Below are positions 1 through 64,000 of a stretch of 64,000 nucleotides of DNA, in pieces. The notes beneath the pieces were generated by a model that did no database searches, was not told the DNA's origin, and worked only from the letters and a program-made list of their open reading frames with translations. Numbering within the stretch: the first letter of the stretch is position 1; every line of letters begins with the position of its first letter. Origin of the DNA: Clostridium sp. (lineage in GTDB: Bacteria; Bacillota; Clostridia; Clostridiales; Clostridiaceae); NCBI RefSeq assembly GCF_036660475.1, contig NZ_JAVXAO010000001.1, positions 38,257 through 102,256 of the forward strand. Direction: 5' to 3'. The translations under genes and the position numbers were made by a program.

Positions 1-1236
1 GATAGACAACTTAGTGCACTTAAAAGAGGAGTAGACATAGTAGTTGGAACTCCAGGTAGAATACTAGACCACATAAACAGAAGAACTTTAAAACTTCAAG
101 ATGTAAAATTCTTAGTTTTAGATGAAGCTGACGAAATGTTAAACATGGGATTCATTGAAGATATCGAAAGTATCCTTTCTAACTTAAGTGAAGAAAGACA
201 AACACTTTTATTTTCTGCAACGATGCCAAGACAAATTAAAATGCTTTCTAAAAACTACATGAAGCAAGATACTCAACACATAGCAATCGCTAAGAAATCT
301 ATGACTGTTTCTAAAATAAAGCAATCATACTTCTTAGTTAATTCATCTAACAAGTTTGATTCTCTTTGCAGAGTTTTAGATGTAGATAATCCAACTACAA
401 CTATCCTATTCTGTAAGACTAAAAAAGGTGTAGATGAACTAGTTGATTCATTACATAGCAAAGGCTATAGCGTTGAAGGTATGCATGGAGACATGAAGCA
501 AAGTCAAAGAATGAACACTTTAGCTAAATTTAAAAATGGTCAGTTACATTTCCTTATAGCAACAGACGTTGCTGCTCGTGGAATTGACGTTGAAAATGTT
601 ACTCACGTTATCAACTATGACCTACCACAAGATATCGAATCTTATGTTCATAGAATTGGTAGAACTGGTAGAGCAAACAAAGAAGGTATTGCTTATAACT
701 TTGCTACAAGAAAAGAAGTGTCTTTCATAAGACAAATCGAAAATCATACAAAGAGCAAAATTGATAAGAAAGAACTTCCTACTTTAGCTGATATATTCTC
801 TGCTAAATCAGGAAGCTTACTTGAAAACATATCAAATGTTTTACAAGAAGATTCTTATAACAACTTCTTACCAATGGCTAAAGAACTTATAACAGAGTAT
901 GGTGCAGAAGATGTTGCAGCTTCTCTTCTTAAACTTATGTTTGATAGAGAATTAAACTGTAACTACTCAGATGATAGTTCTTCTGAAGTTGAAGAAACTA
1001 CTAGATTATTCTTATCTATAGGTAAGCTTGATAAAGCAAAAACTAAAGATGTTATAGAATTCCTAGACAACACTGCTGGAGTTAAAGGTAAAGAAATTGG
1101 TAGAATTGATATTCTAGACAAATTTGCCTTCGTAGATGTACCTACAAACCTAGTAGATGTTATAATGAGTAACGCTAAAGGTCAAATGTTTGGAAAAAGA
1201 AAAGTTAATATAGAAATTTCAAACAAAAGAAGATAA
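1..1236 (+). CDS. DEAD-box ATP-dependent RNA helicase, 5'-truncated by the window edge (CshA/DeaD-like, DbpA-type C-terminal RNA-binding domain)
   Basis: Frame 1 is open from base 1 (DRQLSALKRGVDIVVGTPGR...VLDEADEML). It contains the DEAD, SAT and HRIGRTGR motifs plus a DbpA-like tail. The listed ORF 136..1236 only starts at an internal Met. Confidence 0.9.
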   Translation, partial: DRQLSALKRGVDIVVGTPGRILDHINRRTLKLQDVKFLVLDEADEMLNMGFIEDIESILSNLSEERQTLLFSATMPRQIKMLSKNYMKQDTQHIAIAKKSMTVSKIKQSYFLVNSSNKFDSLCRVLDVDNPTTTILFCKTKKGVDELVDSLHSKGYSVEGMHGDMKQSQRMNTLAKFKNGQLHFLIATDVAARGIDVENVTHVINYDLPQDIESYVHRIGRTGRANKEGIAYNFATRKEVSFIRQIENHTKSKIDKKELPTLADIFSAKSGSLLENISNVLQEDSYNNFLPMAKELITEYGAEDVAASLLKLMFDRELNCNYSDDSSSEVEETTRLFLSIGKLDKAKTKDVIEFLDNTAGVKGKEIGRIDILDKFAFVDVPTNLVDVIMSNAKGQMFGKRKVNIEISNKRR

Positions 1237-1242
1237 TAATAG

Positions 1243-1276
1243 AGGAACCATCTCAAACGAGATAGTTCCTTTTTTA
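1243..1276 (+). terminator. Rho-independent terminator of the helicase gene
   Basis: Hairpin aggaaccatctc/gagatagttcct followed by a TTTTT run. Confidence 0.6.
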
Positions 1277-1327
1277 ATTATTTTTTGTTTCATATATTAT
1301 GATTATATAATTTAAAAACCTCTTTAT

Positions 1328-2083
1328 TTATTTTATAATCTCTCCACCACTTGAAATAGTAACTTCATTATATGGTACAATTACCTGTGACTTAAGCATA
1401 GCATTTTTAACCGCCGAAACTATTCCCGCACAGCAAGGAACTTCCATTCTAACTACAGTTATGCTCTTTATATTATTACTCTTTAATATTTCAGCTATTT
1501 TATCCTCGTAATGCTTAACATCATCTAGCTTTGGACAGCCTATTATAGTTATTTTATCCTTCATAAACTCTTTATGAAAATTTCCATAAGCATATGCTGT
1601 ACAATCTGCCGCTATTAATAAATCTGCATTTTTAAGGTATGGTGCTACTGTATTTATTAAATTAAGTTGCACTGGCCACTGTCTTAACTCTGATTGATTG
1701 TTTTCTATATCTTCTACTTTTTTAGTTGATGTTTGTAATGTTGCTATAGTTTTTCTTTCAATAGCCTTTGCCATAGTACCCGGACAGCCACAAGGCATCT
1801 TCTTCTCTTCCTTTGGTTTAGCTTCCTGATCCTTATTTTCACTCAACTCTTGAATTCTTGACTTCACTGCATCATCATCGTATTCATCTGCATCTCTTTC
1901 AATCATTTCAATAGCTCCCGTTGGACAGTTAGGGAGGCAATCCCCTAATCCATCACAATATATATCACTTACAAGTTTAGCCTTACCATCTACAAGCTCT
2001 ATAGCCTTTTCATGGCAAGCCGTAACACATAATCCACATCCATTACATTTTTCTTCATGTATTTTTATTATTTTTCTTTTCAT
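1328..2083 (-). CDS. 4Fe-4S dicluster domain protein (ferredoxin-like N-terminus plus Cys-containing C-terminal domain)
   Basis: Two cluster motifs, CNGCGLCVTAC and CDGLGDCLPNCP. RBS ggggga lies upstream of the ATG. Confidence 0.75.
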   Translation of the reverse strand: MKRKIIKIHEEKCNGCGLCVTACHEKAIELVDGKAKLVSDIYCDGLGDCLPNCPTGAIEMIERDADEYDDDAVKSRIQELSENKDQEAKPKEEKKMPCGCPGTMAKAIERKTIATLQTSTKKVEDIENNQSELRQWPVQLNLINTVAPYLKNADLLIAADCTAYAYGNFHKEFMKDKITIIGCPKLDDVKHYEDKIAEILKSNNIKSITVVRMEVPCCAGIVSAVKNAMLKSQVIVPYNEVTISSGGEIIK

Positions 2084-2136
2084 TGAAAATCCCCCTTAAA
2101 TTTTATTTGTTAAACTCCTATATTATAGTCTAATTA

Positions 2137-2163
2137 TACATACATACACTAAGTATGTATGTA
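2137..2163. promoter_or_regulatory. Perfect 11-5-11 inverted repeat, candidate operator in a divergent promoter region
   Basis: tacatacatac-actaa-gtatgtatgta lies 54-80 nt upstream of the 4Fe-4S gene start. Confidence 0.35.
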
Positions 2164-2410
2164 ACCATTGTTACGTATACATTAAATATTATAATTTATT
2201 CTTGAAATTCAGACTGTTTAAATATATAATTCCTATATCAAATGATTCTTATATTCACCCGGAGTTTATTTTTCAAAACCATCTCACTCTAGATGAATGT
2301 CATAAGAACTCACCTAGGTTTCGCACCCTATTATTCCAAATTTAAAAGAAGATAGTGGCGTTACAGCTACTAGACCTAAAATAAATCTATTTAATAAGGA
2401 AGTGTTTTAA

Positions 2411-2572
2411 ATGATACCGGTAAATTACATAGTAGTTTCCTTTGATGGTGATTATGCTATTTTAAGAGATGAAAATAACAATACAAATAAGGTTGCCTTA
2501 GCTTTACTTCCAATGGAAATAAAAGAAGGAACCCACGTTCTATTCGAAAACTTTGAATACACAATTATATAA
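2411..2572 (+). CDS. Small DUF3006-like protein (53 aa, below the ORF-track cutoff)
   Basis: ATG preceded by aaggaag. Translation is MIPVNYIVVSFDGDYAILRDENNNTNKVALALLPMEIKEGTHVLFENFEYTII, which has the F-x-GDYA-(I/V)L ... LP ... KEG pattern of DUF3006. A terminator follows. Confidence 0.55.
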   Translation: MIPVNYIVVSFDGDYAILRDENNNTNKVALALLPMEIKEGTHVLFENFEYTII

Positions 2573-2575
2573 GTT

Positions 2576-2615
2576 AAAGGTTGGATGATACTATTTCAAA
2601 TATCATCCAACCTTT
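2576..2615. terminator. Bidirectional terminator between the DUF3006 gene and trxA
   Basis: Perfect 15-bp stem aaaggttggatgata/tatcatccaaccttt with A/T runs on both sides. Confidence 0.65.
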
Positions 2616-2650
2616 AATATTTTATTCAATTAATAAATTTATAGACATTT

Positions 2651-2962
2651 TTAGATATGAGCTTCTATTTTTGCTTTAATAACTTCCTTAGGTGAAAATC
2701 CTACCATTGTATCTACTACTTCACCATCTTTAAATATTTTTATAGTTGGAACAGAAACAACCTTAAACTCTAGTGCTATCTTACTGCACTCGTCCACATC
2801 CGCTTTAAAGAATTTAGCCTTCCCTTCCATCTCTTTTCCTAATTCCTCGAACACTGGTGCTAACATTTTGCATGGTCCACACCAAGTTGCAGAAAAGTCT
2901 ACAACTGCAACCCCACTTGCTATTTCACTTTTAAATTCATTTGGAACAACTGATTTTACCAT
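2651..2962 (-). CDS. trxA: Thioredoxin
   Basis: 103 aa with the WCGPC active site and a thioredoxin fold pattern. RBS aaggagg. Confidence 0.92.
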   Translation of the reverse strand: MVKSVVPNEFKSEIASGVAVVDFSATWCGPCKMLAPVFEELGKEMEGKAKFFKADVDECSKIALEFKVVSVPTIKIFKDGEVVDTMVGFSPKEVIKAKIEAHI

Positions 2963-3176
2963 TTAAAATTCCTCCTTAGTAACTTTTTGAATCTATATAA
3001 GTAAACCACATACAGTTTAACCTTCATGTAGTTTAATTATTCTTAAATTATTATCGATATTTAAACTTCATTTTATTAACCTATTTAAACTTGAATTAAA
3101 GTTATTTTAATATAAATTATATAATGTATATAATTTATATAATTTATATACATATAATCTTAATTTTTAGTCACGT

Positions 3177-3926
3177 CTACTTTTCACTTGATAAACCTTT
3201 TACATTAGCTAAAAATTTTCTTGTTCTTTCATTCTTAGGATTTAGAAATATTTCTTCTGGCTTTCCAGCTTCTACAACTATTCCATCCGCCATAAATATA
3301 ACTCTATCTGCAACATCCCTAGCAAATCCCATCTCATGGGTAACTATTATCATAGTTAGATGCTCTTTTGCTAAGTTTTTTATTACACTTAATACTTCTC
3401 CTACTAGTTCTGGATCCAAAGCTGATGTAGGTTCATCAAATAATATAACCTCTGGATTTATTGCCATAGCTCTAGCAATAGCAACACGCTGTTTTTGACC
3501 ACCTGATAAGTTTTTAGGATATACATCTTTTTTCTCACCCATATTTACCTTTTCAAGCATTTCACTGGCAATATTTTCAGCTTCTTTTTTGCTAAACTTT
3601 TTCACTAAAACTAAAGCCTCCATTATATTTTCAATAACCGTTTTATTATTAAATAGATTATAATTTTGGAAAACCATAGCGGACTGTTTTCTTAAATTAT
3701 TAACTTCATTATTATTAATATGTTTTGCATTTATGCTTGCACTTCCTATGGTTATTTCACCCTCTGTTGGAACCTCCAAGTAGTTTAAACACCTTAAAAA
3801 TGTAGATTTGCCTGAACCAGATGGACCTATTATTACTACAACTTCACCAGTCTCAACCTCTAAATTTATATTTTTTAGAACCTCTAATTTCCCATAGGTC
3901 TTCTTTAAATTTTTAATACTTATCAT
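3177..3926 (-). CDS. Polar amino-acid ABC transporter ATP-binding protein
   Basis: Walker [10 protein letters not shown], signature LSGGQKQR, Walker [12 protein letters not shown]. Confidence 0.92.
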
Positions 3927-3940
3927 TCGCTAAACTCTCC

Positions 3941-5389
3941 TTAATAAGCTGAAATTTTTCTTTCTAGCAACCTCTGAAAATAGTTAACAATACCTATTAG
4001 TATCCAATATACTATAGCAATAACTATATAACTTTCAAAGAATCTATAACTAGCAGCCGCACTCATCTGGGCCCTTGATAAAATTTCTGTAACTCCTAGT
4101 GTAAATGCTAATGATGACCCCTTAACATTATCAACAAATATATTTCCTAGTGATGGTATCGCTATCCTAAATGCTTGTGGAAGCACTACCCTTCTCATCC
4201 CTTGTGATTTAGTCATTCCCATAGACAAACAAGCCTCCATTTGCCCCCTATCTATGGCCTCAATTGCCCCTCTTAATGTTTCCGCAATATACGCTGACGC
4301 ATTAAGCCCAAGACCTATATATGCAGCTGTAAAGGCACTCATATTCTGTAGTGCTGGAATTATTTGTGGAAGTCCAAAGTACAATAAGAATAATTGAACT
4401 AAAAGAGGTGTTCCTCTAAAGAATGAAACATGTATTCCAACTATCTGTTTCAATATTGGAATCTTAAACACTCTTATAACCGCTATTGATATTCCAATCA
4501 CAAGCCCTATTGCCATAGATATTATTGTAAGATATATGGTAGTTTTAAGTCCTTCCATCACCGACAACATTAATTTTTTTAAATAACTTTCCGAACCATT
4601 TGATGTAATATCTGTATTTAGCCATTGCTTAGATATCTTTTCAAAAGTTCCATCATTTTTCATATCAGAAAGAACTTGATTTATTTTTTCTACCAATGCT
4701 TTATTTTCCTCTGTCTTTTGAAACGGAAACGCATTGTAAATTTCTTCTATTGGCTCTCCAACCAATTCTAGTTCCAAGCCCTTTTCATTTATTGTAACTA
4801 GGGCTGAAATTCTATCTACCACTACCCCTTGAATTCTACCTAACATAAGATCATTAAAGGCCGCATCAGTACTTTGATATGTAATAACCTCAATTTCATT
4901 ATTTATATCCTTATCCTTAACTATTTTCTCATAATTACTGCCGAGGTCTACACCTACAGTTTTTCCCTTTAAGTCTTCAAATGAATTGATACCTTCACTA
5001 TTTCCCTTTTTCACTATAATCTGTGCTCCACTATAAACATATGGGTCGGAAAAATAATACTTCTCCTCCCTTTCTGGTGTTACAGTTATCTGATTTGAAA
5101 TAGTACTTGCTTTTCCTGAATCTAACATCCCAAATAGCCCGCTAAATGATGCGGTTTTAAACTCAATGTCATACCCTAATCTTTTCCCTATCTCATTCCA
5201 AACATCCACATCAAAACCTTCTACCTCATTTCCACTTGAAAATGTAAATGGATAATATGTACCAGACATTGCAACCGTAAGTTTTTTATCTTTGATTCTA
5301 TTTACTTCATTATTATTTTTGAATATACCTACTCCAACTATTATAGTAATTAAAATAAAAATCAATAATATGATTATTTTTTTCTTCAA
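3941..5389 (-). CDS. Fused substrate-binding domain / permease subunit of an amino-acid ABC transporter
   Basis: N-terminal TM plus a family-3 solute-binding domain, then a polar-amino-acid permease with the EAA-type loop (EAIDRGQMEACLSMGM). It sits in an operon with the ATPase. Confidence 0.88.
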   Translation of the reverse strand: MKKKIIILLIFILITIIVGVGIFKNNNEVNRIKDKKLTVAMSGTYYPFTFSSGNEVEGFDVDVWNEIGKRLGYDIEFKTASFSGLFGMLDSGKASTISNQITVTPEREEKYYFSDPYVYSGAQIIVKKGNSEGINSFEDLKGKTVGVDLGSNYEKIVKDKDINNEIEVITYQSTDAAFNDLMLGRIQGVVVDRISALVTINEKGLELELVGEPIEEIYNAFPFQKTEENKALVEKINQVLSDMKNDGTFEKISKQWLNTDITSNGSESYLKKLMLSVMEGLKTTIYLTIISMAIGLVIGISIAVIRVFKIPILKQIVGIHVSFFRGTPLLVQLFLLYFGLPQIIPALQNMSAFTAAYIGLGLNASAYIAETLRGAIEAIDRGQMEACLSMGMTKSQGMRRVVLPQAFRIAIPSLGNIFVDNVKGSSLAFTLGVTEILSRAQMSAAASYRFFESYIVIAIVYWILIGIVNYFQRLLERKISAY

Positions 5390-5685
5390 TTTATTATCTC
5401 CTTATTGTTATCTTATAATTTATTTTTACACCACTGCTTCCCTATATTGTTTTATCGCAATTTGTTATATTATAATTTATTTTGTCGTTAAAGTATACCA
5501 ATTTATAAACCCAATAACAACTAGTTATCTTGTGTCAACTTAAGTTAATTTCTAATAATTTATATTCTATATTGCTATTTATGCTTCTTTTACCTTAACC
5601 TATGCAAACTCTATAAAAAAAGCTTTATATTCTATATGGTTATTTATACTCCACACACATATGTATTTATAGGGAAATTTAAATT

Positions 5686-5742
5686 AAAAAGCCACAATTA
5701 CTCTATAGGCTAGTGCCTATTATAAGTAATTGTAGCTTTTGC
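5686..5742 (-). terminator. Terminator of the dppA-like gene
   Basis: On the minus strand: aaagctacaattact ... agtaattgtggcttt followed by tttaattt. Confidence 0.6.
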
Positions 5743-5827
5743 TTTAAAAATATCGACTAAACTTTTTGGTTTAATTGTACTAAAGATGATCTCCGTATAT
5801 AGATAAATCTATCCTTTCCTTATTCGA

Positions 5828-6655
5828 TTATCTTATCCAACTTCCAGCTAGAGTTATTAATCCGCCTCTAATTTTATAAGCCTCTAATATATCTTTAGCT
5901 CTATATCTTATTCTATTTGGAGCTATTAACTCTACCCCAGGAATACATAGAGTTCCCTCTGCCATTCCACTATCTGCAAATGCTATTTCAAGATCAATTT
6001 CCCCTTTTATAACATTTGGTTTTATTACCTCTTTATAATTTGAAGAAAGTATTTTAACTGCGCCATCTTCTAAAAGTTTATGAACTCTCTTAGGTTGCAC
6101 GCACTCTGCCACATATCTACTATGGGCTTTTTTAACTTGTACTGCTTCAATATTTTTATTAAAAGCCTTAGATTGTGATGTTAAAACATCGTCTCCAGAA
6201 ACCATAACTACAGGAACACCAAAATGTCCAGCCACCAAAGAATTAAATTCAAATTCTCCAACAACTTCCCCATTTATCTTAATTTCCGATACTACAGAAC
6301 CATTATAGCTATGTGCAAGAACCCCTGGAGTATTATGTCTACCATGATAACCTACAAGAAAAACTCCATCGAAGGTTTCATCTATGCCTTCCATCATACC
6401 CAGAAGTTTTTTATTTCCACTTATTAAAATTACATCCTCATCAATATTCTCAATAAGAATATTAGTCATTGGTCCATGAGAGTCATTAACTAATATATCC
6501 CTGGCACCTGCAGCTTTTGCCCCTCTTATCGCTGCATTTACCTCCTCTGTCATAAGCTTTCTAGCTCTTTCATAATTATGTCCACCTTCATTGGTAAATC
6601 CCCAATTTGTTACTCCACTTATCCCCTCAATATCTGCTGAAATATAAATTTTCAT
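5828..6655 (-). CDS. D-aminopeptidase, peptidase family M55 (DppA-like)
   Basis: MKIYISADIEGISGV N-terminus and overall M55 pattern, 275 aa. Confidence 0.85.
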   Translation of the reverse strand: MKIYISADIEGISGVTNWGFTNEGGHNYERARKLMTEEVNAAIRGAKAAGARDILVNDSHGPMTNILIENIDEDVILISGNKKLLGMMEGIDETFDGVFLVGYHGRHNTPGVLAHSYNGSVVSEIKINGEVVGEFEFNSLVAGHFGVPVVMVSGDDVLTSQSKAFNKNIEAVQVKKAHSRYVAECVQPKRVHKLLEDGAVKILSSNYKEVIKPNVIKGEIDLEIAFADSGMAEGTLCIPGVELIAPNRIRYRAKDILEAYKIRGGLITLAGSWIR

Positions 6656-6826
6656 AATGATTCCCCCCTATGTAATATTAATATTATATTAGCACACTTA
6701 TTACATTAATATAAATAAAATCCACATACTGCAAACTACCCCTTTTATATATATAATTATATCAGTATATTAATCCTCAGAAACTTATATACTTATACAA
6801 ATCCATTTTGATAAGGAGGAATCTAT

Positions 6827-7054
6827 ATGTCCAAATTTAGCCCACTTATTTTTCTTTTCAGTTCCCTTAATATATTAATAGTTCTTGGTTCAATCGCTGG
6901 TTTTGTATGCCTAGTTGTATGTATTTTCAAAATTAATAAAAGTGTTAAAGTTACTAATTCTAAATTAGATGAAATTATCAAATTGCAACAACAAAATATC
7001 ACTAATGAAAAACTAGACCAAGTTATATCTCTCTTTAAAAAAGATATAAATTAA
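6827..7054 (+). CDS. Small membrane protein, function unknown
   Basis: RBS aaggagg 7 nt upstream. One TM helix then a coiled polar tail. A long hairpin terminator lies downstream. Confidence 0.5.
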   Translation: MSKFSPLIFLFSSLNILIVLGSIAGFVCLVVCIFKINKSVKVTNSKLDEIIKLQQQNITNEKLDQVISLFKKDIN

Positions 7055-7118
7055 CTGCTATGTTTTAATCCATTGTTAGTAAAACCTTTAACTATGATGT
7101 AAAATATAGCTAAATTTA

Positions 7119-7194
7119 AAAAGGCTATCTCAAGCTTAAATATGTTTTAAACTCATGTTAAAACATATTTCAATTATCTTGAGATAGCCTTTTA
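7119..7194 (+). terminator. Long hairpin terminator
   Basis: aaaggctatctcaag ... cttgagatagccttt encloses an inner hairpin atatgttttaa/ttaaaacatat. Confidence 0.55.
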
Positions 7195-7317
7195 ATCTGA
7201 CCAATAATTAAATTTCATAGTTTCGTTTATTGCGCTTTAAAGCTTAATTTCATTTCATTTTCAAAGTATATAAAATGCCATACGCTGGTATGGCATAATC
7301 ATAAGTTATATTTAACT

Positions 7318-7653
7318 TTAATAAATCATTCTTTTTAAACCTTCCAAGAAAAAGCCAATATCTACTTCTCCTCTTTTAAGCATAGCTAACATATTAGTAA
7401 AAATAAATTCAGCTAATTTTTCCTTTGTAAATGTATCTGTCCAGGTTTCACTATTTATAGTTTCTTCTGAATCTAGTAACGCTACAATACGTCTACTTAT
7501 TCTTCCAAAAAACTCATTTTCTTTTATTCTCCCTAGGGATTTTTCACTTGCTAGCTACAGAACGAATACTAATTGATGAAATACTTTGTGCTACTGCAAT
7601 CTCTTTTGCCGCTTGAGGTATTACTTCTCTTGGAGTTTCTGAAAATTTATTCA
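7318..7653 (-). pseudogene. Frameshifted small gene (unknown family, possibly regulator-like)
   Basis: The minus strand has RBS gaggt plus ATG, giving MNKFSETPREVIPQAAKEIAVAQSISSISIRSVASK then a stop. The next frame continues ASEKSLGRIKENEFFGRISRRIVALLDSEE...GFFLEGLKRMIY up to a stop followed by a hairpin (7274..7297). Confidence 0.4.
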
Positions 7654-7887
7654 TTTAAAATAACCTCACATCTGAACATTGTTCACTTTGATTATATGAC
7701 CCAATTTTTTCCAAGTCAATGGTAATAAAATTAAAAACTCTAGATAGGTGTTATCCACAATATAACACTCACCTAAAGTCTTACTCTCTATACTTTAATT
7801 GTAACATAGCACCACTCAAATAAACAGTCTGTTATTTTGGATATTTTTCCTATATGCTTTAAATATATTATTTTAAGGAGGACTATT

Positions 7888-8916
7888 ATGATACGTGGAT
7901 ATGCTACATTAGATAACACTGAAAATTATTTTAACTCTAGAGGAATCCCATTCAAAAACTGTGACTTTTTTGCTGGTTCTGAAATTGCTATAGGTACTCA
8001 CCTTGGGAATTTTTCTGATGAAGATTCAAATATGTATATAGACACTTTAACCTTAGGCCTACAAAATGGTATTAACTTTATAGATACAGCAGTTAACTAT
8101 CGTGGGATGCGTTCTGAAGTAGATATCGGTATAGTATTAAAGGATTTAATTTCTACTAGGAAGCTTTTAACCCGTGATGAAATTATAATTTCAACCAAGG
8201 GTGGTCAGATTTTTGGAGATATTCTTAAAGGAATTCCTCCAATAAAATATATAGATGACGTTCTAATTAAAAATGGAATTATAAAATATGAAGACCTAAA
8301 TATTATAGACAATTCTAGATTTACAATGCATCCTAACTTTTATGAATTTACTATAGAACAAAGCCGAAAAAATCTTGGTGTTGAAACTATCGATATTCAC
8401 TATATTCATGACCCTGAAACTTCTAGACAAGTACTGGGCGAAGAAGTTTTCTACCATCAATTGAAGGAACTAATAAAATTCTATGAAAGTAAAGTTGATC
8501 TTGGCCATATCCGTTTCTATGGCATGGCTACTTGGGACTGCTTTATTTCTGACATGGATTCTCCATGGTATATTTCCATGGAAAAAGTAATGAATATTGT
8601 TCACAGTGTAGCTGGAGATAATCATCACTTTAAATTTATTCAACTTCCTTATAACAAGATAAATACCAAGGCTAAAACTTTTAAAAATCAACATGTGAGT
8701 GGCGAATTATATTCTGCTATAGATGCTGCTAAGGAACTTGGACTTACTGTAACTATAAGCTCACCACTAAATCAAATGGAGGACTTAGATGATTTAAATC
8801 TAACCCCTAAAGATTTAATCGAATATGTGACTAGTACTGATGGTGTTTTTTCAACTATGATTGGAATGAAAAACAAAGACCATCTGAAATATAATATGGA
8901 AATTTTTAAAAAATAA
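7888..8916 (+). CDS. Aldo/keto reductase family oxidoreductase
   Basis: AKR pattern (GINFIDTAVNYRG, IDIHYIHDP). I place the start at ATG 7888, directly after aaggagg, rather than at the track start 7837. Confidence 0.8.
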   Translation: MIRGYATLDNTENYFNSRGIPFKNCDFFAGSEIAIGTHLGNFSDEDSNMYIDTLTLGLQNGINFIDTAVNYRGMRSEVDIGIVLKDLISTRKLLTRDEIIISTKGGQIFGDILKGIPPIKYIDDVLIKNGIIKYEDLNIIDNSRFTMHPNFYEFTIEQSRKNLGVETIDIHYIHDPETSRQVLGEEVFYHQLKELIKFYESKVDLGHIRFYGMATWDCFISDMDSPWYISMEKVMNIVHSVAGDNHHFKFIQLPYNKINTKAKTFKNQHVSGELYSAIDAAKELGLTVTISSPLNQMEDLDDLNLTPKDLIEYVTSTDGVFSTMIGMKNKDHLKYNMEIFKK

Positions 8917-9375
8917 CTTTTCACCATGTTTAAGTGTAATATTTTTCATTGATATAATTTAGTCTCTCTTAGCTTAGATTATAAGTTTAAATATAAATCA
9001 TCAACACTAACCATACAAATACTAACTTATTAATTATATTCAGCGGTAGTTAGACACACTTTTTATATGTACCCTGTATATACCATTTTAAATTTTACTA
9101 TTAAAGCTACCGCTTTTGTACTTCCATATTACAATACTTTCTAGTAAATCATGTCTATGAATAGGTTTATCGGAATAATATAAAAATCTTATCAAACCTC
9201 AATTTAAACTATAACCTAATATTTAAGTAACCTAATTAATCCTATAAATATTTATTGTTTTTTGATAATTATGCCCTCTTTGCTATATAATACATATGGA
9301 GTATTAATAACTTTAATTATTTATTTATATTTATATTTATATTTATTACAAGTTAGTTTATAAATTTGACTCCTT

Positions 9376-9476
9376 AAAAACCCAAAAGGATTTTATCCTT
9401 AATTTTAATTTCCAATATTTTTAATGTTAATTTCTGATTCTAAATCTTAAATTTTAAATTTTTAATTCTTAATTTA
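9376..9476. repeat. Intergenic hairpin head plus 7-bp-period AT-rich tandem repeat
   Basis: aaaaacccaaaaggattttatcctt followed by ...ctaaatc ttaaatt ttaaatt tttaatt cttaatt. Confidence 0.75.
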
Positions 9477-9543
9477 ACCGTTAAATACTATTCCAGTTTA
9501 TTTTCAATAAAATTGTGTTAAAATTAGAAAGTGATGTGATATT

Positions 9544-10290
9544 ATGTCTAAAACTACTTTTAAAGGTAGTATTATGCTAAACCCAGTACCTTCAGTACTT
9601 ATAACTAGTAGAAATTCTGAGGGTAAGAATAATGTTTTTACTGTTGGTTGGATAGGTACTGCATGTACTAAGCCACCTATGATTACGGTAGCCATTAGAC
9701 CAGAAAGATTATCCTACGATTATATAAAAGATGGAAACTCCTTTGTTGTAAACTTAGCTTCTACTAACCTTGTAAAAGCTGTAGACTACTGTGGAGTGCG
9801 AAGTGGAAGAACTACAGATAAGTTTAAGGATATGAATCTTACGTTAAGTGAAGCTAAGGAAATTAACTGTGGGATTATTGATCAGTGCCCTGTTGCCTTT
9901 GAGTGTGTAGTAAAATCTATAACTCCCCTTGGCACCCATGATTTATTTTTAGCAGAGGTAGTAAGTTGTCATGTAGATGATAACCTGATAGATAAGGGTA
10001 GTAAAATTCATTTTGAAAAGGCTGATTTGCTTACATATTCTCATGGGGAATATTTCAGTGTAAATCCAACTCCTATTGGAAAATTTGGATACTCTGTTGC
10101 AAAAAAATCTTCATCTATAACCAAATCTACTGATAAAATTCAAAAACATATATCAAACGATAGTACACCTAAACTTAAGAATAAAGAATCTTCAAAGGAT
10201 GAATCTTTAAATAAATCGAAGATACATACTAAAAATAATAAGAGTAATAAATCTAAAACAACAAAAACTAAGAAAAGAACGCGTATTTAA
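9544..10290 (+). CDS. Flavin reductase-like (FMN-binding split-barrel) protein with a Lys/Ser-rich C-terminal tail
   Basis: The first ~185 aa show a Flavin_Reduct pattern (NVFTVGWIGTACTKPPMITVAIRP). The last 62 aa are a K/S/T/N-rich low-complexity tail. Confidence 0.8.
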   Translation: MSKTTFKGSIMLNPVPSVLITSRNSEGKNNVFTVGWIGTACTKPPMITVAIRPERLSYDYIKDGNSFVVNLASTNLVKAVDYCGVRSGRTTDKFKDMNLTLSEAKEINCGIIDQCPVAFECVVKSITPLGTHDLFLAEVVSCHVDDNLIDKGSKIHFEKADLLTYSHGEYFSVNPTPIGKFGYSVAKKSSSITKSTDKIQKHISNDSTPKLKNKESSKDESLNKSKIHTKNNKSNKSKTTKTKKRTRI

Positions 10291-10342
10291 ATAAAATATA
10301 ATTAATATTATGGAAAATAATATATGAAAGGTGCGATATTTA

Positions 10343-12247
10343 ATGAACTTTATAAAAGTTGGTTCTGCCTGCCCTATTACTAATGTGGCTGATGTGGACT
10401 TCAATTTAGACGAAATTAAAAAATGCCTTAATAAAGCTATTGATGAAGAAGTTAAGGTGTTGGTTTTCCCAGAGCTTTGCATAACTTCATATAGCTGTAG
10501 TGATTTATTTTTTCAAGAAAGATTACTAGAGAAATCTCAAATAGCAATTGAAAATCTTTGCGTATATTCTGAGAATAGAGATATTTTATTCACTGTTGGC
10601 GCTCCCTTTGAGTATGATGATGTGCTCTATAATGCAGCTTTTATGATATTTAATGGAAAAATTCTTGGTATTGTTCCAAAGAGTTATCTTCCTAATGCTT
10701 CTGAGTTTTATGAAAAGCGTTGGTTTAGCAGTGGACTTAACATAACTTCAAGAAGAATAGATTTTCCATTCCAAAAAAGCATTCCTTTTGGAACAAACCT
10801 AATGTTTAGAAGTGGGGATGTTTGTGTTGGTGTAGAAATCTGTGAAGATCTATGGGTTACAATTCCACCTAGTAGTTTTCTATCCCTTGCTGGCTGTAAT
10901 ATAATTTGCAATCTCTCTTCCTCTAATGAGCTAGTTAGTAAGGCTGACTATAGAAGAGACCTTATAAGAAATCAGAGTGCTAGATGTATGACTTCTTATA
11001 TCTATTCTTCTAGTGGAGTTTTTGAATCTAGTACAGATGTATTATTTAGTGGTCATCTACTAATCAGTGAAAATGGCTCAATGTTAGCTGAAAATGAGAG
11101 ATTTAATCGTGAAAGTGAAGTTATCACTACAATTGTTGATATTGATAAATTAAAGGCTGAAAGATTAAAGAATATAAGCTTTAGAGATAACAAGGCTTTA
11201 GTACCCTTTGAAATGGATACTGTAAACTTTAAATTTAATAGCACAAGTATTGAAACCTTTAATAGATATGTAGATAAACACCCTTTTGTACCTTCAAATC
11301 CTCTTGAAAGAGATAAACGTGCAAAGGAAATATTCAATATTCAAAGTGCTGCCCTTGCAAAACGATTTACTCATACTGGACTTAATAAAGCAGTAATTGG
11401 GATATCTGGTGGTCTTGATTCTACATTGGCACTGCTTGTAGTTGTAAAAACCTTCGATATGCTTAAAATACCTAGAGAAAACATAGTAACTATCACAATG
11501 CCTGGTTTTGGTACCACTGATAGAACCTACAATAATGCTCTAGAACTTTGCAAAAACCTTGATACAGATCTAAGAGAAATAAATATTGTGGATGCATGTT
11601 TACACCACTTTAAAGATATAGGTCACCCTGTAGATCAACATGATGTAACCTATGAGAATGTTCAAGCAAGAGAAAGAACACAAATCCTTATGGATCTTGC
11701 AAATAAAGAAGGTGGACTTTTAATTGGAACTGGTGATTTATCCGAGTTAGCCCTTGGATGGTGCACTTATAACGGTGATCATATGTCTATGTACTCTGTA
11801 AACTGCTCTATTCCAAAGACTCTTGTAAGATATCTAGTGGATTATGTTGCTGAGCATGAAAGCACTGAAGAAGTATCTAAAATTCTTTTTGATGTTCTTG
11901 ATACTCCAGTAAGTCCTGAGCTGCTTCCAAAGGATAAAGACGGCAAAATAACACAAAAGACTGAGGATATAGTTGGACCTTATGAACTCCATGACTTTTT
12001 CCTATATAACTTTATGAAGCACGGTGCTTCTAAGGAACGTATAGAATTTTTAGCTAAGGTGGCCTTTAAAGATGTATATTCTGAAGATGAAATTTTAAAA
12101 TGGTTAAATAAGTTCATGACAAGATTCTTTACACAGCAGTTCAAGCGTTCTGCTCTGCCTGATGGTCCTAAGGTTGGTTCTATCAGCCTATCTCCTAGAG
12201 GGGATTTAAGAATGCCATCAGATGCAAGTTATAAAAGCTTTATATAA
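10343..12247 (+). CDS. nadE: Glutamine-dependent NAD+ synthetase
   Basis: N-terminal carbon-nitrogen hydrolase domain and C-terminal NAD synthase domain with the GISGGLDS PP-loop. ATG 10343 is preferred to GTG 10331. Confidence 0.92.
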   Translation: MNFIKVGSACPITNVADVDFNLDEIKKCLNKAIDEEVKVLVFPELCITSYSCSDLFFQERLLEKSQIAIENLCVYSENRDILFTVGAPFEYDDVLYNAAFMIFNGKILGIVPKSYLPNASEFYEKRWFSSGLNITSRRIDFPFQKSIPFGTNLMFRSGDVCVGVEICEDLWVTIPPSSFLSLAGCNIICNLSSSNELVSKADYRRDLIRNQSARCMTSYIYSSSGVFESSTDVLFSGHLLISENGSMLAENERFNRESEVITTIVDIDKLKAERLKNISFRDNKALVPFEMDTVNFKFNSTSIETFNRYVDKHPFVPSNPLERDKRAKEIFNIQSAALAKRFTHTGLNKAVIGISGGLDSTLALLVVVKTFDMLKIPRENIVTITMPGFGTTDRTYNNALELCKNLDTDLREINIVDACLHHFKDIGHPVDQHDVTYENVQARERTQILMDLANKEGGLLIGTGDLSELALGWCTYNGDHMSMYSVNCSIPKTLVRYLVDYVAEHESTEEVSKILFDVLDTPVSPELLPKDKDGKITQKTEDIVGPYELHDFFLYNFMKHGASKERIEFLAKVAFKDVYSEDEILKWLNKFMTRFFTQQFKRSALPDGPKVGSISLSPRGDLRMPSDASYKSFI

Positions 12248-12270
12248 TTTCAAGTAGCAAATATAAAATT

Positions 12271-12296
12271 AGGAGTTTCATTTTCATGAAACTCCT
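12271..12296. terminator. Bidirectional hairpin between nadE and the yaaR-like gene
   Basis: aggagtttcat-tttc-atgaaactcct. Confidence 0.5.
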
Positions 12297-12351
12297 TCTC
12301 ACATGCATTCGAATGAGTAAGTTCCACTGACCAAATGTAAAATTTGGAGTG

Positions 12352-12774
12352 TCACTTATATATGTCTACTATTAGACCTGATATTTCGTCTATGGTGCTT
12401 GCTATGTCTAGATTTTCTCTTTCTTCATTTAGTAACATTTGTGTTAATTCTTCTAGTTTGTTATCTACAGTTTCAATTGTTACAAAGTATTGTGTTTGCC
12501 AAAAACTTATGTCTTTTTTTACTGAATACATAAATGCAAGAACAGATTCTAGGTATTCTTTTATCTCTTTTTTATAAGCCCTTACATCGGCATAGCACTT
12601 AGAAATTACAAGTCTACTACCTTTAGCTTTTATATTTTTAAGCATTTTCTTTAAATCTTCTTCGGATTTTTGTTCTCTAGCAAAATTAAAATTTTTAGAG
12701 AAGTCTTGTTTACCACTTACTGGAACTCCCTCTCTTTTTATTGGAGTACTTCTCCCAACTTTTGATATTTCCAA
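12352..12774 (-). CDS. YaaR/DUF327 family protein
   Basis: 140 aa. Its size and pattern are typical of DUF327 in sporeformers. RBS gggagggg. Confidence 0.7.
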   Translation of the reverse strand: MEISKVGRSTPIKREGVPVSGKQDFSKNFNFAREQKSEEDLKKMLKNIKAKGSRLVISKCYADVRAYKKEIKEYLESVLAFMYSVKKDISFWQTQYFVTIETVDNKLEELTQMLLNEERENLDIASTIDEISGLIVDIYK

Positions 12775-12876
12775 ACTAACCCCTCCCTTACAATATAGTT
12801 ATATTATAAGTAAACTTACGGGGTTTTTCTATAGATTCTTTATTTTAATTGTTAAATTATACTTCGGAGGAAAATT

Positions 12877-13476
12877 ATGAAAAAATTATTAGACATGTTT
12901 ATTACCTTCTTTAAAATAGGCGCCTTCACTTTTGGTGGTGGCTACGCTATGATTCCACTTATCGAAAGAGAAGTGGTAGAAACTCACCCTTGGATATCTA
13001 AAGATGAGTTTATAGATATAATTGCTATATCTCAAAGTTTTCCCGGAGCCTTAGCTATAAATAGTTGCACCTTTATTGGTTATAAAATAGGGGGAACCTT
13101 AGGTGCTGTTCTAGGCCTCCTTGGGGTTGCTCTTCCTTCCTTTATTATTATACTAATAATTGCTATGGCTTTTAGTAAATTTCGAGATCTATATGTTATA
13201 GAACTCATATTTAAGGGAATTAATGCAGCTGTTCCACTTCTTGTTCTAGTTGGGGTCAATAGCCTCGCTAAGGTTCTCTCAAAAACTACTACAAATATCA
13301 TTATTATTATAATAACTATAGTTCTTTCTGTATTTTTAAATGTAAATCCTGTTTATATAATCCTTCTCGCTGCCATATACGGAATATTTATAAATAAGGA
13401 TAATCAAAACTCAACGGATTCTAAAAATCCTAATGATGAATCAACCTCCCAAGTTAATATAAAGGAGGAAAAATAA
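12877..13476 (+). CDS. Chromate transporter family protein (short-chain CHR, half 1)
   Basis: FGGGYAMIPLIEREVV motif and a multi-TM profile. Confidence 0.85.
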   Translation: MKKLLDMFITFFKIGAFTFGGGYAMIPLIEREVVETHPWISKDEFIDIIAISQSFPGALAINSCTFIGYKIGGTLGAVLGLLGVALPSFIIILIIAMAFSKFRDLYVIELIFKGINAAVPLLVLVGVNSLAKVLSKTTTNIIIIIITIVLSVFLNVNPVYIILLAAIYGIFINKDNQNSTDSKNPNDESTSQVNIKEEK

Positions 13477-14016
13477 ATGTTATTATTAAAATTATATCTA
13501 GCCTTTTTAAAAGTTGGAACCTTTGGCTTTGGTGGTGGATATGCTATGCTTCCTTTAATTCAAAAGGAAATTGTGGATAACAACGCTTGGATTTCCCACT
13601 CAGATTTCGTTGATATTATAGGTATATCTCAAATGACTCCTGGGCCAATTGCTATAAATTCTGCTACCTTTGTAGGTTATCGAACTGCTGGATTTATTGG
13701 AAGTATAGTTGCAACTCTAGGAGTTGTTACAACATCCTTTATACTTATATCCTTTGCCAATTATTTCTTTACTAAATTCAAAAATTCTAAAATTTTAAGT
13801 AATGCACTTAAGGGTATGAGACCTGCACTTATTGGACTTATAATATCTGTATTTTTAACACTTAGCTTTGAATCCTATAGAGATTTAAATAGTTTAATAA
13901 TAGCAGTAATCATAGGTTTCTTACTATATAAAACTAAAATACATCCTATACTTATCATTGTTATTGCAGCATTACTTGGTATTCTATTTTATGGAATAGT
14001 TCCTGCAATATTTTAA
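13477..14016 (+). CDS. Chromate transporter family protein (short-chain CHR, half 2)
   Basis: FGGGYAMLPLIQKEIV motif. The start codon immediately follows the stop of half 1. Confidence 0.85.
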   Translation: MLLLKLYLAFLKVGTFGFGGGYAMLPLIQKEIVDNNAWISHSDFVDIIGISQMTPGPIAINSATFVGYRTAGFIGSIVATLGVVTTSFILISFANYFFTKFKNSKILSNALKGMRPALIGLIISVFLTLSFESYRDLNSLIIAVIIGFLLYKTKIHPILIIVIAALLGILFYGIVPAIF

Positions 14017-14118
14017 TCCTTTTTGATTTTAACTGTTCACATTTTCAGTTATATATTTAATTTTCCCTTGCATTTAGCTAAATTGTGGCTTATAATTTTA
14101 TTTATAAGTATAAGTTCC

Positions 14119-14211
14119 ATATGAGGGAGTAATTACTAGCTTTTAACACTAGGACAAGATCAACATCCTGGCTTTTCAGTCTGGTCTTGGATTAAATAAT
14201 GAGACTCATAT
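14119..14211 (+). ncRNA. Candidate yybP-ykoY (Mn2+) riboswitch aptamer
   Basis: P1 atatgag/ctcatat. GGGAGUAA lies just inside the 5' P1 strand and GAGAC just inside the 3' P1 strand. There is an UCAACAU segment and two internal hairpins. It sits upstream of a P-type ATPase, and its 3' P1 strand is shared with a terminator stem. Confidence 0.5.
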
Positions 14212-14250
14212 ATAGCAGTATAACTGGCTATATATGAGTCTTTTATTTTA
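14203..14250 (+). terminator. Leader terminator (expression platform) overlapping the aptamer P1
   Basis: Perfect 14-bp stem gactcatatatagc/gctatatatgagtc followed by ttttatttta. Confidence 0.7.
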
Positions 14251-14442
14251 CATACATATGTGCTTATATTTTAGTTAATATTATATATATATTTTTAATT
14301 AAAAGTGTACAATTTATAATTTAAAATTAAAGATAAAATGTATAAATTTAATTAGACTATATATCTATATAAATTAGTAAAATACACTAACTAAATCTTA
14401 GATTTAAAGTGTAACCACAATAAAATTTTATGAGGTGATTTT

Positions 14443-17094
14443 ATGTATTTTAATGACTCTAGTGAGGATGTCATAAGTAAATTTAAGACCAATCCCACTA
14501 CTGGATTAACCACAGCACAAGTTGAGGAAATGAAAGCTAAATATGGTTTAAACAAACTTGCTTCCAAAAAGAGAAAAACCAAAGTTCAGTTATTCTTTGC
14601 CCAACTAAATGATATCCTAATTTATATTTTAATAGTTGCTGCTATTCTTTCTGTGGTTGTTGGTAAAGAATTCAGTGATGCAATAATTATAGGTATTGTT
14701 ATTCTTGTTAATGCAACCGTAGGAATGATTCAAGAATCTAAAGCTGAAAAGGCCCTTGATGCTTTAAAAGAGCTATCAACGCCTAAGGCAATTGTAAAAC
14801 GTAATGGTGAACTTGTAGAGCTTGCCTCTGAAGAGGTTGTTCCTGGTGATATCATCGTTATTGATGCAGGTAGATTTATTCCTTGTGACATACGTCTTAT
14901 AGAAAGTGCCAACCTTAAGGTTGAAGAATCTGCTCTAACAGGAGAATCTGTTCCTGTAGATAAGAATGCTTCTTTAGTTATTCAAGATGAAAAAGTATCT
15001 CTTGGGGATAAAAAGAACATGGCATTTATGTCTACTTTAGCTACCTATGGCAGAGGTATAGGTGTTGCCGTTGCCACAGGTATGAGTACTGAAATTGGTA
15101 AGATAGCAAAAATGCTTGATGAAGGTGAGAATGAACTTACCCCTCTACAAAAGAAACTTGAACAGCTTGGTAAAGTTCTTGGGATTGCAGCTATTGTTAT
15201 ATGTGCTGTAATGTTTGCAGTAGGACTATTCCAAGGTAGAGAAATGGCAGATATGTTTATGATTTCTATCAGTCTTGCCGTTGCCGCAATTCCAGAAGGT
15301 CTTGCAGCTATCGTAACTATAGTTCTTGCTATAGGTGTTCAAAAGATGATAAAACAGAATGCTATTATAAGAAAATTACCTTCTGTTGAAACTTTAGGTT
15401 CTGTAAATATTATTTGTTCAGATAAAACTGGAACTTTAACTCAAAACAAAATGACAGTAGTTAAATTCTTTGTAGACAATAAATTAAACGAGGCATCAAC
15501 TCTCGACATAAAAAAACCTAGCGATAAACTTTTACTTGAAAATATAGTGCTTTGTAATGATGCCACATCCACTGCTAGTTCTAAAACTGGTGATCCAACA
15601 GAGATAGCCCTTTTAGATGTAGGTAATATGTTTGAAATCTATAAGGATGATTTAAATAATACTCATAAAAGAGTTGACGAAATTCCTTTTGATTCCGATA
15701 GAAAACTTATGACTACAGTAAACACCTATGATGATAAGTTCTATGTAATGACAAAAGGTGCTACTGATAATCTTATACCTTTATGTACTTCTGCTTATAT
15801 AAACGGTGAAATTGTACCTTTAACTGAGGACATTAAAAATAACTTCTTAGAAGCGGCAACCGACATGTCAAATGACGCTATAAGAGTTCTTGGTTCTGCG
15901 TTTAAGGTAATTACTTCAACTCATGTGGAAGTTGACACCTTAGAAAACGAATTAACCTTCATTGGCCTTGTAGGAATGATTGACCCACCTAGACTTGAAG
16001 TTAAAGATTCTATAGAAATTTGTAAAACTTCAGGAATAAAAACTATAATGATTACTGGTGACCATAAGAATACTGCCTTTGCCATTGCAAAGGAACTTCT
16101 AATCGCAGAAGACATAAGTCAGGTTACTAGCGGTGCTGAAATAGATGATATTTCTGATGAGGAACTTGCAAATAGATGTGACAACCTAAGAGTTTTTGCT
16201 AGGGTTTCTCCAGAGCATAAAGTTAGAATAGTAAAAGCCTTTAAATCAAAGGGCAATATTGTATCCATGACTGGTGATGGTGTTAATGATGCCCCTTCCC
16301 TAAAAGCTGCTGATATTGGTGTAGCCATGGGTATTACAGGTACAGACGTTGCTAAAGGTGCTGCTGATATGGTATTAACCGATGACAACTTCTCTACTAT
16401 TGTTGCAGCCATTGGAGAAGGTAGAAATATCTTTAACAATATAAAGAAATCTGTAATATTCCTAATTTCTTGTAATGCAGGTGAAATTGTTGCACTATTC
16501 TTTGGTATTCTATTTGGATGGGCAGCTCCACTTAATGCAACTCATATATTATGGGTTAACTTAATTACAGACTCCTTCCCAGCTCTTGCCCTTGGTGTAG
16601 ACCCTGGTGATAAAGATGTAATGAAGCATAAACCAAGAAATCCAAAAGACAGTCTTTTCAAAGGCTCATTATTCACTCTTCTATTTAACGGTGTTTTAAT
16701 TGGTTCACTAACTCTTATAGGATTCGTATACGGAGTTATGAAATATGGTGACACAGGTGTTACTCTTGTAAATATAGCAAATAACCCTACAGCATTAATG
16801 CATGCTCAAACTATAGCCTTTGTAGTTCTTAGCGGAACTCAATTGGTTCATGCTTTAAATATGAGAAGTCCTGATAAATCAATATTCAAAATTGGTATTT
16901 TCTCAAACATGTATTTAATTTATGCTATACTCCTTGGAGTAGGCTTACAGGTAGCAGTTATTTATATACCACCAATTGCTAATTTATTTAATGTAATACC
17001 ACTAACACTAGCAGACTGGGGACTTGTAACAATTCTTAGTTTAATACCATTAGTTGTTAATGAAATAATAAAACTATTTATTAAAGATAAATAA
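14443..17094 (+). CDS. Cation-translocating P-type ATPase (P2A, Ca2+/Mn2+-type)
   Basis: TGES, DKTGTLT and MTGDGVNDAPSLK motifs, 883 aa, 10-TM architecture. Confidence 0.92.
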   Translation: MYFNDSSEDVISKFKTNPTTGLTTAQVEEMKAKYGLNKLASKKRKTKVQLFFAQLNDILIYILIVAAILSVVVGKEFSDAIIIGIVILVNATVGMIQESKAEKALDALKELSTPKAIVKRNGELVELASEEVVPGDIIVIDAGRFIPCDIRLIESANLKVEESALTGESVPVDKNASLVIQDEKVSLGDKKNMAFMSTLATYGRGIGVAVATGMSTEIGKIAKMLDEGENELTPLQKKLEQLGKVLGIAAIVICAVMFAVGLFQGREMADMFMISISLAVAAIPEGLAAIVTIVLAIGVQKMIKQNAIIRKLPSVETLGSVNIICSDKTGTLTQNKMTVVKFFVDNKLNEASTLDIKKPSDKLLLENIVLCNDATSTASSKTGDPTEIALLDVGNMFEIYKDDLNNTHKRVDEIPFDSDRKLMTTVNTYDDKFYVMTKGATDNLIPLCTSAYINGEIVPLTEDIKNNFLEAATDMSNDAIRVLGSAFKVITSTHVEVDTLENELTFIGLVGMIDPPRLEVKDSIEICKTSGIKTIMITGDHKNTAFAIAKELLIAEDISQVTSGAEIDDISDEELANRCDNLRVFARVSPEHKVRIVKAFKSKGNIVSMTGDGVNDAPSLKAADIGVAMGITGTDVAKGAADMVLTDDNFSTIVAAIGEGRNIFNNIKKSVIFLISCNAGEIVALFFGILFGWAAPLNATHILWVNLITDSFPALALGVDPGDKDVMKHKPRNPKDSLFKGSLFTLLFNGVLIGSLTLIGFVYGVMKYGDTGVTLVNIANNPTALMHAQTIAFVVLSGTQLVHALNMRSPDKSIFKIGIFSNMYLIYAILLGVGLQVAVIYIPPIANLFNVIPLTLADWGLVTILSLIPLVVNEIIKLFIKDK

Positions 17095-17125
17095 AAAATA
17101 AATAGTTATAGATAAGCTCTAAAAG

Positions 17126-17180
17126 ATGCCCTATGAAGTAGACTTTTACTAAGTCACATCATAGGGTATTTTTTATTTTT
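17126..17180 (+). terminator. Terminator of the ATPase gene
   Basis: atgccctatga ... tcatagggtat followed by tttttatttttt. Confidence 0.65.
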
Positions 17181-17351
17181 TTATTAACTCCTAATATAAA
17201 ATTTCAATGAATTATATTAACTTTTTATCCCATCTCAATTATAAAACCCCAATTAATCAACTCTAATTCTCTACTATATATTCCAAATACCTTCGCACCC
17301 CGAAACGTAACTATCCTTTTCAAAGTTTTTGTTACTTTTTTCTAAAATCTA

Positions 17352-17365
17352 TTGTATTTATACAA
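17352..17365. promoter_or_regulatory. Palindrome TTGTAT-TT-ATACAA in the promoter of the RRNPP regulator (candidate operator)
   Basis: Perfect 6-2-6 inverted repeat about 90 nt upstream of the TTG start. A related palindrome precedes the paralog. Confidence 0.35.
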
Positions 17366-17451
17366 AATATGCTATAAGATATAATTATAGTAACATTATT
17401 AGAATTTTCTTAATACTATAATGTTAATACTAACTAAGGAGATGAAAACAT

Positions 17452-18726
17452 TTGAACTTCTTCAGCCCAGGCGAAAAGATAAAAATATTCAGAAAAAAAT
17501 TAAACATTAAACAGATTGAGCTTGAAGAAATAGGTGTTTCTAGAAATTACATAAGCATGGTAGAAAGCGATAAGCGCAATCTTACCGGAAAAACTTTAGA
17601 AAAATTAGTAGAATTTATAAAAAATAAAGCTACTGCTTTGAATATTAATATTGATATTGATAAAGATAGCCTAGTATTAAGTAGAGAAGAGCAAGCTTTA
17701 AACTACTGTAATGATAAATTATTATCTGATTTAGATTTAGCTGGAATTAACCAGATTATATCTATTGGTGAAAAATATAAATTGTTTGATATTTTATCTA
17801 CTGTTTATTTTCTAAAGGGAGACTTATTATATTCTGAAAATCTATTTGATAAAGCAATTATATTTTATTATGATGCATTAGAGCTTTATGATTCCAATAC
17901 TGATGATACTATTAAAGCTCAACTATATAATAAACTTGGAAAGTGCAAGCTTCAAACTCTATGTTACGAAGAAGCCCTAGCATATTTCTTCAAGTGTCAT
18001 TTTCATTTAAATGAAGGTACCGATAAAATCAGTTATCAAAACTGTATATTTAATATAGCTATTACCTATAAAAAGATGGGTGAATTTGATAATGCACTTT
18101 TATATATAAATAAACTCTTATCAATATTAAATGCAGATGACAACCTTGATATTTATATTGATATGATGATTTTAGAAGCTAATTGTTATATTAGTAAAAA
18201 TGAATATACTGCAGCCATAAAAATATATAATCACGCTATAAATGTATATGGCAGTAAGTTAGGGACATCACTTGGGTATATATACAACAATCTAGGATTG
18301 ATATATACAGATATAAATGAAATTGAAAATGCAATAGACTACTTTGATAAGTCTATTTATATCAGGCAGTTTGAAGATACTTCTACACTATCCCATTCCC
18401 TAATTAATAAATCAACAGTATACGTCAAACTTAATTCTAATGATGAGGCTATAGATTTATTAAAAAATGGTATCTCCCTAGCCATCAAATATGGCGATAA
18501 AGAATATATGTTAAAAGGATATATGTTACTAGCTGAGTTGTACTCAAATATAAATGATTCTAGAAAATTACAAGAAATTTATTTGAACTTAGTAACTATT
18601 CTTAAAGATACTGATTCAGATAAGTTAGTTGATATATACATTAAGCTTTCCGTTCTCTACCTCGATACTGAAAACTATGAAAAATGTAGGGAATATTTAA
18701 TTAAAGCTCAAGAGTTTACAAAATGA
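17452..18726 (+). CDS. RRNPP-family quorum-sensing regulator (XRE-type HTH plus TPR peptide-binding domain)
   Basis: N-terminal HTH_3 (IKQIELEEIGVSRNYISMVESDKRNLT) followed by about 350 aa of TPR-like repeats. TTG start lies 9 nt after aaggag. A secreted-peptide gene follows immediately downstream. Confidence 0.8.
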   Translation: MNFFSPGEKIKIFRKKLNIKQIELEEIGVSRNYISMVESDKRNLTGKTLEKLVEFIKNKATALNINIDIDKDSLVLSREEQALNYCNDKLLSDLDLAGINQIISIGEKYKLFDILSTVYFLKGDLLYSENLFDKAIIFYYDALELYDSNTDDTIKAQLYNKLGKCKLQTLCYEEALAYFFKCHFHLNEGTDKISYQNCIFNIAITYKKMGEFDNALLYINKLLSILNADDNLDIYIDMMILEANCYISKNEYTAAIKIYNHAINVYGSKLGTSLGYIYNNLGLIYTDINEIENAIDYFDKSIYIRQFEDTSTLSHSLINKSTVYVKLNSNDEAIDLLKNGISLAIKYGDKEYMLKGYMLLAELYSNINDSRKLQEIYLNLVTILKDTDSDKLVDIYIKLSVLYLDTENYEKCREYLIKAQEFTK

Positions 18727-18805
18727 TACTGCAAGTTTATTGATTAATTATTTTGCTATACTTATAAAACTTTAAATAAATAATAAATAAAAAGAGGTGA
18801 TATTA

Positions 18806-18937
18806 ATGAAAAAGAAAATGACTAGAATAGTTGCATGTATTTGTATATTAGCTGTAACTGGATTCTTTGGAATTATGCGTAGTACTGATGATCCAAAACC
18901 TAGAGGTGAAGTTACACCAGTAGTTCAAAACGCTTAG
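18806..18937 (+). CDS. Candidate secreted signalling pro-peptide (43 aa), cognate to the upstream RRNPP regulator
   Basis: RBS agaggtga 7 nt upstream. Translation is MKKKMTRIVACICILAVTGFFGIMRSTDDPKPRGEVTPVVQNA: a basic N-region, a hydrophobic core and a 19-aa polar C-terminal part. A strong terminator follows. It is not in the ORF track because it is under 60 aa. Confidence 0.65.
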   Translation: MKKKMTRIVACICILAVTGFFGIMRSTDDPKPRGEVTPVVQNA

Positions 18938-18976
18938 TTTTATGAACTCAAACCTTTAATTACTAGACCTAAGTAT

Positions 18977-19034
18977 AGAACTATTCTAAATAATGACATT
19001 TAAATTCGTCATATTAGAATAGTTCTTTATTTTT
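18977..19034 (+). terminator. Terminator of the regulator/pro-peptide operon
   Basis: 13-bp stem agaactattctaa/ttagaatagttct followed by ttattttt. Confidence 0.7.
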
Positions 19035-19072
19035 GCATTTAAAATAACTATACCTATTCAACATTAAATTTA

Positions 19073-19088
19073 TTGTAATATTATACAA
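19073..19088. promoter_or_regulatory. Palindrome TTGTA-N6-TACAA upstream of the HTH-less paralog
   Basis: ttgtaatattatacaa. The surrounding ~45 bp align with the promoter region at 17350..17395. Confidence 0.3.
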
Positions 19089-19178
19089 TATAGTGTAAAA
19101 TATAACTATAATGTCCGGATAATTTGTCGATTGTTCAGAATTATTGTATAAATACTAAAGCAGGATGGTGAGAATTTT

Positions 19179-20246
19179 ATGTTAATTGAAGAAAATAAAG
19201 CTAGAATCTATTGCACTGACCAATTGAATTTGAAGTTAACTTCTAATGAGATTGATAAAATCATAGATATTTGCGAAAAATATAATATGTCGGATTTAAT
19301 ATCTTCTGCTCATATCCTTAAAGGCAATCTTTTGTATGAAAAAAACTTATTTAATGATGCATTTTTACAATTTAGCCACGCCTTATCTTCTTATGATAAT
19401 ATTAGTATGATGGATAAAATTTATATATATAATAGGATGGGTGCATGTAAAATTCTTACCTTGCACTATGAAGAAGCTTTAGCTTATCTTTGCAAATGTT
19501 ACTCTTATGTAATTGATTTTAATGATGTTAATCTTACTCGTAACTGTATTTTTAATCTAGCACTAACCTATAAAAAACTAGGTGAATTTGATAATGCAAT
19601 TATATATATTGATAAACTTTTAGACCTATCTGATTTAACCCATGATTTTGATAAATATATTGACCATATTATACTAAAGGCTAATTGCTATATTGAAAAA
19701 AATGAATATCATACAGCTATCGAGCTTTATACTGAAACATTAAATAAATTTAATCCTACCATTAGTCCATTATCAGGTATTATCTATAATAACCTTGGAT
19801 TAATTTATCTAGATATAAATGATTTAGATTGTTCTCTTAATTTTTTTAACAAATCCATTTCCATTAAGAATTCTTTAGATATCTCTACATTATGTCGTTC
19901 CCTTATAGATAAATCGAAAGTTTATATTAAAAGAAATCTATATTCTGAGGCTATAGAACTACTAGAAAAAGGTATAATCTTAGCCAATGAATATGGAGAT
20001 AAAGAATACTTATTTAAAGGCTATACTTTACTGGAAGATGCCTATGTAGCCTTAAAAGATCGCAATAAACTTGAAGAGGTTTATCTGCGTTCCCTTCAAG
20101 CTCTAAATGACATTGATAGTTGTAAGCTATTATCTATATATAATAAATTAACTATGATTAATCCTAGTTATTTTTCTCACGAAAAACGTAATGAGCTCTT
20201 GTTTAATAACAAGTCACTTAAAAATACAGGAATGCATTTTCTATGA
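19179..20246 (+). CDS. RRNPP-like TPR receptor paralog lacking the HTH domain
   Basis: By eye it is roughly 40-50% identical to residues ~75-424 of the 17452 protein (shared blocks include YEEALAYL, NCIFNLALTYKKLGEFDNA, IYNNLGLIY and YGDKEY). It has its own RBS (ggtgag) and ATG, and no HTH coding remnant lies upstream. Confidence 0.75.
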   Translation: MLIEENKARIYCTDQLNLKLTSNEIDKIIDICEKYNMSDLISSAHILKGNLLYEKNLFNDAFLQFSHALSSYDNISMMDKIYIYNRMGACKILTLHYEEALAYLCKCYSYVIDFNDVNLTRNCIFNLALTYKKLGEFDNAIIYIDKLLDLSDLTHDFDKYIDHIILKANCYIEKNEYHTAIELYTETLNKFNPTISPLSGIIYNNLGLIYLDINDLDCSLNFFNKSISIKNSLDISTLCRSLIDKSKVYIKRNLYSEAIELLEKGIILANEYGDKEYLFKGYTLLEDAYVALKDRNKLEEVYLRSLQALNDIDSCKLLSIYNKLTMINPSYFSHEKRNELLFNNKSLKNTGMHFL

Positions 20247-20277
20247 TCTAAAGATCATTAAAATGCATCCTTTTTTT
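20229..20277 (+). terminator. Terminator of the paralog gene
   Basis: ggaatgcatttt ... aaaatgcatcc followed by ttttttt. It overlaps the stop codon. Confidence 0.65.
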
Positions 20278-20346
20278 ATTAACACTTATCTATGCGTTAA
20301 TCATTTCTATGGATTAATATAAAAGAAATTTTTCTGCAATATCACC

Positions 20347-21348
20347 CTAAAGCTTTTTTGTACTTTCTCTCACTATTAGCTTTGTTGGAATTACAACTTT
20401 TCTGCATACTTCACTTCCACATTTTAATCTTCCCATTAAGGTTTCCACAGCAACCTTTCCCATAAAATCTGTATACACTTTTACGGTTGTTAATGCTGGT
20501 GTTAAGAACTGAGATGTATATATATCATCAAAGCCTATAATACTTATATCCTCAGGGATTTTATAGCCGCTCTCTAAAGCTGCTCTATATGCACCTATAG
20601 CCATGGGATCACTAGCTATAAAAAAGGCTGTTGGAATCTCTTTTTCTTCCATTGCCATTTTCATAAGTTTATACCCATGTTCTGGTAAAAACTCTCCCAA
20701 ATATATATTGCTGTCCTTTAAATTATTAATGGATTCCATGAATTTCTTATAGGTTTTCTCTCTTTGATCAATTATCTTTTCTTTGCCATTGCTTACATAC
20801 TCTTCGCCACCTATAAACCCTATGTTTCTATGTCCTTCATCATATAAATGACTTAATGCCCTTGTAACTCCACCTTCATAGTCTATTACTACAGAGTCAT
20901 ATTCTAACTCACTAGGTGAAGAGTCTATAAATACTATTTTATCTGATACTCTTCTTATATTTTGAATTTCTTCCTCACCAAACTTACCTATGGCAACTAT
21001 TCCATCTATATCTTTATATTGTTTATCCCTATTAAAATTTATATATGTAAAATTAATATTTTCTTCATTACATTTTCCTTCTACAGCCATCCTTATAGAC
21101 AAAAAATATGGATCTCTAATTTCATCACCTTCAGTATACCAATTAACTATTCCTATATTAAAATATTTTTCCTTAGCCCTCTTTTGCTTACCTGACACAT
21201 ATTTAAGCTTCTCTGCCACCTCAAAAATTTTCTTTTTCGTGTCTGGGGATACATTCAATCCCTCATCAAAATTTAAAACCCTTGAAACTGTTGTCATTGA
21301 AACCCCTGCCATGGCTGCAACTTCTTTTATTGTTGCTATAATACTCAC
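20347..21348 (-). CDS. LacI-family transcriptional regulator (GalR-like by context)
   Basis: HTH ATIKEVAAMAGVSMTTVSRVLN plus a periplasmic-binding-fold domain. It lies downstream of galM and divergent from galKT. Confidence 0.85.
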   Translation of the reverse strand: MSIIATIKEVAAMAGVSMTTVSRVLNFDEGLNVSPDTKKKIFEVAEKLKYVSGKQKRAKEKYFNIGIVNWYTEGDEIRDPYFLSIRMAVEGKCNEENINFTYINFNRDKQYKDIDGIVAIGKFGEEEIQNIRRVSDKIVFIDSSPSELEYDSVVIDYEGGVTRALSHLYDEGHRNIGFIGGEEYVSNGKEKIIDQREKTYKKFMESINNLKDSNIYLGEFLPEHGYKLMKMAMEEKEIPTAFFIASDPMAIGAYRAALESGYKIPEDISIIGFDDIYTSQFLTPALTTVKVYTDFMGKVAVETLMGRLKCGSEVCRKVVIPTKLIVRESTKKL

Positions 21349-21363
21349 CCCTTTGCATTTATT

Positions 21364-22401
21364 CTAGCTAAATTTAAGTATGGTAGTCCTCCTATATTCT
21401 TCTCCTGGTTTTAAAATCGAAGCTTCTTTGAACTCACCATTGTATCCTATTGGCACACTTTGTGTTTCAAAACAACCTGCCATTCTCGGTTTTGCTCTTG
21501 TCCCCCCACTCAATAATTTTTCTGTTGGAAAATTCATAGAGTAGAAAACTACAGCTTCAGTGTCTGTTATGACCTCCATAGCTCTCCCTGACTCTTCATC
21601 CTTGAAATACACCCCAGTATCCTGATTTTTATTTAGAATCCAACAATGGTCATAGCCACTACCTCTAATAATCTGAATATCCTTAGTTTCATCTATATCC
21701 CTTCCAATTTCTTTTCTAATATTAAAATTAAAGGGCGTTTCCTTAACATCTAGTAATCTTCCTGTAACTATAGACTTCTCATCCATTTCAGCAATCTTAT
21801 CACTATTTATTATAAGTACATGATTTAGTATATCTCTTTTTCCATTCCCAGATAAATTAAAATAGGAGTGATTAGTTAAATTTAATAATGTATTTTTATC
21901 CGTAGTCCCAAAATAGCCTATTGAAAGTTCATTTTTATTATTCAAACTATAATAAACTTCCAAATTAACATTACCAGGATAACCACCTTCTCCATGTGCA
22001 CTTAAACATCTTAATTTTACTCCAACAGTATCCTCAGTTTCCACCACTTCGCCCTTCCATTTTATATCATGAAGCCCAGTTTCACCACCATGAAGTGTGT
22101 TCCCATTATTATTTTTAGTTAATACTATTTTCTCACCTTCAATTATTATTTCTCCGCCCCCAATTCGCCCAGCTGTCCTTCCTACAATAGCTCCAAGATA
22201 ACTATCATTTTCATAATAATCTTCATAATTTTCATATGATAAAACTATATTTTCAAAGTTACCATCCTTATCCCCTGTGAGTATCTTAGTTATAACGCCA
22301 CCTAAAGACAAAATCTCTACAACCATATTGTTATCATTAACCAATGTGTATATGTCAAAACTTCTATCCCCTTTATTAAATTCACCTACTGATATTTTCA
22401 T
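21364..22401 (-). CDS. galM: Aldose 1-epimerase (galactose mutarotase)
   Basis: 345 aa with NHSYFNL and GYDHCW motifs, in a gal cluster context. Confidence 0.85.
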   Translation of the reverse strand: MKISVGEFNKGDRSFDIYTLVNDNNMVVEILSLGGVITKILTGDKDGNFENIVLSYENYEDYYENDSYLGAIVGRTAGRIGGGEIIIEGEKIVLTKNNNGNTLHGGETGLHDIKWKGEVVETEDTVGVKLRCLSAHGEGGYPGNVNLEVYYSLNNKNELSIGYFGTTDKNTLLNLTNHSYFNLSGNGKRDILNHVLIINSDKIAEMDEKSIVTGRLLDVKETPFNFNIRKEIGRDIDETKDIQIIRGSGYDHCWILNKNQDTGVYFKDEESGRAMEVITDTEAVVFYSMNFPTEKLLSGGTRAKPRMAGCFETQSVPIGYNGEFKEASILKPGEEYRRTTILKFS

Positions 22402-22470
22402 ATAAACCCCTCACCTATTTCATCATTTTAAAATTCATTACTGATTCTTCCCCTCATCTTGAATAATGAA

Positions 22471-22530
22471 TTCTAAATCCTAAATCCTAAATCCTAAATT
22501 TTAAATTTTAAATTTCAAATTTCAAATCCC
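22471..22530. repeat. 7-bp-period tandem repeat in the galM/galK divergent region
   Basis: (cctaaat)x3, (tttaaat)x2, (ttcaaat)x2. Confidence 0.85.
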
Positions 22531-22746
22531 ACTCTATATTTATTTTACTAAAATAATTGATTATTTTCACTAAATATTTATAATTAAGATATAGACATCT
22601 AATAATTCTTATATTCATGTGGAGTTTGATTAAGAAAACACCTTACTGCATTCTGATTATTAGAAGAACCTAGAGTCATTTCCGCCGTTATACCTATATT
22701 ATACAAGCTTTTAGTGTTATACGGCTAAACATCATATAAATTTAAG

Positions 22747-23928
22747 GTGGGGATACATGTGGATATAATATCAACGGTTACAAACAAATTTGAAGAAATA
22801 TTTAATGAAAAGGGCCAAGGTGTATTTTTTAGTCCTGGCAGAGTAAATCTAATTGGGGAACATATTGACTATAATGGTGGTTTAGTATTTCCTTGTGCCA
22901 TTACTCTCGGTACCTATGGTGTTATTAATCTAAATGAAACTGAAACTATCAGAGCTTATTCATTAAACTTTGATCAAACCGGTATTTTAGAGTTTTCTAT
23001 AAATGATTTGTCATATAATGAAAATCATGGTTGGGTTAATTATGTAAAAGGAGTCCTAAAAGAATTTAAAGAAGCTGGGCATAATATTAATAAAGGCTTT
23101 GATATATTAATTTATGGAACTCTTCCAAATGGAGCTGGACTCTCGTCTTCTGCATCCCTTGAAATGCTTATTGGAAAAATCCTTATAGATTCTTTCCAAT
23201 TAAATATGAGCAAGGTTGATTTAGCTCTCCTTGGTAAAAGAGTTGAAAATAATTATATCGGAGTTAATAGTGGAATCATGGATCAATTTGCTATTTCCCT
23301 TGGCAAAAAACATAATGCCATTGAGCTTGATTGCAATACTTTAAATTATAACTACGCAGAGCTAAACTTTAAAAATGAGAGTATTGTTATAATGAATACG
23401 AATAAAAGAAGAGAACTTGCTGATTCAAAGTATAATGAAAGAAGAAGTCAATGTGAATCAGCCCTTGAAAAGCTTAAAGCTATTAAAGATATAAATGCAC
23501 TTTGTGAATTATCCCTTAAGGATTTCAGGACAATAAAATCAACTATAAATAATGAAATTGAAATAAAAAGAGCTCATCATGCTGTAGCTGAGAATGAAAG
23601 AGTTAAACTTGCTATGATTGCTCTTAAAAATCAAGACTTAAATAAATTTGGAAAATTAATGACTGAATCTCATATTTCTCTGAGAGATGATTATGAAGTA
23701 ACAGGCATAGAGCTTGACACCTTAGTATCTGCAGCTTTAAAACAAGCTGGCGTTCTCGGTTCTCGTATGACTGGTGCTGGCTTTGGCGGCTGTGCTATAG
23801 CACTTGTAGATAATAATCATATCGATAAATTTGTAGAAAATGTAGGAATTATATATGAGAATGAAATTGGATATAAAGCTTCATTTTATATTGCTTCAAC
23901 TTCTGAAGGTCCTAGTTCAATAAGTTAA
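22747..23928 (+). CDS. galK: Galactokinase
   Basis: PGRVNLIGEHIDYNGG, GAGLSSSAS and MTGAGFGGC motifs. The true start may be GTG 22759, 8 nt after aaggtgg. Confidence 0.92.
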   Translation: MGIHVDIISTVTNKFEEIFNEKGQGVFFSPGRVNLIGEHIDYNGGLVFPCAITLGTYGVINLNETETIRAYSLNFDQTGILEFSINDLSYNENHGWVNYVKGVLKEFKEAGHNINKGFDILIYGTLPNGAGLSSSASLEMLIGKILIDSFQLNMSKVDLALLGKRVENNYIGVNSGIMDQFAISLGKKHNAIELDCNTLNYNYAELNFKNESIVIMNTNKRRELADSKYNERRSQCESALEKLKAIKDINALCELSLKDFRTIKSTINNEIEIKRAHHAVAENERVKLAMIALKNQDLNKFGKLMTESHISLRDDYEVTGIELDTLVSAALKQAGVLGSRMTGAGFGGCAIALVDNNHIDKFVENVGIIYENEIGYKASFYIASTSEGPSSIS

Positions 23929-24099
23929 AGTATTACTTATTGAGCTTCGTTTTATTGAGTTGCGTTTTACCGATTACTCAATTTAGCTGAACTAATCCAG
24001 GGTCATATATGCTCTAATGCTCTCACCTATGAAAATATTGTAGTATTACAGCCCTATTAGATATAATATAAATTTTAAATACACAATTGGAGGTACACC

Positions 24100-25608
24100 A
24101 TGAATTTACTTTATTCACTAATTAATAGACTAATCGAAATTTCCATAGATAATAAGCTTATAGAACCCTTAGATGAAATATATGTTAGAAATAGACTTCT
24201 ATCTGCTTTTAACGAGTGTAACTATTCAGAAATTTCAAAGTTATCCACAAACTTCTCTGAAACTTTAGAACAATTAACAGGTATAGCTGTGGATAATGGT
24301 ATAATCAATGACTATTTACATGAAAAAGATATCTTTTCTAGCAATCTGATGAATTGCTTTCTAGATAAGCCTTCTGTTATAAATAAAAACTTTAAGGGAC
24401 TGTATAAAAATTCACCTGCTGCTGCTACTGACTATTTTTATAATCTAAGTAAAAACTCAAATTATATTAAGATGGATAGAATCGCTAAAAATGCTTTTTT
24501 TAAGACACCTTCTATCTACGGTGATATTGATATTACAATAAATTTATCTAAACCAGAAAAAGATTCTAAGCAAATTGCCCTTGAAAAAAATGTTGTCCGT
24601 GGAAACTATCCTAAATGCCTGCTATGTAGAGAGAATGAAGGCTATGATGGTACCATTACTCATCCAGATCGAGGTAACCATAGAACTATTTCATTAGATA
24701 TAAACAATAAAGCTTGGAGACTACAATATTCTCCTTATGTATATTACAATGAACATTGTATCGTTCTCCTTGATGAACACGAACCAATGCATGTAAGTAA
24801 GGAAACCTTTAAAACATTATTGTCCTTCGTAGAGGTTTTCCCACACTACTTCCTGGGTTCTAACGCAGGGCTTCCTATTGTTGGCGGTTCAATCCTTGCC
24901 CATGAACATTATCAAGGCGGAAATTATATATTTCCTATGAATAGAGCTAAAAACCTATTCTCCTTTAAACTCAAAAAATACGACAATATTGAGATAACTG
25001 CTCTACAATGGCCCTTATCCACGCTTAGATTAAGATGCAAAAATGTAGATGATCTTGTGGAATGTGGAGGTTATATCTTTGATGCCTGGCAAAATTATAG
25101 TGATGAAGATCATCATATCCTTGCCTCTACAGAAGGTAATCCTCACAATGCAATCACTCCAATTTGTCGTAAAGAAGATGAGTATTATATTATGGACTTA
25201 GCTCTTAGAAATAATAGAACTACTAAAGATTTCCCTGATGGAATCTTCCATCCTCATAAAGATGTTCAACATATTAAGAAGGAAAATATCGGACTTATAG
25301 AAGTTATGGGTCTAGCAATTCTTCCTGGTAGATTAAAAACAGAACTAGAGGATATTAAAAACTTTATTCTTTGTAATGATAAAACTGCTGAAGAGAATTT
25401 TTCTAAAATTGTCGCCTATCATAAACCTTGGGCTATAGAACTTAAAGAAAAATATAACTCTGATGTTGAAATTAATAGATTTATTGAGATTAACATTGGA
25501 AATAAATTTGTTAGAGTTCTTGAAGATGCAGGGGTATTCAAACAAACTCCTCATGGAATAGATGGCTTTAAGAAATTTGCTGATACTATTGGTGCTATGT
25601 ATCTATAA
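24100..25608 (+). CDS. galT: Galactose-1-phosphate uridylyltransferase (long Firmicutes type)
   Basis: 502 aa with the GalT family 2 pattern including HEHYQGG. RBS ggaggt. Confidence 0.9.
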   Translation: MNLLYSLINRLIEISIDNKLIEPLDEIYVRNRLLSAFNECNYSEISKLSTNFSETLEQLTGIAVDNGIINDYLHEKDIFSSNLMNCFLDKPSVINKNFKGLYKNSPAAATDYFYNLSKNSNYIKMDRIAKNAFFKTPSIYGDIDITINLSKPEKDSKQIALEKNVVRGNYPKCLLCRENEGYDGTITHPDRGNHRTISLDINNKAWRLQYSPYVYYNEHCIVLLDEHEPMHVSKETFKTLLSFVEVFPHYFLGSNAGLPIVGGSILAHEHYQGGNYIFPMNRAKNLFSFKLKKYDNIEITALQWPLSTLRLRCKNVDDLVECGGYIFDAWQNYSDEDHHILASTEGNPHNAITPICRKEDEYYIMDLALRNNRTTKDFPDGIFHPHKDVQHIKKENIGLIEVMGLAILPGRLKTELEDIKNFILCNDKTAEENFSKIVAYHKPWAIELKEKYNSDVEINRFIEINIGNKFVRVLEDAGVFKQTPHGIDGFKKFADTIGAMYL

Positions 25609-25691
25609 ATATACATAGCTTACCTCCCAAATTTCACAAACACAACACATGGTTTAATAGAAAAAACTTCACATATAACTTCAAATAATAA

Positions 25692-25746
25692 AGAGTGTCC
25701 CTAAATTATTTTAATTTAGAGACACTCATTTTTTTATATTTCCTTC
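25692..25746 (+). terminator. Terminator of galKT
   Basis: gagtgtccctaaatt ... aatttagagacactc followed by attttttt. Confidence 0.7.
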
Positions 25747-26115
25747 CCTTTAAAATCATATTATACGTTATTTCATATTATATTTCGCAATATTTCTTAT
25801 TGTGTTTTACGTCGTTTTCATTATATGCTAAAATATTTTTAATTCAGTTATAATTTATTTCAAAATATATATTATTATAATATATAACAGTCAAATTTTG
25901 TAGAAAATCCATAGTATAACTTTAAATATTGTTTACACAATTATTTCATTCTATGATATAGTAAAAAATATATATATTATCAATAATTTACTGATACCTT
26001 GTAATAATAAAGATTAATTATATCCTTTATTATCTTAAAATTCATATGCGTAAACATTAACTTGTATCGCTAATATAGATTATTACTTAACTAATTTCGA
26101 AGCGGGGGGAATTAC

Positions 26116-28347
26116 ATGCCTAAAACCAATAGAAATATCTTCAAATTCAGCTTAATCTTTATCTTGTTCCTATTTATACTTTCTCTATTAAGTGCATTTC
26201 ATATTCACAATACATGGAAAATGCTAAATATAGAAGCTAAATTCAGTTTGGAAGAAGTCACTAAAAAAGGTTCAAATCTAATTGAAAAAGATTTTGAGAA
26301 CGACTTAGATACTCTTAAAATTATTTCTAATGAATTTATGGCTTATCCTGATATACCCCTATCTGATAAACTCAAAAGACTTAATCTTGAAGCAAATAGA
26401 CTTAATTGCACTGGTATCGGCTACGCTGATTTAGAGGGCAACGCTATACTAAGTGATGGTACAGAAGCTTATATTGGCGATAGAGATTATTTTATAAATG
26501 CCTTAAAAGGAAATGAAACCATTGCAGATTTATTAGTTGATAAAACTGACTTAAATAAACATATTGTTGTTTGCTCTGTCCCTATAATTTTTGACGGAAA
26601 AATTACTGGAGTTTTATTTATATCAAACTCAATGGAACAACTATCATCGAAAACTTCATTATCCTTCTTTGACAACCAAGGATATTCATATATTATTAAT
26701 AATAAGGGTGATATTATTTTAAACCCTAATCAAAGTACAAGCACATTAAACATTTTAAGCTCGATGAAAAATTTTCATCACAATTATGTTGATAACTTCA
26801 GGACAGATCTCAGCAATAATGCTTCTGGTGTAACCAGGTTAATGTTTAATAATATTGATACATATATAGGCTACTCACCCATAGACGGTACAGAAAATTG
26901 GAGTTTAATATCTATTATACCCACTGATGTATTTTTTGATAATTCTAAGCAAATCATGAATCAAGTATTATTATTATCTGTTATACTAATTTTTATATTT
27001 TTATGTATCATAATAAGCCTATACTTTAATCAAATGAAAAATAATAAACTGATGTATGATTTAGCCTTTACTGATAAAACTACTGGTTTATCTAATTATA
27101 ATAAATTTATTATTGATTATAACGCTAAATCTATAAATGTTAACTCTAAAAAATATGCTCTTATATATTTTGATATTGATAACTTCAAACTTTTTAATGA
27201 CACCTTAGGATATGAATTTGGAAATAGTGTTCTAAAATTTCTTTCTACTACTTTAGAAGGTATTCTTATAAATAATGAGCTCTATGCTAGACTCTCAAAC
27301 GACCACTTTGCAATATTTTTAGAATATAAAAATCATAGTAATGAAATTATAGAGTTAATAAATACTATTAACAATAGTCTAACGGATGTAGAAATTGAAA
27401 ACCATGTGAATATCGACATAGTTCTTTCACTCGGTATTTATTTAGTAGATAACGTTGAAACCGATATAAATAAAATGTTAAATAACGCAAGTATAGCAAG
27501 ATCTAGTATAAAAGGTAATCAGCATATTCATTATGCCTTCTTTAATGAAAATATAAAAAAAGTATTATCTAGTGAAATACATCTTGTAAATGAAATGAAG
27601 GTCGCTCTACTTAAAAATCAGTTTGAAGTCTACTACCAACCTAAATTTTCTCTTACAACTAATGAAATCGTTGGTCTTGAAGCTCTTATACGATGGAAAC
27701 ATCCTACACTTGGATTTATTAGCCCAGCTACTTTTATTCCACTGGCTGAAAAAAGTGGCTTCATTATAGATATAGGCAGATTTGTATTCGATAGTGTATT
27801 TAATAACTTAACTCAATGGCAAGAATCTGGCTTTAATAAATTGCCCGTTTCTATAAATATTTCTAGAGTTGAGTTGTATCAAACCGATTTAATAGAATTT
27901 TTAGACGCTCTTATACTTAAATATAATGTAGATATAAATTTGATAGAAATAGAAATTACTGAAACTGCAGCTATAAACGACTTGTTATTTACAAATGTTA
28001 TTGTTGAAAAGTTCAAAAATCTAGGATTTAAAATTTCAATGGATGATTTTGGTACAGGATATTCATCCCTTAGCTTCTTAAGATCAATTCCTATAGATAT
28101 TTTAAAATTAGACAAAACATTTTTAGATGATATCGAAACTGACCCTAGAAGCAAAAATATAGCTACCGCTATTATAAATCTAGCCAAATCCCTAAACCTC
28201 ACTGTGGTATCCGAGGGAATAGAAACAGCTGGCCAAGCTGAATTCTTAAAATTAGCGGGTTGTGATATAGCTCAAGGTTTCTACTTTGCAAGGCCTATGC
28301 CAAATGAAGAATTATTAAAATTAATGGCAAGTAATTCTAATATATAA
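26116..28347 (+). CDS. Membrane sensor protein: Cache-like extracytoplasmic domain, degenerate GGDEF, intact EAL (probable c-di-GMP phosphodiesterase)
   Basis: Two TM segments flank a ~250-aa sensor domain. The GGDEF position reads SNDHF. EAL motifs are intact: EALIRW, NISR, EITE, DDFGTGYSSL, KLDK, EGIET. Confidence 0.85.
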   Translation: MPKTNRNIFKFSLIFILFLFILSLLSAFHIHNTWKMLNIEAKFSLEEVTKKGSNLIEKDFENDLDTLKIISNEFMAYPDIPLSDKLKRLNLEANRLNCTGIGYADLEGNAILSDGTEAYIGDRDYFINALKGNETIADLLVDKTDLNKHIVVCSVPIIFDGKITGVLFISNSMEQLSSKTSLSFFDNQGYSYIINNKGDIILNPNQSTSTLNILSSMKNFHHNYVDNFRTDLSNNASGVTRLMFNNIDTYIGYSPIDGTENWSLISIIPTDVFFDNSKQIMNQVLLLSVILIFIFLCIIISLYFNQMKNNKLMYDLAFTDKTTGLSNYNKFIIDYNAKSINVNSKKYALIYFDIDNFKLFNDTLGYEFGNSVLKFLSTTLEGILINNELYARLSNDHFAIFLEYKNHSNEIIELINTINNSLTDVEIENHVNIDIVLSLGIYLVDNVETDINKMLNNASIARSSIKGNQHIHYAFFNENIKKVLSSEIHLVNEMKVALLKNQFEVYYQPKFSLTTNEIVGLEALIRWKHPTLGFISPATFIPLAEKSGFIIDIGRFVFDSVFNNLTQWQESGFNKLPVSINISRVELYQTDLIEFLDALILKYNVDINLIEIEITETAAINDLLFTNVIVEKFKNLGFKISMDDFGTGYSSLSFLRSIPIDILKLDKTFLDDIETDPRSKNIATAIINLAKSLNLTVVSEGIETAGQAEFLKLAGCDIAQGFYFARPMPNEELLKLMASNSNI

Positions 28348-28350
28348 CTA

Positions 28351-28390
28351 AAAGGAGCATTCCAATTTCAAATATTGGAATGCTCCTTTT
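28351..28390. terminator. Bidirectional terminator
   Basis: aaaggagcattccaat-ttcaa-atattggaatgctcctttt. Confidence 0.7.
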
Positions 28391-28404
28391 ACATTTAACA
28401 AATA

Positions 28405-28848
28405 TCATATTTCTCTTGATTTTATACTGCTATATTTCAAAGTTAAGTTTATATATGTTCCCCCTAGTGCTAACACTAAATATATTGATGAAATTAGTAT
28501 ACTTTTATAAAGTTTATATAGAAATATTGCAACCCCAAAATTACATAGGATAATTCCTATTAGTGAAGTAAAATTATTATAAAAGTTCTTATAAATTCTA
28601 ATTACCATTGGAACTATCATAGAATAGACACTCATAACTACAGCCATAATTATAAATCCAAGTACAAATACTAAAAATATAATATCATTCTCTACGCCAC
28701 TTTCACCAAATCTTTTCTCCTGAATTTTAAATACCCATTGACTAAAAGACAACATGAATTTTACCATAGCAACAAATATAAATGATGTAACTACATTAAT
28801 CTTCACACATCTTTTTAAAGAAAAGTTAATAAACTCCCTGTTTTTCAT
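28405..28848 (-). CDS. Hypothetical 4-TM membrane protein
   Basis: Hydrophobic profile. Last gene of a four-gene minus-strand operon. Confidence 0.55.
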   Translation of the reverse strand: MKNREFINFSLKRCVKINVVTSFIFVAMVKFMLSFSQWVFKIQEKRFGESGVENDIIFLVFVLGFIIMAVVMSVYSMIVPMVIRIYKNFYNNFTSLIGIILCNFGVAIFLYKLYKSILISSIYLVLALGGTYINLTLKYSSIKSREI

Positions 28849-28882
28849 ATTTACTCCTCCATGAAATTATTTATCATCATCT

Positions 28883-29398
28883 CTACATATAGGATTCGTA
28901 TATAGTCAATTTATTACCTTCTAATATTAATAGGATAATATCATCATTATTGTTAAGTTTCTTTTTATAAAAATACTTAGCCTCTTTATTTAATCCTCGA
29001 ATTACAGTGTTCGTCTTATCAACCGATCCATTAAAATCTTTTTCTTTAATACCATCCATACCACGCAGTAACATTACTACATCGTAAGTCATCTTCGTTG
29101 GTATTTCCTCATATCCAAACCATTGAAAAGAGTTATTTAAATACTTTATGTCTTTTTCATCCTTATATATGAATTCATTAATCTCATCGCCTTCGCCATG
29201 AAACTTACCTCTAGTATTCTTTAATAGTTTTTTCTCATTAGGCTTAGGTAACTTAATTTTCCAATTACATTCTATAGTTTCTATCTGTGTTGGAAATAAT
29301 GCTACCCTCATCTTTGGGCTTGTCTTTATAACCATGTAACATAGTATACCTACACTTATCACAATTGCTATATTAATCAAGATTTTTTTCAGCCGCAC
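28883..29398 (-). CDS. Hypothetical membrane-anchored protein
   Basis: N-terminal TM/signal anchor then a ~140-aa soluble domain. No family recognised. Confidence 0.55.
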   Translation of the reverse strand: MRLKKILINIAIVISVGILCYMVIKTSPKMRVALFPTQIETIECNWKIKLPKPNEKKLLKNTRGKFHGEGDEINEFIYKDEKDIKYLNNSFQWFGYEEIPTKMTYDVVMLLRGMDGIKEKDFNGSVDKTNTVIRGLNKEAKYFYKKKLNNNDDIILLILEGNKLTIYESYM

Positions 29399-29416
29399 TT
29401 TAACACCCCCGAACCC

Positions 29417-29629
29417 TTAAGCCCCTTCCTCATTTCTATATTCTAAAATATCCCCTGGTTGGCAATCTAATGCCTTACATATAGCATCCAAAGTTGTAAA
29501 CCTAATAGCCTTAGCCTTACAATTTTTAAGAATTGATAGGTTTGCCATGGTTATTCCAACCTTCTCTGAAAGTTCAGTGGAGCTCATTTTTCTCTTTGCC
29601 ATCATTACATCTAAATTTACAATTATCAC
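29417..29629 (-). CDS. Small XRE-family HTH regulator (YozG-like)
   Basis: 70 aa, MIIVNLDVMMAKRKMSSTELSEKVGITMANLSILKN...LDAICKALDCQPGDILEY. This is the typical partner of DUF2975 membrane proteins. Confidence 0.85.
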   Translation of the reverse strand: MIIVNLDVMMAKRKMSSTELSEKVGITMANLSILKNCKAKAIRFTTLDAICKALDCQPGDILEYRNEEGA

Positions 29630-29643
29630 TTAGTCCACCGCCT

Positions 29644-30108
29644 TTATATAGTAAGATCTATTTCTTCTTGAAGCTCAATCCCATTGCCTATAAGCTCCCT
29701 AACTATAGAAGAAATAATAAATACCATTAAAGCTGAAAACATTATAGCTAATGAAAGTAGATTTCTATAAATAAATACTGCACCAATAAAATATACAATA
29801 AAATCTATAAATGAACATATACTAATTATCTTAAGCTCCTTAATACTTTCCTTGCAAAATGGCTTCCCTTGAAGCAATCTTTTGCTTAATCTCATAACTG
29901 ACATAAGTATTATTAAAAACGGAACATATGTTATATATAAAAACACTATAATTCCAATTCCTTCTTTTAATCCAATACTTAACATATTTTTTGTATAACA
30001 ATTCACTAGCACAGGTAGTGTAATTCCACCAACTATGGTTATAACTGTTGATAAAACTGCTATAACATAAAGTATTTTTCTAAATAAAATATTTTTCAAG
30101 TTTATCAC
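29644..30108 (-). CDS. DUF2975-like membrane protein
   Basis: 154 aa, 4 TM, immediately upstream of the YozG-like regulator. Confidence 0.65.
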   Translation of the reverse strand: MINLKNILFRKILYVIAVLSTVITIVGGITLPVLVNCYTKNMLSIGLKEGIGIIVFLYITYVPFLIILMSVMRLSKRLLQGKPFCKESIKELKIISICSFIDFIVYFIGAVFIYRNLLSLAIMFSALMVFIISSIVRELIGNGIELQEEIDLTI

Positions 30109-30203
30109 CTCTATTTTATATTATCACTGATTACATTATATGTAAAGTAATTTTATTGTTTTTCAATATATTTTTATTTGTTATTAATATATATCTCGTA
30201 ATC

Positions 30204-30274
30204 GATTAATTAATACAACCTAGTTGGTGTCGGAAGGGTTGCATTTCGATTTACAACTGAGGATTAATTAATAC
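30204..30274. repeat. 13-bp direct repeats (gattaattaatac) flanking a relatively GC-rich hairpin
   Basis: Copies at 30204..30216 and 30262..30274. Between them lies cctagttg ... caactgagg, an imperfect stem. Confidence 0.6.
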
Positions 30275-30478
30275 GTTTTATTCTTTGAAAATTTATTAAA
30301 ATTTTTCCTCCATCTTAAATTATAAATTTCATATTCTTAATTCGAATATATATCCTGAAACATTAAGGGTATGGACGAAATATATTCTATCCATACCCTC
30401 ATATATAATTAACTTATAATACATTATTACAATTATTTTCCTAGAATATAAAATTACATAGCACCATATATAATTAAC

Positions 30479-31357
30479 CTATAATATATTATCACTTAGT
30501 AAAGTAATTACTGAAATCTCCGGTCTATTAAATACTCTTGGAATAATAATTTTACTACCTAACCCTGTATTTAAAATTAGTTTGCTACCTTCAATTGAAT
30601 ACTCTCCCGCACTATATTTCGGGAAAAACTTTCTCTCTGGTGATAAAAGTCCTCCTAAAAGTGGTAGTCTAATTAAACCTCCATGAACATGCCCTGCAAT
30701 TATTAAATCTGCTCCCCATTTTGCATAGGTATCAAAGTAAAGAGGATTATGTGTAAGTAAAATGTTGTACTCTTTATCATTGCATATGCCTAATATATTT
30801 TTCATATTTTCTTCCTTAAAATAAATATCCTTAGAATATTCACTACTCATATCTCTATAATAAGAAAGACTAAACCACATACCATAGAGGTTAATTGTAT
30901 TACTTCCTTTCGTTAATTTCACCTTTCTATTGTTCAATATCTTTACCCCAATTTGTCTTAACTTCTTCATAAGAAAATCATTTTTATCATTATCTAACTT
31001 TTGTTCATTATTTCCTAGAACAAAATATACTTCATATTTTTCTGCAATGATTTTTGCTAAATTTATAAATATATCAAAATTATTGTCCCTTGAATTAACC
31101 ATATCTCCTGTCATAACAATAATATCTGGATTTTCTTTATCTATATCATTAATTAGCCTATGATTTTCTTTTCCAAAACTCTTCGAATGTAAATCAGATA
31201 GTTGTAGAATTTTAAATCCCTCAAAGGCCGATGGTATTTTCGTGGACGTTATATTATATCTTGATGTAGTTAACCTATTATTATCATAATAAAGTGGTAC
31301 CCCAACAATTGCTACTGCTGGTATCATAACTGCCATAACGCTTAATTTATCAATCAT
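30479..31357 (-). CDS. Membrane-anchored metallophosphoesterase (calcineurin-like)
   Basis: SDLH, GDMVN, GNNE and GHVHGG motifs, with an N-terminal TM. Confidence 0.85.
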   Translation of the reverse strand: MIDKLSVMAVMIPAVAIVGVPLYYDNNRLTTSRYNITSTKIPSAFEGFKILQLSDLHSKSFGKENHRLINDIDKENPDIIVMTGDMVNSRDNNFDIFINLAKIIAEKYEVYFVLGNNEQKLDNDKNDFLMKKLRQIGVKILNNRKVKLTKGSNTINLYGMWFSLSYYRDMSSEYSKDIYFKEENMKNILGICNDKEYNILLTHNPLYFDTYAKWGADLIIAGHVHGGLIRLPLLGGLLSPERKFFPKYSAGEYSIEGSKLILNTGLGSKIIIPRVFNRPEISVITLLSDNIL

Positions 31358-31603
31358 TTTTCCTCCATATTCTTCTTTGTTGTTATATTACTATTATACC
31401 CTAATATAAAGAATTCAAAAATTACAATTAAATTAACATTTAAGTGAGAATCGAATCTTTTATTTTACTACAATAACTTACTCATTTGAACATTTCACCT
31501 TTATATTTTCTCTCTACTCTTATATGATTAGACTATAAATATTTCTTAAATTTCCCATAAAAATTCTATTCCTCAAACGTATATTAAGAGAGAGGTGAAA
31601 AAA

Positions 31604-32140
31604 ATGACTAATGTAGAATTTGAAGCTAGCATCAAACTTATACAAGCCGATGATAAATCAGGTCTTGAAAAAATCTATAAAGAGTATATTACTGTAATAT
31701 ATTCTGTAGTTCTGTCTATTGTGAAGAATAAAGAAAATGCTGAGGATATCACCTCTGATTTTTTTATAAAACTATGGGACAAATCAAAACTCTATGATTT
31801 TAGCTATAAACATAAATCATGGCTTATAACCATAGCCCATAATATGTCCATTGATTTTCTTAGGAAAAATAAGAGTGAAGTCTTGACTTCTGAATTTTTT
31901 GAAGAAGGGTGTCTGAATGAAAATTCCTTTGAAAATAATATTCATCACAAAATTATTTTTGAGGATGCTCTTAATAATCTTAAGGATGCTGAAAGACAAG
32001 TTATTAATATGCGCATATTAGGTGATTTAACATTTAAGGAAATTAGTCGTATTTTAAATAAACCTCTTGGCACCATAACCTGGCAATATCAAAATGCTAT
32101 TAATAAGTTGAGGAGATATGAATATGAAGAAATTAAGTGA
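31604..32140 (+). CDS. ECF-type RNA polymerase sigma-70 family factor
   Basis: Region 2 (ITIAHNMSIDFLRK) and region 4 HTH (LTFKEISRILNKPLGTITWQYQNAINKLR). ATG 31604 follows gagaggtga. Confidence 0.85.
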   Translation: MTNVEFEASIKLIQADDKSGLEKIYKEYITVIYSVVLSIVKNKENAEDITSDFFIKLWDKSKLYDFSYKHKSWLITIAHNMSIDFLRKNKSEVLTSEFFEEGCLNENSFENNIHHKIIFEDALNNLKDAERQVINMRILGDLTFKEISRILNKPLGTITWQYQNAINKLRRYEYEEIK

Positions 32141-33320
32141 AGATAAGTTAAAACAAAACATTATCAACATTTCAAAATCAAATACACCAGATTTATGGAA
32201 TAAAATAAGCAAGGAAATTGATAAAAAGTCTGATAGCCTATGTTCTGATGATACTAATTTAACTATTACTGACAAGTATAGTGATCTTGATAAATATACT
32301 ACTTCTATGGACTATTCTAATGGTGATACTAAATCAACTACTGATACTAACTCTTCAGACATGCCTAATATAGTGAGTATTTCATCAAGCGATTCTAACC
32401 CTATTAATTCTAATAAAAGAAAATCTTTAAATTCTAGATATGTGAAAGGTTTTTCTGGAATAGCTGCTATGCTAATATTAGCTCTTGGCATAGGTTTTAT
32501 TTCAAATATTACCGCTAAAAAAAGTTCCGATTCAGCTTTATCTAATAATAATCTAGAAAATAATACGAATGATAATTCCAATACCACCTCAGAGGATTCA
32601 TCTAAAATCTTTGACAAGTCTCCTGTGAATTATAGTAAACTAAATTTTGCGCCCTTAGAGGATTTATCAGATACATCTAAGAATGATTATATTAGTATGG
32701 AATTTGGTGGTGTCTCTCTATCTATAGCAGCCTTTTCAGAAAATTTTCTAAAGGATATTTCTATAATGAGTAAGGTAACTCTCCTTGATATCTACTTCAA
32801 AGATTATAAATATGATACCTATAGTGATAAGTTTGAACCAAATGGACGATTGCATAAATTTGATAAAACCATTGTCTATGAAGTTAGGATTGATGAACTA
32901 TATTACAATGATAGTGATGTTAAAGTTGGTGACGTTATAAAAATTGAAAATCTATGTTTCAATGGTTGCTACTTTACTGATGAACCTCTACTTAACCTAA
33001 AGGTAAACAGGCAATATATTCTTCCTCTATACGATGCTGGTGAAACTATTCTATATTACCTTGATGATTATGCCGAGGGTGATATAACCCGTGATGGCAA
33101 ATATGGTATTACCTATCAATTTGCACCACAGATTGAGGTAACTCTAGACAATGAATATTTATTTCATGATGGTTGGCAAAGTCTGATAAATGATAAAACT
33201 GTAGATGTGGTAATGGATTCCGAAACTTCTATGGAAAACTCATATGATGATAAAATGAAGCTTCGAAGAGATGATAAATTCATAGAGGATTTAAAGTCAT
33301 TGATTGAAAAACACAAGTAA
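32124..33320 (+). CDS. Putative anti-sigma factor (single TM, large extracytoplasmic domain)
   Basis: Overlaps the sigma gene by 17 nt. It has a short cytoplasmic N-terminus, an S/N/T-rich linker, the TM segment GFSGIAAMLILALGIGFISNI and a ~250-aa outside domain. Confidence 0.6.
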   Translation: MKKLSEDKLKQNIINISKSNTPDLWNKISKEIDKKSDSLCSDDTNLTITDKYSDLDKYTTSMDYSNGDTKSTTDTNSSDMPNIVSISSSDSNPINSNKRKSLNSRYVKGFSGIAAMLILALGIGFISNITAKKSSDSALSNNNLENNTNDNSNTTSEDSSKIFDKSPVNYSKLNFAPLEDLSDTSKNDYISMEFGGVSLSIAAFSENFLKDISIMSKVTLLDIYFKDYKYDTYSDKFEPNGRLHKFDKTIVYEVRIDELYYNDSDVKVGDVIKIENLCFNGCYFTDEPLLNLKVNRQYILPLYDAGETILYYLDDYAEGDITRDGKYGITYQFAPQIEVTLDNEYLFHDGWQSLINDKTVDVVMDSETSMENSYDDKMKLRRDDKFIEDLKSLIEKHK

Positions 33321-33454
33321 TGTTTTCTAATAAAAAATAACATTAAAGATATGAATTCAAGGTGTTGGACCCTTATTAATTAGCTATATCCGTTCTAAAC
33401 TTATTCTGCCAAGTTATTTTGTTTATTAATATTGATAAAAATAGGAGGGATTAC

Positions 33455-34576
33455 ATGAAAAAGTATAAACTTTTAACTTTACTGCTCTTTATCGTTGTTT
33501 CTTTAACCTTTATTGGTTGTTCGAGAAATAATGTTATTGCTATTGACTGGATTGACTTCGTTAAATGGAATGACATATCCTATGAAAATACTAATACAAT
33601 AGTCCCAAATGAATATATCGGTAATGAAATTGGAGAAGTTTCAAAAATTGCACCTACTGAAGTAACTGGAAAGAAACCTCCTGAATCTGAAAATGGTGAA
33701 GCGGGATTTTTAGACATAGGCACTAAATTCTTTGAAATTAAAGGATATAATAGTGAATCCCATATTGCAGTTTTAACAAAAAATCACTACTATCTTTATA
33801 AAACCCATGATAGTAACAGTATTTCCTTTACTCAGTCATCACCTTATAAAGAACTTAGTACTTTACCAAAGGAATATCCATTTGAATTAGCTATAAAAAA
33901 CGGAGATGTTGTTAATGTCCTTGGCAATATTTCCAACACAGAAAATTTTGATGACTTCCTCGAAAGTTTTAATAATAAAAATGATGATATGATAAGGCTA
34001 ACAGGCTACACTGATGAAGGTGATGCCATAATAAGTGACATGATTATTTCTAATGGAAATACTAAACTTCTTATTGATTCTACAAGGGATAAATTTTCAA
34101 GCCCTGATGATAGAAAAATAACTGACTATATAGTTGCTGATATACTAAAACAAACTAAAGGTCATAACATTGAATATATAGCTAAACTAATTAATGGTGA
34201 AACGCTACTCTTAATTTCTGTTGAAAACCCACTGGCTTCTAGTGATCTGCCTTTCAAAGATTTGAAAGCTACTGAAGTTGAAAAAATCAGTTTATACGTA
34301 GGCATTCCCGAGAAAACCTTAGAAATTAAAGATGCCGAAGATATTAAAGAAGTTGTTGAGATATTAAATAAAGTTGTGACCTATGAGGAAGATCCTTCAA
34401 ACACTCAATATTATGGACAGCTTATTCAATACACTTTAACCCTAAAAAGTGGAGCTACTTTAAATATCGGAGCATTTAACCCCTTTATTCTCATAAATCA
34501 GGTGTCTTATAGAACAAAATATGAGCCATGTGAAGAATTAAATGCTTTAGGTAATAGACTTTTGAATGAAAATTAA
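33455..34576 (+). CDS. Lipoprotein with DUF4362-like central domain
   Basis: Lipobox LTFIGC after the MKKYKLLTLLLF signal. The segment NGDVVNVLG...FDDFLESFNNKNDDMIRLTGYTDEGDAIISDMI...DSTRDKF matches the DUF4362 pattern. The track start 33419 is rejected in favour of the ATG after aggaggg. Confidence 0.65.
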   Translation: MKKYKLLTLLLFIVVSLTFIGCSRNNVIAIDWIDFVKWNDISYENTNTIVPNEYIGNEIGEVSKIAPTEVTGKKPPESENGEAGFLDIGTKFFEIKGYNSESHIAVLTKNHYYLYKTHDSNSISFTQSSPYKELSTLPKEYPFELAIKNGDVVNVLGNISNTENFDDFLESFNNKNDDMIRLTGYTDEGDAIISDMIISNGNTKLLIDSTRDKFSSPDDRKITDYIVADILKQTKGHNIEYIAKLINGETLLLISVENPLASSDLPFKDLKATEVEKISLYVGIPEKTLEIKDAEDIKEVVEILNKVVTYEEDPSNTQYYGQLIQYTLTLKSGATLNIGAFNPFILINQVSYRTKYEPCEELNALGNRLLNEN

Positions 34577-34643
34577 ACATCTCAATTTCAAAATAATAAT
34601 CATGCACTATCTCATAATACTCAAAATCACCATCCATATTTTA

Positions 34644-34702
34644 TAAAAAAATACCCTCCTAAGCAAATATAGATTTTAACTATACTTGTTTAAGAGGGTA
34701 TA
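34644..34702 (-). terminator. Terminator of the 34783..35742 gene
   Basis: Minus strand: ataccctc ... gagggtat followed by ttttttt. Confidence 0.5.
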
Positions 34703-34782
34703 TAAATAACCTATTACCTTGTGGTGCTTAAAATATCCTTCGCATCCTTGACTTATTACTCCTAATTTATATTACTAATTTA

Positions 34783-35742
34783 TTATCCTAATAAAATCTG
34801 GTCTTCTAACATCTTTATCTGTTTTGCTCTCATTCCTAGAGATAAATTTATGTAACTACTCCATAATATCATTGCATATGAGGTTATTCTAAAGCTGACA
34901 ACTAGCATAACTAAGCTTCCTAGCATAACTATCCTAAGCATTTTCTTTGATTTAGTTTTTACATATATATATTTACCTATAAATGAATACGCATCTTTAA
35001 TAATCACATATAAAAACATATATTTTACTGCCATCACTACCGTAACAATATAGGTAATATCAGTAGTGTAATTTAATAATCCTAGTATTTCTAAGCCTAT
35101 TAAATATATAAGTCCTACAAAAATAAGACTTTTTGAACTACAAAGATAGTATCCATATTTCCTAAAATTTTTGACTATAGTAAATTTTCTTTTACCATAC
35201 TGTTTTAATAGTTTAAGTTTATTACCTAATACTAAAATCCCAACATAGGTTACTGCCACAGTTCCCACTGGTAAACAAGCTACAAGACTATAAACAATAA
35301 CTTGTGGTTTTATAAATTCATTTGCCAAGTATGCAGCATATCCTTGAGCTTCTTTTATAAAACTAATCCCTGTTAAAGCTGAAAAGTATATATCTATAAA
35401 TATCATTAAAACACACCCAAATATAGAGCAATAAACTATATCGTCTATTCCAGGTGTATCCTTTTCTATGAAGATTCCACACATAAACCCTAGTAATACA
35501 CTTTGACTCATCCAGATTGCTGATATCATATCCCCTAATCCTAATATTATTATAAGAAGTGAAGTTATAGCAGATAAAACTGCATATTTAAATCCACATC
35601 TCAAATAAATAAGTCCAATAATTATAGGAACTACCATATCTAAGTATAGAGAATATCCAATACCTGTAGTTATAGCTATTACACTCATCACCACAAATAG
35701 TGCTGATAGCATAGCCGCCTCTGTCATTTCCCTTGTTTTCAA
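34783..35742 (-). CDS. Polytopic membrane protein (possibly DUF2232/YybS-like)
   Basis: About 9 TM segments. The N-terminus MKTREMTEAAMLSALFVV resembles YybS-type proteins. The family assignment is tentative. Confidence 0.5.
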   Translation of the reverse strand: MKTREMTEAAMLSALFVVMSVIAITTGIGYSLYLDMVVPIIIGLIYLRCGFKYAVLSAITSLLIIILGLGDMISAIWMSQSVLLGFMCGIFIEKDTPGIDDIVYCSIFGCVLMIFIDIYFSALTGISFIKEAQGYAAYLANEFIKPQVIVYSLVACLPVGTVAVTYVGILVLGNKLKLLKQYGKRKFTIVKNFRKYGYYLCSSKSLIFVGLIYLIGLEILGLLNYTTDITYIVTVVMAVKYMFLYVIIKDAYSFIGKYIYVKTKSKKMLRIVMLGSLVMLVVSFRITSYAMILWSSYINLSLGMRAKQIKMLEDQILLG

Positions 35743-35792
35743 ATTTTATCACCTTTTTTCTATTATATATAAATTGTAATTAAGACTATACA

Positions 35793-35843
35793 ATTTAAAT
35801 TCAAAATTTAAAATTTAAAATTTAAAATTTAAAATTTAAAATT
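35793..35843. repeat. 7-bp-period tandem repeat (aaattta)n
   Basis: At least six consecutive aaattta units upstream of the 35742 gene start. Confidence 0.85.
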
Positions 35844-36042
35844 ATAGTTGAAGAACTAAAACCCTTATTGGATTTTCAAAAATTAAATGTATAAATTTAA
35901 TTGTAACATATATGTACAAATATCAAACACATCCAAACAATTATATCCAAATAATACATAATAAGTTTGCAAAATGTTATAATTATTATAGTACTATTTT
36001 AGATATTTTTAAAGCGTAATTTAAAATGGAGGTAATTTTCAT

Positions 36043-36246
36043 ATGATTATCCCTAGAGTTATCTGCATCATTATGATTCTACTAAGTCTATGTATAACCT
36101 TTAAACCACTAAAGATAATAAATACTATAAGAGTAATGCTCGTCTTGAATGAACTACCCCCTGAAAGTTTTAGCGTGTCCATTTATAGATTCTCTGGAAT
36201 TATGGGCATTATTATTTTTTCACTATTTTTAATTCAGACCCTATAA
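36043..36246 (+). CDS. Small 2-TM membrane protein
   Basis: RBS ggaggt 9 nt upstream, hydrophobic. Confidence 0.5.
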   Translation: MIIPRVICIIMILLSLCITFKPLKIINTIRVMLVLNELPPESFSVSIYRFSGIMGIIIFSLFLIQTL

Positions 36247-36315
36247 GGCATCTTTAAAAAATAAATAAGTCAGTATCCTCGACTATTTTGAGTTATTATT
36301 TATTTTCAGATGCCT
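36246..36315. repeat. 70-bp palindromic element, copy 1
   Basis: aggcatct...aaaataaata...tatttatttt...agatgcct. It aligns along its length with 61598..61663. Confidence 0.75.
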
Positions 36316-36367
36316 AAAATAAAAAAGTTATGTATATAAATTATTATTTAATAAAGGAGCTGTTAAT

Positions 36368-36544
36368 TTGGGAAATATACTGTCCATACTATTTTTCTTA
36401 CCTTTAATCGCCATTCTTGCCCTTATCCCCTACTTTATTATTAAACTAGCAGTAAAACATGCTATAAAAGAAAGTTCCCATATTATATATAATGCCATTA
36501 ACAAAAGTCTAAATGAATATGAATGGAGAAAGAATAATAAATAA
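36368..36544 (+). CDS. Possible small membrane protein (58 aa, TTG start)
   Basis: aaggag lies 8 nt before TTG. Translation is GNILSILFFLPLIAILALIPYFIIKLAV... with a terminator downstream. It is below the track cutoff. Confidence 0.35.
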   Translation: MGNILSILFFLPLIAILALIPYFIIKLAVKHAIKESSHIIYNAINKSLNEYEWRKNNK

Positions 36545-36565
36545 TGTAGTCTTAATCTATAAAAC

Positions 36566-36610
36566 AAACTAGGCTAAAGTGAATTTCACTTCATCCTAGT
36601 TTATTTTTAT
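36566..36610. terminator. Bidirectional terminator
   Basis: aaactagg ... cctagttt followed by attttta. Confidence 0.55.
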
Positions 36611-36665
36611 TTAGAATAAATCTCTATTCCATATCTATCTATTTGCTCTTTAATATCTTTATTTA

Positions 36666-37502
36666 TTACTTTAATCTAGTTCCTGCCTCATCTTGCTCTA
36701 TAAGACCTTTTTTCATTAGTGCTCCAAGAGCCCTTTTAAATCCATTCTTGCTGGCTTTAAAATATTTCTTGATATCCATTGGATTACTTTTGTCGTTAAA
36801 GCTCATAGCACCTTGGTTTTTCTTTAGGTAGTTCATGATAACTTCTTCAAGTTCACCCATTTCTTCAAGACGTGGCTTTCTTGCAGTAACCTCTGTCTTA
36901 CCATCATCAAAGTATTGTTTTACCCTTACTTTAATCTTTTCACCCATTTCAATTTCATTAAAGTATTCATTTCTTAAGATGATACCTCTAAATATATTAT
37001 CGATGGCAATTACTAAGTTACCATTTGTATGTCTTCCATAAACTACACCTTCTACTTCTTGCCCTATATCATAGGTACTAGTGTCATGAAGATGTTGGTC
37101 TACTTTTGTTGTAGCAGCTATTCTGTTAGTTTTATCTACATATAAATAGAATAAATAGCTCTTCCCAACTTCTAGCTCATATGCCGCTTCTTTAAATGGT
37201 ACAAAAACGTCTCTTTCAATTCCTATTTTTACGAAAGCTCCTATTATAGACTTATCTACAACTTCTAGATAAGCTACATCACCAACGTATGCTTCTACTT
37301 TTTTCATTGTAGCAATAAGTCTATCTTTAGAATCCTTGTATATAAAGGCTTCTATCTCGTCCCCAATATCTATACTTCCCACTATGCTTCTTGTTGGTAT
37401 TAGTATATCTTCTGAAGTACTCTGTCCCTTACCATCAAGATAGTATCCAAACTCACAGCTTCTTACTACCTCTAGTTTATTTATTTTTCCTAATTCAATC
37501 AT
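36666..37502 (-). CDS. cvfB: S1 RNA-binding domain protein, CvfB/YitL family
   Basis: 278 aa with tandem S1-like domains plus a C-terminal winged-helix (KRALGALMKKGLIEQ). Confidence 0.8.
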   Translation of the reverse strand: MIELGKINKLEVVRSCEFGYYLDGKGQSTSEDILIPTRSIVGSIDIGDEIEAFIYKDSKDRLIATMKKVEAYVGDVAYLEVVDKSIIGAFVKIGIERDVFVPFKEAAYELEVGKSYLFYLYVDKTNRIAATTKVDQHLHDTSTYDIGQEVEGVVYGRHTNGNLVIAIDNIFRGIILRNEYFNEIEMGEKIKVRVKQYFDDGKTEVTARKPRLEEMGELEEVIMNYLKKNQGAMSFNDKSNPMDIKKYFKASKNGFKRALGALMKKGLIEQDEAGTRLK

Positions 37503-37572
37503 TCAAATTCTCCTTATTTTCTTACTTTATTTTTAAAAGATGCCTTATACCTTTAACCCATAGTGTTAAAGT

Positions 37573-38070
37573 CTATAATTCATTCCAATCAATATACTTG
37601 TTAAGCTTCTCTACAAACTTTGTTAAGTACTGCTCTTCTAATTCCGTAAATGTATTAAATTCATAGCTATCTAAGTCTAGTACTCCATAAACAATATCAT
37701 CCTTTATTAAAGGAAGTACAATCTCAGATTTAGATGCACAATCACAGGCAATATGCCCTGGAAACTCATGTACATTTCCTATTCTTTGAATCTTTTTCTC
37801 AGCTACAGCCGTTCCACATACACCTTTACCAATAGCTATCCTGTTGCAAGCTGGCATTCCTTGAAATGGCCCAAGTACTAACTCTTCATTTCTAAGAAAA
37901 TAAAAACCACTCCAATTTAGTTTATCCATTATAGCGTATATAATAGCGGATGCATTAGAAATATTAGCGTAGATATCCTTCTCTGAACTTAGCTGTCCCT
38001 CTAAAACAATTAACATATACTTATATTTTTGTTCCATAGTCATGTTTTTTATTGCATCTAATTTTATCAA
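37573..38070 (-). CDS. GAF domain protein (free methionine-R-sulfoxide reductase-like)
   Basis: 165 aa with GFYF...LGPFQG...C..I..GKGVCG...HIACD, the pattern of the YebR/MsrC family. Confidence 0.75.
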   Translation of the reverse strand: MIKLDAIKNMTMEQKYKYMLIVLEGQLSSEKDIYANISNASAIIYAIMDKLNWSGFYFLRNEELVLGPFQGMPACNRIAIGKGVCGTAVAEKKIQRIGNVHEFPGHIACDCASKSEIVLPLIKDDIVYGVLDLDSYEFNTFTELEEQYLTKFVEKLNKYIDWNEL

Positions 38071-38169
38071 AACAATCCCCCCATGATTAAATTTATAAAT
38101 ATTTTTTATGGTATATATACTTTTAATTAAGAATGTATAATTTAGAGTTTAAAATAAAGGAGAGAATCC

Positions 38170-38212
38170 TTAACTTTAAACTTTCAAATTTCAAATTTTT
38201 AATTTTAAATTT
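38170..38212. repeat. 7-bp-period tandem repeat abutting a stop codon
   Basis: ttaactt taaactt tcaaatt tcaaatt tttaatt ttaaatt runs into the TAA of the 38211..38711 gene. Confidence 0.8.
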
Positions 38213-38711
38213 ACTTATGTTCTTGTGCAAGCTCCACATAGTGAATAGCAGATGTCCTTATTGATTCAATTTCTTCTGTTGTAAGCTCTCTAACTACCTT
38301 AGCTGGACTACCTATACAAAGAACTCCTGATGGAATCTTCTTGTTTTGAGTTACAAGACTTCCCGCCCCTATAATAGTATTCTCGCCAATTTCTGCTCCA
38401 TTTAATACAATTGAACCCATTCCAACTAAAACATTATTTCCTACAGTACATCCATGGATAATACAGTTATGACCTATCGTTACATTATCCCCTATAGTAG
38501 TTGAGATTCCAAAATCATCATGTACTGTTGAATTTTCTTGGATATTAGTATTTTTCCCTATAATTGTAGTATCCATATCACTTCTTATCGCCGCACTGTA
38601 CCATATATTAGATCCTGCACCTATAGTTACATCCCCTACTACTGTTGCATTTTCCGCTATAAAACATGAATCATCTATCTTTGGTGTTTTTCCCTTAACA
38701 GTCTTTATCAT
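38211..38711 (-). CDS. Gamma-carbonic-anhydrase-like / left-handed beta-helix (hexapeptide repeat) protein
   Basis: 166 aa with a YrdA/PaaY-like hexapeptide pattern. Confidence 0.85.
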   Translation of the reverse strand: MIKTVKGKTPKIDDSCFIAENATVVGDVTIGAGSNIWYSAAIRSDMDTTIIGKNTNIQENSTVHDDFGISTTIGDNVTIGHNCIIHGCTVGNNVLVGMGSIVLNGAEIGENTIIGAGSLVTQNKKIPSGVLCIGSPAKVVRELTTEEIESIRTSAIHYVELAQEHK

Positions 38712-39143
38712 TTTATCATCCCATCCTTATTCATACTCATATTAACTGTATTCTAGATAAATAAAATAAACATTTATTATCTTCACACATATATATTCCT
38801 AACTAAATTTTCACATTTAATTTATTAAAATCCATTAAATATTCTATACTGATTTTAAATTCTAAATTGTAATTTTACCCTATACATAATCATACCATAA
38901 TTTTATCTCTTATTGTGTAGAAAAATATTCTTTCCCCTTTTTTCACCAAATAATAATGTAAACTATTTTATTTTTTTTGTGCTATCCCATTATTAAACTA
39001 TAATATAATTTGTAATCTCTATATAAGCCTTTGCTTACCTTGTATTTTTATGAAATATATTAAATTCAAGAATAATTTTCACAATTTATAAGCACACTTT
39101 AGATGTAAATTCAATATTGATTATAAATTTTTTTTATAATATA

Positions 39144-39190
39144 ATACAACATATAGTGCTAATGCACATTCGAGACACAATATATAGTGT
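39144..39190. promoter_or_regulatory. Tandem NrdR boxes
   Basis: atacaacatatagtgc (39144..39159) and acacaatatatagtgt (39175..39190) are 31 bp apart centre to centre and lie 57-103 nt upstream of nrdJ. They match the NrdR-box palindrome acaCwAtATaTwGtgt. Confidence 0.7.
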
Positions 39191-39246
39191 ATAAACTATT
39201 TAGGGGGTGAATTGCTAATCATTGATTTATGTGATTAGCTTTTATA

Positions 39247-42228
39247 ATGGAAAATATAAATAATATGATTAAAAGATACTATACTAAAGAACTTGAAACC
39301 AATAAAGACCTTACTGTATATGACTTATTTAAGTGGAAAAAAGTTGATGTAGTACTTAAGGATTATAAAAAAGGTACCGTACTTGTGGATATGCATGACT
39401 TAGAATTTCCCGTGGATTATTCTCAAAATGCTTGTGACATAATTGCGTCTAAATATTTTAAAAGAGCTCTAGTTCCTAACGAAGTTGGATATGAAAACAG
39501 CCTTAAAATGGTTGCACACAGACTAGTTAATTTTTGGTGTGAATCATTAAAAGATGAAGGCTTAATAACAACTGAAGAAGAGTTTACAATACTATATGAT
39601 GAATTAGTTTATTGTTTCTTAAATCAAATGTATGCCCCAAACTCTCCACAATGGTTTAACACTGGACTTAAACTTTCTTATGATATTGCTGGTGAGCATC
39701 AAGGTCATTTCTATTATGACGAAAAAATAGAAGAAGTTGTTAAAGCTGTGGATAACTATACTAGAACTCAAGCTTCGGCTTGCTTCATACTTTCTATAGA
39801 AGATAAACTTCTAGGAGCTCACTCAATTTCTGAGCAATATGTAACTGAGACTAAACTATTTAAAGGTGGTTCTGGATGTGGAACTAACTATTCATCTCTT
39901 AGAGCTAAGAATGAACATCTTTCTGCTGGTGGAATGTCTTCTGGAGTTATGAGTTTCTTAAAAGGCTTTGATAGAAATGCAGGAACAATTAAATCTGGTG
40001 GTACTACAAGACGTGCTGCTAAGATGGTTTGTCTTGATATAGATCACCCTGAAATTTCTGAATTCATAAATTGGAAAGCTAGAGAAGAAGATAAAGTTCG
40101 TGCCCTAGGAAAAATGGGATATGATGCTTCCTTTGAAGGTGAAGCTTATGAAACTGTTTCAGGCCAAAATGGTAACAACTCAATAAGATTTAGTGATGAA
40201 TTTATGAGTAAGGTTGAAAACCTATCTGAGAATCCTGATGAAGTTTTAACTTTAAAAGGAAGAATAGACGAAAGTATCAATAAAGATGTTAAGGTAAGTG
40301 AGCTTTGGGATGATTTTAACTTAGCTTCATGGCAATGTGCAGACCCTGCTCCTCAATTTGACGATACCTTCAACGCTTGGCATACATGCCCAGGTGGCGA
40401 AGATGGAGAACTTGGAGCAAAGCATAATAGATTAAATTCTACTAACCCTTGTGGTGAGTATGCTTTCCTTGATGATACATCTTGTAACCTAGCTTCAATT
40501 AATATATATAAATTCTACGATAAAGATCGTAAAGTATTTGATTTAGATGGATATGTTCACATGGTATCCCTTCTACAACTTATGCTAGAATCTTCTGTTC
40601 ACTGGGGTCAATTCCCTACAGAGGACATTGCAAGAAAGACTTACTTATTTAGAACTACAGGTCTTGGAATTGCAAACTTAGCATCCCTATTAATGGTAAT
40701 GGGATATGCTTATGACTCTGAAGAATCAAGAGCTCTAACAGCTGGTCTTATCGGTGTACTTACAGGAGTTTCTTATGCTACTTCTGCTCGTATGGCTGAA
40801 AAAGTAGGCCCTTTTGAAAAGTATGAAATAAATAAGGATTCAATGTTAAAAGTTATAAGAAACCATGCAAGAGTTGCTGGTGCTTTAGATAGTGATTATG
40901 AAGATTTACACTATGCTCCAATTAAAGTTGCTCATGAAATTCTTGAGAGAGAAGAAGCAACTGAGTTATCTAGCCTTCTAAAAGAAGTTTGGTCAGAAGC
41001 TATATCTCTAGGTGAACAATTTGGTTATAGAAATGCACAGGTATCAGTTATTGCTCCAACAGGAACAATCTCTTTTGCCATGGACTGTGGTGCTACTTCT
41101 ATAGAGCCATATTTCTCACACTTTATATACAAGAAATTATCTGGTGGAGGATTTATGACTATCGTAAATCCAATAATTCAAGATGCACTTGCAAACCTTG
41201 GATACAATGAAGAAGAAATTAAAGATATTGTTGACTATATCTTAAGAAAAGAAATGGTTAATGAAAATGGATATGAATATGAAAAAATTGTAGATGGTAA
41301 AATTGAAGGTGCTCCACACCTTAAGCCAGAGCATATCCATATATTTGATACTGCAAACAAGTGTGGAAGTGGTGAAAGATATATCATGCCAATGGGTCAT
41401 GTTCTAATGATGTCTGCCATTACTCCATTAATTTCTGGTTCAGTTTCAAAAACAGTAAACCTTCCTAAGAACGCTACTGTAGAAGATTTTAAAAAGGTAG
41501 TTATGGATTCTTGGAAACTTGGAGTTAAAGGTATTTCTCTTTATAGAGATGGATGTAAGGCTAGTCAACCTCTAAATACTGTGTTAGAAGAAGAAAACGA
41601 TGCTGATTTAGAACAACTGACTTATCAGCAACTTTTAGAAACAGCTAAGAAGTTACAACAGCACTCTAACGTCTCTACTAGAGAAAAACCTATGGGTATT
41701 AGAGTTGGAACAACTCACCCTGCTCAAATAGATGATGTTAAAATCTATACAACTGTAAATAGAAGAGCTAATGGTGATATTTCTGAAATTTATATAACAA
41801 CTGATAGAGAAGGTACTATTATAACTGGACTTTTAAACTCTCTTTCAAAATCAATATCTGTAATGCTTCAATACCATGTTCCAGCAGCAGACATTGCTAA
41901 AATGCTTAGAGGTCAAAAATATGAGCCATATGGCTTTGTTCAAAAGCACCCATACATTAAGAGTGTTAGTTCAATCTCAGACTTAATAAGTAAGGTAATT
42001 GATATTGAACTTGGAGATTACTCTCGTTGCCAAATCAAACCTGACCTGAATGAAGTTACAACATACAGAAGCCGTAACACTGAAGTATCTGTAACTATAG
42101 ATACAACTGAAATTGTAGGAGAACGTATCTACTCTGAAACTTGTTCAACTTGTTCAAGTACAAAACTTGTGAAGAATGGTACTTGTAAGGTTTGTCAAGA
42201 TTGTGGTACTACAACTGGATGTAGCTAA
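39247..42228 (+). CDS. nrdJ: Adenosylcobalamin-dependent (class II) ribonucleotide reductase
   Basis: 993 aa. N-terminal YSQNACDIIASKYF, the NPCGEY active-site Cys loop and a C-terminal Cys-rich tail CSTCSS...CKVCQDCG. Confidence 0.9.
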   Translation: MENINNMIKRYYTKELETNKDLTVYDLFKWKKVDVVLKDYKKGTVLVDMHDLEFPVDYSQNACDIIASKYFKRALVPNEVGYENSLKMVAHRLVNFWCESLKDEGLITTEEEFTILYDELVYCFLNQMYAPNSPQWFNTGLKLSYDIAGEHQGHFYYDEKIEEVVKAVDNYTRTQASACFILSIEDKLLGAHSISEQYVTETKLFKGGSGCGTNYSSLRAKNEHLSAGGMSSGVMSFLKGFDRNAGTIKSGGTTRRAAKMVCLDIDHPEISEFINWKAREEDKVRALGKMGYDASFEGEAYETVSGQNGNNSIRFSDEFMSKVENLSENPDEVLTLKGRIDESINKDVKVSELWDDFNLASWQCADPAPQFDDTFNAWHTCPGGEDGELGAKHNRLNSTNPCGEYAFLDDTSCNLASINIYKFYDKDRKVFDLDGYVHMVSLLQLMLESSVHWGQFPTEDIARKTYLFRTTGLGIANLASLLMVMGYAYDSEESRALTAGLIGVLTGVSYATSARMAEKVGPFEKYEINKDSMLKVIRNHARVAGALDSDYEDLHYAPIKVAHEILEREEATELSSLLKEVWSEAISLGEQFGYRNAQVSVIAPTGTISFAMDCGATSIEPYFSHFIYKKLSGGGFMTIVNPIIQDALANLGYNEEEIKDIVDYILRKEMVNENGYEYEKIVDGKIEGAPHLKPEHIHIFDTANKCGSGERYIMPMGHVLMMSAITPLISGSVSKTVNLPKNATVEDFKKVVMDSWKLGVKGISLYRDGCKASQPLNTVLEEENDADLEQLTYQQLLETAKKLQQHSNVSTREKPMGIRVGTTHPAQIDDVKIYTTVNRRANGDISEIYITTDREGTIITGLLNSLSKSISVMLQYHVPAADIAKMLRGQKYEPYGFVQKHPYIKSVSSISDLISKVIDIELGDYSRCQIKPDLNEVTTYRSRNTEVSVTIDTTEIVGERIYSETCSTCSSTKLVKNGTCKVCQDCGTTTGCS

Positions 42229-42249
42229 AATAATATAGCTTAAAAATTA

Positions 42250-42291
42250 GTGGTAGTAGAAAGATTTACATATAAATCTTTCTACTACCAC
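42250..42291 (+). terminator. Terminator of nrdJ
   Basis: Perfect 18-bp stem gtggtagtagaaagattt/aaatctttctactaccac followed by tttatta. Confidence 0.7.
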
Positions 42292-42336
42292 TTTATTATA
42301 TTTATGTTATAATTTGTTACAAGGAGTTGAATCCAT

Positions 42337-42735
42337 ATGTATGAGTCTCTAAGTGCTTTAATAATATTTTTATTCTTATGTCTTCTTCCTATAATTTATA
42401 TCACAACTTTTTCATTTATTAAATCAAAATCTAATAAAAACTTTGGTAATGAATTCATAAGTTCATCACCAACTCCTAACCGATACACTCTACGTGATAT
42501 GCGCAATCTGGCTTTTTCAAACAAATACCCCTCTAGCACATGCTCAAAGATAAAAATCATCTGGTTAATACAAATAATATTTCTTATATCTGGCATCATT
42601 TTCTTAATACTAAATCTCACACACTTAATTAACACTAAAAACATAGGTCTTGTACCAATAATTATACTTTCCATTAACCCTATTAGTAACAAGCTAATAG
42701 AAAAAATTTTAGAAAAAGAGTCTGTCTCAAAATGA
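42337..42735 (+). CDS. Hypothetical membrane protein
   Basis: RBS aaggag, 3 TM segments. Confidence 0.5.
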   Translation: MYESLSALIIFLFLCLLPIIYITTFSFIKSKSNKNFGNEFISSSPTPNRYTLRDMRNLAFSNKYPSSTCSKIKIIWLIQIIFLISGIIFLILNLTHLINTKNIGLVPIIILSINPISNKLIEKILEKESVSK

Positions 42736-42757
42736 TTAACTCATATTTTATCTGAAT

Positions 42758-42804
42758 GTTGAAAGTGGACTTAACCATTATTTAATATAAGTCCACTTTC
42801 AACA
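42758..42804. terminator. Bidirectional terminator
   Basis: gttgaaagtggactta ... taagtccactttcaac. Confidence 0.65.
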
Positions 42805-42854
42805 CAAGTTAAAACATATTCAATTTTTGTACAGCCTCTTTCTTTAAGTCACTT

Positions 42855-44285
42855 CTACTTATTACCTTTAAGCAATGCCTCTACCTGATCTGTCCAGTAC
42901 CCAACATACTCTCCCATTGCCCACTCCGCCATAATTATAGTTTCATAAGCCTCTAAAGGTATAGTAATCTCAGGTTCTTTTTCTAGAACATTGTTATTAA
43001 TTTTATACACGTGTAAATTAGACTTAGTTTTTATTATAGCCATATTTTTATTAGGTGAAGAGATTGCATCTATTGCTGATGGTACCTCTTTTTTTATTCC
43101 TTGCCATGGAATAAATAATTCATCATGTCTTGCTATATTCTTTGATACTCTTAACGGAATTTCAACATTTCTAGATTTTTTAATTCCCTGGCCCTCTTCT
43201 AGCATTTTATCAACTGTACTATTTTTATTGCCTAGGGTAAAAAAACACCATCTTCCCTGAGTTCTTTCTATTGCATAGTTTGTAAATCTATTTATATTTT
43301 CAATATATATATCACTCGAATTGTTTGGACTAGTTATAATTAAATCCGTTATCGATTTTTGTTCACTTATTTTACCCAAATCAATTGGTGAATTCTCTTT
43401 GCTCGTATTCATATCTATTAAAAATGTATTTAACCACTCATTGCTATAATTTGATTCCCTTACTACACTTCTCACGCTCATGTAATCATTCCCAATAAAT
43501 GTTATGTCAGACTCAACATTTTTATCAAATTGATTCTCCTTATTTACTTCTTCCATAACATTTCCACCTAAAGGTTTAAGCTCTATATTGTCATAATGCC
43601 AACCTTCATTATAAATCCGTTTATTATCTACTTTAAAAAAACCACTCTTCCTTGGCAGTAAAATATATGGCAGTTCCTTACTTTCAATAGTTCCATCATG
43701 ATAAGTTATCCATAAGGTTTTATAATTGGTACCCTCATCTCCAGGTGCCTTAAATCCTAGCAGTACACCACTACTAACTTCATGTCCAGCTTCTTCCTTA
43801 TTTTCGTAATATATATCATTAATATTTTCCATAGGAATATCACTGATTTTCTCTAGTTTAAGTATAATTTCACCCTGAACTATTAATATATAATCATCTA
43901 CAACAATAATTTCATTTAAATATATATTATTTGAGCTTATTGTTACAATAATTATTTCTTCTTGATCTATATTTAAATACTTTGGAATTAATCCTAATGT
44001 TTTATAAGTATACTCTTCTCCGTCAACAACCTTTGCCTTATATTTTATGTCATTGTACACATCACCAAACATAAGTATCTCTTCGCTACCAAAGCTTGCC
44101 ACGCTTCCAATGAGATCACAGTTTAAAACTTCATCTTCATTTACCGGCATATATTCTTTAACCCGCCACTGACCTTCTATGATAGTTTTTGTATTAGGAC
44201 TCTGTATTTCAATATTAAAGCTACCACACCCTGTAATAATAACCGTAATCATAATTATAAGAATTATACTTATCATTCTCTTCAT
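42855..44285 (-). CDS. Large lipoprotein of unknown function, co-transcribed with the two-component system
   Basis: Lipobox IITGC. The start overlaps the kinase stop by 4 nt (ATGA). Confidence 0.6.
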   Translation of the reverse strand: MKRMISIILIIMITVIITGCGSFNIEIQSPNTKTIIEGQWRVKEYMPVNEDEVLNCDLIGSVASFGSEEILMFGDVYNDIKYKAKVVDGEEYTYKTLGLIPKYLNIDQEEIIIVTISSNNIYLNEIIVVDDYILIVQGEIILKLEKISDIPMENINDIYYENKEEAGHEVSSGVLLGFKAPGDEGTNYKTLWITYHDGTIESKELPYILLPRKSGFFKVDNKRIYNEGWHYDNIELKPLGGNVMEEVNKENQFDKNVESDITFIGNDYMSVRSVVRESNYSNEWLNTFLIDMNTSKENSPIDLGKISEQKSITDLIITSPNNSSDIYIENINRFTNYAIERTQGRWCFFTLGNKNSTVDKMLEEGQGIKKSRNVEIPLRVSKNIARHDELFIPWQGIKKEVPSAIDAISSPNKNMAIIKTKSNLHVYKINNNVLEKEPEITIPLEAYETIIMAEWAMGEYVGYWTDQVEALLKGNK

Positions 44286-45679
44286 ACTGAGCCACCTCCT
44301 GGAAGGAGAATAGTTACCTTAGTACCTTTATTTAAGGCACTCTCTACATATAATTTCCCCTCATGTAATGCTACAATTTCATCGCATATAGAAAGTCCTA
44401 TGCCATTGCTAGAATTTATATTTATTCCCTTATAAAACTTCTCCTTTATATGTGGTAAATCTTTTTGTGAAATCCCATATCCATTATCTTCAATCTCTAT
44501 CTTCAAATACTTGCTATCATTTGTTAAGTTAACTTTTATCAAAGAGTTATTCGGCGAAAATTTTATAGAATTATCTAATATATTTATTAAAACTTGCTTC
44601 ATTCTATTTTTATCAACCTGTACCATTGAAGTAGCAGGCTTGATTACTTCGATATTAATACCACGACTTGAAACTCTTGGATTTAACTGCTTTATTATAC
44701 TTTCAATAAGTTCGCTAATATCTAAAGGTTCCTTTCTAAGAGTTGTCTTTCCTGATATTAACTTTGAGAAATCTAATAATTCCTCCACTAAATATGTAAG
44801 TCTTTCAACTTCTTCCTCAATAATCTTAAGTCCATCTCTTACCTCTTCCTTATCCTCTAAATCGGAGGATTCCAGAACTATTGCCCACCCTTTTATAGAT
44901 GTCAGTGGAGTCCGTAATTCATGAGATATAGAAGAAATAAATTCATTCTTTAGTCTTTCATTCTTAAGAATCTCTTCGGACATATAATTTAAAGTGTCTG
45001 CAAGTTTTCCTATTTCATCCTTAGAATACTTCGGTATATGCTCGGTAAAATTACCCTTAGCCATCTTCTCTGCACCTATACACACTTGATTTAGAGGTTT
45101 CATTATACTTGAAGATATAAACAAACTCACCGTTGAAGAAACTAGAATTACTACTCCCCCTAGCCATATTATCATCATTAGTATAGAGTCAACACTCTTA
45201 TCTACTCCCACTGTAGATGATGTAAATCTTAAAGCTCCACATATAGCTGTGTCATAATAAAGTGGATAGGCTACACTTATAGTGTTTTCACTTGTATGAA
45301 TACCTTGATGTATGGCTGCTTCTGCAGAGTTACGTCCCTCAAGTGCTTCCTTAACTTCCTTTGTTAACAGCTTACTCTTTGGTATATCACCTGAGGAATC
45401 CATAATAACCTTACCCTCTAAATTAATTATTTGAACAGTACAATCTGTATTACTCCAAAACATATCTACATTATTAAAAATATTTTGCTCTAAGGAATTT
45501 GATGATAGATATGTATTATAAAAATCAGCCGAAATCTTAACCTGTCCGTATATATTGCTCTTTAAACTACTATAGTAGTATCCCTTAATAATTACATACC
45601 CCATAATTTGTATAGTTATAACGGTTATTATTATAATCACTATATAACTATTTGATATCTTCTTTTTAATGGACTTCAC
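44282..45679 (-). CDS. Sensor histidine kinase (2 TM, HAMP, HisKA, HATPase_c)
   Basis: H-box SHELRTPLTSI, N-box NILDNSIKF, G-boxes DNGYGI and GIGLSI. GTG start directly follows the RR stop. Confidence 0.9.
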   Translation of the reverse strand: MKSIKKKISNSYIVIIIITVITIQIMGYVIIKGYYYSSLKSNIYGQVKISADFYNTYLSSNSLEQNIFNNVDMFWSNTDCTVQIINLEGKVIMDSSGDIPKSKLLTKEVKEALEGRNSAEAAIHQGIHTSENTISVAYPLYYDTAICGALRFTSSTVGVDKSVDSILMMIIWLGGVVILVSSTVSLFISSSIMKPLNQVCIGAEKMAKGNFTEHIPKYSKDEIGKLADTLNYMSEEILKNERLKNEFISSISHELRTPLTSIKGWAIVLESSDLEDKEEVRDGLKIIEEEVERLTYLVEELLDFSKLISGKTTLRKEPLDISELIESIIKQLNPRVSSRGINIEVIKPATSMVQVDKNRMKQVLINILDNSIKFSPNNSLIKVNLTNDSKYLKIEIEDNGYGISQKDLPHIKEKFYKGININSSNGIGLSICDEIVALHEGKLYVESALNKGTKVTILLPGGGSV

Positions 45680-46366
45680 TTAGCTTTCCCTCCATTTATA
45701 TCCTGTACCCCATACAGTTTCAATATATTTAGGCTTAGAAGAATTATCTTCAATCTTACTTCTAATCCTTCTTATATTTACATCTATAATTTTATTTTCA
45801 CCTATATAATTGTAACCCCAAACCATATCCAAAAGCTCATCTCTGCTAAAAGCTCTATTGGGATTTTCTATAAACATCTTCATAATTAAATATTCTTTTG
45901 GCGTAAACTCAATCTCATCATTATTTTTATACACAGTTTTGCTATTTAAATCTATTCTAAATACTCCTGAAATTAAATCTCTCCCCCTAAGATTATCCCC
46001 TAAATTCATTCTTCTAAGTAATGATTTCACTATGGCTAAAAGTTCTAGTGGATTAAAAGGTTTAATTATGTAATGATCTGCCCCAAACTCTAAACCCATG
46101 ATTTTATCAGTATCTTGAGCCCTAGCTGTAAGCATAATTATACCTATTTGGGGATAATTCTTTTTAAGAAATTCACACACCTGATATCCATCAATACCCG
46201 GTAGCATAATATCAAGAATCACAATATCAGGACTCTCTTTTGCCACTTCCTCAATACCTAACTCTCCATTTTCAGCTTCTATCACCTCAAAGCCTTCTCT
46301 TTTAAGACTTATATTAACAAATTTTCTTATATGTTTTTCATCTTCGATTAATAATATTTTACTCAA
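45680..46366 (-). CDS. OmpR-family response regulator
   Basis: Receiver domain (LLIEDE, DIVILDIMLPGIDG, K in IIKPF) plus winged helix (TVWGTGYKW). I prefer the TTG at 46366, 8 nt after GGAGG and giving MSKILLIEDE. The track ORF extends to 46459. Confidence 0.85.
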   Translation of the reverse strand: MSKILLIEDEKHIRKFVNISLKREGFEVIEAENGELGIEEVAKESPDIVILDIMLPGIDGYQVCEFLKKNYPQIGIIMLTARAQDTDKIMGLEFGADHYIIKPFNPLELLAIVKSLLRRMNLGDNLRGRDLISGVFRIDLNSKTVYKNNDEIEFTPKEYLIMKMFIENPNRAFSRDELLDMVWGYNYIGENKIIDVNIRRIRSKIEDNSSKPKYIETVWGTGYKWRES

Positions 46367-46572
46367 ATTTCTAACCTCCATTCCACAAAAGGGACTATCC
46401 CATAATTTCGTATGTCTTATACCAGTGCTGTAGCTTTTGTGTAACATTAACTCCAACACAGCTTTAAAACATATTCCATCATTGAAGACAGTCCCATTAA
46501 TTTTGCTGCTTGTATATTAAATTTTTATTCAATATTCACCAAATTTGATGCTCACATCTTCTCCTAAGTGAA

Positions 46573-46908
46573 TTATTTATCCTCGTCAATTTCCTCAAAC
46601 TCTTCCACATCTATAATTGTAGCATCACTATAATCTATATCTACTTTTTCAACAGAAGCCTCATAGTTATCAGTCTTAACCTGATCCTTATCATGGGTAG
46701 TATAATATTCTTTAGTCTCTTTTTTAATTTTATGTTTGAAGTACATTATAGAAAGGGTTATTGTAATAACAATGGCTAAAATAATCCACATTATACCCCT
46801 AAATACAAATCCAACTACCCCCAAAATTAATGGAGAGAATAAAAATAAAGCTACACATACAATAATAATCTTAATTAATGTTTTCATCTCAATACTATTC
46901 ATAAACAT
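46573..46908 (-). CDS. Small 2-TM protein with acidic C-terminal tail
   Basis: RBS aaaggag. No family recognised. Confidence 0.5.
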   Translation of the reverse strand: MFMNSIEMKTLIKIIIVCVALFLFSPLILGVVGFVFRGIMWIILAIVITITLSIMYFKHKIKKETKEYYTTHDKDQVKTDNYEASVEKVDIDYSDATIIDVEEFEEIDEDK

Positions 46909-47079
46909 TATTCTCCTTTTACACTTTTAATTTTACTCCCAATATATTAACATACTGGGTATATCAATACCCTATTATAAGGATACTTTAATTCTACCAC
47001 AATTTTTTCAAGTTATTATTATGATAAATTATCATCTCATAACTTACTTAATTTATTTTTAATTAAAAATGGGTAATTT

Positions 47080-47817
47080 TTAAAATCCACCCTTAACATT
47101 TAAAATTTCACCTGTAATATAACTACTTTCCTCACTTGCTAAAAACACAGCAGCCCTTCCAATTTCTGAAACATATCCGAATCTACCCATTGGTATTTCT
47201 AAGGTAAGTTCTGCTCTCTCCTCTTCATTCATCCAATTGTTCATCTTAGTTTCTATAACTCCTGGTGCAATGGCATTTACCCTTATGTTACTAGGAGCCA
47301 GTTCCTTAGCTAAAGCCTTAGTAAATGAATTCATGGCACCCTTTGATGCAGAATATATAACCTCACATGATGCACCTTGCTCTCCCCACATAGAGGATAT
47401 ATTAATTATATTCCCTTCTTGTCTAGAAATCATGTGCTTTACTACAGAATTTGTAGTATTGAATACAGATTTAAAATTAATGGACATGATTTCATCAAAA
47501 TCCTTCTCATTTAAATCCATAAAAAGTCCCACTTTAGAAATTGCTGCATTATTTATCAAAACATCTATTTTCCCAAGTTTATCTATTGTATCAGCTATTA
47601 AACTCTTGGAAAAATTATAATCGCTTACGTCACCTTTAACAATACTGCAATAATTTCCAAGGGATTTTATTTCTTCCAAAGTCTCTATTGCACTATCATC
47701 GTCATTTAAGTAATTTAATACCAGCATAGCTCCAGCCTTAGCAAACTCTAAAGCTATCCCCTTACCTATGCCACGAGTTCCACCAGTAATTATCACAACT
47801 TTACCTTTTAGTTTCAT
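47080..47817 (-). CDS. Short-chain dehydrogenase/reductase (3-oxoacyl-ACP reductase-like)
   Basis: TGGTRGIGKG cofactor motif and the catalytic YSASKGA. Confidence 0.85.
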   Translation of the reverse strand: MKLKGKVVIITGGTRGIGKGIALEFAKAGAMLVLNYLNDDDSAIETLEEIKSLGNYCSIVKGDVSDYNFSKSLIADTIDKLGKIDVLINNAAISKVGLFMDLNEKDFDEIMSINFKSVFNTTNSVVKHMISRQEGNIINISSMWGEQGASCEVIYSASKGAMNSFTKALAKELAPSNIRVNAIAPGVIETKMNNWMNEEERAELTLEIPMGRFGYVSEIGRAAVFLASEESSYITGEILNVKGGF

Positions 47818-47872
47818 ATCTTACCTCTTTAATATATTTTCGCTTTTTAATTTTCCAACACTATATCTCATC

Positions 47873-47916
47873 CTAAAATTTAAATTTTAAATCTTAAATT
47901 TTAAATTATCTAAATC
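47873..47916. repeat. 7-bp-period tandem repeat
   Basis: ctaaaat ttaaatt ttaaatc ttaaatt ttaaatt atctaaa. Confidence 0.8.
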
Positions 47917-48003
47917 ATTTGTCTGTAAATACTAAATACTCTTTATTATTATATCATATTATGGTATGATATTCATGATTAAATGGCAAAGGAGGTGTTT
48001 TTA

Positions 48004-48174
48004 ATGTCATACAAAATATTAGATACTTGCATATCTTGCGGAGCTTGCGAAAGCGAATGCCCAGTTAGCTGCATAAGTGCAGGAGATGGATTATATGTTA
48101 TCGATGAAAACACTTGTATCGAGTGCGGTGCTTGTGCTAGCGTTTGCCCAGTAAGCGCTCCAGTTCAAGACTAA
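48004..48174 (+). CDS. Clostridial-type 2x[4Fe-4S] ferredoxin (56 aa)
   Basis: CISCGACESECP and CIECGACASVCP motifs. ATG 48004 lies 8 nt after aaaggagg, so the track start 47983 would include the RBS. Confidence 0.9.
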   Translation: MSYKILDTCISCGACESECPVSCISAGDGLYVIDENTCIECGACASVCPVSAPVQD

Positions 48175-48196
48175 TTGAACATAAAGATAAAGAATT

Positions 48197-48246
48197 AGCT
48201 GTTGAAGAATGATTTTTAATCATTCTTCAACAGCTTTTTCTTTTTA
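48197..48246 (+). terminator. Terminator of the ferredoxin gene
   Basis: agctgttgaagaatgat ... atcattcttcaacagct followed by ttttcttttt. Confidence 0.75.
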
Positions 48247-48397
48247 GCATTTACATATTTTTAAACTACTACTTTAAAATGAACTTTTATATTACTTGAG
48301 CCTGTAACTTAAATACACATTCTAAGAACCTAATTAATTTTAAAATCAACATATCAAAACTTTGACATTTCCGCATATTAAATTGAGGTTATTAAAT

Positions 48398-49753
48398 TTA
48401 TCTAATCACCTTAATTGCAGTTGTATCATTAATAAATATCAATCCATCATAACCTTTTATGGGTACCTCTATGCTATAATATTCTTCTTCATATCCGTTA
48501 TATCCAGCTATATTATGCATTATTCTTGAAGCTGATAATATTTTATTGATTTTTTTATCCTGTGAAGCTGAATTAAGATCTAAAAAACTAATTTGATTTT
48601 CAGTAACCTTAAATACATTTGAGAATAATTTTGGATTTCCCTCCGGAATACTATAATTTTTATAAATTTTACTTACTATGGATCCATTCTCTGCTGGCAA
48701 TGCTGCAAACTCACCTTGATGAAATTCAATTCCTATAGAATAATATTTATCTTTGAACATCTCACTTAACTGTGCTCCCACAGTCTTATACTTAGTTGAG
48801 TCCTTACTTACATAACTATTATTTGCCCATATCATGACTTTATTATTTCCTTGTTTACCTTCATGTTCTAAAATCCACTTAACATTTTCAGCCATATACT
48901 TTCCTAATGTGTTTATTCCATCTTCTCTACTATGTTCCACACTATTATATATAGCAAAATCTACACATTGAATAATTACCTGTGCCTGATGAAGTATTTC
49001 ATCATACTCTTCCTCAGAGGTCCTGGAAATAAATATATCTCTCTTTTCTTTTACTATACTAATCAGTTCTTCAGCCTTACTCTTATGCTCTTTTAACTCA
49101 CTTGGATCCATCATGTATAAATTATCATTTTTTAATGCTTTTAACTTTATATCAAACGCCTTATACATTTCTTCATCATTAACTTGTAAATATTTTAATA
49201 CATCTCTTGTATTTTGAGAAACTTGGGAAGAATAAATACCATAAAATTTGATTTTTTCCTTATTACTAGGATTCTCATTATATTCTCTCATCCAATTAAC
49301 TAATGCCAAAGATTCCTCCGCTGACCAAGAAAATAGCACAGCAATTTTCATAACTTTTATTACTTCTTCTGCAGTTCCCGTTCCATTTACTATATAATCA
49401 TTAATAGTTTTTGCTTGTCCATATTCTCCGTCAATAGCAAAAACCCTGTAACCCATCTCTTCAACTAAAAATTGAAACATGCGATGTTTAACTTTAAAAA
49501 ATTCGCTAGTTCCATAGGTTGATCCCCCCATCGCTACAATCTGCTTATCCTTTAACACTTCTTTAAGAGGCTCCAAATCCTTAAAGTCACTTCCAGGCTC
49601 TACAGTACTTAAAGGCACTATCCTACTCTTCAAAACCTGTGCTACTTCTGCATTACTAAGTTTTTGAAAAAACAATTTATAAACTCCAAACATTACAATT
49701 ATCACAATGACAACAGTACCAATAACTATTAAAGCATTTTTCTTTTTATCCAT
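48398..49753 (-). CDS. Erythromycin-esterase-family protein with N-terminal membrane anchor
   Basis: The pattern GGSTYGTSEFFKVKHRMFQFLVEEMGYRVFAIDGEYG is typical of the Ere/ChaN-like superfamily. TM at residues 8-28. Confidence 0.7.
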   Translation of the reverse strand: MDKKKNALIVIGTVVIVIIVMFGVYKLFFQKLSNAEVAQVLKSRIVPLSTVEPGSDFKDLEPLKEVLKDKQIVAMGGSTYGTSEFFKVKHRMFQFLVEEMGYRVFAIDGEYGQAKTINDYIVNGTGTAEEVIKVMKIAVLFSWSAEESLALVNWMREYNENPSNKEKIKFYGIYSSQVSQNTRDVLKYLQVNDEEMYKAFDIKLKALKNDNLYMMDPSELKEHKSKAEELISIVKEKRDIFISRTSEEEYDEILHQAQVIIQCVDFAIYNSVEHSREDGINTLGKYMAENVKWILEHEGKQGNNKVMIWANNSYVSKDSTKYKTVGAQLSEMFKDKYYSIGIEFHQGEFAALPAENGSIVSKIYKNYSIPEGNPKLFSNVFKVTENQISFLDLNSASQDKKINKILSASRIMHNIAGYNGYEEEYYSIEVPIKGYDGLIFINDTTAIKVIR

Positions 49754-49813
49754 ATATACTCACCCCAATTATAAATAGATTTCACTTTAAAACCCTTTGT
49801 TTCATAATCTATA

Positions 49814-50521
49814 TTAATCCAAGTTTTCTACTACTAATCCCTCAGACCAATAAGCATTTGCTGATTTTATAAACTCTTCTGCCAAATAATACCTATTCAT
49901 ACCAACAAACTCCGAATCATCATAGCGTTGTTCACTACTATATGCGTCATAGGTTTCAAAATATAACTTTTCATCTACCACCTTATATCCTTTAACTATT
50001 ACGTAATGTGGATAATCTACATCAAAATATTTTCCAACTCTTTCTTTTTTATTAGGGTTATAAGTTATATCTCCTAAATATAACCCAACTATAACTAGGT
50101 TTCCTTTATTTATCTCATCCTTTAATGACTCCTGATTTATAACATTTAGCCATCTTACTTTTATATCATAGTCTGTTGCCCAGTTATATAACTCATAAGT
50201 GGAAACTCCACGCACTTCCGGTACATACTTATCTCTTAACACCTCAGCTTTTATGTCAGAATCCTTATTCTGCCATTTAGCAACCATCTCTATTGAGGTT
50301 GGCCCACAGTTTATATACCCAAATTTACCTGTTGTCCATTGATCCACATACCAATAATAGTCCCTATCATTACTTACTGCTTCTGTTACCTTCGTTCCCA
50401 TTCCCCATGATGGGTCTAAATCTTCAAATTTAGGATTTGAAACTTTAATGTACACTACACCTGCAACTAAAATAATTGCCATTCCAATTATTAGTGTAAT
50501 AGCTAAGTTCTTTTTCTTCAT
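49814..50521 (-). CDS. Membrane-anchored papain-like (C39-like) cysteine peptidase domain protein
   Basis: N-terminal TM, NCGPTS (candidate catalytic Cys) and YPHYVIVKGY (candidate His). Confidence 0.5.
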   Translation of the reverse strand: MKKKNLAITLIIGMAIILVAGVVYIKVSNPKFEDLDPSWGMGTKVTEAVSNDRDYYWYVDQWTTGKFGYINCGPTSIEMVAKWQNKDSDIKAEVLRDKYVPEVRGVSTYELYNWATDYDIKVRWLNVINQESLKDEINKGNLVIVGLYLGDITYNPNKKERVGKYFDVDYPHYVIVKGYKVVDEKLYFETYDAYSSEQRYDDSEFVGMNRYYLAEEFIKSANAYWSEGLVVENLD

Positions 50522-50740
50522 AATAATCCCCCATTGATTGTTATTTTATTAACCTTTTTATTCTATTTTATACATTATATATCATGTGTGAATAATTTTC
50601 CATCATTATATTTTTTTTACATATTCCATTCTTTTGAAATCCATTGAAGTGTTTATATGCCTTTAATTTTAAACCCTTGATTATACCTACTTAATTAACC
50701 TCTATACCCTACCAACTTTATCCTCTGCCTTTTTTGCAAT

Positions 50741-50782
50741 AAAAAAATCAGCAGAGACTAAATTCTACTTAATCTCTACTGA
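50741..50782 (-). terminator. Terminator of the yitT-like gene
   Basis: Minus strand: tcagtagaga ... tctctgctga followed by ttttttt. Confidence 0.6.
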
Positions 50783-50819
50783 CTTTATATTTATTATCTA
50801 TTTGTTTCATATTTATTGT

Positions 50820-51671
50820 CTATTCAGATATATCCCCAAAGCCTTCACCTAAAACTTCATGGACATTATGTGTTATTATAAATGCATTTGGATCTTCATT
50901 CTTAATAAAATTCTTAAGCTTTATAAATCCCTTCTTGCCCAGTACTGTTACAATAACATCGCTTTCCTTCATATTATAAGCCCCTATAGCACGATATATT
51001 GTAGCACTTTTACCTAAATCCTCAATAATAAATTTCCTTATCTTCTCACTATGAGTGCTCATAATTTCAATACGTTTATTTATATTTAGTCCATCTATAA
51101 TAAAATCCACCATTGATCCATTAATTATAACACCAAGTAATGCATACATTCCTGTAGTTGCTCCGAAAGCTATCACTGCAAGGATAGTTACCATAAAGTC
51201 AATTATAAGAAGACCTTTTCCTATATCTATATGAGCATATTTATTTAAAATTTTAGCTGGTATATCCGTTCCACCAGTGGATGCATTTCTATTGAATACT
51301 ATTGCCATCCCTATGGCTCCAATTAAGATACCAAAGATAAGATTTATCAAAATATCCTCTGATATTGGCTTTGTTACAGGCATAATCTTCTCTAAAAGTG
51401 ATATAAGCACTGAAAGCATAAGACTTGCATATATAGTTTTTACTCCAAACCCTTTTCCTATAAAAATAAACCCAATTATAAAGAAGAATACGTTACCTAT
51501 AAGCATTATAATACCCACACTAAAGTTTGGTAAATAATTATTTATTACCATGGCAAGCCCTGTAAGTCCGCCTGCTGCCAAATTATGTGGTACTAAGAAA
51601 AAATGAGTTGCTATTGCAACTAATAATAATCCAAAGGTTATTACTATGTAGTTTTTAATTTCTTTTTTCAA
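50820..51671 (-). CDS. YitT family membrane protein (DUF2179 C-terminal domain)
   Basis: 283 aa, 5-6 TM plus a soluble C-terminal domain, typical YitT architecture. Confidence 0.8.
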   Translation of the reverse strand: MKKEIKNYIVITFGLLLVAIATHFFLVPHNLAAGGLTGLAMVINNYLPNFSVGIIMLIGNVFFFIIGFIFIGKGFGVKTIYASLMLSVLISLLEKIMPVTKPISEDILINLIFGILIGAIGMAIVFNRNASTGGTDIPAKILNKYAHIDIGKGLLIIDFMVTILAVIAFGATTGMYALLGVIINGSMVDFIIDGLNINKRIEIMSTHSEKIRKFIIEDLGKSATIYRAIGAYNMKESDVIVTVLGKKGFIKLKNFIKNEDPNAFIITHNVHEVLGEGFGDISE

Positions 51672-51745
51672 TTTAATCTCCTCCTCCTTGAATTTAACTA
51701 AGGTTATGAACTAAAATTATCATTAAATTTATATATTCCGCTCAT

Positions 51746-51818
51746 TAAAATCCATTAGTGATTCTGTCCTTACCTTTAAATTTTAAATTTTAAATCTTAT
51801 ATATTTAATTATAATTTA
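51746..51818. repeat. Head motif plus 7-bp-period repeat
   Basis: ttaaaatccattagtgattctgtcctta followed by ctttaaa ttttaaa ttttaaa tcttata. Confidence 0.7.
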
Positions 51819-51974
51819 TGTATGCCTAAATTGTCCTCTAGGTTAATAATATCTTGTTTGCTATAATATTACAATATTTTAGACATATTTATTACGATTT
51901 TTACGCTATCCCTATTATAATTCACATAAATTATTCCAGCATTAATATTTAACCTATATTTTACTATATATATA

Positions 51975-52027
51975 AAGCTAGGGTTTTAAATAATTTTCAA
52001 TTATTTAAAACCCTAGCTTATTTTTAA
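51975..52027. terminator. Very strong symmetric hairpin (bidirectional terminator candidate)
   Basis: Perfect 21-bp stem aagctagggttttaaataatt/aattatttaaaaccctagctt, followed by atttttaatt on the plus strand. Confidence 0.65.
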
Positions 52028-52062
52028 TTCTATATTCTAATTAAATTAATATAGTTGATTTT

Positions 52063-52121
52063 TTAAAACCCATTAAGGATTTTATCCTCATTTTAAATTT
52101 TAAATTCTATATTTTAAATTA
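52063..52121. repeat. Head hairpin plus 7-bp-period repeat
   Basis: ttaaaacccattaaggattttatcctca followed by ttttaaa ttttaaa ttctata ttttaaa. The head is near-identical to 9376..9404. Confidence 0.8.
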
Positions 52122-52234
52122 GAACCTATATATTTGCGTCTATCCGCTCCATTACTTTAATCCTTTATGTCATATTTAAAACATAGCTAATATATATTAT
52201 ATTTGATATGACAAAAGAGTTAAAATAAATTTTT

Positions 52235-52546
52235 CTATTTACAAGAGAATGTTGAACACTCTGTTTCCCTACTGTTGCATGCATGATCTCCACAAATTGA
52301 TATTTCATTTGCCTCACATTTACAACTTTGATTATGAACACAATTAGTCGCTTGACAGCCAATCTCCATTTGAGGATTTGGTGTCTCAGTAGAATTTGTC
52401 ATTGCCCCATTATTCTCTACAAAACTAACACAACAGGTAGATGATTTATTAGTTGCCTCTTTCCCTCCTACCGCTATTGATCCTGCACAGCAATAATAAT
52501 CCTGGTTATGTGAACAACTACAAGCATCACATTTTAATTTAGTCAT
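52235..52546 (-). CDS. DUF1540 domain protein (Cys-rich, two repeats)
   Basis: KCDACSCSHNQDYYCCA and CQATNCVHNQSCKCEA repeats. RBS aggagg. Confidence 0.8.
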   Translation of the reverse strand: MTKLKCDACSCSHNQDYYCCAGSIAVGGKEATNKSSTCCVSFVENNGAMTNSTETPNPQMEIGCQATNCVHNQSCKCEANEISICGDHACNSRETECSTFSCK

Positions 52547-52927
52547 AATACATTCCTCCTAAAGTTTATTTCTACATTATTGTTTCTTATAGTCGGAATT
52601 TTATTCTTTTAATATTATATGTTAATAAATAAGTCATCCATCCTATGATGTCTTTGCATATTTTATTAACTTTTAAAGAGTATTTGAACTAATTATAATT
52701 CAAATACTCTTTATTATTTTGCTATTATTTTCAGTTTAATTATATCTTCATCCCTATTACTCTAATAATTTTCCTTCTATATATTAAGCAACCTCCATCT
52801 AAATATAATAATACCTTAATACATAATATTGAGTTATATGCTAAAAATAGTTTCATTACTAAATATGAAGGGAGGTGTGTTTTAGTAAGGACTGTAATAT
52901 TTAATTTAACCTTACTAAAGCTATTTC

Positions 52928-53950
52928 ATGTTTGTTCCAAAACGAATACTCTTTGAAAAAGGAGCCCTAGATTATGAAATTGCTAAAAATATTTATAATA
53001 CCTTTAAGGACAATACGAATGTAGAAATAATAAAGTTGACCTCTAACAAAATTAAGGATCGCATTCCCGGGGATGACTTACATGATTTTTATAGAGCTGG
53101 TAAGGATACCTTAGTTGTGGGTATAAAAAAAGGCTTTAAGTTTCAGTCTTGTAAACCCTCAGCCCACTGGCAATTGCCCCTTGTTTCTGGATGCATCGGT
53201 CATTGTCAGTACTGTTATCTAAATACTAATCTTGGTGATAAGCCTTACACAAAGGTTAATGTAAATATTGAAGATATTCTAGCACAGGCTGAAAAATATA
53301 TTAATGAAAGACTTCCTAAGATAACTATTTTTGAAGGCTCTGCAACCTCAGATCCAATTCCTGTAGAACCTTACACCCATAGTCTTAAGCAAACTATAGA
53401 GTTCTTTGCAGCCAGTGAATATGGTAGATTTAGATTTGTTTCTAAATATAATGATGTGGATAGTCTCCTAGATATAACTCATAATGGCCATACCGAAATT
53501 CGCTTTACCATAAATACAGCAAAGGTAATAACTGACTTTGAAAATAGAACTGCCTCCATAGATAAACGTATAGAGGCAAGTGCCAAGGTTGCTAAAGCCG
53601 GTTATCCCCTTGGATTTCTAATTGCTCCTGTATTTCTTTATGAAGATTGGAAAAAAGATTACAGAGAACTTCTAATTAACTTACATGATAAATTACCAAA
53701 AAACTTATCAACTCCAGTAACCTTCGAAGTAATATCCCATAGATATACTCCCAAGGCTAAGGATATAATTTTAGAAGTATTTCCAGATACCTCACTCCCA
53801 ATGGAAGATGAAGAAAGAAAGTATAAATATGGTCAGTTTGGTTACGGTAAATTTGTATATACAAAGGAGCAACTTCAAGAAATGAAGGAATTCTTCACTA
53901 CGGAGATAAATGAGATTTTTAAAGACGGAGAGATAAAGTATATTATTTAA
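52928..53950 (+). CDS. splB: Spore photoproduct lyase (radical SAM)
   Basis: 340 aa with the CIGHCQYCYL CxxxCxxC cluster and an SplB-like N-terminus FVPKRILFEKGALDYE. Confidence 0.88.
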   Translation: MFVPKRILFEKGALDYEIAKNIYNTFKDNTNVEIIKLTSNKIKDRIPGDDLHDFYRAGKDTLVVGIKKGFKFQSCKPSAHWQLPLVSGCIGHCQYCYLNTNLGDKPYTKVNVNIEDILAQAEKYINERLPKITIFEGSATSDPIPVEPYTHSLKQTIEFFAASEYGRFRFVSKYNDVDSLLDITHNGHTEIRFTINTAKVITDFENRTASIDKRIEASAKVAKAGYPLGFLIAPVFLYEDWKKDYRELLINLHDKLPKNLSTPVTFEVISHRYTPKAKDIILEVFPDTSLPMEDEERKYKYGQFGYGKFVYTKEQLQEMKEFFTTEINEIFKDGEIKYII

Positions 53951-53966
53951 TTTAACGCAAGAATTT

Positions 53967-54017
53967 ATATAGACTAAAGCCATCACACATTGGTTGGCTT
54001 TAGTCTATATCTTTTTT
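53967..54017 (+). terminator. Terminator of splB
   Basis: atatagactaaagcca ... tggctttagtctatat followed by ctttttt. Confidence 0.7.
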
Positions 54018-54158
54018 CTATTTATAATACAGCTTCCTATAAATAAAAGGACTATTGGAATATATTTGAAAAGCATGTTAATATGAATATATAAAGTAGT
54101 TCAAAACTGTATTAAATTATGAAATAAGAATACTTTATTTTTGGGGAGGTAATTTATA

Positions 54159-54737
54159 ATGAGAAAAATATATTTAATTGCTATGATAATTACTTTTAGT
54201 CTTTGTATTGCTGGTTGCAGTAATTCAAGTTCAAACCTTGAAAATTATCTTAATACTGGGACATTAATTGATTCAAAAGCGAAAGGCACTATGCCCGAAC
54301 TAGAGAATTTACCTAAATATGATAATATAAAATACAAATACACACATAAATCCATGTTAATTTTTGAATCCAACTCCGTTGCCCTCATTATGGATTATGA
54401 TGATAATACATTTGAGATTGAAAAAGAGAAATTAGATGAACAATATACTTTCTTAAATGAAAAGGTTAATTCTGATTTTGATAAAAGCAAATATTATATT
54501 CCTCAACATGAATTCTCAGTAGAAAGTTATGATTTTAGAGTTATAGATAAAAATACTACTTATAATATAGATAATACAGATTTCCCTAAATCCTTTGGAA
54601 TGATTGGAATATCTGAAGAAAAAAAGAGTATAGCATATTTATATTTTTATGATGGAGATTTAGATTATATAGGAGAAGAAAATGAAAAAAATCCTATGGC
54701 TAATTTTGTTAAGAAATATTTTAAGTATAACTTTTAA
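54159..54737 (+). CDS. Lipoprotein of unknown function
   Basis: Signal peptide with lipobox CIAGC. RBS ggggagg. Confidence 0.6.
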   Translation: MRKIYLIAMIITFSLCIAGCSNSSSNLENYLNTGTLIDSKAKGTMPELENLPKYDNIKYKYTHKSMLIFESNSVALIMDYDDNTFEIEKEKLDEQYTFLNEKVNSDFDKSKYYIPQHEFSVESYDFRVIDKNTTYNIDNTDFPKSFGMIGISEEKKSIAYLYFYDGDLDYIGEENEKNPMANFVKKYFKYNF

Positions 54738-54852
54738 CCATATATTCCCAAACTGTAAATATTATCTTATATTCCATTTGACTGCTAAATAATTATTCTA
54801 ATAATACAGCTATTTATAGCTTGCTTATAGTATTAATACTTGTAATTCTTTT

Positions 54853-54899
54853 GTACATTCTCTTAAATTTATTATCATATTAAATTTAAGAGAATGTAC
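54853..54899. terminator. Bidirectional terminator
   Basis: gtacattctcttaaattt ... aaatttaagagaatgtac. Confidence 0.65.
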
Positions 54900-54986
54900 T
54901 ATTAACACTTGAATTTAAACATATTAAATTGATTTTAAGATAACTCTCTTAAATTATTGCACACCCAAAATCCAAACTTAGCACTT

Positions 54987-56162
54987 CTACACCTTGATAT
55001 CTATGCTATTAAATCGCTTATACGAAAGTATTAGAAATAATACTGTCCATATTGTACAAACTATTATTCCTAAGGATAAACTTATATTACTTGTAGATAG
55101 TCTAAAATTTATTACGCCTTCTAATATTTGAGTTCCATCAGAATAAGTTATGAAGAAATAAGGATATATATGTTTAAGAAATTTTATAGGAGTTATAAAA
55201 GTAATAACACTAGTTACTAATGTAATAATTCCACTTAATATAAAGCTAGTACTTACACTTATAGACTTTACTGATATGAATAAAGTCACTGCAATTATAG
55301 GAAGTATTGTAATGCCTTGATACAATATGGTCTTCACCAAATATTCACTTATAGTTATTATATAGCTACTATCTGCTATTGCACTAATATTTTTTAGTCT
55401 ATCTATATCATATAACGTACCTACTATCATAGGATATTTAGCACTTCCAAAATCAAATAACATCCCCATAATTAAGAAACTTATAATTTCAATTATTACT
55501 ACAGTAATATAACAGACTAAAAACAAAGCTAAAAACTTCGATATAATCACTTCTCCCCTTTTTATAGGCTTAGTTAAAAACATTTTAGCTGTAGAATTCT
55601 GCATTTCGCCACTTACGGTATCACAGGCTATTATTACTATAAGCATTGGTAATAATAGTACATTAATAAATTTAATTACCTTTGATATATCCACAAAGGC
55701 TTCAATCTTATATGCCTTTTGGGGTTCAATATTATTACTTAATAGATATTCATTTGTAAGGATTTCACCTTTAGATTTTTCCACATCATTATATCTAAAA
55801 GCTAATTCATCACTTTTTATCTTGTTATTAAGATTTTCATTTTTCCTTACAAGTTTTTCTTTCCAATTATAATTAGGCTGTTCTATCTCTTCCTTTAACT
55901 CTATATTTTCTTCTTCTATTACCTTTATCCTTGCTCTATATTCATTTAATTTATTTTCTGGAATACTTTCATCTTTCACCTTGGCTTTATAATCTATTAG
56001 TAAAAGCTCATTATTTTCTAACTTTATTGTTGGAAGTTCATTTTTAGCATCTACATGTATTCCATAAAATTTTATCCCGATTATAACCATGAGTGCCATA
56101 CAGAAAGCTATATATTTTCTACTTTTCACAAGTTTAAAAACTTCAACTTTAAATATATTCAC
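54987..56162 (-). CDS. ABC-2 type transporter permease
   Basis: One TM, a ~150-aa charged coiled region, then 5 TM. It is a paralog of the 57087..58313 product (TKPIKRGEVIISKFLA versus TKPVSRWKIILAKFLA). Confidence 0.7.
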   Translation of the reverse strand: MNIFKVEVFKLVKSRKYIAFCMALMVIIGIKFYGIHVDAKNELPTIKLENNELLLIDYKAKVKDESIPENKLNEYRARIKVIEEENIELKEEIEQPNYNWKEKLVRKNENLNNKIKSDELAFRYNDVEKSKGEILTNEYLLSNNIEPQKAYKIEAFVDISKVIKFINVLLLPMLIVIIACDTVSGEMQNSTAKMFLTKPIKRGEVIISKFLALFLVCYITVVIIEIISFLIMGMLFDFGSAKYPMIVGTLYDIDRLKNISAIADSSYIITISEYLVKTILYQGITILPIIAVTLFISVKSISVSTSFILSGIITLVTSVITFITPIKFLKHIYPYFFITYSDGTQILEGVINFRLSTSNISLSLGIIVCTIWTVLFLILSYKRFNSIDIKV

Positions 56163-57074
56163 CTACTTCACACTCCCTGCTATCTCCATAAATCTTTCTT
56201 CTAAATTTTGTTGTACCTTGTAAATATCAAGTACTTCTATGCCCCTTGAAGTAAGGAAATTTATTAATATAGGGAAGCAATCCTTATCATAGGTCAAAAG
56301 TAGCGTATCGTCTTGACGATTTATTGTTTTTATAAATATAGCTTGTTTCAATTCAATTATAGCTTTTTCTATATCTCTAACTCTAAGCCCGACACTCTCA
56401 ATATTCTTATACTTTAAGTTTGCTGTATCTTCAACAGAAACTATCCTGCCATTATCGATAAATGCTACCTTGTTACACATCTGCTCAATTTCAGCTAATA
56501 TATGCGATGAAATTAGCACAGCAGTCCCACACTCTGCAACTAAATCTCTTACAATCTTTCTAAAATCAATAATACCAATAGGATCAAGACCATTAGTTGG
56601 CTCATCTAAAATTAGTAACTTAGGTTTTGGTAGAAGTGCTTGCCCAAGGCCTAACCTCTGCTTCATTCCTAGGGAATACTTACTTACCCTATCATCTATT
56701 CTACTTCCTAATCCTATTATATCTATGACCTCATCAATTCTTTTTTTATCCACATTTCCATAAAGTGTTGCAAATATCTTTAGATTTTCACGACCTGTAA
56801 ACTCACCATACATATCTGGATTCTCAACTATACAACCAACGGATTTCATAGCCTTAGTAAATTGTTTTTTAATATCATATCCATCTATATATATACTGCC
56901 CCTATCTGGTTTCACAAGACCTGTAATCATCCTTATTGTAGTAGTTTTACCCGCTCCATTAGCACCTAAGAAACCGAATATTTCACCCTTATTTATTTTA
57001 AGATTTATCTCCTTTACTATAGGAATTTTCCCATAGCTCTTACATACATTCTCTAAAATTAGCACTTCATTCAT
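56163..57074 (-). CDS. ABC transporter ATP-binding protein
   Basis: Walker A GANGAGKTT, signature YSLGMKQRL, Walker B LLILDEPTNGLD. Confidence 0.9.
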   Translation of the reverse strand: MNEVLILENVCKSYGKIPIVKEINLKINKGEIFGFLGANGAGKTTTIRMITGLVKPDRGSIYIDGYDIKKQFTKAMKSVGCIVENPDMYGEFTGRENLKIFATLYGNVDKKRIDEVIDIIGLGSRIDDRVSKYSLGMKQRLGLGQALLPKPKLLILDEPTNGLDPIGIIDFRKIVRDLVAECGTAVLISSHILAEIEQMCNKVAFIDNGRIVSVEDTANLKYKNIESVGLRVRDIEKAIIELKQAIFIKTINRQDDTLLLTYDKDCFPILINFLTSRGIEVLDIYKVQQNLEERFMEIAGSVK

Positions 57075-57086
57075 CTTTCATTCCCC

Positions 57087-58313
57087 CTAAGCTTTAATAT
57101 CGCTTTTAACAAAAATAAAATGGCTTAATCCGTAACATACTATACTCCATGTAAGTAATACCAAAACTCCAAACTTATAGTTTACAAATGTAAGTCCCAA
57201 TAATTTATTTATACTTCCACTAATTATAGGCTCTGCATCTATATATGTTCCAAATAAGAATGGAAGGATTTTATCAATCATATTTGCAGGCACCAATTTA
57301 TTACCATCCGTTCTAGCAATTAAGAGAACAAAATTTGCAATCATAGTTATCATAATAATTAACAACGCTTCAACATGACCATGAATTACCGTTGTTACTA
57401 AGAAAACAAAGGATATTATAGCTGTTATCACTAATGTTTGTATCACTAACAGCTTAGCTATAAAAGCTAAATTTGATACAAGATACGTGCTTCCAACAAC
57501 CTCCATCACAACTGCCTTAAATTCTTGCATTTGATAATAAGGTAGGGATCTATATGTGGTTCCTATGCCTATAAGCTTATCCACATTCCCAACACCATAC
57601 ATAGCCGTTACTACAATGGTTCCTACTACTTCGGCTATTAATACCGTTAAATTTGCAACTATAAAACAAGCTAAAAACTTAGCCAATATTATTTTCCATC
57701 TACTCACTGGTTTAGTTAAAAGACATTTTATCGTTGCAGGTTTTCTTTCCCCTGCTATGACATCCATTACCATTAACCCGATTATTATCATTAATCCAAG
57801 TATACCTAAGGAATGATTAATTTCCTTTAAAAAGTTTATACCACTTAACCCATCTTCTTCCCCATATAGTGGTATATCATTTTTTATACAATCTTTTATA
57901 ATTTCGATTTTCACTCTATTATTTTCAGCAATACTCTCTGAAAAATTATACTTTTTTATTTCCCCTTCTAAATATTCGATATCCTTCTCTGCCCTTTCCT
58001 TCCATGGTATAGATTCATCTGATAACACTTTTATATGTGCAATTCTTTCTTTTTCCCCATCTATTATTCTTTTATAAGCTGCATTTATCCCCTGATCATT
58101 TGTCTTTTCTACCTTTGAATTACTTTCTTCCCCTAACTGATTTATATACTGTTCTGCACGCTTTATTTGACCTTTGTGACTAGTGTAACTGTTATAAGCA
58201 CTAATATAAATAATTACTGAGAGAACCATAATTATGATTAATAACACTACAGATATCCAATACTTTCTCTTTCTTAAAAGCTTTCTAATTTCAATAATTG
58301 TAAGACTTACCAC
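57087..58313 (-). CDS. ABC-2 type transporter permease
   Basis: Same architecture as the 54987 product. First gene of the operon. Confidence 0.7.
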   Translation of the reverse strand: MVSLTIIEIRKLLRKRKYWISVVLLIIIMVLSVIIYISAYNSYTSHKGQIKRAEQYINQLGEESNSKVEKTNDQGINAAYKRIIDGEKERIAHIKVLSDESIPWKERAEKDIEYLEGEIKKYNFSESIAENNRVKIEIIKDCIKNDIPLYGEEDGLSGINFLKEINHSLGILGLMIIIGLMVMDVIAGERKPATIKCLLTKPVSRWKIILAKFLACFIVANLTVLIAEVVGTIVVTAMYGVGNVDKLIGIGTTYRSLPYYQMQEFKAVVMEVVGSTYLVSNLAFIAKLLVIQTLVITAIISFVFLVTTVIHGHVEALLIIMITMIANFVLLIARTDGNKLVPANMIDKILPFLFGTYIDAEPIISGSINKLLGLTFVNYKFGVLVLLTWSIVCYGLSHFIFVKSDIKA

Positions 58314-58843
58314 CTAGTACACCTCCAAGCTTATTTTGAAACTGTTTCAACCTTACTACTATTATACCCCCCATTGAATTATATTCAATACTTTCAAATA
58401 TTTAACATATTTATTTTATTCAACGTAAATAAAGTCAGCATGGATTAGTACCCTTGCTGACCTTATTTTTTTAACTTTTATTTAAATTATTTTGATTATC
58501 TATCTAACTCTCTTGGACCATGCCGAAATCTTCATAGTTTTTTAAATAATATAAATTAAAATACTATGGCTTTAGATTTTAATATTCCTAGCTTCTTAAC
58601 TTCCTTCACCATCAAACCCTTGGTATTACTTAAATTGAACCGCCTAGGGCAACGCTAAATTTCCATATGTATTTCCACTTATTTTTCTGCAAAATTTAAG
58701 ACTTAGATATTATCACATTCCAATAAGTGAATAATATCTAAGTCTTAGTTAAATTTAAAAATCAATATTATATTTGGTATAAGGAAAGTTATAGGTTTAT
58801 CAATGGTTCTCGTCCGTATAAAGTTATATATTTTCCACCCTTA

Positions 58844-59632
58844 CTAATCTAAATACAAATCCTCATTATATCTCTTTGCATATAATAAAGATGCTTTTTC
58901 TAAATCAAGTTCTTGGACTAAAAGCTCCTCTTCGCCATAAGGAACATAAGCTAAGCATTCTCCTTGTGGTGAAATTATGCTGGTAGCAGAATCTTGATAT
59001 TCCATGGCATAATTAATACTTGCAAAATATATAGCATTTTCTACACTTCTAGAAATCATTGCTTTTTCATAATAAGGTGAATCAACTTGTCCCCATTTTG
59101 TGATTTTATTACCATTAATATCCGAACCCGTGCACTGTGGGTGAAACACTATTTGTGCGCCTCTCATAGCAGCCCATCTCACGGTTTCAGGATATCTCCA
59201 GCCTTCATGACAAATGGAAATACCAAATTTCACGCCCTTAACTTCGAATATTCTTCGATGAGTTTCTTTACCATATATACTATCTTCTGATGGATCAAGT
59301 TGGTTCTTAGCTTGATATCCCAGTATTTCTCCTTTTTCAGATATGACAAAAGCTACATTGTATATAATGTCATCTCCCCATTCCATTGGCAAAATCACAG
59401 CAACAGAATATTCTTCAGCCGCCTTTCTAATTTGCTCTAGTGAATCTTCTGCAATTTCTTGATTATGTGGAGGTATATCACCACCTTGATTTCTCATTCC
59501 TGGAATATAACATTCTGGAAAACAAACTATATCACATTGTTGCTGCTTTGCTTTTTTAATAAAATATTTAACCCTATCTATGCCCTCTTCTATTGACTTA
59601 GGAAATTTTCCTGAAGCAAGTCCTATTTTCAT
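58844..59632 (-). CDS. Carbon-nitrogen hydrolase (nitrilase superfamily) protein
   Basis: CFPECY (Glu), a Lys region, and ICHEGWRYPE (catalytic Cys). 262 aa. Confidence 0.85.
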   Translation of the reverse strand: MKIGLASGKFPKSIEEGIDRVKYFIKKAKQQQCDIVCFPECYIPGMRNQGGDIPPHNQEIAEDSLEQIRKAAEEYSVAVILPMEWGDDIIYNVAFVISEKGEILGYQAKNQLDPSEDSIYGKETHRRIFEVKGVKFGISICHEGWRYPETVRWAAMRGAQIVFHPQCTGSDINGNKITKWGQVDSPYYEKAMISRSVENAIYFASINYAMEYQDSATSIISPQGECLAYVPYGEEELLVQELDLEKASLLYAKRYNEDLYLD

Positions 59633-59768
59633 ATATACCCTTCTTTCTAAAATAACTATTTGCTCTTTGTTGTTCCATACTTTTATTATAATAAATAGTG
59701 TATAATTTGTATAATGAATAATTCAATCAACATTAATCTATATTATCGATAGTAGGAGTTATATAACT

Positions 59769-60227
59769 ATGAACTATGATTTTTATAAAACCTTTGTTGT
59801 ACTAGCTGAAACTAAAAATTTCTCTAAGACTGCTGAAAAATTAAATATTGTTCAATCTACAGCATCAAATAGAATACAAGAACTTGAAAAATATCTTGGT
59901 ACTGATTTATTTTGTAGAACCAATAAATCCGTTGCGTTAACTGAAGCTGGTTTAAACTTTCTCCCTTATGCTAAGAGAATCGTAGCCATTGAATTAGAGG
60001 GCTTAAGCTTGTTAAATAATTTAAACTACAAAGATACCCTTAAAATAGGAGCTGTCCATTCCCTTTATTCTGGCTATATCAAAGATGCTTTGAAAAAATT
60101 AATGATACATATGCCTAACATTTCTATAGAAATCACACTAAGTCATACCCCTAATTTATTAGAAATGTTGCATGATAACCTTATTGATATTGGATTTGTT
60201 TTTACTAAGCCAAAGTCAAATAAATAA
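59769..60227 (+). pseudogene. LysR-family regulator truncated after about half its length
   Basis: HTH NFSKTAEKLNIVQSTASNRIQELEKYLG plus only the start of the substrate-binding domain. It is 152 aa against the usual ~300 and ends 56 bp from the convergent dnaB-like gene. Confidence 0.6.
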
Positions 60228-60283
60228 TTAGAATTTTTATTAGCTCAAAATCCATGTGTAACTTTCATGATTTTTCATCTTTT

Positions 60284-61573
60284 TTACTCATAAAATCTCT
60301 GCACTTCAGGCTTCCATTTTAATTTTAAGGTTCCTGTAATTCCATTTCTATTTTTCCCTACTATAACATCGCAAACACCTTTCTCTTTACAGTCATAATC
60401 ATAATAATCTTGTCTATGAAGCAGCATCACTATATCTGCATCCTGCTCTATACTTCCTGAATCTCTAAGATCTGAAATTGTTGGTCTTTTGTCACCTCTA
60501 CCTTCAGATGCTCTATTAAGCTGTGCTAGTGCTACCACACATATATCAAGTTCTCTAGCTAGATTTTTTAACTCCCTAGATATTTTAGTTACTTCATTAT
60601 ATCTACTTCCATTTGCATCTTTATCCCCTTTTATAAGTTGAAGATAATCTATCACCACTACATCTAGTCCACCTTTTAACTTCTCCTTCATAACCCTTGC
60701 TCTTATCTCACCTACCGTTAATGCTCCTCCATCATATATAAAAGCATATCTGCTACTAAGCCTAGCTGCTGCATTCATTAAAGTTTCAAATTCCTCATCA
60801 TTTAACTTTCCTGATTTTATCTTCTGCATAGGAATATCTCCATCATCGCTAAGTAATCTATCTGCCAGTTCCTCCTTAGACATTTCAAAGGAGAATATGG
60901 CAACTCTATTTTCTATGGCTGCCTTAGAAGCAATATTTAACCCTAAGGCAGTTTTACCCATGGAAGGTCTTCCTGCAATAATATTAAAATTCCCTTTTTT
61001 AAGACCTCCCGTAACCTTATCTAAAGATTTCATACCAGTAGTAGCTCCAACCACAGTGCCCTTATTTATATATCTTTTTTCTATGCCATCTATAGATGAA
61101 TTAAGACATTCCTCTAATGTAAACATTCTGCCTCTATCCTCTACAATCTTATATAATTCATCCCCCATTTTACTTATGATATCTGCTCCTAGAATACTAT
61201 TATCTTGGCTATTTTTAAGTATTTCATTACACATCATAATTAATTTCCTCTTTATGGCTCTATCCCTTATATTTGCGCAATGATATTTAATATTATCTGC
61301 CGCTGTACTGCTTTCATATAACTTTGTTAAGTAGGTAATACCTCCAGTCTCCATAAGCTTTCCCGTATTATTAAGAGCTTCTGCAATGGTTGGTATATCT
61401 ACTGTTATCCCATCTTCATATATCCTACATATTTCCCTGTAAATTTTTTTATGACTTTCATAGTAAAGTTCTTCAGGTTTTATTAATTCTATAACTTCAT
61501 CTATTATTCTAGGATAACAAATCATTCCCCCAAGAATTGCTTGCTCCCCTTGTAATGTTTTTGGTAACTCCAT
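60284..61573 (-). CDS. dnaB: DnaB-family replicative DNA helicase (accessory copy)
   Basis: N-terminal DnaB domain (LPKTLQGEQAILGGMI), Walker A AGRPSMGKTAL, DYLQLI and the SGSIEQDADIV motif. It is adjacent to a RepA_N gene rather than rplI. Confidence 0.88.
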   Translation of the reverse strand: MELPKTLQGEQAILGGMICYPRIIDEVIELIKPEELYYESHKKIYREICRIYEDGITVDIPTIAEALNNTGKLMETGGITYLTKLYESSTAADNIKYHCANIRDRAIKRKLIMMCNEILKNSQDNSILGADIISKMGDELYKIVEDRGRMFTLEECLNSSIDGIEKRYINKGTVVGATTGMKSLDKVTGGLKKGNFNIIAGRPSMGKTALGLNIASKAAIENRVAIFSFEMSKEELADRLLSDDGDIPMQKIKSGKLNDEEFETLMNAAARLSSRYAFIYDGGALTVGEIRARVMKEKLKGGLDVVVIDYLQLIKGDKDANGSRYNEVTKISRELKNLARELDICVVALAQLNRASEGRGDKRPTISDLRDSGSIEQDADIVMLLHRQDYYDYDCKEKGVCDVIVGKNRNGITGTLKLKWKPEVQRFYE

Positions 61574-61597
61574 ACTTAACGCCCCCTAATTTTACTT

Positions 61598-61663
61598 AGG
61601 CATCTTCAAAAATAAATAAGTTAGTACCCTCTACTTTTTTCAGTTATTTATTTTAAGATGCCT
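61598..61663. repeat. Palindromic element, copy 2
   Basis: aggcatcttcaaaaataaataagttagtaccctctacttttttcagttatttattttaagatgcct. It lies 25 nt upstream of the dnaB-like start. Confidence 0.75.
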
Positions 61664-61728
61664 TAGCTATTATTCAAACTACACCACGCAGTAAGCATAA
61701 TCTTAGACTCATGAAAGTCCTAAATCTC

Positions 61729-61761
61729 ACTTGTCTAATACTTGTCTAATACTTGTCCTAT
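61729..61761. repeat. Three tandem 11-bp direct repeats (iteron-like)
   Basis: acttgtctaat acttgtctaat acttgtcctat. The array overlaps the stop codon of the RepA_N gene. Confidence 0.8.
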
Positions 61762-62708
61762 AGTTCATCTAAGTTAATAGCTTTTAAATACCCATAATTA
61801 AAATTATCCTCATGGCTATACCCTTTATTTACTGAGTTATCATAGCCTTCTTTATAATAATTTTTCTTATAGCCCTCCTTATAATTTCCCTTACCATAAC
61901 TTTTCTTATAATCCCCATTGTGATCTTTGCTATAATTTTTTTTATAATCTTTTTTAGCCTCTGGCTTATATATATTATTTTCAGGATTATTTAAATCAGG
62001 TTTATTAGGGTTCGTTTTTTCACCCTTGGTAGTAATAATATTTGACTCTTCCTTAGGATAATTTTCATCACCTAAAGTATCAACTTTTATCTTATCCTCT
62101 TGATAAATTTTATTATCTAAAGTGTTAGTTTCTATGTTCTGATTTTTTAAATTTTCATCACTAAAACTGTTAAGTTTACCTTCTTCATCTTTATAATTGT
62201 TATTACCATCTTCTTTATCCACACTTCTACTTTCTGAATTTTGTCCACTTCTATCTTCCAAACCTTCCACATTTTCCACAATTTTAGTTTTTTTCTCTGC
62301 TTTAAGCTCTCTGTCTTGTTCAACTTCTACCTCTGTTTCTGCTGCTGTCTCTTCCCTAATTACCGCTCCTAAGTAAAATCTTCTTGAAGCATTATACCCT
62401 TCAAATTTCTCAATTCTTAAAAGTCCAACACTCTCAAGCTCCCTTACAATTTTTCTTGCAGTAGCCACTGATACATTCAGCTTCTTACATATACAATCTA
62501 ATGAAGCTATTATAAATACTTTCCCATATTTATCCCTCATATTATTACGAAAACTAAGATTAAGCCTGTCCTTTAATATCCCATAAAGTAATATAGAATC
62601 ATTACTAAGAACCTGCCTATATTTTTCAAGTCTATATAAAGCATGAGGAAAAGTTCCAAAACTCTCCCTATCCATATTTTCTTCATTTAACTCCATAAAA
62701 TTACCCAC
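61758..62708 (-). CDS. Replication initiator protein, RepA_N family, with long low-complexity C-terminal half
   Basis: The N-terminal ~115 aa (FPHALYRLEKYRQVLSNDSILLYGILKDRLNLSFRNNMRDKYGKVFI...VATARKIVRELESVGLLRIEK) fit the RepA_N pattern. The rest is E/K/N/Y-rich. Confidence 0.75.
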   Translation of the reverse strand: MGNFMELNEENMDRESFGTFPHALYRLEKYRQVLSNDSILLYGILKDRLNLSFRNNMRDKYGKVFIIASLDCICKKLNVSVATARKIVRELESVGLLRIEKFEGYNASRRFYLGAVIREETAAETEVEVEQDRELKAEKKTKIVENVEGLEDRSGQNSESRSVDKEDGNNNYKDEEGKLNSFSDENLKNQNIETNTLDNKIYQEDKIKVDTLGDENYPKEESNIITTKGEKTNPNKPDLNNPENNIYKPEAKKDYKKNYSKDHNGDYKKSYGKGNYKEGYKKNYYKEGYDNSVNKGYSHEDNFNYGYLKAINLDEL

Positions 62709-62847
62709 ATTAATCTCTCCCTACATTTTAAAATTATTATTTTCACTGAACATATATGCAGAGAAGGTTTAATATTGTAAAAAAATTTTAAAGTTTTCTA
62801 AAGTTTTTTTATTCCATAATCATCGCTCTATATTTTCTCTTTCAAGG

Positions 62848-62897
62848 TTTAAATTTGAAATTCTTAATTCTTATTCTTAATTCTTAATTTTTAATTC
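62848..62897. repeat. 7-bp-period tandem repeat
   Basis: tttaaat ttgaaat tcttaat tcttatt cttaatt cttaatt tttaatt. Confidence 0.8.
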
Positions 62898-62952
62898 CAC
62901 GTTTACTTTTCTCCCTTGGATTTTTCTTTTCTTATCACCTAAATGTTTATAT

Positions 62953-62991
62953 AAAAAGAAGAACTGCACCACCTCCTCAGTGGTACAGTTC
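62953..62991 (-). terminator. Terminator downstream of the MFS gene
   Basis: Minus strand: gaactgtaccac-tgaggagg-tggtgcagttc followed by ttcttttt. Confidence 0.6.
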
Positions 62992-63070
62992 TCCATATTC
63001 TCTATTTTAAATTAAAATAATCGATTGAACTTTTATTTTCTTAAAATGTTTTAAATCATGAATCATAAAC

Positions 63071-63180
63071 TTTTAATTTTTAAATTTTAAATTCATAATT
63101 CATAATTCCCAATTTATAATTCTCAATTCATAATTCATAATTTATAATTCATAATTTATAATTCATAATTTCCAATTTAA
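63071..63180. repeat. Longest 7-bp-period array in the window (about 15 units)
   Basis: tttaatt tttaaat tttaaat then (cataatt/tataatt/cccaatt/ctcaatt/tccaatt) x12. It ends at the TAA of the MFS gene. Confidence 0.9.
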
Positions 63181-64000
63181 ATAAACCCTTTTTTTCTAGA
63201 ATTATATAAAAGATAATTCCCCATGGCAAATGCTATACTTGCTACAAAGAATGCCATCTGTATTGATGATACTTTCACTATTATTCCAGATAAAACAGTT
63301 CCACTCATTATACCTAAATACATAGTTGTAGAAATTATCCCATTTATTTTCCCTAAGTACTCTTGCTCTGTCATTTTAGTTATAGTAGTCATTATATACC
63401 CACTTAACACACCACCTATAACATTATCCACAAATTGAAGTAACATAGTTACCCAAGCTATAGTAGAATACCCCTCAAAAAATACAGTTACAGTAAATAT
63501 TCCAAGGGTAAAATATAATATCCTCATATCCTTTAATTTCTTAGATATTAGAATATATATTCCTCCACCAATAATAACTCCAACACCTGCTATTCCCGAG
63601 AAAAATTGATAATATTTTTCATCCAGTCCAAGCCTCTCTGTCACTAAAAATATATCCAAATTATTTGATATACCAATAGCAAGTGAAATTATAAAAAATA
63701 GCTTAGTAAATACCATTAAGGTAGGTTTTTTCTTTAGATAATTATATGTAAGTTTAACATCATTTATAAATCCACCATCTTCAGTCTTAGTAAACTCTAC
63801 TTTAGGTAAGGTAATTAATATGGATAATGACACCAAAAATAAAACTGCTATTATACTAATTGTCTTATCTATTCCAAATGTAAAATACAAATATGATCCC
63901 ATAAATGGACCAACTATACTAAATACAGAACCTAATAATTGCGATATACCTATTGCACTATCAATATCATTCTCATCCACATATTCCTTGAAATATTTCT
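63177..64000 (-). CDS. MFS transporter, C-terminal part (5' end beyond the window)
   Basis: The frame stays open to base 64000 (..KYFKEYVDENDIDSAIGISQLLGS..). Six hydrophobic helices are typical of the MFS C-terminal half. Confidence 0.7.
   Translation of the reverse strand, partial: KYFKEYVDENDIDSAIGISQLLGSVFSIVGPFMGSYLYFTFGIDKTISIIAVLFLVSLSILITLPKVEFTKTEDGGFINDVKLTYNYLKKKPTLMVFTKLFFIISLAIGISNNLDIFLVTERLGLDEKYYQFFSGIAGVGVIIGGGIYILISKKLKDMRILYFTLGIFTVTVFFEGYSTIAWVTMLLQFVDNVIGGVLSGYIMTTITKMTEQEYLGKINGIISTTMYLGIMSGTVLSGIIVKVSSIQMAFFVASIAFAMGNYLLYNSRKKGFI

Follow-up and report, generated by a model that had tools for sequence, protein, structure and literature searches.

The window analyzed here (the whole stretch of 64,000 nucleotides of Clostridium sp. 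DNA) probably carries a chromosomal RRNPP-type cell-cell signaling module of an uncharacterized Clostridium subfamily, made up of an XRE-TPR receptor gene, a pro-peptide gene directly downstream of it and, adjoining this unit, a conserved HTH-less paralog of the receptor. This last gene is the new element, and it parallels the proposed origin of the Rap proteins from an NprR-like ancestor. Our reading is based on the domain architecture, the fold, the homology to NprR, Rap, RstA and Qsr proteins, the conservation of the three genes and the selection acting on them, the terminator and the footprint of conservation at the promoter. The initial annotation had taken the cassette to be complete at 18937; that boundary was drawn too early, as the conserved HTH-less paralog at 19179-20246 forms one evolutionary module with the receptor and pro-peptide genes. 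The features are listed below by position in the window, with "+" for the forward strand.

17326..17385, +, promoter block of the receptor/pro-peptide unit, with the conserved TTTTTGTTAC motif at 17326-17335
17352..17365, palindrome TTGTAT-TT-ATACAA, overlapping the -35 region
17357..17362 and 17380..17385, +, -35-like TTTATA and -10 TATAAT of the receptor promoter (10/12 in the sigma-70 scan)
17436..17441, +, receptor RBS AAGGAG, read from the sequence and kept as TAAGGAGATGAA in relatives
17452..18726, +, RRNPP-type receptor gene, 424 aa, TTG start; the protein runs from the XRE HTH through a linker helix to a TPR superhelix (about aa 75 to 424)
17479..17619, +, receptor XRE HTH (aa 10-56; Pfam HTH_3)
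18793..18799, +, pro-peptide RBS AGAGGTG, read from the sequence, 6 nt upstream of the ATG
18806..18937, +, pro-peptide gene, ATG to stop, 43 aa, MKKKMTRIVACICILAVTGFFGIMRSTDDPKPRGEVTPVVQNA
18806..18883, +, signal-like part of the pro-peptide (aa 1-26), followed by the polar tail (aa 27-43)
18887..18907, +, codons of DDPKPRG, the core kept in the pro-peptide family
18971..19036, +, intrinsic terminator of the receptor/pro-peptide unit, an AT-rich hairpin with a U-tract
19073..19088, palindrome TTGTA-ATATTA-TACAA, overlapping the promoter of the HTH-less gene
19073..19101, +, promoter of the HTH-less gene (-35 TTGTAA, -10 TAAAAT)
19179..20246, +, HTH-less TPR paralog of the receptor, 355 aa, corresponding to receptor aa 75-416

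As first annotated, the 424-aa protein joins an XRE-type HTH to a long TPR domain: Pfam finds HTH_3 (E 4.9e-10, 39.7 bits against a cutoff of 23) together with several TPR families (e.g., TPR_12 at 2.1e-23 and TPR_8 at 3e-23), while NCBIfam yields TPR and XRE matches below threshold and no specific family. The AF2 model (pLDDT 92.6, 23 helices) sets a TPR superhelix behind the XRE HTH, and among the Foldseek matches listed, which include Rap-pheromone complexes, NprR (5dbk_A) has the highest query-normalized TM-score (TMq 0.53, 421 columns). In a sequence profile search of the PDB, NprR (4gpk) matched at E 7e-20 in a single stretch (positions 168-414) and Rap proteins at E 1e-14 to 1e-8. Generic TPR proteins (LGN, designed CTPRs) gave better E-values than NprR and Rap in both the profile and the Foldseek searches, so the fold alone is not specific. 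The claimed RRNPP-type signature nevertheless holds, with NprR and Rap matched by both methods and a conserved pro-peptide nearby, and three traits that mark RRNPP(A) systems (TPR superhelix, HTH_3, adjacent pro-peptide ORF with a signal-like N-terminus) are present.

The receptor has about 69 close homologs, several of them labeled “NprR” by JGI, and a dN/dS of 0.19; its recognition helix, VSRNYISMVE, is invariant across 27 homologs. Four asparagines (N201, N244, N279, and N280) are nearly invariant across the receptor family. The near-gapless NprR match brings Y193/N194 and S274/N275 of NprR within ~2 residues of receptor F200/N201 and N279/N280, a correspondence by coordinate offset only, and NprR ranks 14-15th in a PDB query made with the receptor pocket region. 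In NprR, Asn275 is a groove residue that hydrogen-bonds to the peptide backbone (PMC3763537); receptor Asn201, Asn244, and Asn279/280 would line the concave TPR groove and are our candidate groove residues.

Judged by sequence comparison, the receptor appears to represent a distinct and uncharacterized Clostridium subfamily of RRNPP, since it is just 23-24% identical to RstA of C. difficile and QsrH of C. acetobutylicum. RstA (430 aa, same architecture) is the top profile match among the characterized proteins that we compared (hhalign probability 99.6, E 1e-23); 393 columns align, from the HTH as far as the last TPRs. With an identity of 23%, a different recognition helix (VSRNYISMVE vs. ITAAQISHIE in RstA) and an adjacent pro-peptide, which the receptor family nearly always has and RstA does not (PMC6414698), the receptor does not qualify as an RstA ortholog. 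Among the loci found by an exact-pattern genome scan for the recognition helix, no title named C. difficile, C. perfringens or C. acetobutylicum.

The link to the Qsr/Qsp systems that the initial annotation had drawn stands at the level of the superfamily and fails at that of the peptide. These systems (C. acetobutylicum QssA-H; C. saccharoperbutylacetonicum QssR/QssP) share with ours the host genus, an XRE HTH plus ~7 TPRs, and the order of a regulator followed by a small ORF (39-50 aa), and QsrH, the Qsr protein that we compared, matches the receptor at an hhalign probability of 99.1 (E 1e-18, 407 columns). Its 24% identity over 99% coverage falls short of the 30%/80% rule by which RRNPP_detector assigns proteins to subfamilies (PMC10075063). 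Further, Qsp precursors share conserved Leu, Pro, and Trp residues, the Trp lying at or near the C-terminus (PMC7376267), whereas the window pro-peptide has no Trp, ends in QNA and carries the motif [DE][DE]PxPxG; the pro-peptide HMM has no match in the qsrH locus (L021). The active peptide of QspB, AEPTWGW, is internal in its precursor (PMC7376267) and contains an E-P...G like that of the window core, DDPKPRG. The active form of NprX (~43 aa) is likewise internal (SKPDIVG), and the P-x3-G(-Q/E) spacing of our core is that of SKPDIVG(Q) (PMC3763537). NprR itself, from the Bacillus cereus group, is the best solved-structure relative of the receptor by TM-score among the matches listed (0.53/0.62 against 5dbk_A), but its sequence identity is 16-19% and its host belongs to the Bacilli rather than the Clostridia.

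The 43-aa ORF with a polar C-terminal part was also correctly placed just downstream of the receptor gene, with a gap of 79 nt from the receptor stop to its start, and public annotation of the relatives L023 and L024 calls the corresponding gene at 43 aa. No Pfam or NCBIfam model matches the peptide. The export signal is a prediction from composition only: four K/R residues among the first eight are followed by a hydrophobic run whose best 12-residue Kyte-Doolittle mean is 2.77. There is no clean A-x-A cleavage site, the candidate site lying between M-R-S and T here and between T-Y-A and T in relatives. A lipoprotein reading (IVAC, residues 8-11) was rejected because the Cys is too near the N-terminus and is not conserved in relatives.

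Homologs of the pro-peptide occur in 17 of the 18 relative loci, and downstream of receptor homologs the small ORF is kept in register. The pro-peptide HMM finds the homologs of L004 and L005, which had been left out when it was built, at E 1e-10; in L002, which carries two receptors and an HTH-less gene, no pro-peptide was detected. The RBS is kept as AAGGAGTG or AGAGGTG in L001, L003, L004, L005, and L023. The pro-peptide is under purifying selection, with a dN/dS of ~0.2 (0.18 against L023, 0.27, and 0.19 in three of the four close pairs). The family motif is [DE][DE]P-x-P-x-G with N[AV] further on ([DE][DE]PxPxG...N[AV]), and P30 and G34 are nearly invariant in the alignment. On the strength of this family conservation, we propose that DDPKPRG would lie within the mature pheromone; the earlier view that the peptide could not be inferred was too pessimistic.

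At the promoter of the receptor/pro-peptide unit, an alignment of seven syntenic loci shows that the promoter block is conserved and the flanking DNA is not. The TGTA-N4-TACA half-sites of the palindrome at 17352-17365 are kept in all eight R1-type promoters, with variable spacer bases. This palindrome is one of just two TTGTA-N4-6-TACAA matches in the 64 kb, although the pattern was derived from these sites and two matches are not rare by count (15 of 100 shuffles). A similar palindrome lies at -82 in the distant locus L012, but none was found upstream of the R2/R3-type or most distant receptors; we therefore rejected the pattern as a family-wide operator and propose it for the R1 clade only, where the 17352-17365 palindrome may be an autoregulatory operator, a candidate that we put forward with low confidence. 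RstA offers a direct analogy, as it autoregulates via an inverted repeat overlapping its own promoter, and its targets carry inverted repeats over the -35 (PMC6414698). The palindrome over the promoter of the HTH-less gene is identical in L023 and degenerate, with other spacings, in L001 and L025 (the spacer at HTH-less promoters varies: 2, 4, 6, 8); it is a putative operator, again at low confidence.

The shared terminator that had been noted after the small ORF is real, as established by folding and by comparison with relatives. The hairpin (18971-19032) has a folding energy of -21.5 kcal/mol (z = -7.0; 0 of 200 shuffles were as stable) and is followed by UUUAUUUUU, and it recurs with compensatory stem changes in L004 and in L001, where it reaches -32.5 kcal/mol (z = -10.8). 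A consensus terminator scan found nothing at the hairpin because its AT-rich stem has too few G-C pairs.

The same chromosomal site in relatives holds arrays of one to three receptors, zero to two pro-peptides and one or two HTH-less copies. L004 and L005 have lost the R1 receptor gene but keep the peptide gene behind the R1 promoter, together with another receptor clade and an HTH-less gene. Such retention of the peptide would fit a Rap/Phr-like arrangement, in which the main partner of the pro-peptide is the HTH-less protein, or the other receptor paralogs of relatives, and the adjacent receptor is either regulated in some other way or acts mainly as a peptide-independent repressor of the locus. 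The HTH-less protein could serve in this role, as it keeps N201, N244, N279, and N280 and its model superposes best on NprR(deltaHTH) (5dbk_A, TM-score 0.67/0.67). We nevertheless consider this arrangement improbable: in the window a terminator stands between the peptide gene and the HTH-less gene, and where the HTH-less gene is missing, in the distant loci L006-L014 and L016, the peptide still lies directly downstream of an HTH receptor, which suggests that the ancestral unit was the receptor-peptide pair.

We give even less credence to the idea that an orphan XRE-TPR regulator and an unrelated small protein, membrane-bound or secreted, happen to be neighbors and have no signaling relation. 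By composition, a hydrophobic stretch of 16-17 residues and no canonical A-x-A would allow a membrane-retained mini-protein, and RstA, a relative, has no adjacent peptide (PMC6414698); however, receptor and small ORF co-occur in the 17 of 18 loci in a fixed order, at receptor identities down to 28% and with short spacing in most loci, and it is the polar post-signal motif of the small protein that is conserved, not the hydrophobic segment, which is the pattern expected of a pheromone precursor. A phage (arbitrium-like) or plasmid context within the window was also considered and rejected, as the neighbors are housekeeping genes (NAD synthase, chromate transporters, a P-type ATPase, LacI/galM/galK/galT, and ribonucleotide reductase).

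In the receptor/pro-peptide module that we favor, the 355-aa protein is a sibling of the receptor (47% identity, E 3e-96) in which Pfam finds no HTH; a search for an HTH remnant or frameshift upstream of the gene found none (best tblastn E 0.39), and no pro-peptide gene follows it. The missing DNA-binding domain, and a model whose last ~11 residues are of low confidence, could suggest a decaying, 5'-truncated pseudogene without a role, but that reading is disfavored and very hard to credit for a gene with its own promoter and RBS, a model at pLDDT 91.5, nearly all of the family-conserved residues, a dN/dS of 0.17 (purifying selection), and an ortholog clade with 100/100 bootstrap support and intact ORFs (351-357 aa) in at least 8 genomes.

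As a TPR protein without an HTH, the sibling resembles the Rap proteins of the Bacillus Rap/Phr systems, which are HTH-less, TPR-only RRNPP members; the sibling descends from an ancestor with an HTH, and a like descent from NprR has been proposed for Rap (PMC9765709). Both the fold and the sequence searches match Rap structures. Unlike Rap/Phr, it does not belong to the Rap clade and has no Phr-type gene of its own, and since the HTH-less clade nests inside the clostridial HTH-TPR family in the tree, the HTH was lost independently of Rap. This loss recurs: ~9 more short clusters (at 50% identity) are scattered in the family tree, and in some of them the HTH has been cut out while the MxFLTPG N-terminus is retained. 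In NprR, a single gene serves two functions, that of a transcription factor and a Rap-like binding of proteins (PMC5349214), whereas here the DNA-binding and HTH-less forms are separate conserved genes. RstA again offers direct analogies, as its deltaHTH form still promotes sporulation (PMC6414698) and the protein interacts with Spo0E (PMC11115286).

Tentatively, we suggest that the HTH-less sibling could be an independently evolved Rap-like, peptide-responsive effector that acts by protein contacts, or else a dominant-negative partner or peptide sink for the receptor, which would make the locus a three-component RRNPP circuit; this is a possibility that we hold with rather less than even confidence. 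The Spo0A/Spo0E axis may be mentioned as an example of a possible target for a Rap-like sibling, as for RstA-deltaHTH.

In the working scheme that follows we infer, rather than observe, export and processing, the identity of the mature peptide, its binding in the groove, the operator, the sign or direction of regulation, the regulon and the role of the HTH-less protein. A sigma-A-type promoter (17357-17385) would drive a bicistronic receptor/pro-peptide unit that ends at the hairpin terminator. The pro-peptide would be exported through Sec via its MKKKMTR and hydrophobic N-terminus, cut near residue 26/27, and trimmed extracellularly to a short peptide with the DDPKPRG core, the mature pheromone being a candidate short fragment of TDDPKPRGEVTPVVQNA. 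Once re-imported, the peptide would be bound in the concave TPR groove of the receptor (at Asn201, Asn244, and Asn279/280) and would alter receptor-DNA binding; the likeliest target is the TGTA-N4-TACA palindrome over the receptor's own -35 (autoregulation, as shown for RstA), with the related palindrome over the promoter of the HTH-less gene as a possible second one. The HTH-less sibling, with its whole TPR domain kept, would most likely bind the same or a related peptide and act by protein-protein contacts, whether in the manner of Rap, apo-NprR or RstA-deltaHTH or by titration of the peptide or the receptor.

RRNPP systems in clostridia control sporulation, toxin production, solvent production and motility. 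To our knowledge, very few clostridial receptor-peptide pairs have been defined, and we know of no ligand as yet for RstA, the best-studied clostridial member. In the family described here, a distant RstA relative comes with a conserved pro-peptide that is clearly linked to it, and the predicted pheromone core, [DE][DE]PxPxG, provides a concrete peptide for synthesis and testing. The variable arrays at a single chromosomal site suggest an ongoing diversification of signaling specificities. If our proposal for the HTH-less sibling is true, the recurrent loss of the HTH replays the NprR-to-Rap transition, and two activities that are combined in NprR and RstA have been split here into two genes; the sibling and the repeated HTH loss thus offer a natural system outside Bacillus for the passage from DNA-binding sensor to Rap-like regulator.

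The initial annotation described a receptor with an XRE-type helix-turn-helix (HTH) and TPR repeats, a small exported pro-peptide and a shared terminator. This description proved accurate: Pfam assigns receptor residues 10-56 to an XRE-type HTH_3 domain (E 4.9e-10, above the curated cutoff) and the rest of the protein to multiple TPR families, the 43-aa ORF (MKKKMTRIVACICILAVTGFFGIMRSTDDPKPRGEVTPVVQNA) has four basic residues, a 16-17-residue hydrophobic run and a polar tail, and folding reveals an AT-rich hairpin (18971-19032; -21.5 kcal/mol, z = -7.0) with a U-tract behind it. A simple terminator scan gave no hit; the hairpin is retained in relatives, where stem changes are compensatory. The extent assigned to the cassette stands for receptor and pro-peptide, but a TPR-only paralogue of the receptor directly downstream was missed. 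The module thus comprises:

17452-18726, plus strand: receptor gene, 424 aa, TTG start, RBS AAGGAG 10 nt upstream
18806-18937, plus strand: pro-peptide gene, 43 aa, 79 nt after the receptor gene, RBS AGAGGTG ahead
19179-20246, directly after the pro-peptide unit: HTH-less gene, 355 aa, own promoter

Close homologues of the receptor number about 69 and measure 420-440 aa; all named sources are Clostridium, and several of the proteins carry the JGI label "quorum sensing regulator NprR". An exhaustive profile search yields some 60-70 full-length family clusters at 50% identity. AlphaFold, given 27 homologues, models the receptor with confidence (pLDDT 92.6, pTM 0.85) as an all-helical protein, with three HTH helices, a long linker helix and then a TPR superhelix. 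The proposed kinship with NprR and Rap held up in both profile and fold: a search of PDB sequences with the family profile finds NprR as one unbroken match (positions 168-414, E 7e-20), along with several Rap proteins, and NprR (5dbk_A) has the top TM-score among the listed fold matches (0.53/0.62 over 421 columns), which also include Rap proteins with bound pheromones. Since generic TPR proteins match too, the fold is consistent with the RRNPP superfamily of peptide-binding receptors but not specific to it. Two clostridial RRNPP regulators already characterised show end-to-end homology to the receptor in profile comparison, at low identity: RstA of C. difficile at 23% (probability 99.6, E 1e-23) and QsrH of C. 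acetobutylicum at 24% (probability 99.1, E 1e-18). The suggested Qsr/Qsp-type link holds at superfamily level only. Judged by sequence under the 30%/80% rule that defines RRNPP subfamilies (PMC10075063), the receptor is a separate subfamily, at least relative to QsrH and RstA. Three cysteines, C86, C165 and C245 (nt 17707-17709, 17944-17946 and 18184-18186), are invariant in 27 receptors, with equivalents in almost all HTH-less paralogues. Some family members (35-36% identity) come from records whose labels name large plasmids (H1/H2 from C. tagluense, 161-183 kb; L015 from Haloimpatiens), and therefore the family is not confined to the window's chromosomal site.

Relatives of the pro-peptide were sought at 16 genomic loci with full-length receptor relatives, plus three more reached via exact-protein look-ups. 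As expected of a genuine cassette, a homologous small ORF lies just 3' of the receptor in L001, L003 (twice), L006-L014, L016, L023/L024 and L025 (twice). An HMM built from 15 of these downstream pro-peptides also found the copies in L004 and L005 (E 1e-10), although they were outside its training set, and had no hit beside qsrH or rstA; L002 is the sole relative locus without a copy, and L015 ends at a contig end. In the alignment the signal-like part is variable, while a polar motif, [DE][DE]P-x-P-x-G-[QE], is conserved, with P30 and G34 nearly invariant and a C-terminus that is mostly N[AV]. Three close pairs gave pro-peptide dN/dS of 0.18, 0.27 and 0.19 (Nei-Gojobori), similar to the receptor (0.19). 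A fourth, L006 vs L007 (both 5387-5527; C. tagluense group), has 1.5 synonymous vs 7.5 non-synonymous changes, too few to interpret; its dN/dS of 1.34 comes from very few sites and may reflect either diversification of pherotypes or noise. In its Pro-x3-Gly(-Gln) spacing the motif matches the NprX pheromone SKPDIVG(Q), which lies within the C-terminal part of its precursor (PMC3763537), and the active QspB heptapeptide AEPTWGW is likewise internal (PMC7376267). Given the conservation of the motif and these analogies, we predict that the mature signal includes DDPKPRG.

The HTH-less protein is 47% identical to receptor residues 75-416; Pfam finds no HTH in it, and no HTH remnant is present upstream of its gene in any frame. 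Equivalents of 351-357 aa follow receptors in L001, L002, L004, L005, L023 and L025 (twice). A neighbour-joining tree built from the TPR domains groups all eight HTH-less proteins in a single clade (100/100 bootstrap), sister to the syntenic receptors, which on this phylogeny indicates that the HTH was lost once, long ago, and the HTH-less form then retained. The orthologous clade is conserved in at least eight genomes. Purifying selection acts on the gene (dN/dS 0.17), and nearly all residues conserved in the family are present in the protein, N201, N244, N279 and N280 among them; its model is confident (pLDDT 91.5), with the best TM-score (0.67/0.67) to crystallised NprR(deltaHTH). The exhaustive search found about nine more short forms at scattered positions in other parts of the tree, so that HTH loss appears to recur. 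The window's clade is an independent parallel to the descent proposed for Rap from an NprR-like ancestor (PMC9765709). Four metagenomic forms outside that clade (P0148, P0162, P0172, P0156) keep the N-terminal MxFLTPG and have lost the HTH helices, and thus look like in-frame internal deletions.

In the window, L001-L005, L023 and L025 the module occupies a common site, behind the gene for a P-type cation ATPase, with the following gene orders (R1, R2 and R3 being receptor types; the window receptor is of R1 type):

Window, L001, L023: R1, peptide, HTH-less
L002 (3992-8079): R1, R2, HTH-less; without peptide
L003 (3992-8931): R1, peptide, R2, peptide, R3, with which the locus ends
L025 (289-8056): R1, peptide, R2, peptide, R3, HTH-less, HTH-less
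L004, L005: R1-type promoter directly before peptide gene (deletion of the R1 receptor gene), terminator, receptor from a different subclade, HTH-less

The largest array is that of L025, where three HTH-TPR receptors stand in tandem with two pro-peptides and two HTH-less copies. In L004:3400-3880 and L005:3400-3800 (C. sulfidigenes, C. subterminale) the promoter block and pro-peptide gene (MKTKLTKCIVFLCALTLTAFIGISILSESDPGPIGKNFIIIKNL, followed by its own hairpin terminator) persist without the R1 receptor gene; that the peptide gene was kept when its neighbouring receptor was lost suggests a response to the peptide by other paralogues, possibly with the HTH-less protein among them. The ATPase gene, intact (883 aa) in the window and L024, is called as two genes (211 + 594 aa) in L023:2125-4641, one MAG, probably through a frameshift or assembly error. 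Downstream of the module (20347-25608 and 26116-28347) the minus strand encodes a LacI-type regulator and aldose 1-epimerase and the plus strand galactokinase and galactose-1-P uridylyltransferase; the gene for a dCache-GGDEF-EAL c-di-GMP protein comes next. All are ordinary genes of the chromosome, and nothing evident connects them with the cassette.

A promoter block of about 60 nt is conserved ahead of all R1-type genes and carries a TGTA-N4-TACA palindrome whose half-sites are kept and whose spacer bases vary. The window copy (17352-17365) overlaps the -35 position relative to the -10 TATAAT (17380-17385). The sole other TTGTA-N4-6-TACAA match in the 64 kb, at 19073-19088, lies over the -35 of the HTH-less promoter; since these very sites supplied the pattern, the count does not serve as independent evidence (15 of 100 shuffles give at least two matches). 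Spacing differs at the HTH-less promoters of relatives, and distant receptors mostly lack the palindrome. RstA autoregulates via an inverted repeat over its promoter, and its targets carry inverted repeats over the -35 (PMC6414698); autoregulation through the R1 palindrome is therefore a reasonable but unproven model. Upstream of the -35, a second conserved R1-promoter motif, TTTTTGTTAC (17326-17335), may be a site for another regulator. It appears in L001 (~3850-3890) as three direct CGTTAC/TGTTAC repeats and also upstream of the first HTH-less gene in L025.

Taken together, we consider it likely that receptor and pro-peptide form a signalling pair. In the canonical RRNPP circuit that we favour, the pro-peptide would be exported, processed and re-imported, and a DDPKPRG-containing peptide would bind the receptor groove and modulate an autoregulated HTH-TPR regulator, with the HTH-less sibling acting as a second, protein-binding output or as a modulator. 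As to the sign of regulation in characterised systems, the cognate peptide antagonises QsrB (PMC7376267) and activates NprR (PMC3763537), and RstA seems to need a cofactor for DNA binding (PMC6414698). Systems of this kind are known, and RRNPP pairs are predicted in the tens of thousands by computational surveys (PMC10075063); the pair alone is a new subfamily member. What is new here is the conservation of three genes as one module, with an HTH-less receptor of independent origin, a distinct pheromone motif and array dynamics. The system is unsurprising in kind but gives tractable access to peptide signalling in clostridia and to the origin of Rap-like proteins.
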